A DNA stretch of 64,000 nucleotides, from the NCBI GenBank assembly GCA_043228905.1, contig JBHGNT010000004.1, positions 16,554,001-16,618,000 on the forward strand, written 5' to 3'. Positions 1 through 64,000 of the stretch are shown in pieces; position 1 is the first letter of the stretch, and every line of letters begins with the position of its first letter. This DNA is from Azolla caroliniana. Taxonomy: Eukaryota > Plantae > Polypodiophyta. The position numbers were made by a program, and so were the translations under genes. The notes under the pieces are model-generated. The model did no database searches. It worked only from the letters and a program-made list of their open reading frames with translations, and had not been told where the DNA came from.

Positions 1-18
1 GTCGAGGAGGAGAGGCCT

Positions 19-1350
19 ATGTCACCAAAAGAAGAGGAAAGACCACCGACGCCGAAGAAAAACCAGGAACGACCACCAACACCACCAGCCCGTGCACTGA
101 TACCGGACGACGACATGCCGTTCCAGTACTCCAAGTATAAAGATGATCCGGACGCGGAAGCTCATGTTCACACCTTTGAACAGACATGGGAAGCAAACCA
201 TGTGTCCCAACGATTGACCCCGGAGGAAGAGGAACGCTCTAAGATAGCGGAATTTGGCGTCACATTGGAGGGACCGGCAGCAAGATGGCACCGGACGCAG
301 GACCCATCTACCATCACCATCTTCGCAAATTTTAAAGCTAAATTCTTGCATTTTTTCCACAAGGAGGTGGACCAGACAGTAATGGTGGGCTTGTTTTATA
401 CCATCCGACAGGAGGCAGGGGAGAGCATTCCCCAGTTTGTCATCCGGTTTCAACGGATGCATAGTTAGCTTGCCCGCGTAGCCCCGGAGGAGGAATTACG
501 GACTATATTCCTAAATGCGCTCCGGGAACCCCTACGCACGGTTTGCACGGTAATTGACTTCCGCGCAAGTACCATCGACCAGGTCATTGACCGGGTGAGA
601 GAGATGGAAAAGACAAGCTCCTGGCTCACACTGGGAGCACTCCAACGGGCGTTACCGTCCGATGAAGACCTCTGGTTTCGGCAAGCAATACAGTGCACAA
701 CCTGCTTGAATTCCGGACACTCGGCACTAGAATGCACTATGAGGACGCAATGTGTAATCTGTCAATCCAAGGGCCATACGACGGATAGGTGCGAGTATAA
801 TCTATTGAACCGGCAAGCACCGCCCGTCCGACAAAGAGAGCCACGCAGCAGCCGCGATGAAGAAGAGGAACGTTGGCGGCGAATGGACCGCGACCGACCG
901 GCACAGGATGTCCGGTATGGCGATCGACGGGAGAATGATGTCTAGTACGGTGATCGGCGGGATAACTACGACCGGTACGATAGATATGATCGGTACCAGG
1001 ATTACAATAGACGATACGAACATTACGATCGGGAGCACTCCCCCGGGTATCGTCAGCAACGGGAGGAATACGGCAGATATAACGACCAACCTCGTCAAGA
1101 GTACCGCAATAAGAAGAACTATAACAAAAAATGGCATTTCAAAAAAGGCGGCCACCCACGAGATCCGGAACAAGGAGCTTCAAGCAACCAACCGGCCCAA
1201 AACCCCGCGCTTACCACAAGACCTGCCCCGAGTACAACAAACAATGCCGAATCCAGCAATACCCAGAAAGCCTACTGCTACTACTGCCGACAAGAAGGCC
1301 ATTATAGTAATCAATGCCCGGCGAAGAGCTATGACAAACGACCGACAGTA
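19..1350 (+). pseudogene. gag: Gypsy gag (interrupted by stops)
   Basis: Retrotransposon-gag-like segment (LEGPAARW...FKAKFL...IRQEAGESIPQFVIRF). Three zinc knuckles: CTTCLNSGHSALEC, CVICQSKGHTTDRC, and CYYCRQEGHYSNQC at about 1276-1317. Confidence 0.85.
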
Positions 1351-1566
1351 AATATGGTAATCCCTAAAGTGGCAGATCTGCAGCAGGTGACCACAAGGTC
1401 GAAGGGCATGGCCAAGGAATGGGAGACGCAGGAGACCATCCGGAAGCAAGTGACGGAATGGGTGAAGTAGCAAACGAGCAAAACGTAACAGACTTAAGAG
1501 CGGCAAAAGGAGAACACCGTAGGGCTTGCCGGCGGCAGTCACTCTGAGAACGAGACATGGCAGGCG

Positions 1567-2230
1567 TTGCAAGAATGCCAGATTACGCTGCCACTAGGAA
1601 GACTCCTACAGCTCGTGCCGAGATTCACGAAAGGGCTGAAGACAGCCATGACTGAAGGAGAATCATCACTGGCACCGGTACTCTTCTCGAATCCGGAGGG
1701 ACCAACGGTGGTGGACACCAACAGTCCGGTAATTACTGCCATTGTAAAAGGGAAAGAACTCCCCGGCACAGTAATAGACGGAGGCTCCGGTGTGAATGTC
1801 ATAAGCCTCCGGACGTGTGATGCCCTAGGAATCCACGAGTGGGAGCCGTGTTCGTTCTGGTTACGGATGGTCGATACAAGCTCAGTGCGGCCGACAAGAT
1901 TAATACGAAAATTAGAAGTCACCGTTGGCGGTCATACATTTCACATCTCGGCAGTAGTGCTACAATTACAGCCACAGGCGCGTACCTGCTATTGTTGGGG
2001 CGGCCATGGTTGAAAACGGCACATATCAAACAGAATTGGAGGAAAAATATAATTACCTTCCGGCGAGGAAAAGCCAAGGTACGTGTACCAACACAGCCAA
2101 GGATGAGCACTGGCAAGGAATGTACACCGTTGTATGCAGAGTGCGTCAACATGCTAGAAGGGTTAGCTGACGAAGAAGAAGCTCAATACTTGCAGGAAAA
2201 CCCGAAGATCGTACCCCTCTTCGAAATTGA
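1567..2230 (+). pseudogene. Gypsy aspartic protease (frameshifted)
   Basis: TVIDGGSGVNVIS active-site motif and LLLGRPWLK motif in the next frame. Confidence 0.85.
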
Positions 2231-3231
2231 CATTAAGAGATGTTGTACGGTACGCAAAAGAATGTGACTTATGCCAGCGAATGGGCCAGCCAACAAAGCA
2301 AGCTCGAATGCCACACCAGCCTGTACTACCACTCGAACCATTCCAGAAGTGGGGGCTGGACTTTGTTGGACCATTCAAACCACCAGCGATCAGAACAAGT
2401 AATCGGTAAGTCATCATCGCGACAGATTACTGCACGAAATGGGTGGAGGCCAAAGCCTTAAGAGAAAACACCGTTACGTCAACGGCAAAATTTCTATACG
2501 AATACATCTGGTGCCGTTACGGATGCCCAATTGAATTAATAAGCGACCAAGGGGGGCACTTTCTCGGCCAAGTAGTTGAAAGCCTGACGACATTCTATGC
2601 CGTTGTCCATAAACGGAGCATACCGTACTATCCGCAAGCAAACGGGTTAGCTGAGTCAACGAACAAAACACTCCAGAATATCCTCCGGAAGATCGTCAAT
2701 GAAAACCGAACGAATTGGGATACCAAGCTACATAGCGCGCTTTGGGCATACCGGACAGCATACAAAACGAGCATCCGAACAACACCGTTTCGGTTAGCGT
2801 TCGGACTAGAGGCGGTCATGCCGATGGAATTCCAAGTACCAAGCTTACGGATCCAGCTACGGGAACGGCTGAACGAGAAGGAGTCGGAGGCAATACGGTT
2901 AACAACGCTGTGTGAACTCGAGGAACAACGACTGGCAAGCATCCTGCACTTAGAATTGGAACAACGGCGACGGAAAGCATTTGTCAACCGGCACAGGAAA
3001 GGAAATGAAAAAATGTTCGAAATCGGCAAGCCGGTGTTAGTATTTCAGACCCGAATGGGCAAGATGCCGGGTAAACTACGGTTTAGATGGACCGGCCAGT
3101 ATTGGCTGACACGTGAGTATAATGGGTCCTACCAGTTAGGGACACTTGCCGGCGAAGTGCTAGGCAAATGGGTCAACGGATTCAGATTGAAGCCATATAG
3201 AGGACCGATGCCCAAGAACCCATTTGAGTAA
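2227..3231 (+). pseudogene. Gypsy integrase (one in-frame stop near 2407)
   Basis: CDLCQ half of the Zn finger, WGLDFVGP, LISDQG, PQANGLAESTN, RWTGQY. No chromodomain. Confidence 0.9.
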
Positions 3232-3786
3232 AGGACCGACACCAGATTGGGAACCGGTGCGGAAACGGCAACCTATGAGGGAAACGGCAACCACCAAGAC
3301 GGAGGAGACGGCAAGCCGGTAACTAGGGAGAATGAGGCGACGGCAAACCGTAATGAGGCCGGTAAGGGTCCGATAGGACCAACGGACAAGTAACCTCACA
3401 CTACATTTTATAAAAAATAAAATAAAAATAATAATAAAGAAAACAAAAGCGAAGTAATCATGCAAAAGCGAGGTATAAACGGACGAGAGAGCGAGGAGCG
3501 AAAAGGTACGTAGTGGGCATTTAAGCACCGCCACAGGACATAATGCTATTTTAGGACACGACATGCACACGCTCGAAAAAGGCGCCAGAATGCACAGAGA
3601 AAAACCACAGCGCATGGAGACCTTCTCATTTTGCGAACCCAGGAGCACAGAAGCACCAAGGCGTTGGCAGATCACCAGACGAGAACCTACGCACAGAGAA
3701 CCCCCGCTTTCTGAACTCTCTCTCTCTCTCACTCTCACTCTCATCACCATCCAACCTCGCCACCACAATCCGACCTCGACACAGAC

Positions 3787-6569
3787 ATGGACCGCGAACG
3801 TTGTCGGAAGCCGCCAAGAAATGGCTAAAGCAACACGGGCTCGAGGGCTTCTTGACGATTATGGAGGCACCGCCACACAAAGAAGCCGACAAGGTGATCA
3901 AAGAAATCGACACAGAGGTCATAACGGAGGAGGCGATCCGTGTGTTAACAGGCCTTCCGGAGGGAGGCATATTCACGATCAACAATCCGACCTCGGAGCA
4001 ACTCATCAAGTATTTTGGTGAGTACTCCCTAGCCAGCAAGGGCTACCGGACACAGGGCGGCGGAGATATGTTGTTCCGCGAGATTGCCCGTGTGCTCCAC
4101 GAATACGGCCATGTGTACCCTAGACCCCCTGTCATGCCGCAGAACCGGGCAGGGATGATCATCGCCACCTATGAAGGGATCAAGGTGGATTGGCCGGTAT
4201 TGATCGCAGACGGTTTGTGTGCGGTGATCGAGATCGTTAGAGGAAAAGACGGCAAAGAAGGTCGAGACGGACGGAAGATATGGCACGCAGTAACGCAATG
4301 GCTCACATTGCTTGTGCCACCCGTCCAGCCCAAGAAGCGGGGAAGAGTGGCGGACGGCACCCCAAAGACTGCTTCCAAAAGACAACAATTGTTGGCCTCT
4401 AAGGCCACTAAGGGGAAGGCGGCGGACGCAGAACAGGCGGGAAAGGAGAGCGCCAGCCGGAAGCGGCCAACGGATGCGCAGGAGGAACCACCGGTACGGC
4501 CCGTAAAGATTACACTCCGCTGACCGGTGAATAGAGAAGCCGACCCCTTGGCGGCGAAACTCAATGCCGGGACTCAGGAAGAGGAAATAGAGGAGGAGCC
4601 TACGGAGCACCTCCAGCAACGGTCGTCGGCAAGGACCGTTGAGGCAGCCGGGAAACGTTCGGACCCTCAGACGGAGGGAACACCGGCTCCCCATACTGAG
4701 ACTCCCACGCCAAGGGAGGAACCAGAACCGGTGCGCATGGCACCGGAATCAGAAGCCCTTGCACCACCAGCAGCACCAGCAAGTCCCGTACCGCCAGAGC
4801 CGGAAAGGTCAATGCAGCCTCCCTCGGCCAACCAAGAAGAAGCGCAAGGGGAACCAGGACAGCAAGGTGGTCCACGGGCAGACACGGAATTGCAACTCGG
4901 CGCAATCAGGCGGGACCACCCACCCACAAGCGAGCCCATCCGTCAAACCTCCGTGCAAGCGCAACAACAATGCACCGGTAGCATGTGGCTCCGGTGGATA
5001 GGCGAACAGATTGCCGGAGTAGTGGGGTATATTGAGGCGGAAGAAAGAGCGCAAAGAGAACGGTTGCTCGTCACAACCGAACAACTAGAGACAGCCCGGT
5101 CCAGAATCCGATGCCTTGAAAAAGACTTGGATCAGGTCACGGCAGAAATGACCAAAATGGCCTTAACGGCAACACAGATCCAAGCACCGGTGACTCCGGT
5201 AAATGTACAGAATAAAGAAACAGACCAACCTGTACATACTAATAAGACCCCGGCAACGGAAACCGTTCCAAAGAGAGATGCGGCGCAAGCCCAGGAGCTT
5301 GCGAAATTGAGAGATGAACTTGCCGCACAAGAAGCGCGAAGGAGCCGTGAACTGGAATTGAAGACGGCGGCCGAAGCAGAATTAAAGAAGACTGCTGAGA
5401 ACCTCCGCCGACAGAGGAGAGCCTCCAGAAAGGTCATCAAGGTTACGACCGGCTAAGGGAGGAAAAAGACAAAGTGTTGCAGGAAAAGGACAAGCTGCGG
5501 AAGACGGCGGAAACGGAAATTGAATGGCTAAAGGAGGAGCTCCACCAGCAGAAGGACCACGAGGACCGGGCTCGTCGACAGATCAACGTACGACTCAAGC
5601 AAAAGACAGATGATTTTGAGCACCTACACCGGGACTACAAACGGCTGGAAACGGAGCATAAGGAACGGATGGCCGAGCTCCGGCAGGAAGTTGATCAGGC
5701 CGCGACGACGCTCGCCGACGAACGAGCGGAAAATACAAGACGATTGGACGAGGCGGAGAAGGTCCAGATGGAGCTCCAGAGGCAGCAGCAGGAAGAAAGG
5801 GAGAGAGCATCAACGGTATTGCAAAAATTACAAAGCACATATCAAGGGCAATTGACGCATTACAAGGAGCAGGCGGAAGACAACGTCAAAATCATCAAGC
5901 AATTGAAGGAGGAACGGCAAGCTGCGAAGATCAAATCGTAGATGGGAACGGGCCGGATTCAGTGCATCCTTCGGGCATGGCTGAATTAGACAAAATGCTT
6001 GATTGACGAAAGCTCCGTAAGATGGTGGACAAAGTGGGCACAAAATACGGCGGAACTCCAATTGCTACGGGCAGACGTGGAAAACCGTCGGAAGGAAGGA
6101 GATGATTGTTACACGTTGACTTCCGAGGACTTCACCGTCGTACGGGACGAGCTAGCCGAAGACTTCCAAGTCCTGGTGGATGAACAGCTAGTGCAGGTCC
6201 GGCAACTCGTAGCTCAACTAGACGATGATAGGCTGGACGCTCAAATCCAGTTTGAGAGCTACGAGTGGTCCCGGGTTCGGGAAGAAAAAGCACGGGAAGC
6301 GGCAACGGTTAACCTTAGTGATGAGGAACCATCGCCAGACGAGGGCCATGCCGGAACCAGTCAACCGGAGACCACTACGACGGAGGGAGCAACGACGGAA
6401 ACGCCAGTTAGAGCAACAAACGGAGGAGCAGCCGCAGCAACCACCAACGGACCAATCGCAGCAGCCATCAACGGAGCAGCAGCAACAACCACAACAACAA
6501 CAACCAATTCCAGATGAACCATTGGAGACTCTCGAACAAAGCATTCTGGATATTTTGGACGAAGAATAG
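3787..6569 (+). pseudogene. Extra 3' ORF of the Gypsy element (about 900 codons, disrupted): globular N-terminus, Pro/Glu-rich linker, long coiled coil
   Basis: ORFs 3801-4523 and 4527-5456 share a frame across one TGA. 5474-5941 and 5999-6517 share a frame across one TAG. Located between integrase and the 3' LTR. Confidence 0.7.
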
Positions 6570-6624
6570 CAAGGGTCGGATGGTGGATTCGACGTACAAG
6601 GTACTGTCCCACGGGTGTGCCATG

Positions 6625-7059
6625 TGTTACCGGTCAGCAAAGGAGTCCAGAGTGTGAAACGAAGGAGTTATTTAATTATTAAGGAATGGTTGTAAGTGAG
6701 CTATTAGTGTGGACGGACGGACCGGAATCGGTATGCCGTTCCGGATCCGAACCGATCCCGAACAGGTGCGGATGGCACCGTTTTGTACTACAAACCGGAA
6801 ACCTATTTAAAGGCCCGGATGCAATGTAATGTTCAGCGGATAATTAATGAAGCTTAGTGTTTTTATCTCTCTGTGTTAATTGTCGTTCTGCATTCATTGT
6901 TATATCTTACGCGTGTGATTATTAAGGACGATCTTGCTAAGTAACCTAATTAAGTCGGATTAATCGTTGAGCCTAATCCTCTTGCCGTAACACCCCTTTG
7001 GTGAAGTGTCTTCCGTAGACACCTTGTGTTAGGCCATTGTCCGGCCCTAAGAGTTAACA
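6625..7059 (+). repeat. 3' LTR of the Gypsy element
   Basis: TGTTA...TAACA termini, TATA-like CCTATTTAAA near 6801, U5 motif shared with the LTR at 62060. Confidence 0.8.
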
Positions 7060-10000
7060 CGAGTCAGCCGAGATGTCGAGTTTGATGAATCAGCATCGTG
7101 GTATTCCATACCGACTCCGACTTCCGATCCCGACCCGATGTCGGAGGATGGGGCTAGTGAGCCCGAACCGGCCCAGGTAGAGAAAGATGAAGCCGGGACT
7201 CAAGATGAGAGTCCGGAATCGTTCCAGTTAAGCGGACCGAATGAGAGACTGGATCAGTCCAACCAGTCAGATGATGAGACGACGAGTAGTGGAGACTCTG
7301 TCGTGCTCTCCCTGCGTAAGGAACTGAGGAGACGGTTCACACGCAAAGAGAAAGGGAAGCAGAAGATGCCGGAATTCGAGGCCGGTAATGATGAGTCGGA
7401 TCGGTGCGTATCTGACTTCGGCAAGGACATAGGCAAATCTTCGGGAACGAAGACCGAACCGGCCAAGAAGGGTCTCATACCAGGTAACGGTGAGTTATGC
7501 CGGTCCACCCGCTAGAAGGATCCCGTTAAATGGTACGGGTATAACGAGTACATGGCGCATCATTATGCGTACATGACCAAGGTCGTGGAAGTGCGTGAGC
7601 CGGAGAGCTACGCAGAAGCGGCAAAGGATGCAAATTGGCGTGCCTCTATGGAGGAAGAAATGCGGGCACTGGATGCCAACGGAACTTGGGACCTGGTTGA
7701 CCCTCCCCGTCACTGTAAACCGATCGGGTGCAAGTGGGTGTACAAGATAAAGTACAATGCCGACGGTACAGTTAACCGGTACAAGGCCCGGTTAGTGGCG
7801 AAGGGATATGCGCAGACCCATGGAATCGACTACGACGAGATCTTTGCTCCTGTAGCGAAGATGACGACAGCTCGTGTGGTATTGGCGGTTGCTGCGGCAA
7901 GGGGGTGGCATCTTCATCAGATGGATGTGAAGAATGCCTTCCTTCAAGGAGATCTTGAAGAAGAAGTCTTTATGACTCAGCCCCCCGGATTTCAGTCGGA
8001 GGTGAACAAGTCGGCGGTATGCCGGCTGAGGAAGTCGTTGTACGGCTTCAAGCAAGCCCCCCGTGCTTGGAATGCTAAGATCACACACCGGTTGCGAAAG
8101 ATGGGGTTTGTTGCCTCTAATTCGGACTCTTCCCTGTTCATCCATCAAGGCTCAAACGGTCTGGTATGTATCTTACTCTATGTTGATGATTTAGTCATCA
8201 CCGGCCCAGGTCTTCCGGAAATCAACCGCGTCAAGTCCCAGTTGTCGGACGCATTCGATATGAAGGACTTGGGGGACCTTCATTATTTTTTGGGGATCGA
8301 GGTGATCCACACCCCCGACAGTATATTGCTTTCTCAACGCCATTATGTGTTGAATATATTGTACAAGTTCAGCATGACGGAATGTCGACCTGTCTCCACA
8401 CCCCTGGACCGGAATCAGAAGATCCGTCCCAACTCCGAACCAGCCTGCGATGAGAAACTGTTCCGACAAATAGTCAGAAGCCTGATCTACTTGACCATCA
8501 CCCGACCTGACATCAGCTATCCGGTCGGAGTGGTAAGCCAATTCATGTAGAAGCCAACCGTCAGTGTGCGCAACGAATACCGAGGTATGTAAGCGGCACT
8601 AAGGACTGGGGGCTCTTATACCGGCAAGGTATAACCGAAGAGCTTGTTGGCTACACAGATGCCGACTAGGTTGGCGATGCAACGGATCATCGCTCAACTT
8701 CCGGCTTTATGTTTTCTCTTGGGAGCGCGATTGTTGCGTGGAGCAGCAAAAAGCAGCCAACAGTGGCTCTATCCAGTACTGAGGCTAAATACCGGGGTGC
8801 GACCATTGCCACCTGCGAAGCCATTTGGCTTCGGCGACTACTGCAAGACCTGCAGATCGAGGTACCGACCCCGATCGTGATGTACTACGATAACCTCAGC
8901 AGCATGCAGCTCGCCAAGAACCCTGTGTTCCATGCTCGCACAAAGCACATAGAAGTGCATTATCACTTCGTGCATGAGCGGGTCCTAAGCGGTGAAGTTG
9001 AACTACGGTATGTTCACACGGATCGGCAAGTTGCCGACATCTTCACCAAGCCGCTCGGGTCGGACAAGTTGCAACACTTTACCGAAATGCTTGGTGTTCA
9101 GCATCTCGACGTGCCGCACTTGAGAGGGAGACGCAAGGGCAAAGACACTACCGAAACGGGCAAAGGCAAAAAACTGTTGAACCCGTAGGTAAGAGAAGAA
9201 CCGGTAGAGGTGGAGACAAGAAGAAAAATGAAGCCGAGTCGACGAAGGAAGTCGGCACATCCGAACAGGTCGGAGTGAGCGGCTGTGAAGAAGAAGTGTA
9301 CACTCAGGAAGAGAAGTGCATGCTATGCGGAGGTCATCATGATCGTAATGGCCATGATGCGGAGTCGAATGAAGAATTCGACTTCGGTGAACCGGCTGAA
9401 GAAGCCAAGGGAAGCAAGGAGAAGGCCAAGACCCGGACGTGGTCCGATGTGGTGAGAGGCCTGAAGCCGAAAATCGAATCAGAGGATACCGATTCGGACA
9501 AGAGCTGGAACGAGTCGGAGACAGCCGATTCAGATCAACAAACAGATCCGGATGAGTTGGATCAACGAGAGGCCAAGGAGACATGAACGCAGCGGAAGTC
9601 GATGCCATCGTGGTGGAACCGACGAATCGGCAAGTGCGGGAGTCATAGCAGCGAAGGAGCTGAGATGGGCCTATTGAGCAGACATGCCAGAGGTCGAGGC
9701 GTGTAGAACCAAAGGGGTCGCAGCAAACGGGACCGGACCGGACAAGGAGCGCGAGCAAGGCAAAGCGACGCCAGGAGAAATCGGTTGGAAGAACCGGCTG
9801 CCACAGAGGTTGACACTACAACCCTACCTCAGGTTGAGCTTGAGGGGGAGTGTTGAGCGGCAAGCTCAACCAGAGCCAGATCGGCTGAATAAGCCTGAGC
9901 CGGTAAGCGAGATGAATCGGTATGCCGGTGAGCAATCGAGCCGGTAAGCAGTAAGGACCGGTGAGCTGGGGAGCCGGTATGCCGAATCCAATCGTAACCA

Positions 10001-10193
10001 GAAGCCTAGTATAGGTTAGACTACTAGGCAGTTATAGTCTCGTAGTTAGTGTCAGATGCTCGTGTGAGCATTGAAGTACACCGTACTTCTAACAGTCCCG
10101 TGTGGACTTGTATAAATAGCGTTGATGAGTGCGTTGTAGATACAGACAGAGAACACAGAGTATTCATATAATTTCGAAATATAGTGTGTCTTG

Positions 10194-10225
<32 letters not shown>

Positions 10226-10303
10226 TTGTCTCTCCCGCGTACTCTCTCTCTCTCTCTCTTTGTGTATTGTTCTTTCTAACGCTTCCGCAAGAAATCTTTG
10301 ACA
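7060..10303 (+). mobile_element. Ty1/Copia element A (3' half), inserted in the 3' LTR of Copia B
   Basis: Integrase tail, RT (KARLVAKGY, QMDVKNAFL, LYVDDL), RNaseH (KHIEVHYHFV), PPT TTGAGGGGGAG 9840-9850, LTR 9851-10303 (TG...CA). Confidence 0.92.
7552..9188 (+). pseudogene. Copia A reverse transcriptase-RNaseH (disrupted)
   Basis: ORFs 7552-8550 (RVT_2 motifs) and 8709-9188 (RNase HI, Ty1 type), with stops and a frameshift between. Confidence 0.92.
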
Positions 10304-13300
10304 GGTTGGTTAAAGTACCAACTAGGCTATAGGGCAAATACCCTTTCAACTATTTACAAAACTAGCATGGTATGTCCATGAGCTAGTGTGAAACCTATCT
10401 CTATGGGAAGTTGAGTTCGACTCTCAACACACCCCTTTGAACACATCTTCCATCTATCGAAAAGTTGTTTCGGTTCGGTCTTCGGAGTCTGGCTTCTGGA
10501 TTTCGTAGTCCTCGAATTGGATTGTTCGGCTTTTCGGCTTTGTGCCATCATGCTCCGACTAGTCGTGTCGGTTGCTTATCGGCTACTTCCGTGTCGGCCG
10601 TTGTACTCCCCCTCAAGCTCAGCAATGTAGAGATTGTGAGATCAAGGTCCAATGAGCATTTCCTGAGCTTGTCGACTCCCAAGGCCTTCGTAAAGATGTC
10701 AATAACTTGAAGGTTTGTAGTGATGTGTTAGAGATCGATTTCGCCGGCTTGAACGCGCTCGCGAATGAAGTGGTAGTGCACTTCGATGTGTTTAGTTCGC
10801 ACATGGAATATGGGGTTCCGAGTGAGGTATATGTTGCTCATGTTGTCGTAGAAGAGGCGAATTGGATTCGTAATGGGAACGCCCAGGTCCTTCAAGATGC
10901 GTTTGAACCAGATAGCTTCGCATGCGGCGACTGTCGCGACCTTGTATTCGGCCTCCATGCTCGATAGTGCGACTGTTGGCCGTTTCTTGTTGCTCCAGAA
11001 GATCGCTCTACTACCGAGTGAGAAGATGAATACAGAAGTGGGTCGTCTATCAGCCCTATAACTGGCCCAATCTACGACTGTGTACCCTTCAAGTCGAATA
11101 ACCGTATCCGACGTATACATGATGCCATAATCCATCATTGTACTAACATACCCAAGTATCCTCTCATCGCAATCAAGATGATCATTTCATGGGTTCTGCA
11201 TGAATTGGCTAAGTAGGCCGACTGAATAGCTGAGATCAGGTCGTGTGATGGTTAGATCAATTAGGTTGCCGATCAATTGTCGATACTGAGTTAGATCGCA
11301 GTTGGCTATGCCCGAATTGACATCGAGCTTGAGATTTCGGTTGAGAGGGGTAGCCATGGGTTTGCACTTAGTCATCCCGAACTTGTAGAGTAAGTTGAGA
11401 ACATAGTGTCGTTGAGAGATCAATATACCGACTGGTGTTCGAATTACTTTGATGCCAAGAAAGTAATGGAGCTTGTGTAGGTCTTTCATTTCGAATCTAC
11501 CGGATAGGAGGGATTTGACCTTAATGATCCCAGTTAGATCCTTTCCTCCGATTACTAGATCATCCACGTAAAGGATAATGACAATCGGGTTGTGCGGTTC
11601 GTTTCGGATGTACAAGGAGTTGTCCGATTTCGACATTCGAAAGCCAATTTGGTGAAGATACTGAGTGACCTTCGAATGTCAAGCACGCGGTGCTTACTTG
11701 AGGCCATAGATTGGCTTCTTGAGTCGGCACACGGCTTTCGGCTGAGTACGTGATTCGAAGCGAGGCGGTTGTATCATGTACACCTCCTCTTCTAATTCGC
11801 CTTGTAGGAAGGCGTTCTTTACGTACATTTGGTGGAGATGCCACCCTTTCGCAGCTGCAAGTGCAATTACAATTCGCACAGTCGTCATCTTTGGCACCGA
11901 GGCAAAGGTCTCCTCATAATCGACTCCGTGTGTTTGTGCATATCCTTTGGCAACGAATTGTGCTTTGAAGCAATTTACGGTGCCATAGACATTGTATTTG
12001 ACCTTATAGATCCATCTACATCCAATCACTTTTCTGTGAGGTGAATGGGGAACAAGATCCCATGTCTCGTTTTTGCACAAGGCCTGCATTTCTTCGTTCA
12101 TCGCGACGACCCATCGCGGGTCCTTCACGGCTTCGGTCCCATGCAGTCGCTACCTTCATCATAAAGGCGTAATGGTACGCCATGTACTCATTGTAGTCGA
12201 ATCGGCTTACGGGGTTCCTTTCACAGGTGGACCAACATAGCTTCTCGTTCCCGATGACGAATGCTTTCTTCGCTCCATTCGTCTGGAAGATCGGGATGTC
12301 CAGGCCTTCAAATTCACTGTCAAGGGAGTGAGTTGACGCGTTGTCGATTGGATCTTCGTATTCAGACATCTTGGCCTTCCCTTTGTCGAGTTTTGGACTC
12401 AGCCGAAATGTGCTTTGGTCACTCGGGAGCTCCCGTGGTCCACTAAGTCGTGTCGTAATCGGGCTTTCTTCGAACATGCACGTGAGCCGATCTTCATCTT
12501 CTATCTCCATTTCGACAGATTCCGAATCGAGCGGAGTTAGAGTCGACGTTGTTTCTGGTGCTTACCAAGATGCGGACTCGTCGAAAATGACATCTCGACT
12601 TATTCGAGCTTTTCGAGTAGATGGGTTATAGCATTTGTACCCCTTTTGTTCGAGCGAGTATCCAACAAGGATACATTTCTCCAACTTTGGGTCAAGTTTT
12701 TGTCGCGTTTCGTCGGGAATATGCATGTAGGTGATTGAGCTGAATATACGGACATGTGATAAATCCTACTTCTTTCCAAAAAATCTCTCATGAGGGGTTA
12801 CGTCGTGTACCCTAGAGGTTGTACACCTATTCATAAGATATACGGCCGTGTTCACCGCTTCTGCACAGTACGATTTCGGCAGGTTCTTCTCATTCATCAT
12901 TGCCTGTGCAACCTCTACGATGTGCCGATTCTTCTGTTCGGCTACACCATTTTGTTGAGGTGTATGGCGACACAAAAATTCTTGTTGTATTCCTTCCATT
13001 TAGAGATATGTCGTAAACTCGTCCGAGAAATATTCTTTGCCTCCATCCGATCGAAGGCATTGTACGTGCCGACCCGTGGCTTTTTCGACTTCGTTTTTGA
13101 ACCTTTAGAAGTGGCCGAACACTTCGCTCTTCTGTTTCATCGGGTAGAGCCAGGTATGCTTGGAGAAGTCGTCGATGAACGTGACATAATATCGGCAACC
13201 ACCGAATGTTGTTGTCAGGGCTGGTCCCCACACATATGAATGTACTACATCCTGGATCCCTTTACTCACATTCCTCTCTTTCGGGAATGGATATTGGTGT

Positions 13301-15230
13301 TGTTTTCTGAACTGGCATGCCTCGCATATGCCCGTAATCTCCTTCTCAGTAAATGTCGGGAGTCCGATTATGATTCCTTTTGACTGCATATTTTGGAGCT
13401 TTTGAAGATTGATGTGGCCGATTCTCTTGTGCCACAGTTTCAAGTTGGTTTCGATTTTAAGACCTTTCGCGAACATAGCCAATTTCACCTCTTTTGATTC
13501 GAGGATGAACATTCGGCCTTCTTGGCGACCATGCGTTATGATTTGATCATCCTTTTCGATGAAGCGCCCTTCATTATTGAATCATACTTTCATACCTTGT
13601 TCGACGATATGGCTGACCGAGACCAGGTTTTTCGTGATGATTGGGACATGCAAGACGTTCTTGAGGTAGGTTTGTTTGCCGTCATTTCCAAATGGAACAT
13701 TTCCGACATGCTGAATTGGGTGAGTCGTATCATCTCTAGTCTCAACATACTCGGGTCGATCAGGCTTTCGTAATTCTCAGAACCAATCTTCATGGGACGT
13801 CATGTGATTGGATGCTCCCGGGTCGACAAACCATATGCTATCTGAAGAAGAGGTGCTAGTCGAGGCCTGTGCCATCATCAAATGTGCTTCATGCCTCATT
13901 ACGAACATCCCGCCACGATCGTCATAGTCGGAATTCGAAGCGTAGTTCATGAGTTGTCGGCTAGTCGAAGTCGAGTCTCGTACCTTTTTTTGGCACTCCT
14001 CTTCATAATGGCCATGTTTTCCACAGTACCCGCATTCGATCGGGTTGTTACGATTGCTCGGTCCGGCGAGGTGGCTCCTGCTTTTGCCGAACTCTCTGGG
14101 ACTATTTCTGTCCCCTTGCCATTGATGGAAGTTATGCTCTTTGGTAGGATGATTGTGTTGGCCTCATTCGAGCTGATCTCTGTTTCCACGGCTGAATCCT
14201 CTTCTATAATCTGACTGTGAGTAGAGCATCTGACCATCAGGCGCATTGTTCCTTTACCAAACATGATTTTCTTTGATCAACATAATCGATTGAAGGTCGA
14301 AAAAGGAAGGAGGGTTCTCCCTCGCAAGAATAGCTGATCTGATCGTGCCGAATCGAGGTGCCAAGCCATCGAGGCATATTTGAATCATTTCGTCATCATC
14401 GATTACGACATTAATTGAACCGAGGGCATCACACAACTCCTTGATCTTCAAGGTATAGCTAGTGATCGACATGTCCCTCTGTTGCATGTTGTTTAGCTCC
14501 CGTCGAAGTTGAAGCTTTCGTGCAGCCGTATTGGCCGCAAAAATCTTCTTGAGATTTCCCCAAGCTTCTTTCGGTGTTTTCGAATCTCGAATATAGCCTA
14601 GCATGTGGTCATGAACGCATGACGCAAGGCAGTATAACACACGACTCGCGGCCTGCTCCCACGCTAGGTATTCGGCGTGTGTAGGGTTGGGTTGCGTTTC
14701 GTGAGCTCCCTCAATATAGCTCAAGTAACCTTGTCTGACAAGGTAATGATGCATCTTGTACTCCCAAGATGCGAAGTTTGTTCTATCGAGCTTCTCGATA
14801 GGAAGAGCGCTTCCCATCTGGGTGTTCATTGTCGAACTTCTTCTACTCTTGATGCGAGTTGTGCGGAAATCGTTGCTGCAGTGATCAGTTGGTTCTCTGC
14901 TAGCTTGAGCACGCCACACGTGAAGGCGATGGGCTTGGATCAAGCTACCACACGCTCTGATACCATGTAAAGAATCAAGAGTGATTTTGTACAGCGGAAG
15001 GACTATGTGTGTGTGTGTGCACGTGAGACAAGAGAGAGAATGAGAGAGAGAGAGAACTATAACAAGAAATTGTATATTACATCCAACAGAAACTAAGTTA
15101 CAAAAAAGTTGGTTTAAGTAACAACTAGGCTAGGGCAAATTCCCTTTCAACTATTTACAAAACTAGCATGGTATGTCCATGAGCTAGTGTGAAACCTATC
15201 TCTATGGGAAGTTGAGTTCGACTCTCAACA
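10304..15230 (-). mobile_element. Ty1/Copia element B (decayed, near full length), inserted in Copia C
   Basis: 5' LTR 14966-15230, tRNA-iMet PBS TGGTATCAGAGC (minus, 14954-14965), fragments of gag-PR-INT-RT-RH, partial 3' LTR 10304-10429 nearly identical to about 15107-15230. Confidence 0.92.
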
Positions 15231-16903
15231 ATAAGCTTCCTTTTTTGTCCAACATGACTCGAGGGAACTTCTCCGACATGCATGATCGGGTGGGGAGTGT
15301 TGTCTCCGGTTTCGACAACTCCCAGTTGCTCCGGCTTTTCCAGAAACGAGAACCACTCTTTGTGGCTCGTCATATGATTAGACGCTCCGTAGTCAACATA
15401 CCACACTTCCTCCGATCCGGAAGTGGTTTTCTTCATCGAGTTCACCTTGTGTTTCACCACAAAGGCTGGCCCTTTTCCAGTCTTTCCGGTCCTGGATCCT
15501 TCCGATCCTTTAGCGTGGTGTGAGCTTTGTCGGTTCCCTAGTCCGGTCTTGCCAGATCCGGATTTATCCGAATTGGCACACTTCTTCTAGCACTCGCTCT
15601 CCTGGTGGCCTTTCTTGCCACAATACCAGCATTTCGTGTCAGCCTTCCCTTGCCGGTTTCCGGTGCCGATTTAACTCCCCCCACTTGTGGAGGGTTCAGA
15701 CTATTGTCGGCACTATCTCTATGCCTCCAATTCTGCTCTTATTGGTCGTCGCTATTGCGTGTCGACCCACCTCGTCCTCCACGCCCACGGGACTGATCCA
15801 CATCCGTGTACAACATCTGGTTGTCCGATTGAGTGGTCCTCAACCCACTTGCGTGATTTTCTTCGACCATTAGCATCGATTGCAGGTCGAAGAAGGATAA
15901 TGGCTTCTCCCAGGTGCAAATCGCCATCCGGATTGGCCTGTATCGTTGTGTTATACCACTGAGACATATCTGGACCATCTCGTCTTCGTCCACCGTCACG
16001 TTGATGGACCCTTCGTCGCAAATCTCCTTGATGTTGGTGGTGTAGTTGGTAACTGTCATGTCCAGTTGCCGGATACTGTTGAGCTCTTGCCGGAGATGCA
16101 ACTTCCGAGCCATGGTACTTGCGACGAAAATTTCAGAGAATTTCCCAGGCCTCCTTTAGCGACTTTGTGTCTTTGATGTAGACAAGCATCTGGTCGTGCA
16201 CAAAGGACGCGAGGCAATATAACACTTTGCTCGCTCCTTGTTCCCATGCTGGAAAGTCCTTGTGTGCCGAATCCGATGCTACTACATTTGCTCCTTCTAC
16301 ATAGCTCCAGTATCCGTGCCCCAATAGGTACTGGTGCATTTTATGTGACTAGGACGCATAGTTGTTGTGGTCGAGTTTTTCTGTAGGAAGCGAGCTTGCC
16401 ATGCTTTTGTCCATATCTTTCTTCTCTCTTTTATTCGAGCAGTTGTCGGCAATACAGGTTCTCAACCCTCGCGTTCTAATACCATGTCAAAGTATGCGGA
16501 AGCTTTCACAAACCGGTTCACTCGGATAGCAACAGAAAGAGTGCAAGTTTAATGGAAGCTTCACAAAACACAGTCAAAGAGTGGGAGAGACAAAGAGAGA
16601 GCAAAACAACATGAACTCAATTCAAAATAATAACACTATGTATATACAAATGTTCTACATAACACTTTTTATACAAGTCCTTAAAAGGACTGATAGAAGT
16701 ACCGACACGTACTTCAATGCTCATACAAGCAACTCACACTAACTCCAAGGAATATGTCTACATACTAGGCTAAGATTGTAGGCCTCTAACGGCCTACCGG
16801 TTACAATTTGATCCGTCTCTTGGTTCCAGACACCGAACCGGATATTGATTCGGCTCTGTCTCATTCAACCTATCTAGATTCGGTTGAGCTTGTCCGCTCA
16901 ATA
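15231..16903 (-). mobile_element. Ty1/Copia element C (5' LTR plus gag/protease remnant)
   Basis: LTR 16485-16903 resembles the Copia A LTR, degenerate PBS TGGTATTAGAAC, gag (MHQYLLGHGYW) and protease (WYVDYGASNHMT) fragments. Confidence 0.85.
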
Positions 16904-17939
16904 GGGATCATGCACACCAATAAAGCTTTGTAACTTCCACATTTTTATGACAATATAAGGAGTAAAAGAGACAACAAAAACGTGAAATCTTGTAATATCT
17001 TGTTGTTGATGTTAGTGCACAATAGGTCAAAAAATAATCTCTTTCCTTTAGACATGTAGGAAACATACCTCAATAACAACTATCTAATTCAAGTCATCTC
17101 AACTTTTAAGAGACAATCTCTTCTAATTGGCAACATCAAGATACCTATCACTTTGGTTGTTGGAGGTAATGTCATTGGGTATCGATAAAATCATGGGTGT
17201 CATGTTCGAAGTGCTAGCCACACTAGGTGTGTGCGTGAGTGTTAGAACATCTAGCTTTAAAGTGATGAACCCCAACCACATTGCGAGACGCCATGAACGA
17301 GACTACTCAAGCAAGACAAGGAGGATAAATACATATACATACATACAAATCGTGCATACGAACATATCATGATGCGCGCATATCGTCCACACATACATAT
17401 ATCATGCACATATCTCATACACACATACATATCATACAGGCATACATATCATGCACACTTATCATACACACATATGTACATATCATACATTCAGGCACAT
17501 CTAATCCATCCATAAATTTATACACACGGTACATACATACATTTTTAACTAGGGTTACACCAGGGTTACATTAGGGTTTGGGGGACCTTTCTGTGTGGCT
17601 CTCTCTCTCTGCATTCATTCTTTTGGAAACAGGGGAGTTCTGCGGATCGATCGATCAGTTTTGATCGTCAATCTACGGATCTCTCCTTCGTTCCCACCCA
17701 CCGTCACCGTCACCGTCACCGTCACCACCATCATCATTTTCTTCTTCTTCTTGGCGGCGACTCTTCTAATCTCGTTTGTTAGTTCCTCTCTTTTTGTTTT
17801 CTTTTTGTTTTTCTTCTGGATTTGTTTAGGGCCATCCTTTCTTATCTTCTCAAAATTTCCCCTCCTCTGCAGACATCAAGAGCTTCCTAGAGGCATCAAA
17901 GTCCAGAGCCTCCACATACTTCAAAGTCAGAGATTTGAT

Positions 17940-18345
17940 ATGGTCCCTTTGCAGAGATACATATTGAAAGTAAAAGCTTCATGTGGAATCCTTCCAGAGA
18001 TTTAGAGATCTGTTGAGTCTGTCCAGAGATTGAAAAGAAAACCTTAGTTGGAATCTTTCTAGAGATTCAGAGATTTGTGGGATCTTTCCAGATACTCAAT
18101 ACAGGCATTTGGTGTGATCTGTCCTAAGATTTGGATCTGGACATCATAAATCTGGTCGAATCTTTCCAGAAGATTCAAGTTCGACGTAATCGCTATATTT
18201 CGACAGTAGCAGTTCAGAACTTATTGTAATATTTCAAATGGGTTCAGTTCAGGCTTCTTTATGAACGTTCAATAGATTCAGTTCAGAGTCGAGACTTTAT
18301 TGGGATCTTTCCAAAGATTCAGTTGCAATCTTTGAAAAAGATTTG
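17940..18345 (+). repeat. Dispersed ~18-nt repeat (consensus GAATCTTTCCAGAGATTC) in the helicase 5' leader
   Basis: About 8 degenerate copies near 17986, 18015, 18051, 18080, 18115, 18158, 18303 and 18326. Confidence 0.65.
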
Positions 18346-18365
18346 GTTCAAGCCATTTTATAAAT

Positions 18366-24109
<5,744 letters not shown>

Positions 24110-25136
24110 GGTTTTGTTTCTCTTTTCCACTTGTTCTAGATGCAGTTTAACAACTCTTGGTTTTTTTGAATTTCCCCTCATGAAAGGGATGAACTTAAAA
24201 CAATTTTAATTCGTGCCAAAGTGATGATGGACTGGAAAGAAAGTTGAAATGGATTTATGGTCCAAAATTTATCCCCACAATTATTGCAATATTGAAATTT
24301 ATGAGGAACCCAAATCTCTCCTCAATCTCCTTTTTAATAACTTCTGAAAATATAGATAATTTATTTAGTTCCTCGTTATAGTGTTTTGTCGAATGCTTAA
24401 AATGTTCTTTTTGTGTAGTTTTTAAGTTTTAACTTAAATGAGGAAGGAAAGAAGCATAATGTTTTACAACAACCTCCCTTTTAATCAATGATCTTGAGCG
24501 GTACTAAATGGTCCTTTGTAGTAATGCTTAATTATACGTGTGTTAATTTAATACTGTACTATTTATGTTGAAGATGTTTAATCTTAAGCTAATCTATATA
24601 AACCATTTGACAGTGTTATTATCTGAACTAACTCATAGAGTCATATATATATATTGTCTAATGATGAATTGCAAACACACTCTTGGCCATATTGGTGATT
24701 GATTTGCATATTTTTGTATAGTTTATTCACTTAATGCTTTCCAAATATCAACTTGATGTGAAAAAGGGGTGTCAAAATTCCAATTGACAAGCATACATTG
24801 TCACCTAGGAATAATTGAATCATCGAGTTTACAATGAACTTGGTACCAAGTGAAAATATGTTATCACCATACAAATGGAAGTAGAAGGAAATTGGTACCG
24901 ATGGGTATTTGGAGCATATCTCTTTCACATTAAATTATAATCAAACCACCGTTCATATCGTCGTTTGTTGTCCTACTTCTACCCACATCTACTAAGATGT
25001 AGCACTAAGAAGTTGGGAAGGTTTACTTGGATAGGCGAGTAGTGTGTGAGGTTGTGCAAAAGAGGGCTCTTCCAGAGATGACAGTAAGTAAGGCTTTGGT
25101 GTTGGTTGAAATCAACATTGACTCAAGCTTCTTGCA

Positions 25137-25137
<1 letters not shown>

Positions 25138-25224
<87 letters not shown>
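25138..25224. repeat. Compound (CA)n(CT)n microsatellite
   Basis: Directly visible. Confidence 0.95.
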
Positions 25225-25228
<4 letters not shown>

Positions 25229-25950
25229 GCTCAAGGTTCAAAAAAGTCCCTCACATTGACTTTCTAGAATTGCATGGGAAGCAAGCAAAAAGATCCAAAA
25301 GACGCATAAAAGCAAAATTTTGTGTTCCAGTTGGATGCAAGATATAGAAAAATGGTTTGGTAGATGGGATGTGAGACACTTGTTTCATGATGCATCACTA
25401 GATTCCTCCGTAAATAAGGCCTTTTTGCAATGCCAATGTATCATGACATGGGACAAATGTGGAGGCTCACGCTTCACACATTATACTACACATGTTGCAC
25501 CTAACTACAAAACCATATTCTTTGCGGAACGGGGAAACCGTACACATCGATACATGTTAGAGCCCATACCGTTATTTGCCATTTGCACCATTGCTTCCAT
25601 GCGACTTAGCTCACATGCATTGCGATGTGAGATAGAGCGTTGGGGCACAAGTGATGAGAGTGATCGGCTATGCACACTTTGGCCTAAACAAGTTCACGAG
25701 TCCAGGTATCACACTTTGATACAATGCTCTGCCTTTGATCATATTTGACCATGCTTTCCACATCTCTTCAACCGAGCCCAATCCTTGCATGAATTCCTCT
25801 CACAACCACAATCTGCACTCTCAATTGCAACATTCATCGGTAAAGTTCTTGAACATCGAGAGTCACTACTCACTTTCACACGTATCACGTGAAATGTAAT
25901 ATTTTTGGTCTTATAGGTCATATTTGACCTCTGAAGACGATAATATAATC
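25225..25950 (+). mobile_element. 5'-truncated LINE, RTE-X-like 3' end
   Basis: RLSSHALRCEIERW...RLCTL(W)...YHTLIQCSAFDHI decayed CCHC tail; near-identical to the minus strand of about 43120-43370; followed by (CT)n. Confidence 0.75.
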
Positions 25951-26049
25951 TCTCTCTCTCTCTCTCTCTGAAAACACGCAACTATATTAATAAATCTGTG
26001 TAAAAAACGCTACTTACAATGGTTGTGACAGTGGAGTATGCTCACCCAC

Positions 26050-27256
26050 TAACTACACTACATGGGTAGCGGAACATGTTGAATTGCCAATAGGCAAGAC
26101 AAACACTCCACTGAGGAAAGAATTTCCACTTGCTCCAATAAAGAAAATTGCCACATTAGTACTCCCTTCAACGTTCGTAGATATGCTTTCATTCCATGTC
26201 TTCCATCGAATACAAAAGCGTTGCGCATGTTCCAATTTTGACGCAATCCCCAATGTATCAGAAATAGAAAAACGATCTCCATCTCTGACTTTGGGTCAAC
26301 TTGTGTAAATTGTGCAAACACCCATTGTTTGGGTGTCAATTAACACCATGATAAAACTTGCCAAATTTGAGAAATGTAACTCCAAATCTGACATGCAATC
26401 AAACATTGTATAAATCGATGAGTGCTATCTTCCATTTGAACAGTGCAAAAAAAGCAATTGCCCATTGCTAGTCCACGACACTTTAGAGCTAATCCCAAAG
26501 GCAATCCTCCAATCAAAACTCTCCAAATGGCAATTTAGAATGCCAACTACGTTGTAAGATCTGCTACCACCCATGATCAGATTTGTGCATTTTCCATTCT
26601 TCTTCAACCTTAGATGATAACCATCCAAGAGACTCAATAGAGCAATGATACAAAAGATTAGTAGTCACTTGTAACAATGACGTTTGACCCTGTAAACACC
26701 AATCAATCCACAATTGTTCTCCTGTTTGTAGAGGTAAGGGACCTTGCATCATTGGAATATTTTGTATTTGTTGCCAAATAAACCCATAATTAGGCGGGAT
26801 GCGTAATAATTGTGGCGCTTCAACAAACTCCAACATTCTTTGAGATGGAGCCTCAACTATATCTCCCACCTCTTTGATCCCCAAACGAAAGAAACGATTA
26901 AATTGAAAACGCAATCTCTCCTTTCTTGGCGAATATAATAACCGAGAAGACAAAGTAACTCTTTTGCCAAAGAATTACAATGCTCTCTACTAGATGATGG
27001 TTTCATACACATAACAAGAGTGCTTCTTGCCATGAGGTAACCAAGTGTTGAACACATGTAGAGCCCAAAATCCTAAGTGAAATACATCCATTCAGTAATT
27101 GCCACCATGAAGCCTTAATCGTTGTCTTTCAATGTGTTAAACCCTTGTTCTCAATGAAATATTGAACAATAGATATCCATGGGTGTGAGTTTGAACACAT
27201 GTCTTGTAATAATGAAAATCTACGAGCCATCATATGCATAGGTAAGTTGAATATTC
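26050..27256 (-). mobile_element. Decayed L1-type LINE ORF2 C-terminal fragment (zf-RVT-like region)
   Basis: Trp-rich fragments typical of plant L1 ORF2 after the RT domain (FDWRIAFGI, LWIDWC), many frameshifts. Confidence 0.55.
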
Positions 27257-27503
27257 TGTTACCATACGAGATGTACGGAGAGTTGAGTGTAATGAGGGTG
27301 AAAGAGTAAAGGGTTGATGTGTATGTGTAAATGTGTACAAGTGTAATTGTGAGTGTGAGTAGTGGCGTATGTGAACACATGCACACATGTGTACATGTGG
27401 ACAGATAAGAGGAGGTGTGAGTGAGTGATTGGTGTGAATGGTCAAGGGGGCTTGCACCCCTATGTATCTACCCTTTTTGTAACACCCTTATGGGGAATGA
27501 ATG

Positions 27504-28142
27504 TGTTGGGAATATGTCCCTCTAGTGGGAAGAGCTGATAGTTTGGGCCAAGAAAAGCCGACAGTCGAAGACAAGGAGGAGCCAACTGTTCGGGCCGAAT
27601 GCCGATGGTTGAAGAGTTGACTGTAAGAAAGTTGATAGGAAGGAGATCTAGGTTGAAGACATGACCGACTAGTCGGGCCGACCAGGTGGTCGATGACCAG
27701 GTTGACTAGTCGAATTGACTGGACAATCACTACTTATTATTATAGATAATAATAGTAGTGATGTGTAGTAGGGGCTACATTCTTAAATAGCCCATATGAT
27801 GTATGAGTATAAATACATTTAGGGCAAACATAAAGAAGGTAGAATAGAAAGCTAGAGGCAGAGTGCTGTTGTGAAGCGCGAGAGGAAGAATAGTGAGAAA
27901 GAGCGGCACCATAGCTGAGTGTGTGAAACAGGACACACCAAGAGCCCTGTGAGGTTGATACACTCCACAGAGAGTGTTGTAATCTTCCCTGTTTGTATAT
28001 CCACTATATAGTGAAGCTTTGTTCCCGTGGTTTTCCCCGTTTAGGCTTTCCACGTAAAATCTCTGTACACTATTGTTGTGTGTGTTCCGAGTAGTGTATT
28101 TCAACGTATTCTTCTTGTGAGTTAACGATTGTTTTTCCAACA
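27504..28142 (+). repeat. Solo LTR inserted in the Copia D 5' LTR
   Basis: TGTTGG...CCAACA termini flanked by 5-bp TSD GAATG (27499-27503, 28143-28147). Confidence 0.85.
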
Positions 28143-28206
28143 GAATGAAACATGAAACCCCTAATGGCTCCATCCTTATGACGTATCTCTTCTTTCTTTC
28201 TTTCTT

Positions 28207-28238
<32 letters not shown>

Positions 28239-31200
28239 CCCCCCCCATATTTATTCACAACTAGTATCAAAGCAACCTGCTATTCGGCGACGACGAATAG
28301 TAGAAAAGACAGAGAGAAGACGGAACCCTACAGTTGAAGGAAAAGACCAGGTTAATAAATCTCACTTCAAAGAACATGGCTTCAACATTTGGAATAGGAG
28401 TTGAAATTCGAAAGTTGACAACAAAAACTTTGCCCTGTTGAAGGAGATGATGCAAGATGTGTTGATCATTCGAAGACAAGTCGAAGCCATTCGACATAGT
28501 GAAAAACCTGCTTCAATGATAGCTGAAGAGTGGAGATTAATAGACGAAATTGCTCCTCCACCATTCGAATGCACCTAGCCAAAAAATTCTATTTCAGAAT
28601 GGCAAAAGAGATGACAACGTTCTCATTGTGGGAGAAGCTACAAGCAATCTATGAGAAGAAGTCCGCATCATCAAAACTAATATTGATCAGACAACTATTC
28701 AACATGAAGATGAGAGAGACCGATCTAGCCACCTCCCACATCAACACCTTCAGTTGGGTGTTGTCTGAACTTTCCCCACAAGGGATCAATTTCAAAGAAG
28801 AAGTGAAAGCCCTTGCCTCCTATCGAGCTTGCCGGTGAGTTGGGAGGTATTCTGCTCAACATTCGCCAATAGCCGACCAAATCTAAATCTAGAGGAAACA
28901 GTTGGCGAAGTTCTCATAGAGGACATTAGGCGAAAATCGATGGGACTCACCATCGACGAGTCGGTAGAAACCCACCACTTGATCGAGTCGATCGACTGAT
29001 TCAGTCGATGGAGAGAACAAGTCGATAGAACCGGTCGGAATACCAATCGGTCAAGAACGAGGGGAGACCCACAGTGGTCGATGTCGGCAAATAGCTGACC
29101 AAGTGACTTCTACACCCACTGCAGACAAGCCGGTCACAACGTTTCCGACTGCTGATCGATAAAGAGAAAAGAGAGTGGTCGGCGATTTGAGTGGAACCCA
29201 GGACGATCTAACTCGAACTGCTCTCCCGTCGACAACCAAGTCAATGTTGCCGACACCTGATCATGAGAAATCCTCTCCTTAGAAGACTTGATGATCGGAG
29301 AAGTTCTCTATAGTGCACAAGATGCACACACGTGGTTATTGGATTCCGGTGCCACATTCCACGTGACCCCTAATATCGAATGGTTTTCGAACTATTCGGC
29401 TGGAGCCAGCGGCACAGTCCGACTAGGCAACATGCATGATTGCAAAATCGCTGGAGTCAACGATGTACCAATCCAATTGTCGAATGACAACACGATAATC
29501 CTACACCAAGTCCGGTTTAGGGTGACGACGAGCCAAACTAAAGCCAGAGTTCTGGGCCGAAGCATTGCAGACGAAAATATATCTGATGAATATATCATCG
29601 TTGAAGGCAATCAGGCTCAAAGTGCCACAAACACTATGGTCAGGCAAACAACCGACCTACAATAGGCTCTATATATTCAGATGCGAAGCCTAAGCATTCA
29701 CCCCCAAGGAGAAAAGGACCAAGTAGGCACCACATGCAACGAAATGCATATTTCTCGGTTATGGAATTGATGGGGAATTGAGCTACAGGCTATGGGACCT
29801 AGAGAACTGGAAATTGATCCGGAGTAGCAACGCAATCGTCAATGAAGACTCTACTCTCTCGGAGAGGAACCAACAAAAAATAGTTGGTAAAAAGGTCTCC
29901 TTTGATATCGACAACGACACCATAGAAAGACTGACCCACTAGGCCGAATCAAGGATTCGACAAACAGTCGAACTCGACCAAGCCAACAATACACTTGTCG
30001 ACACTGAATCAGCAAGAGGTCCACTAGTCGTAATGGACTCGACTAAGAGATTGCCAAGATCAACACTGGCCAACCAAGGCAAAGCCGAATCGACAAGAGT
30101 TGAGACAAGCAAAGCCAAGAAGGGTCAAATCGACAAAGACAGTGCAGATTCGGCCGACACACCCAAAAAGGCTAAGGGGAAAAGCCGACATGAGTCGGCG
30201 AAGACTCCTACCTTCAAGTCAATCGATTCCGAAGCAGGGGAGGATGATGTGACATCGCCGAACTCCAATTATAAGGGCGACTCATACAACAGGACTCCTG
30301 ACATAAGTGGTTCAACAAATGCAGATCGACCGATAGAGCCGATCGAAGTATCTGAACCGATCACTTTGGCATTGAGGAGATCCAGATGAGTTCGAACAAA
30401 GTTCTATCAACTCGGCATGAACTACGTCAACTACACTGATGTAGGTGAACCATGTACATAGGAAGAAGCCATAGCTGCACCGGATGCCGATACATGGCTA
30501 CAAGCCATAAGATCCGAGAGGGACTCGATCCATTAGAACAATACTTGGGAGTTGGTTGAACTACCAGTTGGAAGAAAGCCACTACCTTGCAAATGGGTAT
30601 TTCGATACAAATATGTATCTGATTTAGAGAAGCCCAAATACAAAGCTCAGCTCGTCGCGAAGGGGTTCAAACAGGAACATGGGGTTGACTACGACGAGAT
30701 ATTCTCACAAGTCGTCAAGATGACCACCCTTCGGCTCCTACTAGGGGTCATGGCGACAAAAGACCTAGAGCTGGAGCAAATGGACGTAAAGAAGACGTTC
30801 CAACACAGAGATCTAGAAGAAGACATTTACATGTCTCAACCGACATGCTTCACGACGACAGGGAAGGAAAGACACCTCGTATGTCGATTGAAGTAAAGCC
30901 TTTATTGCTTAATGTAAAGAATCAAGAGATGGATTCTTGTGAAGCGGAATAGGTGTGAACTGTGTGTGTATGAGAGAGAGAGAGAGAGAGTGAGAGAGAG
31001 AGAGTGAGAGAGACAAGGAGTAATACACAGAGAATACGCAAGGTAAAAATTATATTAACAAAGGAGAAAGACTCAACATTATACAAGGTGGGAGGAGGGT
31101 GCTTTATGTAGTCACCCTCTCTCTTCATTAACTACAAGCCTCATGGAGCATGGGGAATGTGAAAGCTCATAAGTTATGTGTCATAGAATATGATTCTATG

Positions 31201-31531
31201 ACTCATACTAAATGCTAGAATACAAAGTGGTGACATAATGGTGACTCTTGACCGTTGGAGTGTCTCTTCACTCTCAAGGTGAGTTCACACACTAGACCAA
31301 GTTGAGCTTGATTCTCAACACACCCCCTCAAGGTCAAGTCGGGTCGGTTTCAGACTGTATCTGAAATCCGCTTCAACTCGCGTTCTAGAGTCCGCGTCAA
31401 CTCGTGTCGACTCGCATGTATGCGGAGTTGCGGAATCCGTGCTCCAGCTTGCGTTGTGCATAGTTGCGAAGTCTGTGCTTTGGCTTGCGTCTTTCTTCGT
31501 GGCTTTGTTGCGTGGTTGCGGAATCCACGCG

Positions 31532-34461
31532 TTATTGCGTAGTGTCTTCAGTACTCCCCCTCAAGCTTGGCCGGTTAGGGATCGTCAATCCGAGATCGGT
31601 CATGAATTGCCATAGCTTGTCAGCTCCTAAGGCTTTAGTGAAGATGTCAGCCGTTTGAAGATTGGTGCTAATGTGTTGTAGGTCGATATCGCCAACTAGA
31701 ACGCGCTCTCGGATGAAGTGATAGTGCACTTCGATGTGCTTTGTCCGCGTGTGGAACACCGGGTTCCGAGCCAGATAAATACTGCTCATGTTGTCGCAGT
31801 AAAGGGGAGTTAGATCCTTGATGGGAACGCCCAAATCCTTCAAAATCCTCTTAAGCCATACGGCTTCATATGCAGCTACGGCTGCGCCCCTATATTCCAC
31901 CTCCGTACTCGAAAGAGCGACGGTAGGCTGCTTCTTGCTACTCCAGGATATTGCTCCGCTGCCGAGGGAGAAAACAAATCCGGAGGTTGATCTTCTATCG
32001 GCTTTGTACCCGGCCCAATCGGCATCTGTGTACCCCTCGAGTCGTATTGGCATTTCGGTCTTGTTGAGGATGCCGCAATCCATTGTGCCGCTCACGTATC
32101 GTAGAACTCGCTTAACACAATCCAAGTGAGTATCATGTGGTGTTTGCATGAATTGGCTAAGGAGACCAACCGGATAACTAAGATTGGGTCGAGTGAACGT
32201 GAGGTAGATGAGACTCCCGATGAGTTGCCGATACTGAGTTGGCTCACACGCTTTGGTGCCGGAGTTCGCATCTAGTTTGAGATTACGATCGAGCGGGGTT
32301 GCCACGGATTTGCACTTAGCCATCCCGAACTTGTATAACAAGTTGAGGATGTAGTGCCATTGAGAGATCATGATTCTGGCTGGAGTCCGAATTACCTCGA
32401 TGCCGAGGAAGTGGTGGAGCTCCTTCATGTCCGTCATCTTGAACTTGTCGGAAAGGAGGGATTTGACCTTAGTGATTTCGATGAGATGCTCACCTCCAAT
32501 GACTAGTTTATCCACATATAAGATGATGACGATTGTGGAATCGCTTCATATGTAGAGGGAGTTGTCCGATTTTGACATACGGAAGCCGATTTGATGAAGA
32601 TATTGCATTATCTTCGAATGCCAAGCACGTGGTGTTTGCTTGAGGCCGTAGAGTGGCTTCTTGAGTCGGCATACGGCTTTTGGATGAGTGCTCGAGTTAA
32701 AGCCGGGTGGTTGGATCATGTACACCTCCTCTTCTAATTCACCTTGTAGAAAGGCGTTCTTGACGTCCATTTGATGGAGGTGCCACCCTTTCGCTGCGGC
32801 AATCGCAATTACGGTCCGTACTGTCGTCATCTTTGCCACCGGGGCAAAGGTCTCTTCGTAGTCGACGCCATGCGTCTGAGCGTATCCTTTCGCTACGAGT
32901 CGAGCTTTGTAGCGGTTTACGGAGCCATCGACGTTATACTTCACCTTGTAGATCCATCTGCATCCGATCGCCTTTTTGTGTGGTGAGGTGGGAACGAGAT
33001 CCCACGTCTCGTTCTTCCGTAGTGCCTGCATCTCCTCGTTCATTGCTTCGATCCATCGCGGGTCCTTCGCGGCTTCCGAAAAGGTTTCCGGCTCCTGTAT
33101 TGTCGCTACCTTCATCATAAAGGCGTAATGGTACGCCATGTAATCGTTGTAGCCGAATCGGCTTACGAGGTTCTTTTCACGAGTGGATCGGTGGAGCTTT
33201 TCATTTGCAGAGATGAGGGCTTTCTTGGCTCTGATTGGTACCTTGAAACCGCCGAACTCACTGTCGAGTGAGTGAGTCGATTCATCATCGTCGAAGCGAT
33301 CGTCTTCATATTCCGCCATTTTCGCCTTGCCTTTGTCCATCTTCAGGCTAGGCCGTGATGTGCTTTGATCCCTCAAAGGCTCTTGTGGTCCGCTCAGTCG
33401 GGTCATGATCGGACTTTCTTCGAACATGCGCGTAAGATGATCTTCATCCTCTATCTCTTGTTCGGTGGATTTTGGGTCGAGCGGAGTCGGAGGCGAAGTT
33501 GTCTCTGGTGCGTACCAGGATGCGGACTCGTCAAAGACGACGTCTGGACTTACCCGAGATTTTCGAGTTGAGGGGTTGTAGCACTTGTACCCCTTTTGCT
33601 CCAGTGAGTATCCTACGAGGATACATTTCTCCGACTTCGGGTCGAGCTTTTGACGCTTCTCGTCGGGGATGTGCACGTACGCACATCCCCGAATATCCGA
33701 ACATGTGATAGGTTCGGCTTCTTTCCGAAGAATCTTTCGTGCGGAGTGACCTCGTGCACGCCGGATGTTGTGCACCGGTTCATTAGGTAGACGGCCGTAT
33801 TTGCCGCTTCAGCCCAATATGACTTGGGCATATTCTTCTCATTCATCATGGCCCGCGCTACTTCGAGGATGTGCCAATTTTTGCGCTCGGCTACTCCGTT
33901 TTGTTGCGGAGTGTGTCGGCAAGTGAATTCTCGCCGAATTCCTTCCTTTCGGAGATACACCGTGAAATCATTCGAGAAGTACTCCTTGTCGCCATCCGAT
34001 CGAAGGCATCGTACATGTCAGCCCGTGGCTTTCTCGACTTCATTCTTGAAATTTTGGAAGTGTCCGAACACTTCGCTCTTTTGCCGCATCGGGTAGATCC
34101 AAGTGTGCCTAGAAAAGTCGTCGATGAATAGCACGTAATATCGGCATCCGCCGAATGTCGCCGTTTGAGCCGGACCCCATACATCGGAATGAATTACATC
34201 GAGTATGCCTTTGCTCACATTCCGCTCTTTCAGAAATGGGTGTCAGTGTTGCTTGCCGAATTGGCATGCTTCGCATACACCTTCAATCTCCTTCTCTTTG
34301 AATGTCGGGAGTTCGATGATGACTCCTTTCGATTTCATTGCTTTGAGTTTGTTGAGATTGATGTGGCCGATTCGCTTATGCCATAGCTCTATGTCGGAGT
34401 CGGTTTTCGTGCTTTTCGCGAACATGGCGGATTTCATGTCGTGCGAATTGAGAATGAACAT
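31532..34461 (-). pseudogene. Copia E pol (GAG-pre-integrase, integrase, RT, RNaseH), several frameshifts
   Basis: LWHKRIGH/CEACQFGK, HSDVWGP, PQQNGVAERKN, KARLVAKGY, YTDADWAG, KHIEVHYHFIRE. Confidence 0.93.
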
Positions 34462-34491
34462 CCGGCCCTCTCTTCTTCCGCGTGCGATGAT

Positions 34492-35814
34492 TCAACCTTC
34501 TTTTTCGATGAAGCACCCTTCTTGGTTGAATCGTACTTGCATCCCTTGCTCAACCATTTGGCCGACCGAGAACAAATTCTTTGTGATGGTGGGTACATGC
34601 AAGACATTTATAATGTATGTTTGCTTACCTCTTTCGCCGAACGGAACATTGCCGATGTGCCGAATCGGGTGCGTAGTGTCATCTCCGGTTTCGACATAAC
34701 CGGGTCGCTCCGGCTCTCGAAGTTCGAGAAACCATTCTTTGTGGGATGCCATATGGTTTGAGGCTCCGGAGTCAACAAACCATACGTCCTCCGGATTGAG
34801 GGCACTAGTTGAGGTAGAGGCCGACATAGACTTTGCTCTATGTTTCATCATGAACATTCCGCCACGATCCTCGTAGTCGGAGTTGTGCCCGTACATTCCA
34901 CTATACTCTTCGTAGTCGGAATTGTGCGCGTAATTCGTGAGTTGTCGGCTTGTGGAAGCCGATTCACGCATCTTCTTTCGGCACTCTTCTTTGTGGTGGC
35001 CGAGCTTTCCGCAATATCCGCATTCGGTTTCGTTTTGACGGCTCGGGCCGGAGTGGAAGCTCCCCCTTCTTGCAAAGGTTCCTCGTTGGCCTCCGTTTTG
35101 CGGCCGAAATTGGGAGTTGTTGTCGTAGGTCGGACCTCGTCCGCCTTGTCCTTGGCCGAATCGGCCTCTCGCTCGTCCGCGTCCTCTTCCTCCATTAGAG
35201 TGCGTGTAGAGCATGTGGCCTTCCGACTCATTGCTCCTTGTACGCACGTGGTTTTCTTCAACTAATAGCATTGATTGGAGCTCGAAGAAGGAGGGAGATT
35301 TCTCCCGTGCTAGAACGGCGGTTCGCATCGCGCTGAACCGTGGTGCGAGGCCGCCGAGGCATATTTGCACCATCTCATCATCATCTATACTTACGCTTAT
35401 TGAGCCGAGCGAGTCGCAAAGCTCCTTGATCTTCAAGGTGTATGTCGTGATAGACATATCCCTTTGTTGAATGTTGTTCAACTCTTGGCGGAGTTGAAGC
35501 TTCCTCGCGGTCGTGTTGGCGGCGAAAATCTTTCGTAGGTTTTCCCACGCTTCCTTCGGCGTCTTGGCTTCTCGAATGTAACCGAGCATGTGGTCGTGAA
35601 CACATGTCGCCAAACAATACATCACGCGGCTTGCGGCTTGCTCCCATGTTGCGTATCCGGGAGCCACTTCGGCGGGTCGGTCTTCATGCGCTCCTTTGAT
35701 GTAGCTCCAATAGCCTTGTCCGACAAGGTATTGGTGCATCTTGTACTCCCAAGATGCGAAGTTGTTTCGATCCAACTTCTCGGTAGGGAGAGCGCTCCCC
35801 ATTTGAGTATTCAT
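34492..35814 (-). CDS. gag: Copia E gag-protease ORF (440 aa)
   Basis: UBN2-type gag, CGYCGKLGHHKEEC knuckle, WFVDSGASNHM protease motif. Confidence 0.9.
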   Translation of the reverse strand: MNTQMGSALPTEKLDRNNFASWEYKMHQYLVGQGYWSYIKGAHEDRPAEVAPGYATWEQAASRVMYCLATCVHDHMLGYIREAKTPKEAWENLRKIFAANTTARKLQLRQELNNIQQRDMSITTYTLKIKELCDSLGSISVSIDDDEMVQICLGGLAPRFSAMRTAVLAREKSPSFFELQSMLLVEENHVRTRSNESEGHMLYTHSNGGRGRGRARGRFGQGQGGRGPTYDNNSQFRPQNGGQRGTFARRGSFHSGPSRQNETECGYCGKLGHHKEECRKKMRESASTSRQLTNYAHNSDYEEYSGMYGHNSDYEDRGGMFMMKHRAKSMSASTSTSALNPEDVWFVDSGASNHMASHKEWFLELREPERPGYVETGDDTTHPIRHIGNVPFGERGKQTYIINVLHVPTITKNLFSVGQMVEQGMQVRFNQEGCFIEKEG

Positions 35815-36436
35815 TATGTCGATTCTTCTTCTTCTTCTTCTTCTTCTTCTTCTCTCTTGAATGCGAGCTATGTAGCGAAGCTACGATAGCGATGAGCTGG
35901 TTCTTGGTCATCGGCGTGGAGCACAACACACGATCATGATGAGGCGAATGGGCTAGATCGAGCTACCAAATCGCTCTGATACCATGTAAAGAATCAAGAG
36001 ATGGATTCTTGTGAAGCGGAATAGGTGTGAACTGTGTGTGTATGAGAGAGAGAGAGAGAGCGAGAGAGACAAGGAGTAATACACAGAGAATACGCAAGGT
36101 AAAAATTATATTAGCAAAGGTGAAAGACTCAACATTATACAAGGTGGGAGGAGGGTGCTTTATGTAGTTACCCTCTCTCTTCATTAACTACAAGCCTCAT
36201 GGAGCATGGGGAATGTGAAAGCTCATAAGTTATGTGTCATAGAATATGATTCTATGACTCATACTAAATGCTAGAATACAAAGTGGTGACATTGTCATGA
36301 TATGGCAAGACTCGAACCCATGACCTTATGCTACATGGGTCGAGCTCTTACCATTAGACTATGAATTGTAATACGTAGAATATTATTTTCATTTATGTTT
36401 TATCATAGAAAATTGATGTATATTCCAGATCTCTCT

Positions 36437-36482
36437 GGAACATTCTAGAAGCTTCAGGATTATTCCTGAGAACACTATAAAA
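36437..36482 (+). promoter_or_regulatory. Perfect four-unit heat-shock element plus TATA box in the chromovirus LTR (second copy from 41683)
   Basis: gGAAcaTTCtaGAAgcTTCa at 36437-36456 and TATAAAA at 36476-36482. Confidence 0.8.
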
Positions 36483-36794
36483 GAGGGCCCTAGGCATTAT
36501 GTTTAACCAAATTGGTTCAACGCCAGTCTTAAGGGTTTTAGCCATTTTGTACTTATCCTTCACATAATATATTGGCTGTCATCATAATCTCTCTCTCTCT
36601 CTCTCTCTCTCTCATCCTCGCTATCTCTCTCTCGGGAGTCTTACGCAGTCCCGTCCTCTTAGTACTAATAGTACTGCTCCTCTTTAGTACTAATTCCATC
36701 TCTGCTTAGTACTATTCCTGACAGTTTGAACCAATTTTCTTTTCTCCAACCTACTTGTCGTTCTCCCTCATCCTCCTACCCTTTTCCCTATACT

Positions 36795-37952
36795 ATGGCT
36801 ACTGTTAGCGCCCAAGAATATCAATCCATTTTCTCCGAGCTACAGTGCTTAAAAGAAAAATTTGTTGCCTTGGAACAAGAAAACCAACGGCTGATAGGGG
36901 ATCTGCAACAAATCGCTTTAGAAAAACAACAAACGCAACAACAACATGGGGAGTTAGCGTTACGGGTGCAACAACTCGAAGCAGCATTGCAACAACAAGG
37001 ATCAAGTCCCCAAGGATTTCATAAAGAGCCGAAGATTGGACTTCCTGTGAAATTTGATGGAACGCGATCGCAGTTCAGGGGATTCCTTAATCAGGTACGA
37101 TTAGTCCTCCAAATGCATCCTTCCCATTATCCCAATGATGCATCCCGAGTCGGCTTAATAGGCACATTGCTTAGCGGCTCAGCCTTAGCATGGTTTGCTC
37201 CGCTTCTAGAAAAACAATCGCCCTTGCTTAATAACTTTGAAGATTTTATTAGTGAGTTTAAAGCTTGCTTTGGAGACACCGACAGCATCAGGACGACGAT
37301 CAACAAGATCCGGCGATTGCGTCAAGGCGATCGTCCAGCCTCTGCCTACGCGGCAGATTTCCGCCTACTTGCTTCAGATATACCCTGGGATGATCAAGCA
37401 CTAATGGAGCAGTTTCGCTATGGCTTGCGAAACGATGTCAAAGATCTACTTCTAACTTTCCCCGAAGAACCAAAATCTCTTACGGAGGCAATCAGTCGAG
37501 AGGTCCGATGTGAGAACCGCCTTTTCGAACGACGTTTAGAACGTCAATTACAGATACCACACTCTAGGCCGGTGCCCACTTACGCCGCAGTCGCGGCTAA
37601 ACCGTTTGCACGAGACATACCTCAAGCAAATACTTCGACACCGATGGAGATCGATACCATGCGTCGACGCGGCCCGTTATCGGAAAAAGAAAAGCAACGA
37701 CGACGTGCCAATCGATTATGTCTTTATTGCGGTGGACCAGGACATATCGCCATCAATTGTCCCCATAGGCCAAGAAGATAGGTAAATCAAATCGTCGCCT
37801 GTACGAAACCCGAGTCAATTCTTCCCTTCGGAGTGTCTGATAGTATTAATAGTACTAATAGAGTGTTAGATAGTATTCATAGTACTAATAGCCCAAGTAT
37901 CTCAAATAAATTTGAAATCCTTAGTCAATTAGATGAAGAGTTAAACGATTGA
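36795..37952 (+). pseudogene. gag: Chromovirus gag (one premature TAG at 37779, likely CAG>TAG)
   Basis: PVKFDGTR...LSGSALAWF...LRQG...CLYCGGPGHIAINC; the frame stays open from 37782 to the TGA at 37950. Confidence 0.88.
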
Positions 37953-40900
37953 GTCCAGCCAAAATAGGAGCTGTTTGGTTGGACAACAACCCTAGATCTG
38001 TACAACCCATTAGTGGTTCCATTCCTTCCAAGCAAGTTAGTAATGTGTTCCTAGCCCAAGTCATTGTTAGTACTAAAAGTACTCCCCCAGTACCCGTCCT
38101 AGCACTTTTAGATTCCGGAGCTAATTCTTGTTTCATGGATCGAAATTTTGCCCAAGCTTCTCAGATATCCTTAAGAAAAATTCATTGTCCCGCATCTGTA
38201 GTAGTCATTGATGGTCGTCCCATTGCTTCCGGGAATATTGTAGAAGAATCAGAACCCATTCAAGTTGTCCTAGGTAGTTTTGTGTGTATAATATCATTTA
38301 ATATAATTAGTAGTCTAGAGCATCCCATTGTCCTAGGATTACCTTGGTTTGAATTACATAATCCAGCCATAGATTGGCGAACAAGAGAAGTCCGATATCG
38401 ACCACCCCAAGAATCAACTCACCGAGTTTCGACCATTTCACTCCATCAACAGTTTCGACCATTTCACTCCATCAACTACGCGAAGAAGGACCCAAGGAGG
38501 CAATGTTCCTATTTGCCATATCAGTACATCCTTCCAGCACTATTAAGAAGGACTCCTCAGTACAACTTCCGGCAAAATATCATCCTTATGCCGATGTATT
38601 TGACAAGGTAAAAGCCGGTACCCTTCCTCACCACCGTCCCTATGACTGTCCCATCGATTTACAACCAGGAACCGAGCCACCATGGGGACCAATTTACAAC
38701 TTGTCACCCACCGAGTTAGAAGTCCTTCGAGCCTACATAGAGGAGAACTTGGCAAGCGGGTTCATTCGTCATTTGAAATCTCCGGCCGGTGCACCCATCT
38801 TCTTTGTCAAGAAGAAAGATGGCTCACTTCGTCTCGTCGTTGATTACCGCGGATTGAATAAAGTCACCATCCGGAATAGGTATGCACTTCCTCTTATATC
38901 AAGTCTTTTAGAGCGAGTTAATGGTGCCAATTTTTTTACTAAAATCGACCTACGAGGAGCGTATAACCTCGTGCGGATCTGACCGGGAAATGAATGGCAG
39001 ACCGCCTTTCGCACGCGGTATGGGCATTTCGAGTATACTGTTATGCCGTTCGGCCTAACCAATGCACCCGCATTCTTCCAACACATGGCAAATGATATAT
39101 TCAGAGACCTCTTGGATATCTGTTTGATCATCTATCTGGATGATCTATTGATTTATTCGAAGACCCAGGAAGAGCACGATTCTCATGTACTATTAGTACT
39201 AAAGCGACTCCGCGAGAATGGTCTTTATGCCAAGCTAGAAAAATGTAGCTTTGACTGCAAGCAAGTGGAATTTCTAGGCTACGTCATCTCCTCAAAAGGC
39301 ATCGCCATGGATCCAGCTAAAATCCAAGCTGTACTAGAGTGGCAAATTCCACGGTTTTCTAGGTTTTGCTAACTTCTACCGTAAGTTTATATAGGATTAC
39401 TCGAAGATTATTTTACCTCTCACACAACTTTCGAAGAAGGGCCAAGCATTTCTTTGGTCCATCGAAGCAGATATGGCTTTTCGGCATCTTAAGAAAGCCT
39501 TTACATCAACACCGATTCTAGCTCATGTGGATACAAGCAAACCATTCATCATGGAGGCCGACGCATCAGATTTCGCCCTCGGTAGCATCCTTTCTCAACA
39601 AGGAGATAAAGAAGAGTTGCATCCGGTGGCTTTCCATTCGCGCAAATTTGATGTCGCAGAAATCAACTATGAAATACATGACAAAGAGTTATTAGCCATC
39701 GTGGATTCATTTGTGCAATGGCGGCATTTCTTAGAGGGCTCTTCACATCAGGTCATTGTCTTTAGCGATCATAAAAATCTTGCTTATTTTCAGAACGCTC
39801 GCGTACTAAATCGACGACAAGCTCGGTGGGCGCAATTCCTCACGCGTTTCGACTTCAAAATCATATATCGACTGGGGAAGCAGCAAGGAAAAGCAGATGC
39901 ACTATCACGGCGGTCATATCTTGCACCTCGTCCTGGTGATGCAACCTTTGATAATCAAAAGCAAGTAATCTTGGGACCAACACGATTGCACACGACGCGG
40001 ATTTTTCACACCCCGATGGATTCACGGATTACCGATGACATACGTGCAACCTTGAAGATGGATAGTTTTTCTCAAGACATCCTGGCGCACATTGATACTT
40101 CTCGGGTATCCTGTTCTCAGTCTCAACAACCAGGTATTGACTATCGACAATTCGAATATCATGAGGGTTTGTTATTCTTTAAAAAGCGCGTATATGTCCC
40201 CCATTGCTCTTGTCGCCTTCAAATTGTCCAGCATTGTCACGACACCCATACGGCAGGACATTTCGGTAGTACTAAGACGTTGGAGCTAGTGCAGCGATCT
40301 TTTTGGTGGCCCCACATGCGCCGTTTTGTCGACGACTACGTTCAGACCTGTGATGCTTGCTGCCGAGCAAAGATGCCACGACACCATCCATATGGCTTGT
40401 TGGAACCCTTTCCGATTCCAAGTAAGCCGTGGCACTCTATTTGTCTTGATTTTATCACAGATCTGCCGGTCTCGAAGGGGTTCGATGCTATCCTAACCGT
40501 CGTCGATCGATATACGAAGATGGCACATTTTGTGCCGTGTACTAAAACCATCACTAGCGAGGAAACCGCCGCCCTTGTTATGCGTGAGGTATTTCAGCAT
40601 CATGGCCTCCCAGATAATATCATCAGTGACCGAGGACCGCAATTTGTCTCCAAATTTTGGCAGCATCTCTTCAAGATGCTCAAGGTCTCCTACAACCTCT
40701 CCTCCGGCTACCATCCTCAGATCGACGGGCAGGCGGAACGAACAAACCAAACACTGGAGCAATATCTCCGGTGTTTCCTGAGTTATCAACAGGACGATTG
40801 GGCCGAGATTCTCCACTTTGCGGAGTTTGCGTATAATAATGCTATTCACTCCTCGACTCGGGTCTCCCCATTTTTCGCTTATATCGGTTCTCATCCTCGC

Positions 40901-41527
40901 TGGTCGGTGATCGACACCCCGGAGCTACCTACCAATCCTCGTGCCGGGGATCATTTGGAGAGACTACGCAAGATCCAGACAGATCTCTCGACTCATCTTC
41001 ATCATGCTCAATAGACGCAGAAGACTTACGTGGATTGTCATCAGCTTCCCTCCTCTTTTGCCATCGGAGATCGAGTATGGCTCTTACGTCGTCACATCAA
41101 GACTACTCGACCGTGCGACAAGTTGGATTATCGACGACTCGGTCCTTTCCGTATTACGGGTAAGGTTAATGATGTCACATTCCGCCTTGATCTCCCTCCG
41201 CAGCTTCAGATACATCCGGTTTTCCATTGTTCTCTTCTTGAACCTTATAAGGCAAACACCATTCCCGATCGTGTTACACCACCGCTGCCCCCGCTGGAGT
41301 TGGACGCCGGCCCAGAGTATGAAGTTGCTACCATCCTCGATTCCAAACTTGTTCGCAACAAACTTTATTATTTGGTCGATTGGCTCGGTTATAGTCCAAG
41401 CGAACGTACTTGGGAACCCATCGTGCCTATTGCCAATGCTCATGATCTTCTTGCTGATCTCCACCGAAAGTATCCAGACAAACCCGGTCGGCAATCAGCG
41501 CCGACTCGTTCCACTCGTCGTCTTTAA
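37949..41527 (+). pseudogene. pol: Chromovirus pol (PR-RT-RNaseH-INT-chromodomain), disrupted
   Basis: LLDSGA, MPFGLTNAP, YLDDLLI, DASDFALG, CLDFITDLP, GPF, chromodomain EYEVATIL...YLVDWLGY...TWEP. A 26-bp tandem duplication at 38425-38476 causes one frameshift, and there are several stops. Confidence 0.95.
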
Positions 41528-42884
41528 GGGGGAGATAGTGTCATGATATGGCAAGACTCGAACCCATGACCTTATGCTACATGGGTCGAGCTCTTACCGT
41601 TAGACTATGAATTGTACTACGTAGGATATTATTTTCATTTATGCTTTATCATAGAAAATTGATGTATATTCTAGATCTCTCTGGAACATTCTAGAAGCTT
41701 CAGGATTATTCCTGAGAACACTATAAAAGAGGGCCCTAGGCATTATGTTGAACCAAATTGGTTCAACGCCAGTCTTAAGCCTTTTAGCCATTTTGTACTT
41801 ATCCTTCACATAATATATTGGCTGTCATCATCATCTCTCTCTCTCTCTCTCTCTCATCCTCGCTATCTCTCTCTCGGGAGTCTTACGCAGTTCCGTCCTC
41901 TTAGTACTAATAGTACTGCTCCTCTTTAGTACTAATTCCATCTCTGCTTAGTACTATTCCTGACAGACATAATGGTGACTCTTGACCGTTGGAGTGTCTC
42001 TTCACTCTCAAGGTGAGTTCACACACTAGACCAAGTTGAGCTTGATTCTCAACACTTAAAATAAACGCTGAGGATGTGGTACCAAAAGTTCGACTCCTAC
42101 ATCGGGCAGCTTGGATACTGCCGATTCGACTCCGACCATGTATGTATACTTGACAATTGGCCGATGAGTCTTGGATCTAACTGATCCTATATGTCGAGAC
42201 ATGCTGATTGTAGGAAGCAATCAAGCCGAAATCGGAAAGCTAAAGCGAAGTTTTCACAAAAATTTTGCAATGAAGGAATTCAAACAAGCCCGACACATAT
42301 TGGGCATGAGGATAGAGGGAAATCAGATACCAAAAACTCTTTGACTCTCCCAGTCCAACTATATTCGCAAGGTGTTGAAGCACTTTAACATGGAGAACGC
42401 GAAGCTAGCACCAACACCGCTTCCAACATCGATCCGACTATCGGATAGAGACTCTCCTTCGACAGATAATGAGAGAGAACTAAATGGAAAGATACCCTAT
42501 GCATCGGCCATAAGAAGTATCATGTACGCGATGGTGATGACCCGGCCCGATCTTGCCTATGTTGTAGGGGTAGTCAACCGATACATGTCAAACCCAAGAA
42601 GAAAGCATTGGGAGGCCGTCAAGCACATCTTCAGGTATCTAAGAGGGATCGAAGATGCACAATTGACTTTCGGATTGGCAAACTCGACCAAAGTAGAAGG
42701 CTACATCGACTCTGACTATGCCGAAAATTCAAACAATCGGAATACGACATTAGGCTACATCTTCACCTATGGCAGTGGCGCCATATCATGGAGGTCGAAG
42801 CTGCAAGAGTGCACGACTCTGTCTACCAAAGATACCGAGTACATAGCAACATCAGAAGCAGCGAAGGAAGCGACTTGGCCGTTC

Positions 42885-43120
42885 CGGCCACTGAATTTTG
42901 GTTTGCATTCTCAAACCTGTGGGAAGTTGACATGGCCGAACCACTTGTGCCATAGGTCAATGTCCAACTCGAACTTTTGCCCTTTTTCAAACATTTCCAT
43001 TCTGATTTCTTTGTTTCGAGGATGAACATCCTCCCTTCTTGGCGCCCTTGTGCGATGACTTTGCCCTCTTCTTCGATGAAGCATCCGAGGTGTGTGAACC
43101 GAACTTGCATTCCCTTGTGT
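42885..43120 (-). mobile_element. Short Copia fragment (GAG-pre-integrase region)
   Basis: GMQVRFTHLGCFIEEEGKVIAQGR...DIDLWHKWFGHVNF. Confidence 0.75.
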
Positions 43121-44026
43121 GATGTGTGAGTCTCCACATTTGTCCCATGTCATGATACATTGGCATTGCAAAAAGGCCTCATTTACAGAGGAATCTAGTG
43201 ATGCATCATGAAACAAGTGTCTCGCATCCCATCTACCAAACCATTTTTCTATATCTTGCATCCAACCGGAACACAAAATTTTGCTTTTATGCGTCTTTTG
43301 GATCTTTTTGCTTGCTTCCTATGCAATTCTAGGAAGTCGATGTGAGGGACTTTTTTGAACCTTAAGCATGTATTCAACAACCCTTTCCATCTCAATGGGA
43401 GGCGATCCCGTCTCAAGGAGGAGGGTGTAGGGCGTTTGTTTCTTAACTTGTAGAACATTTGTAAAGAAATGTTTTTGGACATTTTCAAACTCTTTCCACA
43501 TAGATTTAGGGAGGCTACCGCCCCATACTTCCATCCTAGAAGAACCGGTGTCACCAAAGTGTCGAAAAGATATTTCTTGAGGAGCCAACACTTAATATCT
43601 CCAAGATTGCACGTGTTCTCAAATGCATAATATGCTCGTTGACCCGCCTCTAAGAGTCGTGTAGGACATTCATTCCATCTATGATTTGAAGGAACTTCAA
43701 GGACAAGATATTTGAAGCTTTCCACACATTCAAGTGGCTCATTGTTGTACATGATGGCACATGGTTTATCTCATTTTTGGCTCTACACAAGCATAATCTT
43801 TGTTTTAGAGCTATTGACACTTAATTTAGTATGCATGCAAAAAATTTCCAATGCCTTCATAAGTTTTGTGCATCTCCTAAAGTATTTGCAAAAAGAACTA
43901 CATCATCTGCATATATCAAAAGCATATAATCACAACATTCCCAATGGCAACTTCTTCAACACATTATTCCTTTGCAAACTTCGTAACCATTTCTTCCAAT
44001 TCATCAATGCATCGACCAAATTGTGT

Positions 44027-44035
<9 letters not shown>
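43120..44035 (-). mobile_element. RTE-X-like LINE fragment (RT C-terminal half)
   Basis: SPTQFG, LIYADDVV, ESFKYL motifs; shares sequence with the LINE at 25225. Confidence 0.8.
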
Positions 44036-44079
<44 letters not shown>

Positions 44080-44081
<2 letters not shown>

Positions 44082-44682
44082 AAGAAAGATAGGGAAATAA
44101 TTTGCACACAATCAAATAGACAATAAATGATCAACAAAAACTCGATTAACAGCAGAGATAGATAAAATCGCACCTCGAACCCAGAAATGGTAGAACAATC
44201 ACATTAGATACGTGTAGGTGAAACTCCAGTCAAGGAGCACATGGGCTCGCGGTAGTGAGTGGAGGCCTCACGCAACACTGACAGAGGGTGATCACTCGGG
44301 ACTGAATCTCTACCTTCCTAACACTCTAAATTCCCCAAAAGAGAGGAGACAGTCCACAACCATTAGCCTTCCCCATTTTATAGCTTCAAGGGGTGGGATT
44401 ATTATTACAATGGGAATGCCCTGAAATTCCTCTCCTATCAAAGAGGAATCTCTGTCACAATCTTCCTCTTAACTACCCCTCCTTTCTCTCCTACGTGTCA
44501 TTAAAGTACACATCACACGAGTTCCTTTAGTGTATGTTCGCACTTTACATTTTACATTCGACCCTCACTTTGTTCTCCTAATGTGCATGTGCATAAACCC
44601 CTTTTTGTGTGTGTATATGTGCACATGCCCAATTCTCCTGTTTCAGTGGTTTTTCTCGCTGTCGTTGGAATTCTTCACGACA
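44080..44682 (-). repeat. Probable truncated LTR
   Basis: Minus strand begins TGTCGTGAA, as does the solo LTR at 57109, and has CTATAAAA near 44380; it abuts Copia RNaseH. Left end unclear. Confidence 0.45.
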
Positions 44683-45800
44683 TCGTGACAGTCGCTACAT
44701 TTGAAGCCATTTGGCTCAAGTGGCTATTGAAGGATTTGTGGTTGTAGGTGTCCGATCCAACGATGATCTACTATGACAACCTCAACAGTATCCAATTAGC
44801 GAAAAAACCTGTCTTTCACGCTCAGGCGAAGCACATCAAAGTGCATTATCACTTCCTGCCTGAGTGCATTCTCTTTGGTGAAGTGGAACTGGTGTATGTT
44901 CCAATGGATCGGTAGGTGGCAAACGTTTTAACCAAACCTCTCGGGTTTGACAAGTTGTGGTAATCCTCGGGCATGCTTGGGTTACAACACCTCGACTTGT
45001 CGAACTTGAGGGGGAGAGTCAAGGAGAGGCTTGACGAGAGAGCAGTCAAATCGGTTGAGGAAGCCGAATCGAACCAGAGAACGACTGGAAGAAGATCGGC
45101 TAAGGGAAAACAAGCCGACTATAGGGCGAGCGGAACGAGCTAGCCAGACCCAACCAAACACAAGGGGAGAACTGGAAAGGATAGAAAGTTGGGAAGACTT
45201 GGGCTAAGATAGCCAAAGGCTGGATTAAAGACGAATCAGAGACAACCGATTCAGTCAGTGGTGGACGAGCCGAATCATATGAAGGCCAAATGGATGAAAA
45301 GGTAGCCAAAGACGAGGCTAATACGGATGAGCCGACGGGTCGAAGGGTGCCAAATGTGCAGAGGCAAGGAAGCCATGACCTGGGAGTAGACAAGCCAACC
45401 GGAAAAGTTGAGGAGTGAGGAACCGAACGGGTCGTGGAGCGTGAACAAGGAGGTGTGAAACTAGGAGAGGTTGGAGCGATGGACTAGTTGGAGCTAACAA
45501 GGAACCTCAAGTTGAGCTTGAGGGAGAGTGTTGCGAGGCAAGCTCAACATGAGCAGGATCGGATGAAGAAGCTAATAGTTGAGTTGGTTGAGGAGGATCG
45601 GCTGAAGAAGCTGATAAGGAGATCAATTGGGAGCCAACAAGCCATTAGAGGCCTACATTTCTATTTTAGTAAATATGAATACTATTGACATTTAGTGTCA
45701 AAGCTCACGTGGGAGCATTGAAGTATGTATTTAGTACTTCTTGTATGTCCTTTGGATGACTTGTATAAAAGGTGCTTAGTGAGCACATCATCTTCTTGTA
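44683..45800 (+). mobile_element. Ty1/Copia element G, 3' remnant
   Basis: Decayed RNaseH (EAIWLK...KHIKVHYHF), spacer, PPT about 45518-45528, LTR from 45529 similar to Copia A/C LTRs. Confidence 0.8.
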
Positions 45801-46364
45801 CAGAGCGTTATCATTGGTACCAAGTTTGTCATAAATACTTAGATGGTTGAGTGATTCCACCCTGATGGTAATGAAACATTATCATTCCATTCAATTTGTT
45901 AGAGTTATATGCCCTAAATGCGATAAATACTTAAACACTAGAACACTAGAGAAGTCCAATACATTACAAGCCCAATCCATACGAAAATAATAATGGAGAT
46001 AGTGGAATGGGTAAAATCAACGAAGCCCTATCATACGAGATAAGCCTCTATCATCCGCATCATCCGATTAATGAGATTTAAGGTTGCCTGCATTAACTAA
46101 CGATGGAGAACAGCTTGCATTTCTTAATTCCTTTGGTCATGAAACAGATCAATGAGAATTTGCAGTGGCCAGCCTCTCATAAAAATTGGAGATATTATGT
46201 AATTAAAAGTAAATTGGGGACTTAATAATCCACACCTCACAAAGGCGAAGAGTAACAACTTTATTATTTGTACAAATCAAATATAAGAAAGTGAGAGAGG
46301 CGAGTCGTTATATAACCCAGACTCATTATATAAGCAGATCTAGAAGGAAACAGCACCATGAGAG

Positions 46365-46397
46365 TAGGGTTTAGGGTTTAGGGTTTAGGGTTTAGGG
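46365..46397. repeat. Interstitial (TTTAGGG)4 telomere-type repeat
   Basis: Four perfect copies at 46370-46397. Confidence 0.9.
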
Positions 46398-46602
46398 TAC
46401 CCAACACGAGAGAGCAAGAATAATAACAAACAACTCCTTATTTATTGGTCTATATAATTTAATCTTCAACAACAGTAAGAAATGAATTTAGAAAACAGGG
46501 AGGTGGAGAATTGCGTTGATGGGGATGGAGAAGACATGGATGGGGATAATAAAGTAATGGCAGGAAGCTAGTAGAGAGTTGTGAGAAGAGGAGGGAGGGT
46601 GG

Positions 46603-46631
46603 TTTAGGGTTAGGGTTAGGGTTAGGGTTAG
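46603..46631. repeat. TTTAGGG(TTAGGG)3 telomere-variant repeat
   Basis: Directly visible. Confidence 0.85.
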
Positions 46632-46894
46632 TGCAGGAGGAAGGCAGCAGCAAGGGAGGAGAATAGGAAGGGGAAGATGAAGGAGGAGGGGAGATTGGGG
46701 GTGGAATATGAGATGAGAGGAGGAGAGGCACTGGGAGATTGTGCAAGGGCAAATTGAGCCATGGCCAAGAAGGGGAAACAGAGCCCCTCCTCATCACCAC
46801 TATAATCCATCATCATTATCATCATCATCATCATCATCATAAACGCAGACACGATCATCATTTTGCAGGCAAAGAAGAAGGGGAAGAAGGCCAT
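46628..46894 (-). CDS. Putative arabinogalactan (AG) peptide or small GPI-anchored protein
   Basis: Good start context (gcagccATGG), signal-cleavage-like ALA|Q, short QSPSASPP core, hydrophobic C-terminus FIFPFLFSSLAAAFLLH*. Lies in TE-free sequence. The true start Met is uncertain because of an (ATG)n tract. Confidence 0.5.
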   Translation of the reverse strand: MAFFPFFFACKMMIVSAFMMMMMMMIMMMDYSGDEEGLCFPFLAMAQFALAQSPSASPPLISYSTPNLPSSFIFPFLFSSLAAAFLLH

Positions 46895-49472
46895 GGCTGC
46901 TTTGGGTATGGAAGTAAATTACTACTTTGAGGCAATTAATTACAAGGATAAGTTACTACTAACGAAATGCTTCAAAGAAAGGATTGGATGGATATGCCAA
47001 AATGAAGCCAAATGTACATATATATATATATACATATATGTATATGGTATATTCACAGGACATTACATAGTACACACCATCACTATACATACATATATGT
47101 ACATACATACATAGTAGGCACCTCATTTACAAACATCATCCACATTTTGTCCCATCATTGACCATTCCATAAATACATCCTCACATTCCTCACATCTCCC
47201 TTGCCTTGCTACCCTAAAGGATTCAATATACCTGAACCCCCATTTGATTTGGTAGAACCCGTCAATGCTACATTATTCATAGTGTGCCCCATGGTTCCAT
47301 TATTATAAACGCCTTCATTAACCAAGCAATTCAAGTGGATGGGAACGGTTATGAAGTAACAAGCTCGATCTAGGTTGACGAGTAAACACGCGGAGACATT
47401 TTCTGTATGGCGAGAGTAAATTTGAAAATAGATAATAACTAAGAGAAAATTTAAGAAACGTGATTCGAAATCAGAAAATCAAAGGAATAGGTTTCTTTAC
47501 ATGTGACATCTAGAAATAAAGATGTAGAATGCATGATTTCATTTCCATATACATAATAAAATGCAAGAGTGTTTATAGATAATTATTGTTCAAATTGCAT
47601 TGTGAACAATGTATGTTTTCTATGTTTCCTTCAAACAAGAGAAGAATTCTTCCACGAGCTTGTTGAGCTTGAAGAAATTAAACACGTTATTGATATACAA
47701 AAAAGTCTAAAATGGTTTAGAAGATAACCATCATGTGACACGTAGTTAACTAAAACAAAGCACACAATTCAGAAAGTTGAGAATAATCATTATACATTGA
47801 TGGGAGGACCGAAGCGTGATTACAAAAAAGGCTTTGCTTTGATATAAAGGAAGCTCTGGCTCATGTGCTCCGATTTGCCAATATATTGAAACAACTAAGT
47901 GGGTGAAGTGAGAGCTAACCATGGCCATAATATGTTCTAGTATACTAGGTTGTTTAAGTATACTAGATTCAATGCACCCCTTATTTTGTTGATTGTTCTT
48001 TGGTGGTTGGCGTTTTTTCATGCCTAAGCACATTATTTGTAACAACCACATCATTAATTCTGTTTATTGTTCAATGCACAACGCACGTTGCACAGGATTG
48101 CCCCATCTCTTAGGATCAACTAACCCATGTCCAATTGTTGTTCACATGGAACCTTTCTCCACTTCGGTCTTCAAAGTTCTCATTTGAATATTTGCTACTA
48201 CCACCAAGATCTGCATTGGGGGTAGTTTTCCCAAGCTTTATCATCTCAATGGAATCTGTCAACAAGAAAGAGTACCCACATGTTGTCGTTATGTGGTATT
48301 TATAGTTTATGAAAGGTTAAAGATCAAGTTGAAGAAATGACTTGAATGAAAGTGACACGACGAAACTCCAAACAACAAAAAGATATAATTAAACTCGCAA
48401 CGGTTAACCCTTGGATTGATAAGGTCCAAAGTTTGAATATAGTTAGGGGTGACGAAGGGAGAACTGTGATCTATATAGTATGCAAGCTATATCATTGAGG
48501 TATGTGGTAAAAATGAAAAGAGAAATTATGTCAATCAAGTTTCAAGATCAAGTGCTACAAAAATAAACATATTGTTTTGGTAGATAAGCTCTAAAAACCC
48601 ATAAAAAGAGGACTCGACCCATTGCTAGGAAGGAAGGGGAGGATAACTTTTTGCATGAGGCGGAAGCACATGCAAAATTTCATTCATCAAGTTAAGGATA
48701 GTCAATCAAGACAATGTACAAGATTAATTGTCAAAGTGTTTTTAGAATTCAAGCATTGTCAAAGTGTATGGAGCATTCACATCTGGAGGGTAAGAACACG
48801 AACCAAGTTCTTGAGGAGAAGTCAAACTAAAAACGGGAGACATGGAGAAAAGTGAAAGGAGAAAAAGTGGGCCACCTAAAAACAATCTAAAAAAACGCTC
48901 ATAACGCTTTGGTTTGGAACCCAAATATCATGTTCAAAAATGAGTTGGGAGCTTGTGAAGTCAGCTATGTTTAAAATTTTATATCTCTAAATTTTGAGCT
49001 CTGGTGGGGGAGATATGGTGATGAGAAGGTCATTATGTCATAGCTAAAACTAGGAGATGAAAAACTTCTAAAAAAAGTGTGGAAAAGAAAGGAAGGGGAT
49101 GAAATTAGCTAGGAGAGGATACCTTTGTAAGAAGGAAGGGGAGTAAGGCTGTGTTGAGGGGTTCTTGGTTTATTTCTTATGGTGTTTTCTTTCTCGTTCA
49201 TGTAGTGTGGTTGATGTGTTATCAATAGATGTTTGGCGATTTGGATTTATATATCTTCTTTCTCTCTTCTTTCTATCATCATCATTCATTTTTGTGCTCC
49301 AAGGAGGGACGATCTCTTTCGTATCTTGGGAAGGTTGATTGTGTCGTAGTATTGCGTGGATATGGCTTTTCAATTTGTGTTTGTAGGTGATGGCAGTCAA
49401 GATGCAGGAGCTTTTTTGGCATCCTTTGAGCATCATGAGGTTTCAGTTGGGAAGGTGAATGACATAGAGAAA

Positions 49473-52400
49473 TGTTAAGGATTAGGTAATTAATTAAGGA
49501 ATAATTATTACCTAATTATGTGATTAAGTTAAGCAGAAGATTATGTGATATGTGTGTGTATGTGTGTGAGAGGAAGAGAGAAAGAGAAAGAGAGAGAGAG
49601 ACTTATGAATAACACAAGATGGGGGATGAGTAAACTAGAGTGTATATTATAAAACATCATCAAATCCAAAAATACCCACAATGAGGTATATATACATCTC
49701 ATGTGCAAAGGTGCACATGTGTGAGTAGAATATAGGTACTAATGTGTAAGTCATATATTAAATGTACTTAGGAGTGGAGGATCTAGAATATCCCACTTAA
49801 GTACAAGGTCCTATTTAAGGCGTTATAGTCAACACTTCTAACTAGATTCTATCTAGGTAACTATGAAGTTACATTGTTGACTAACTAACTAAACTAAGTT
49901 GAGCTTGATTTCTCAACATGCCCCCTCAAGCTAAGTGTGAGGCGTCCGACATCCGACGTTGTTTTTGGCGTTGTCCGGCTTTCGATGTCGGCTTCTGTGT
50001 GGCTTCCGTCTGGCCTTCGGCTTTCTTCGCCGTGGCAATCTCGGGTCCTCCCCCTCAAGCCAATGACGAAGGCTTGTAGTGTGTGGGCGAAGGTCGGCTA
50101 CTTCCACCCATCATGGGTTACGAGCCGCTTCGGTGGAGCTCTTGGGCTCTTGTTCGGCAACTACCTTCATCGTGAAGGCGTAATGATGGGCCATGTACTT
50201 GTTGTAGCCGTGCCGAGTGACGGGGTTCTTTGCTCTAGATGAGCGTCGAAGTTTTTCGCTCGCCGATGTGAGTGCCTTCTTTACTCCGAGTGTACGCATG
50301 ATGGGTACACCAAAATCACTATCTAGCGAGGGAGCCGATCCATCCGAATCATTGTTGTCGGGGTGATCACCTTCGTATTCGGGCATCTTACGTTTGCCTT
50401 TGTCCAAGTTCGTACTTGGCCGCGATGTGCTTGGGTCCGTGGGGGCTCTTGTGGCCCACTAAGCTTAGTTGTAATTGAACTTTCTTCGAACATGTGTTAG
50501 AAGTGATCTCCATCTTCTACCTCTTGTTCGGTGGATTCCGGGTCGACCAAAGTCAGAGTCGAAGTTGTCTCTGGTGCGTACCACGATGTGGACTCGTCGA
50601 AGACTACGTCTCGACTTACCCGAACCGCTCGGGTAGAAGGGTTGTAACACTTGTACGCCTTCTTCTCGGACGAGTATCCTATGAGGCGACTTTGCGTCAA
50701 GCTTCTGTCGTTGTTCTTTCGGGATGCGATGTCGTGACGATTTTCGGCTACGGTGTGAAACCGAGTGAGACGAATAAACCAAGGATGTGCAACATTGCAC
50801 ATACACTTAGCAAATAAGCCTCCTAAGGCCTAGTGGCACTTGAGTTCATACAGAGGGGTGCAAGCAAGGATTGAACCTTGCACCTCTAAGATACAAGATA
50901 ATTGCCTTACCACTAGGACAACTATCATATAGTGTAGATTTTATGTATTTCCTTTTCATATACAAATTATAGACGAAACAACCATAGAAAACCATGTGCA
51001 CAAAACCATGGTTTTAAACCCATGGTTTGTGCATGACATAAGCAAAACCGTGTGCACAAAACCATGGTTTTAGCCCATGGTTATGTGCATGTCACGAACA
51101 TGGAAAGACCTATAAAAGCCTCTAGTTGGGCTTGTGTAAGGGGGGCTCAATATGTGATATCACCAACACCATTATCATCAATATAATATTTGTCTTTATC
51201 TTCTTCATATTTTTCTACTTCTCAAGTGTACAATTTTTCTTCTTCTCAAGTAAACCATTTTCATTTAATCTTACATTGATCGTCATCTAGCGTCGATAAT
51301 TCCGCGATCATCCTCCCCAGTCCAAGACCCAGGTGGTCGCTCGAGTAGCACACGCACGCGCGAATCTTCGCGACAGCGTACATTCACAAAGCTTCCGAAT
51401 ACCTTGAGGTGCGACAGGATCGGCTTCCTCTGACGAGGAGCTCGTATGGAGTTAGCTCATGGACTCCATTGGTGGTGCACTGGTTCATGAGATAGACGGC
51501 CGTGGATGCCGCGTCGGCCCAATAGAAATTTGGTATGTGCTTTTCATGCATCATGGCGCGTGCTACCTCAAGTATTTGCCGATTTTTCCTTTCGGTGACT
51601 CCATTTTGTTGGGGTGTGTGTCGGCACGAAAATTCTCTCCGAATGCCTTCACTTTGGAGGTAGGAGGTGAACTTGTTGGAGAAGTGCTCCTTTCCTCCAT
51701 CCGATTGTAGGCATCGAATGTGCTGACCGGTTTCTTTTTCGACTTGCCCCTTGAGCTTTTGGAAGTGGGAGAACACTTCGCTCTTCTTCTTCATCGGGTA
51801 GATCCACGCCTAGCGCGAGTAGTCGTCGATGAAGGTTACGTAGTATCGGCATCCGCAGATCGTCGACGTTTGAGCTGGTCCCCATACATCTGAGTGTATG
51901 AAGTCGAGGAGGCCTTTGCTTGCAGAGCTCTCCTTCGGGAATGGGAGTCGATGTTGTTTGCCGAGTTGACGGGCTTCGCATACTCAGTCCACTCGTTTCG
52001 ACTCGAATGTCGGAAGTCCGATGACGACTCCCTTTTTTGCATAGCTCGGAGCCGTTGGAGGTTGATGTGGCCGATTCTTTTGTGCCACAACTCGATGTTC
52101 GTCTCGTTTTTGAGACCTTTAGCATACATTGTCGATTTCACCTCGTTTGAATCGAGGATGAACATTCAACCGTCTCTCCGTCCTTTGGCTATGAGTCGGC
52201 CATCTTTTTTGATGAAACAACCTTCGTTGTTGAAGCGGAGTTGCATGCCTTGCTCCACGATTTGGCTGACCGAGACCAAATTCTTCGTTATTGTGGGCAT
52301 GTGCAAGACATTCTTGATGCAAGTTTGCCCGCCTTCTTTCCCGAATGGGACATTGCCGATGTGCCAAATGGGATGCATGGTGTTGTCTCCTGTCTCTATG

Positions 52401-54109
52401 TAGCCGGGTCGATCCGGTGTACGCAAGTCATTGAACCACTCCTTGTGGGATGTCATGTGATGTGAGGCGCCGGAATCGACGAACCACACGTCTTCGGAAT
52501 TGGAGGTGCTTGCGGAGTTGGAGGCTGTCATAGAGTTCACTCTATGCTTCATTACGAACATTCCGTCACGGTCTCCGTAGTCGGAATTCGATGCATGATT
52601 CATGAACATTCCGCTACGATTGTCGTAGTCGGAGTTCGATGCGTAATTTGTGAGTTGTCGACTTGTTGAAGCCGACTCACTTCTCTTTTTTCGACACTCC
52701 GCCTCGTAGTGGCCGATTTTGCCGCAATAATTGCAAGTTGCGGGCCTTGTTTGCCGACCTTGTTCGGCTTGGAAGCTCCCCCTTCTTTCGAAGGTTCCTC
52801 GATGACTTCCGTGAAGGTTTGAGTTCCCTTCGTGTGATGGGCCGAATTGACCTCTTCTACCTCCGCGACTTCCTCCTCGGCCACCGTCCGAATTCGAGAA
52901 GAACATTTGTCCTTCCGGCGTCTTGCTTTTGGTTCGAACGTGGTTCTCTTCGACCAATAGCATTGATTGTAGGTCGAAGAATGAAGGAGGGTTTTCTCTC
53001 TCCAAGATTGTCGTCCGTAATGGATCGAATCGTTGTGCAAGGCCGCCCAAGCACACTTGAACCATCTCGTCTTCGTCGACGTTTATGTTGATGGAGCCAA
53101 GTGAGTCGCAAATGCTCTTGATCTTGGCGGTGTAGTTTGACATGGACATGTCTTTTTGCCAAATGTTGTTCAATTGTTGTCGGTGTTGAAGCTTTCGGGT
53201 GGTCGTGTTGGTGGCGAAAATTTTCTTTAAATTCACCCACGCCTCTTTAGGCATCTTGGCGTCTCGAATGTGGCTAAGCATGTGGTCGTGGACACATGTT
53301 GCCAAGCAATACATTACCTGACTTGCTCCTTGCTCCCACGTTGGGTAGTTGGCGTTTGTGATGTCGGGCTTCTTTTCGAGGGTGCCGTTAATGTAGCCCC
53401 AATACCCTTTGGCCGATGAGGTATTGGGTCATCTTGTACTCCCAAGATGAATAATTGCTCCGGTCTAGCTTTTCGCTAGGGAGCGAGCTACCCATTTGTG
53501 TGTTCATTTTGTTGTTGTGTCTTCCTTTTTGTCTCTTCTTCCTTCCGTCTCGTAGATGTGCTACGTGGCGGCACTACGGTAACGGGTGGCCGGAATTTGT
53601 CGTTGGCGTTTCAAATACACAATCATGAAGAGTCGGGTGGGCTTATTGGATATGCTAAACCACACGCTTTGATACCATGTTAAGGATTAGGTAATTAATT
53701 AAAGAATAATTATTACCTAATTATGTGATTAAGTTAAGTGGAAGATTATGTGATACGTGTGTGTATGTGTGTGAGAGGAAGAAAGAGAGAGACTTATGAA
53801 TAACACAAGATGGGGGATGAGTAAACTAGAGTGTATATTATAAAACATCATCAAATCCAAAAATACCCACAATGAGGTATATATACATCTCATGTGCAAA
53901 GGTGCACATGTGTGAGTAGAATATAGGTACTAATGTGTAAGTCCTATATTAAATGTACTTAGGAGTGGAGGATCTAGAATCTCCCACTTAAGTACAAGGT
54001 CCAATTTAAGGCATTATAGTCAACACTTCTAACTAGATTCTATCTAGGTAACTATGAAGTTACATTGTTGACCAACTAACTAAACTAAGTTGAGCTTGAT
54101 CTCTCAACA
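49473..54109 (-). mobile_element. Ty1/Copia element F, non-autonomous (RT-RNaseH deleted)
   Basis: TSD AGAAA (49468-49472, 54110-54114), LTRs 49473-49918 and 53678-54109, PBS TGGTATCAAAGC, gag-PR 52166-53314, integrase; the RT start is joined to the end of pol near 50060-50110. Confidence 0.93.
50730..51375 (+). repeat. Solo LTR X inserted in Copia F integrase
   Basis: TGTCG...CGACA termini, flanks GCGA/GCGT (4-bp TSD, one mismatch), CTATAAAA near 51110; the host integrase is restored on removal. Confidence 0.85.
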
Positions 54110-54114
54110 AGAAA

Positions 54115-55408
54115 CTTCCCTTGTTGGTGGCAACTTTCTACTCAAGAGCCCGGGAGTGGTATGAATCACTACCTCCCAACCAACAAACCAACTACCAATT
54201 GCTCGTTCAACAATTTCGAAGCAAGTACATCAGACTTCATAATGCGATGGAGGTGCGAGAGGAACTCTTCGTGTTGCGTATGACAATATCGATGGAGTAT
54301 TCTGAGTATGAGAGGGTGTTCAAAGAGCTTTGGTCAACATGGATTTGTCTACGACGATGCATAGACGATGAGTGGTTCAAGATGGATCCCTTCAAAGTGG
54401 GCTTGAATCCTTACTTTGCAATGGAGACGAATTTGAATAATCCAACCAATTTTCAAACTCTTCTACAATTGTGTCAAATTTATGATAGAAAACTAAAAGT
54501 GATGCGGATGGGACTCGACACAATGGTGGCGATAGTTGGTGCGAATGTGGTGTCGACTCTAAACGTTCCACATCTATCCTCTATTGTACATGGAGGATAG
54601 GTTTTTCCGAACATATTTAATTCTACTATAAATAACCAAGCTAGTATACCAACGATGCAAGATGTAGATCATCTGAGAATTTATGGAAATTTCCCCGAAC
54701 AGCTAAACCGATGACTTGATGAGCTAACGAATTCCGCCAAATGAAATCTAGTTTCAACACCAACCAAGTTTGAGAGGTGCCACAAGAAAAACAAGTCCCG
54801 GTTTATTATTCTTATGATGTTGAAGGTCATATTGCTACACAATGTCCTACGAGATGACAAAAGGTTTAGGATGAGGTATCTATCAAGTTCAAGGAGGTTC
54901 AAATTCCCCTAACAACCATGCAAATAACAATAATCAATCTTCTAGGGATGGAGGACTATTGCCAATGGCTCAAGTTCCAACAATACCTCCCAATGTAAAT
55001 CTTCTTGATTTTATATATGATGTTAATGATGATTGTGGTGTTGTTCCAATCATGAGAACTCGAGCAACCCTTAAGGAAAAAGAGGTGGAAGGGGAGTCAA
55101 GTAACCCTCAAATAAAGGAAAAAGCTAAGGAGTATAAGATGGAGAATCCTTCAAAAAACCGTCGTTCAAGGAGAAAGATAATTATGGAGGACATGCCCAT
55201 GAGGAAAGGAGTCGAGCCTTTCGACATCAAGCAATAGTTGACTACTAATGGACCCCAGATCACTTGGTAGCAACTTCTTCAACTCTCTCCAAAAATACGG
55301 AAGTAATGGGGATTACTGGTGAGCATACGTCAAAGTACCAAAATAGTGCACAATGCGGGGGTTGTACGAGTGAAGGAACGAAAGGATATCTGACCTATTA
55401 TACCGGTA
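54115..55408 (+). pseudogene. Old Gypsy gag remnant (host of Copia F)
   Basis: RAREWYESLP...LLVQQFRSKY gag-like motif, decayed knuckle and ITW*QLLQLSPK pre-protease motif. Confidence 0.65.
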
Positions 55409-56951
55409 TCTTGAGAAGCAAGCATAACATGGGCCGTATCGGCTAAATAAGCCGAGAGCCGGATCAGATGAGGACCGATTCGGTGGGAGTCGAATCGGTG
55501 GAGAACCGGAGTAATGGAAAATCGGATTGTTGGAGAGCTAGATCGGCTAGGAGCTAGTAGGCCATTAGAGGCCTACACGCCTACTTTAGTAGGTAGGAAT
55601 AGATTTAGGAGTAGTGTCAAATGCCTTTATGTGAACATTGAAGTACTGACAGTACTTGTGTCAGCCCGTTGTTAGGGCTTGTATAAAAGTGCTCATTGAG
55701 CACGGTCATATGTACACAGAGCATATTGTTTTTTAATTTAGTTTTGAGTCTTTTGCTCTCTTTGTCTCTCTCTAACGTACTGTGTATCTTCATACTCTGT
55801 GTGTGTTTTCTCTGTTGTTGTCCGGATGAGCCAATTGTGTTCTGTTTTAGCCTCCGCACGTAATCTTTACATGGAATAAGAGCGCAAGGGGTGAACATCC
55901 TCTACTTCCGACAAGCGCTTTAGCTCAGACAAGCTTTTAATCTCTAGACAACTACAAATAGGAAAAAATGGACAGAGGAATAGGTGGTGCTCTTCCAATA
56001 GAAAAGTTGGACAGAAGCAACTACGCATCCTAGGAATACAAGATGCACCAGTACCTACTTGAGCACAGCTACTGGAGTTACATCCATGGAGAAAACGAGG
56101 TAGCGCCATAGTTGACACACAAGGATTTTCTAGTGTGGGAGCAAGCGGCAAGTAGAGTCTTGTATTGCCTTGCATCCTATGTGCACAACCAGATGCTAGG
56201 CTACATTTGGGATGCAAAGACGTCGAAGGAGGCCTGGGAAAATCTTGAAGAAGATTTTCGCCGCGAGTACCATGGCCTGCAAGTTGCAGCTCCATCAAGT
56301 GCTCAACAATATCCGACAGAGAGATATGAAGGTGACCAACTACACCATGAAGATCAAGGAAATCTATGATGCCTTCAGGTCTATCAATGTGATGGTTGAC
56401 GAGGATGAAATAATACAGATCTGCCTTGGTGGTATAGCGTAGAGGTACAAGCCGATTAGAAGGGCAATTTGCATGAGGGAGAAACCTCTGACCTTCTGCA
56501 ACCTGCAATCGATGCTTCTAGCCGAAGAAAACCATGCAAGTGCATCAAGGAAAACACACTCTGATGGCCAGATGTTGTACACTAAGGCGGATCAGCCCCG
56601 TGGACGTGGAGGACAAGGTAGATCGGCATGCAATGGCATTAGCCGACAAGAACAGAATCAGAGGCATAATTGACATGCCAACAACAGTTCCAGACCCTCC
56701 ACGAGTAAGGGGAGTCAATGTGGCACTGGAAACCGGCAAGGGAAGGCCATGACAGACTATTGGTACTGCGGCCAGAAAGGCCACAAAGAAAGCGAGTGTT
56801 GGAAGAAGAAGGTTGATTTGGACAAATCCGGATATGGCAGAGCCGAACAGGTAAATCGACAGTGGTCGCACTATGCAGAAGGCTCAAGAGGAGTCGGAAC
56901 GGGCCCAAGCTTTATGATGAAGCATAAGGCCAATTCGATGAAGACGAGCAC
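55409..56951 (+). mobile_element. Ty1/Copia element H (LTR plus gag remnant)
   Basis: LTR about 55409-55871, degenerate PBS TGGAATAAGAGC, gag fragments, YCGQKGHKESEC. Confidence 0.8.
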
Positions 56952-59430
56952 TACTGAGCAGACAAGCTCAACCGGATCTGAATCAGCTGAATAAGCTAGA
57001 GCCGGATCGGTATCCAGAACGGAGAACCGGATAGGTATTTAGAACCAAGAGCCGGATCAAAGTGTAACCGATAGGCCGTTAGAGGCCTATGGTCTTAGCC
57101 AAGTACGTTGTCGTGAAGGATTTGCTTCACGATATAAAAATAAAGTTGAATATTGTATTAAGTAATATTTGAGAGACTTGAACCCGTAACCTCACACACC
57201 AAGGACAAAGCATATACCATTAAGATAAGTTATTTTTTATAGATATGTTTTTATCACCATACTTATGACATGTGTATCTTCATACATTAGAGCTTAAATG
57301 AGCACGATGGCTATCATGCATCACATGTAAAGCATGTGCGCCAAATGGCGATCATGCATCACATCCATTACATGCATGCCATGCACCCCTATATCATCAT
57401 ATGCATGAGAGAACCTATAAAGAGAGGTAAGGAATTAAGGGATGAATCAAGGGGAAAACAGGGTAATCAATCAATGAAGAGAAAGTTAGAGAAATAAGAA
57501 AATCAAAGAAACAAATAATAAGTTAGCTTGTTGGTGAAGAGGCTCGTGTTTCCAAGTTAGAGTCAAGGGTTCAAATCCAGAGTTTGGCAAAGGAAGATTG
57601 CATCTTGCAATGAAGCATTGTACAGTTGTCCCTACGACTTCGCCACACGAACTACAACTACCCCGACAACGTAGGCATCTTTCTTGGAGTTAGTGTCAGT
57701 CGCTTGTACAAACATTGAAATTGAGTTTTTACTATTTTTCTCTCTCTATCTCTCCCACATACTCTTTGTGTGATTTAAGCTTTCCATTAAACCTATGTAT
57801 ATTTTCTGTTGCTATCCGGTGAAGCTAGTTTTGTCCGCACACAATTCTTTTCATGGTATTAGAGCGCGAGGGTTGAAAATCCTCTGCTGCCGACAAAAAG
57901 TGCTAAGTAGACAAGAAAACCTAACTTCTGGAAAATAACAGGCTGAAGAAAGATGGACAGAGGAATGGCTAGCTCGCTTCTAATGGAGAAGCTCGACAGA
58001 AGCAACTATGCATCTTGGTCTTACAAGATGCACCAGTACCTGCTCAGACACAGTTACTAGAGCTATGTCAAAGGAGCAAATGAAGTAGCATCGGAGTTGG
58101 CACACAAGGACTTCTCGGCATGGGTGTTATACCGTCTCACATCCTCTACGCACGACCTAATGCTAGGCTACATCAAGGATGCAAAAACGCAGAAATGAGC
58201 TTGGGAGAATCTGAAAAATATTTTCACGGCAAGCACGACGGCCCGGAAGTTCCAGCTTCAACAAGACCTCAACAACGTCCGACAACAAGATATGTCGGTT
58301 ACTGACTACACCACCAAGATCAAGGAGATCTGCAACGCAATGGGTTCCATCAACGTGACAGTAGACGAAGACGAGATAGTTCAAATCTGCCTCGGTGATC
58401 TAGCACAATTGTACGGGTTAATCCGGATAGCAATTTGCACCTGGGAGAAGCCATTGTCCTTCTTCGACCTGCAATCAATGCTGATGGTCGAAGAAAACCA
58501 CGCGAGTGGGTCGAGGACCACTCAACCGGACAGCCGGATGCTATACATGGAGGCGGATCGGCCACGTGGGCATGGAGGACGAGGTGGGATGGCACGCAAT
58601 AAAGGCGGTCGGCAAGAGCAGAACCGGAGGCACAGAGATGGTGCTGACACCAATTTCGGACCCTCCACAAGTAGGGGGAGTCAAGGCGGCTCCGGAAACC
58701 GGCAATCTAAAGTCATCACGAAATGTTGATATTGTGGCAAGAAAGGCAACTAAGAAAGCGGGTGCTGGAAGAAGCACGCTGATTCAGATAAATCTGGATC
58801 TGCCAAGGCCAGACAAGGGAACCGGCAAAGCTCGTACTACGTAGAAGGATCGGAAGGATACAAAACCAGAAAGACTGGAAAAGGGCTAGCCTTTGTGATG
58901 AAACACAATGCGAACTCAATGAAGAGGACCACTTCCAGATTGGAGGAAGTGTCGTATGTTGACTCTGGAGCATCGAACCACATGACGAGCCACAAAGAGT
59001 GGTTCTCATACCTAGAAAAACCAGAGCAACCGGGTGTTATTGAAACCAGAGATGACATTCCTCACCCGATCGAGCATGTCGGAGAAGTCTCTTTGAGTCA
59101 TGTCAGGCAAAAGGGAAAGCTAATGAATGGTTTACATGTTCTGAAAATCACGAAGAACCTGGAGTCGGTCGGACAGATCATTGACCAGGGGATACGAGTA
59201 CAATTTATGCATCTCGGGTGCTTCATCGAGGAAGAAGGCCAGATCATCGCGCAAGGGCGCCGGGACGGGAGGATGTTTATCCTCGACACCAATGACTTCA
59301 ACACCGCTTTATTTGCAAAAGGTCAGGAAGTCGAGTCGGATATCGACTTGTGGCACAAGCGGATCAGCCACATAAATTATCAAAGGCTTTAGGACTTGCA
59401 ATCGAAAGAGGTTGTGTTTGGATTGCCTTA
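56952..59430 (+). mobile_element. Ty1/Copia element I (LTR, gag, protease, pre-integrase)
   Basis: LTR about 56952-57853 containing solo LTR Y, PBS TGGTATTAGAGC 57854-57865, VDSGASNHMT, LWHKRISH. Confidence 0.85.
57109..57668 (+). repeat. Solo LTR Y inserted in the Copia I LTR
   Basis: TGTCG...CGACA termini, perfect 4-bp TSD ACGT (57105-57108, 57669-57672), CCTATAAA near 57414. Confidence 0.87.
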
Positions 59431-59439
59431 AGTCCGAAC

Positions 59440-59702
59440 ATAACAAAATCTTTTCACCAGTGGTGAAAATGACAACCCTTCGCTTTATGCTAGGCATCGT
59501 GGCAGCGAAGAATTTGCAACTGATATAGCTAGATGTCAAAACGGATTTCCTCTATGGTGACCTAGAGGAGGAAATTTACATGGAGCTGTCGAGAGGCTTC
59601 ATGGTATCCGGCCAGGAACATCTAGTTTGCCGACTTAGGAAGAGTCTCTATGGTATGAAACATGCACCGAGACAGTGGTACAAGAAGTTTGATGACTTCA
59701 TC
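59440..59702 (+). pseudogene. Copia RT fragment (Tnt1-like family)
   Basis: IFSPVVKMTTLR...LDVKT...GDLEEEIYM...PRQWYKKFD. Confidence 0.8.
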
Positions 59703-61594
59703 TGTTGAGAATCAAGCTCAACATAGTGCAACGTGTGAACACACTTTTTGAGAATCTATGATTACTCAAAGGTCAAGAGTCACACCACTACTCTCTACAC
59801 ATTAACTATGTGTCATAGAATTATATTGTATGACATATAACTAATGAGTTGCATATTCCCCATGACTATGAGTATTCACATTCCCCAAGAGAGAGTGGTT
59901 GGTGTAGTTAGTTAATGAAGAGAGAGGATGACTATATATAAAGCACCGTCCTCATACTTCATATTAAGTCAGTTGTGACTCCTTGTAATGCTACATTTTT
60001 GTATCTCTTACTTTACTTCTAAATATACATCTTCTTCTTGAGTATTTCATTGTGTTCCCATTCTATCTAATCTATCTTGTGTTTCTCTTCTCTTCTCTCT
60101 TTCCTCTCACACATACACATAACACACATCTCTTCCGCCACAAAAGAATCATACCCGATTCTTTACATGGTATTAGAGCGGTTTGGTAGCTCGATCTAGC
60201 CCATCCGCGTGTGTTGTGTTCTACGCCGACGTTTGAGAAGAACCGGTCCATCGCTATCGTAGTGCGACTACATAGCTCGTATTCGAGAGAGAAGGAAAAG
60301 AAAAGAAGGAAGAAATCTTCATCGACAATAAATACTCAAATGGGGAGCGCTCTCCCTAGCGAGAAGCTAGATTGAAACAACTTTGCATCTTGGGAGTACA
60401 AGATGCACCAATACCTTGTTGTCCAAGGCTATTGGGGTTACATCAAAGGAGCACAAGAAAACCGACCCGACCAAAAAGAAGCCGACTACACAACATGGGA
60501 GCAAGCGGCAAGCCGAGTGATGTATTGCTTGGTGACATCTATTCACAACCACATGCTCAGCTACATTCGAGAAGCCGAGACGCCAAAGGAAGCGTGGGAG
60601 AATTTACAAAAGATTTTCGCCGCCAACACAACCGCGAGAAAGCTTCAACTCCGCCAAGAGTTGAACAACATCCAACAAAGGGATATGTCCATCACGAGCT
60701 ACACCTTGAAGATCAAGGAGCTTTGCAACTCGCTTGGCTCGATAAGCGTCAATGTGGACAATGATGAGATGGTGCAAATATGCCTTGGCGGCCTTGCACC
60801 ACGGTTCGGCGCGATGAGGACCACCATATTAACACGGGAGAATCCACCCTCCTTCTTCGATCTTCAATCCATGTTGTTGGTCGAAGAAAACCATGTTCGA
60901 AAAAGGAGCAACGCCTCGAAAGGCCACATGCTTTACTCACACTCGGACGGAGGAAGAGGATGCGGTCGTGCAAGAAGAGGCCGATTCGGCCAAGGATGAG
61001 ACGGACATGGCTCGACTTACGAAAACAACTCGCAATTTCGGCATCAAGACGGAAGCCATAGAGGAACCTTCGGAAGAAGGGGGAGCTTCCATTCTGATTC
61101 GAGCCGGCAAAACTTGGTCGAATGGGGATATTGCGGAAAAATCGATCACCATGAAGAAGAGTGTCGTAAGAAGATGCGCGAGTCGGCTTCCACAAGCCGA
61201 CAACTCACCAATTACGCCACCAACTCCGACTATGACGATCATGGTGGAATGTTCATGATGAGACATAGAGAAAATTCTATGTCGGCTTCTACTTCGAATA
61301 GCACATCTAGTCCGGAAGACATATGGTTCGTCGACTCCGGTGCCTCGAACCATATGACGTCTCATCAAGAATGGTTCCGAGAACTTCGAGAGCCGAACCA
61401 ACCCGGCTATGTCGAAATTGGAGACGACACTAGGCATCCGATTCGACACATCGACAATGTCCCATTCGGCAAAGAAGGCAACCAAACTTTTATTAAGAAT
61501 GTCTTGCATGTTCCAACCATTACGACGAATTTGGTCTCTATCGGCCAAATTCTTGAGCAAGGGATGAAAGTACGATTTAATCAAGGTAGTTGTG
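59703..61594 (+). mobile_element. Ty1/Copia element J (5' part; same family as E)
   Basis: LTR 59703-60167, PBS TGGTATTAGAGC 60168-60179, gag-PR highly similar to 34492-35814. Confidence 0.9.
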
Positions 61595-64000
61595 TCACAT
61601 GAATCAGAAGGGGATGCGGAAGCTTGCTGAGGATAAACTCATTCCGGAGGTCAAGAATGTGCAACTTGAAAAGTGCACAGATTGCTTGGCCGGCAGGCAA
61701 AATCAAACCTCCTTCTGAACTAGGCCCCCAACGAGGAAGAGAATACCGTTGGAAATCGTGCATACGGATGTATGCTATGTGGATACAAAGTCGCATGCTA
61801 GTTCACAGTATTTCGTAACCTTCATAGATGATTGTAGCCGGAAGTTGTGGGCTTCCGTGTTGAAGACAAAGGAACAAGTATTATCCGTCTTGAAGGAGTT
61901 CCAGGCAAGAGCCGAGAGAGAAACCGTCCAAAAGTTAAAAGCAGTCTGAGCGAACAATGGTGGAGAATACCAAGGGCAATTAGAAGAGTATTGTCGAATG
62001 CAAGGTATTCGGCTAGAGTACACAATACCAAAAACTCCATAGCTCAACAGGTTGGCCGATGTTGGCCGTTGGCAGCCAAGTATGTAATGCGGAAGGGGCG
62101 AGCCAGGTTGCGGATATATAATGATATTATTAATTATAGGAACGGACGGATCCAGAATAGGTATGCCGATCCGGATCTGGACTGATTCGTTGTGCCGGTT
62201 AGGCACCGTTTTGTAACACAGAACCGGAAGCCTATAAAAGGATCCGGGTATCGGTATATTAAGGGACAGAATGTTAATATAAGAAAGCTTTGTTATTATA
62301 TCTTGTGGGTCTTTATGTTCTATTCCGTTCAGCGCTCAATGTATGGATCATACACGTGTAATTGGGGTATGTTGTGAAATACGAATACCGAACCGAAAGA
62401 CAACCGGTTATGGTTGTCAAGTGTTGAATCCCTTACCATAACCACCCTTTGGTGAAGTGTTCCGAAGGGACACCTTGAGTTAGAGGCAAGTCGGGATGTA
62501 GTCTTTCTAGAAGACAAAACGATTGAAGACTGGAAGCAACAGAAGTCGGAATCAACTCCCCAGTCAACCCCGACTACCATCAACATAAGGCCAAGTGAGT
62601 CGTCACCGACAGCTGTAAGGAGACAATTGGCTGACAGAGCCGAATCCGAGTCGGTCGACTCGGAGAGACCGACTGACTATGAGTCAAAGTCGGCAGAGAT
62701 GCAAAGGTCAATTGATGAATATGAGTTGGAATTACCCAACCTAGAGAGGCTGATTGACGAGCAGAATCCCAAGCAGAGAGAAGAGTTGGTAGAGACATCC
62801 GAAAGTGAGCCAACAATGAGTGGAAGAAGATACCCACTCAGAGAAAGGAAAGCACTGACTACATACGCCAGTCAATACATCCTCTTGACTGATGAAGGTG
62901 AACCGGAGTGTTACGAAGAAGCCATTGTCGATGAGCACAGAGTGAAATGGCTGAGCGCGATGCAAGATGAGATGGAATCCTTGCATGAGAACTACACCTA
63001 CGACCTAATAGGGCTGTTGAAAGGTAAGAGAGCGCTCAGGAATAAGTGGGTCTACAAGGTGAAGACTGGAGAAGCTAACAGTGAGCCCATGTATAAAGCC
63101 CACATAGTAGTGAAGGGTTTCCAACAGAAGAAGGGCGTCGACTTTGACGAAATATTCATAGTAGTCGTTAAGATGACATCCATCCGAATTGTTTTGAGCA
63201 TAGTGGCCAGCATGGACCTAGAGATCGAACAGTTGGATGTTAAAACCGCATTTCTGCACGGGGAGCTAGAAGAAGAAATCTATATGCAGCAACCTGAAGG
63301 CTTTGAGGAGAAAGGGAAAGAGAATCTGGTGTGTTGACTGAAGAAAATCTTGTACGGTCTGAAACAAGCTCCACGCCAATGGTACAAGAAGTTCGAGTCC
63401 TTCATGATGGAACATCGGTTCCAGAAAACACAGGTTGATCATTGTGTGTTCGTCAAAAGGTACGAAGAAGGAGACTTCTTGATTCTCTTGCCATATGTCG
63501 ATGACATGTTGATAGTCGGTCAAGATACAAGGAAGATTGGAAGCTTGAAGAAAGCTCTTAGCAAATCATTTGCCATGAAAGACCTTGGACTGGCTAAATA
63601 GATCCTGGGAATGCACATAGTTCGAGACAGAACTCAAAAGGTGCTATGGTTGTCACAACAAAAGTATGTGACGAAGATCCTAGAGAGATTTAACATGTCA
63701 GATGCAAAGTCGGTCGGCTCAGCGTTGCCGACAAATTGCAGATTGAATGCGAAGCAGTCCCCAAAAGGAGAGAAGGAAAAGGCCGAGATGAGAAAGGTAC
63801 CATATGCCTTGGCCATTGGCATTCTAATGTATGCTATGGTCTGTACGAGACCAAACATAGCATTTGTTGTAGGAGCAGTAAGCCGATATATGAGTAATCC
63901 AGGGAGAGAACACTAGGCAGTGGCGAAGTGGATACTCAAGTACTTAAAGGGCACTTCGGGGTTGTGCCTAAGGTATGGTGTCGGAAAACTTGTGCTAGAA
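61595..64000 (+). mobile_element. Ty1/Copia element K (Tnt1-like INT-RT remnant, runs out of window)
   Basis: CTDCLAG, VHTDVC...FIDD, SRDVVF, RT QLDVKTAFLHGELEEEIYM, YVDDML, TRPNIAF. Confidence 0.88.
62060..62488 (+). repeat. Gypsy LTR (3'-truncated) inside Copia K integrase, related to LTR 6625-7059
   Basis: Starts TGTTGG directly after the host ...LA(E) codons, CCTATAAAA near 62231, shared U5 motif CCCTTTGGTGAAGTGT...GACACCTTG. Host integrase sequence is deleted at the right junction. Confidence 0.75.

Follow-up and report, generated by a model that had tools for sequence, protein, structure and literature searches.

An antisense tRNA-type promoter cassette in the LTRs of a Tcn1-type chromovirus clade as a candidate TFIIIC site

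Both LTRs of a decayed Tcn1-type chromovirus in the window (the whole 64,000-nt stretch of DNA analysed) carry an A box and a B box close to their U3 edge, on the antisense strand and at the spacing of a tRNA gene, and the same cassette recurs throughout the readable LTRs of the element's clade. Comparison of these LTRs indicates that the cassette is real, clade-wide and selected, and it is very probably a selected TFIIIC-type site. The best explanation, to which we assign a probability of about 0.5, is that an ancestor of the clade captured a tRNA gene or the head of a SINE backwards in U3, and that the boxes were kept as a TFIIIC site that would keep the Pol II promoter of the element open. 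To our knowledge, Pol III promoters in LTRs have been described only for short non-autonomous elements, where they serve the element's own transcription; a backward-facing promoter that an old clade of coding elements has retained throughout must serve another purpose. If TFIIIC binds, the cassette would be a transposon-encoded defence against silencing and would allow a direct test of TFIIIC sites as plant chromatin boundaries. The family is large, with thousands of contig pieces per run, and could therefore also shape the chromatin map of its host.

The chromovirus and the antisense cassette in its LTRs

The host element (36293..41965, plus strand, 5673 bp) was delimited by Pfam, self-BLAST and end mapping; it interrupts the 5′ LTR of a Copia element and is flanked by a 5-bp target duplication. 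Pfam domains of gag, protease, RT, RNase H, integrase, SH3 and chromodomain were recovered in pieces, with stops and frameshifts, in the Gypsy order with the chromodomain last and its aromatic-cage residues retained. The 431-bp 5′ LTR (36293..36723) and the 427-bp 3′ LTR (41539..41965), both on the plus strand, share 96.75% identity, and the B box of the 3′ LTR is 16 nt away from a polypurine tract (41526..41538, plus strand). A tRNA primer site was sought behind the 5′ LTR and none was found; a 12-nt self-priming site is present instead, in which the primer-binding site (36726..36737, plus strand) is complementary to the predicted 5′ end of the element RNA (36509..36520, plus strand), 34 nt behind a TATA-like box (36475..36484, plus strand) that is the element's own predicted Pol II promoter. 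The self-priming site is also 12 nt long in two related loci (L003 and L008) and 9 nt long in L017, was not found in L014, and the corresponding R-region motif is present in 8/8 complete Tcn1-clade LTRs. The single named protein match was from a moss (57%), and the viral contigs contained no relative of the integrase end of the chromovirus. The host of this self-priming clade is a likely fern; the hosts of Tcn1 given in the accessible text of PMC2864245 and PMC6317226 are mosses, Selaginella and fungi only.

On the minus strand of the 5′ LTR, the A box (tRNA positions 8-20) occupies 36350..36361 and an extended B box (tRNA positions 44-61), defined by the consensus of PMC3159450, occupies 36309..36326, with the core B box (positions 53-61) at 36309-36317 and a gap of 33 nt from G19 to G53. 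The sequence-only reading had proposed such a pair of boxes at tRNA spacing, present in both LTRs and so replicated with the element; the minus-strand sequence that it quoted is where it was said to be, and both proposals were confirmed, the 3′ LTR copy being located at 41555..41607 on the minus strand (A box 41607-41596, B box 41563-41555). The A box of the 5′ LTR is preceded, on the minus strand, by an AT-rich stretch (36362..36400; 81% AT across 10 families) that is predicted to be a platform for TFIIIB. The TATA-like box, divergent from the A box and 113 nt from it, and the self-priming site lie 113-189 nt inward of the cassette and are separate from it.

Cassettes were scored in bits as the match to an A- and B-box consensus drawn from general knowledge, and the first 220 nt of each LTR were subjected to 1000 dinucleotide shuffles. 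The score was 23.1 bits in both chromovirus LTRs, and 19.7 and 18.6 bits in two solo LTRs of the window, here called X and Y; it was equalled by 0/1000 shuffles for the 5′ LTR, 1/1000 for X and 0/1000 for Y. Per shuffled 64-kb window, 0.05 matches are expected at the score of the 5′ LTR, 0.45 at that of X and 0.75 at that of Y, so the cassettes of X and Y rest on position, strand and spacing and not on score alone. When the window was searched with the extended B-box consensus, its five best distinct places were the cassettes of the 3′ LTR, the 5′ LTR, Y (a second, sense unit described below), X and Y (antisense), and the antisense score did not exceed 12.7 bits in 12 other LTR stretches of the window, whose ends are approximate. 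The start of one Copia LTR (15213-15230) has an antisense B-box-like match of 12.7 bits without a good A box, which may belong to a palindrome; related Copia LTR starts mirror the sequence that precedes the polypurine tract.

The A and B boxes lie on one strand at tRNA-like spacing, the arrangement that defines a type 2 (tRNA-type) Pol III promoter, and a tRNA origin is supported. A functional tRNA was considered and ruled out: the cloverleaf is lost, and neither ARAGORN nor Rfam detected a tRNA at the cassettes. Pairing was found in 45% of acceptor-stem and 43% of anticodon-stem cells, and in 54% of the whole cloverleaf versus 52% after shuffling, in agreement with the earlier description of a decayed cloverleaf with its promoter boxes kept. 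ARAGORN at lowered thresholds called 228 genes in the window and was uninformative.

Several other features of the window were recorded. An intron-containing DEAD-box RNA helicase gene with a WW domain, RH14/46-like, occupies 18360-23950 on the plus strand, and one of its introns holds a 406-bp tandem duplication of 99.8% identity (19406-20221). This gene grouped with ferns (0.966) in a tree biased by its projection on a fern query, which makes a fern host likely; its identity, about 85% to all land plants, did not discriminate between host taxa. Two adjacent short interstitial telomere-like runs (46369-46397 and 46604-46630) are of the 7-base plant type and the 6-base type, and a weak Rfam match marks a short, worn fragment of large-subunit rRNA at 47929-48210. 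In the segment 1-6990, an element is represented by gag-like and integrase remains, with long unassigned ORFs and then an LTR (about 6604-6991) behind them; inspection by eye showed no RT between these parts.

Distribution across the clade and in solo LTRs

An alignment of 55 integrase-chromodomain ends was used for a scan of metagenome contigs that was blind to the cassette, returning 565 relative stretches, the best 80 of which gave 79 loci. The start of the 3′ LTR, set by hand in seven cases, could be placed with at least 85 nt readable in 52 of the 79 loci, and the 27 unreadable loci were dropped. The cassette was found in 11/11 readable LTRs of the window's clade (L001, L002, L003, L004, L005, L007, L008, L012, L014, L017 and L047, with L002 and L003 forming one family), all of them from one assembly set and from related families that are not independent samples; its orientation was antisense in 15/15 carriers. 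Every one of the 11 beat all 30 of its own shuffles, versus 2/41 LTRs outside the clade, where some of the starts may be wrong. With the extended B-box consensus, taken from the accessible text of PMC3159450, 10 of the 11 carriers scored at least 20 bits and L012, whose cassette scores about 10-11 bits, reached 11.2, and the 41 outside LTRs scored at most 13.9. The outcomes that the sequence-only reading had named as fatal to its proposal, namely boxes missing from the family consensus, boxes no better conserved than the rest of U3, or equally good matches at similar frequency in shuffled or unrelated LTRs, did not occur.

Carriers share 56-90% integrase identity with the window element and form one group with it in a FastTree integrase tree of 80 rows (support 0.974). 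In an IQ-TREE integrase tree of 32 rows the group was supported at 99.5 without L017, the placement of which had a support of 41.8. No readable LTR within the carrier group lacks the cassette; five members are unreadable, and one of these, L072, has the B-box half in a rearranged LTR start. Most carrier LTRs have little other U3 sequence in common. Extra cassette matches in L003 and L008 were set aside as chance, since they lie in protease-RT coding sequence. Outside the carrier group, the 3′ LTRs of the Tcn1-like loci L015, L016 and L026 start with tandem repeats that contain a motif loosely resembling an antisense B box, and they do not score as cassettes.

The coordinates of X and Y were assigned here, none having been given before. 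X (50730..51375, plus strand) lies inside a Copia coding region with a 4-bp NCGN target duplication containing one mismatch, and its antisense cassette (50868..50920, minus strand) has the B box 138 nt from the LTR start. Y (57109..57668, plus strand) lies inside a Copia LTR, likewise with a 4-bp NCGN duplication and with ends confirmed by empty-site joints; its antisense cassette (57175..57227, minus strand) has the B box 66 nt from the LTR start. The claim that X and Y share the antisense design of the chromovirus holds, with the same strand and the same 33-nt spacing. Y alone has a second A/B cassette in sense orientation (57524..57577, plus strand), complete in its extended B box, in R-U5 downstream of its TATA box, which scored 16.8 bits, or 22.3 bits with the extended consensus, a value equalled in 3/60 shuffled windows; Y therefore contains two divergent tRNA-type units flanking its TATA box. 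The first bases of Y also include a perfect 8-bp inverted repeat (57111-57132).

Other features of X and Y point away from the Tcn1 clade. An NCGN target was found in 2/2 duplications and in one flank of a partial LTR, Z, at a CG frequency of 0.044, and a preference for NCGN targets belongs to the Phygy non-chromoviruses in the accessible text of PMC6317226. The R-region self-priming motif of Tcn1-clade LTRs is absent from X and Y, and the flank upstream of Y in other copies is purine-rich and unlike the Tcn1 tract. The window and the 79 loci yielded no internal (coding) region for X or Y, and the viral contigs no match to the LTR start of Y. Z (about 44030-44682, minus strand) has a start similar to those of X and Y and lacks the antisense cassette; a lone sense B-box-like match was seen in it near 44180. 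A similarity between Z and the Tcn1 R-U5 was set aside, as CT microsatellites are present in both.

The sequence-only reading had described three LTR families, otherwise dissimilar, sharing one cassette. The shared cassette stands; the full independence of the families does not, because a 27-nt U3 motif (57338-57364) is common to Y and two Tcn1-clade LTRs, L008 (z 9.3) and L007 (z 4.9). On account of this motif, three separate inventions are less likely than common descent or an exchange of U3 sequence. The cassette module may have crossed Gypsy lineages, and the simplest, though tentative, reading would be that two Gypsy lineages of the same host exchanged U3 sequence. In three runs the 27-nt motif belongs to the parts of Y with the highest coverage. 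An extended version, in which a portable, outward-facing TFIIIC/TFIIIB boundary module with an antisense hairpin RNA was swapped between chromovirus and non-chromovirus in one host and seeded thousands of TFIIIC sites, appears doubtful to us.

Conservation of the boxes and readings of the site

Conservation was measured across 10 non-redundant families, three close kin of the window element being left out, in identity windows anchored on the boxes, which makes the spacer a fair control. Pairwise identity was 0.70 in the A box, 0.80 at positions 44-48 and 0.78 in the B box, and 0.35 in the anticodon arm that forms the spacer (0.27 expected), 0.44 upstream and 0.33 downstream, so that the boxes exceed the flanking U3, the comparison that the sequence-only reading had singled out for checking. 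Positions 8, 14, 18, 20, 44, 46, 47, 53, 54, 55 and 58 show no variation; in the A box, T stands in place of G10 in 7/10 families, and T also replaces C56 in 2/10, two substitutions that count against the TFIIIC-site reading. The spacing was 33-34 nt in 13/13 cassettes when 29-37 nt was permitted in the search, the only length change in the cassette being one D-loop base, and the distance from cassette to LTR start ranged from 16 to 138 nt. Among 40 of the 89 rows of contigs from the window's own family (four runs), the variants lie in the spacer and flanks and the B box is free of them; an additional D-loop base is present in many copies. That the cassette survives as an inert remnant of an ancient SINE or tRNA insertion, copied along with the LTR, is improbable: although no tool recognizes it as a tRNA and single copies with broken boxes occur (L004, L012 and L047), a spacer near chance between conserved boxes, with a length change of one base only, largely refutes this.

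Wobble-type changes (G-to-A, T-to-C) at universal G and T positions were found in 0/90 cells of the 10 families, with one across all 13 rows, and in 5/50 cells of the anticodon arm; positions 44, 46 and 47 joined this test after the alignment was seen. These counts bear on the possibility that the module acts in the element RNA, its U3 pairing with host tRNA loops for strand transfer, dimer formation or packaging. A tRNA-binding site would need just this orientation, the cassette adjoins the polypurine tract, and the fixed spacing would follow if the pairing extended over an entire tRNA. However, pairing tolerates wobble, the clade is self-priming and requires no tRNA primer, the spacer that would specify one tRNA is the least conserved part, and A58, which is normally methylated in tRNA and cannot pair, is kept in 10/10 families, leaving this an unlikely reading. 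The lack of wobble-type changes, in a clade without need for a tRNA primer, favours reading the cassette as a protein-DNA site, for TFIIIC, over a tRNA-pairing site. The extended B-box consensus, which also holds for isolated, non-tRNA B boxes in Dictyostelium in the accessible text of PMC3159450, includes the invariant G46 and T47, and these fit DNA recognition for that reason.

A working Pol III gene is a further candidate, its selected product being an antisense rod hairpin RNA that would limit or tune expression of the element; a transcript starting in the 3′ LTR copy would cross the polypurine tract and the terminal part of pol in reverse. Both boxes and the AT-rich upstream stretch are kept, and the cassette can fold into a rod (positions 22-36 with 48-63; 36307..36348, minus strand) that is strong in the window's family and weaker or absent in others, the fold of the window cassette having an energy of -31.4 kcal/mol (z -5.85). 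In 8 held-out families, which were not used to define the rod, its register was paired in 79/120 cells, above slid registers (38-58), arm shuffles (49.6; 0/5000 reached 79) and 70 real tRNAs (mean 7.8/15, random sets of 8 giving 62 cells), the last control consisting of prokaryotic and viral tRNAs, not plant ones. On the antisense strand, G-U pairs outnumber A-C mismatches in the rod cells by 25 to 7. Against a working gene, no oligo-T terminator is conserved near the cassette: T4 occurs inside the LTR in 5/14 and up to about 1 kb away elsewhere, and from the 3′ LTR cassette the first T4 on the minus strand is 1007 nt onward, inside pol, a transcript reach that would itself suit the proposed action on pol. 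Moreover, L007, L008 and L017 pair at 7-8/15, the level of the real tRNAs, 6/11 antisense folds do not surpass shuffled sequence (z above -1), and RNAalifold returned no consensus structure.

The missing terminator weakens the antisense-RNA branch of the earlier reading, and a gene kept for its hairpin product seems to us a tentative option at best. Nevertheless, the rod count of 79/120 against 62, taken with the G-U excess over A-C, suggests that antisense RNA is partly under selection in some families, and that Pol III transcribes the unit in some of them. The hairpin may also explain the fixed spacing of the A and B boxes, which needs a cause other than TFIIIC because TFIIIC tolerates varied A-B distances.

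Under the preferred reading, in which the cassette is a TFIIIC site, a tRNA gene or tRNA-derived SINE head would have entered U3 backwards, once, and the clade would have retained the promoter boxes at fixed spacing, likely for host TFIIIC. By analogy with known Pol III biology, TFIIIC would bind the B box, the A box would position TFIIIB on the AT-rich DNA between cassette and TATA box, and Pol III would be directed out of the LTR, facing away from the Pol II promoter at a distance of 113-189 nt. The benefit, the least certain step, would arise at the LTR edge, where an element that inserts into other transposons would gain a chromatin boundary or a zone poor in nucleosomes; any RNA from the cassette would be a by-product. 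All four carrier LTRs of the window are inserted within other transposons, and on this ground we judge the chances evenly balanced that a chromatin role is the main benefit. A pure boundary requires the B box alone, and retention of the A box is evidence against reading the cassette as nothing but a boundary. TFIIIC-only sites have boundary activity in yeasts, according to the accessible text of PMC3159450. The same text gives isolated B boxes as targets of the Dictyostelium retroelement TRE5-A, in keeping with a decoy or landing pad at which TFIIIC and TFIIIB would steer retroelements that target tRNA genes, or the integrase of the element itself, to the LTR edges; this is very unlikely, as none of the window's four carrier LTRs (0/4, a sample of four copies) has an insertion upstream of the cassette, and the Copia sequences into which the carriers inserted contain no scoring cassette.

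Comparison with known systems

No description of an antisense tRNA-type promoter in autonomous plant LTRs was found in the literature covered, which did not extend to subscription journals, Repbase reports or bioRxiv supplements. Element RNAs with tRNA-complementary U3 sequence include those of Ty3, in the 3′ part of its bipartite primer site, and HIV-1, in a tRNA-like stretch at U3-R. Both are tRNA-primed and match one specific tRNA, whereas the present clade is self-priming and shares only the universal boxes.

The host elements resemble the Tcn1 chromoviruses in domain order, aromatic-cage chromodomain, LTRs of about 430 bp and self-priming (PMC2864245, PMC6317226; accessible text). A search of the accessible text of PMC2864245 for tRNA returned mentions of priming only and no tRNA-like unit in U3. 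B-box boundaries, some of them proposed and some with mobile carriers, are known from extra-TFIIIC sites and isolated B boxes (PMC3159450) and from B2 SINE boundaries (PMC8136502), again as far as the accessible text of these papers goes; those are host sites or SINEs, whereas the present B box belongs permanently to an autonomous LTR and is accompanied by a retained A box.

Among LTR elements, the Cassandra and Ajax TRIMs likewise have a small-RNA-derived Pol III promoter in both LTRs, but in the accessible text of PMC10886601 they are non-autonomous, and their promoter is derived from 5S rRNA and transcribes the element itself, unlike the present case. Cassandra is also sense-oriented, and the present cassette antisense.

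The sequence-only reading knew of no such unit in plant Gypsy LTRs, which stands in so far as no exact precedent was found, but it overlooked the closest relative, Helenus (TRIMp3; Kojima 2024, PMC10886601). The accessible text and supplement of that paper, which mentions tRNA-like pieces in other Repbase LTRs and limits its analysis to TRIMs, describe LTR sequence derived from a tRNA, conservation centred on boxes A and B, and no functional tRNA, all as here; the proposed origin is a SINE insertion into an LTR, and one plant family is known, in Selaginella. Helenus elements are non-coding, non-autonomous and 311-1263 bp long, whereas the element described here is 5673 bp long with gag-pol remains. 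The Helenus unit is in sense orientation in the LTRs of the supplement and is thought to transcribe the element, whereas the present cassette is antisense and points outward, with an additional sense unit in Y only; and Helenus is tRNA-primed, whereas the present elements are self-priming with a TATA box of their own. The present elements therefore fall outside Helenus in orientation, size, coding capacity and priming.
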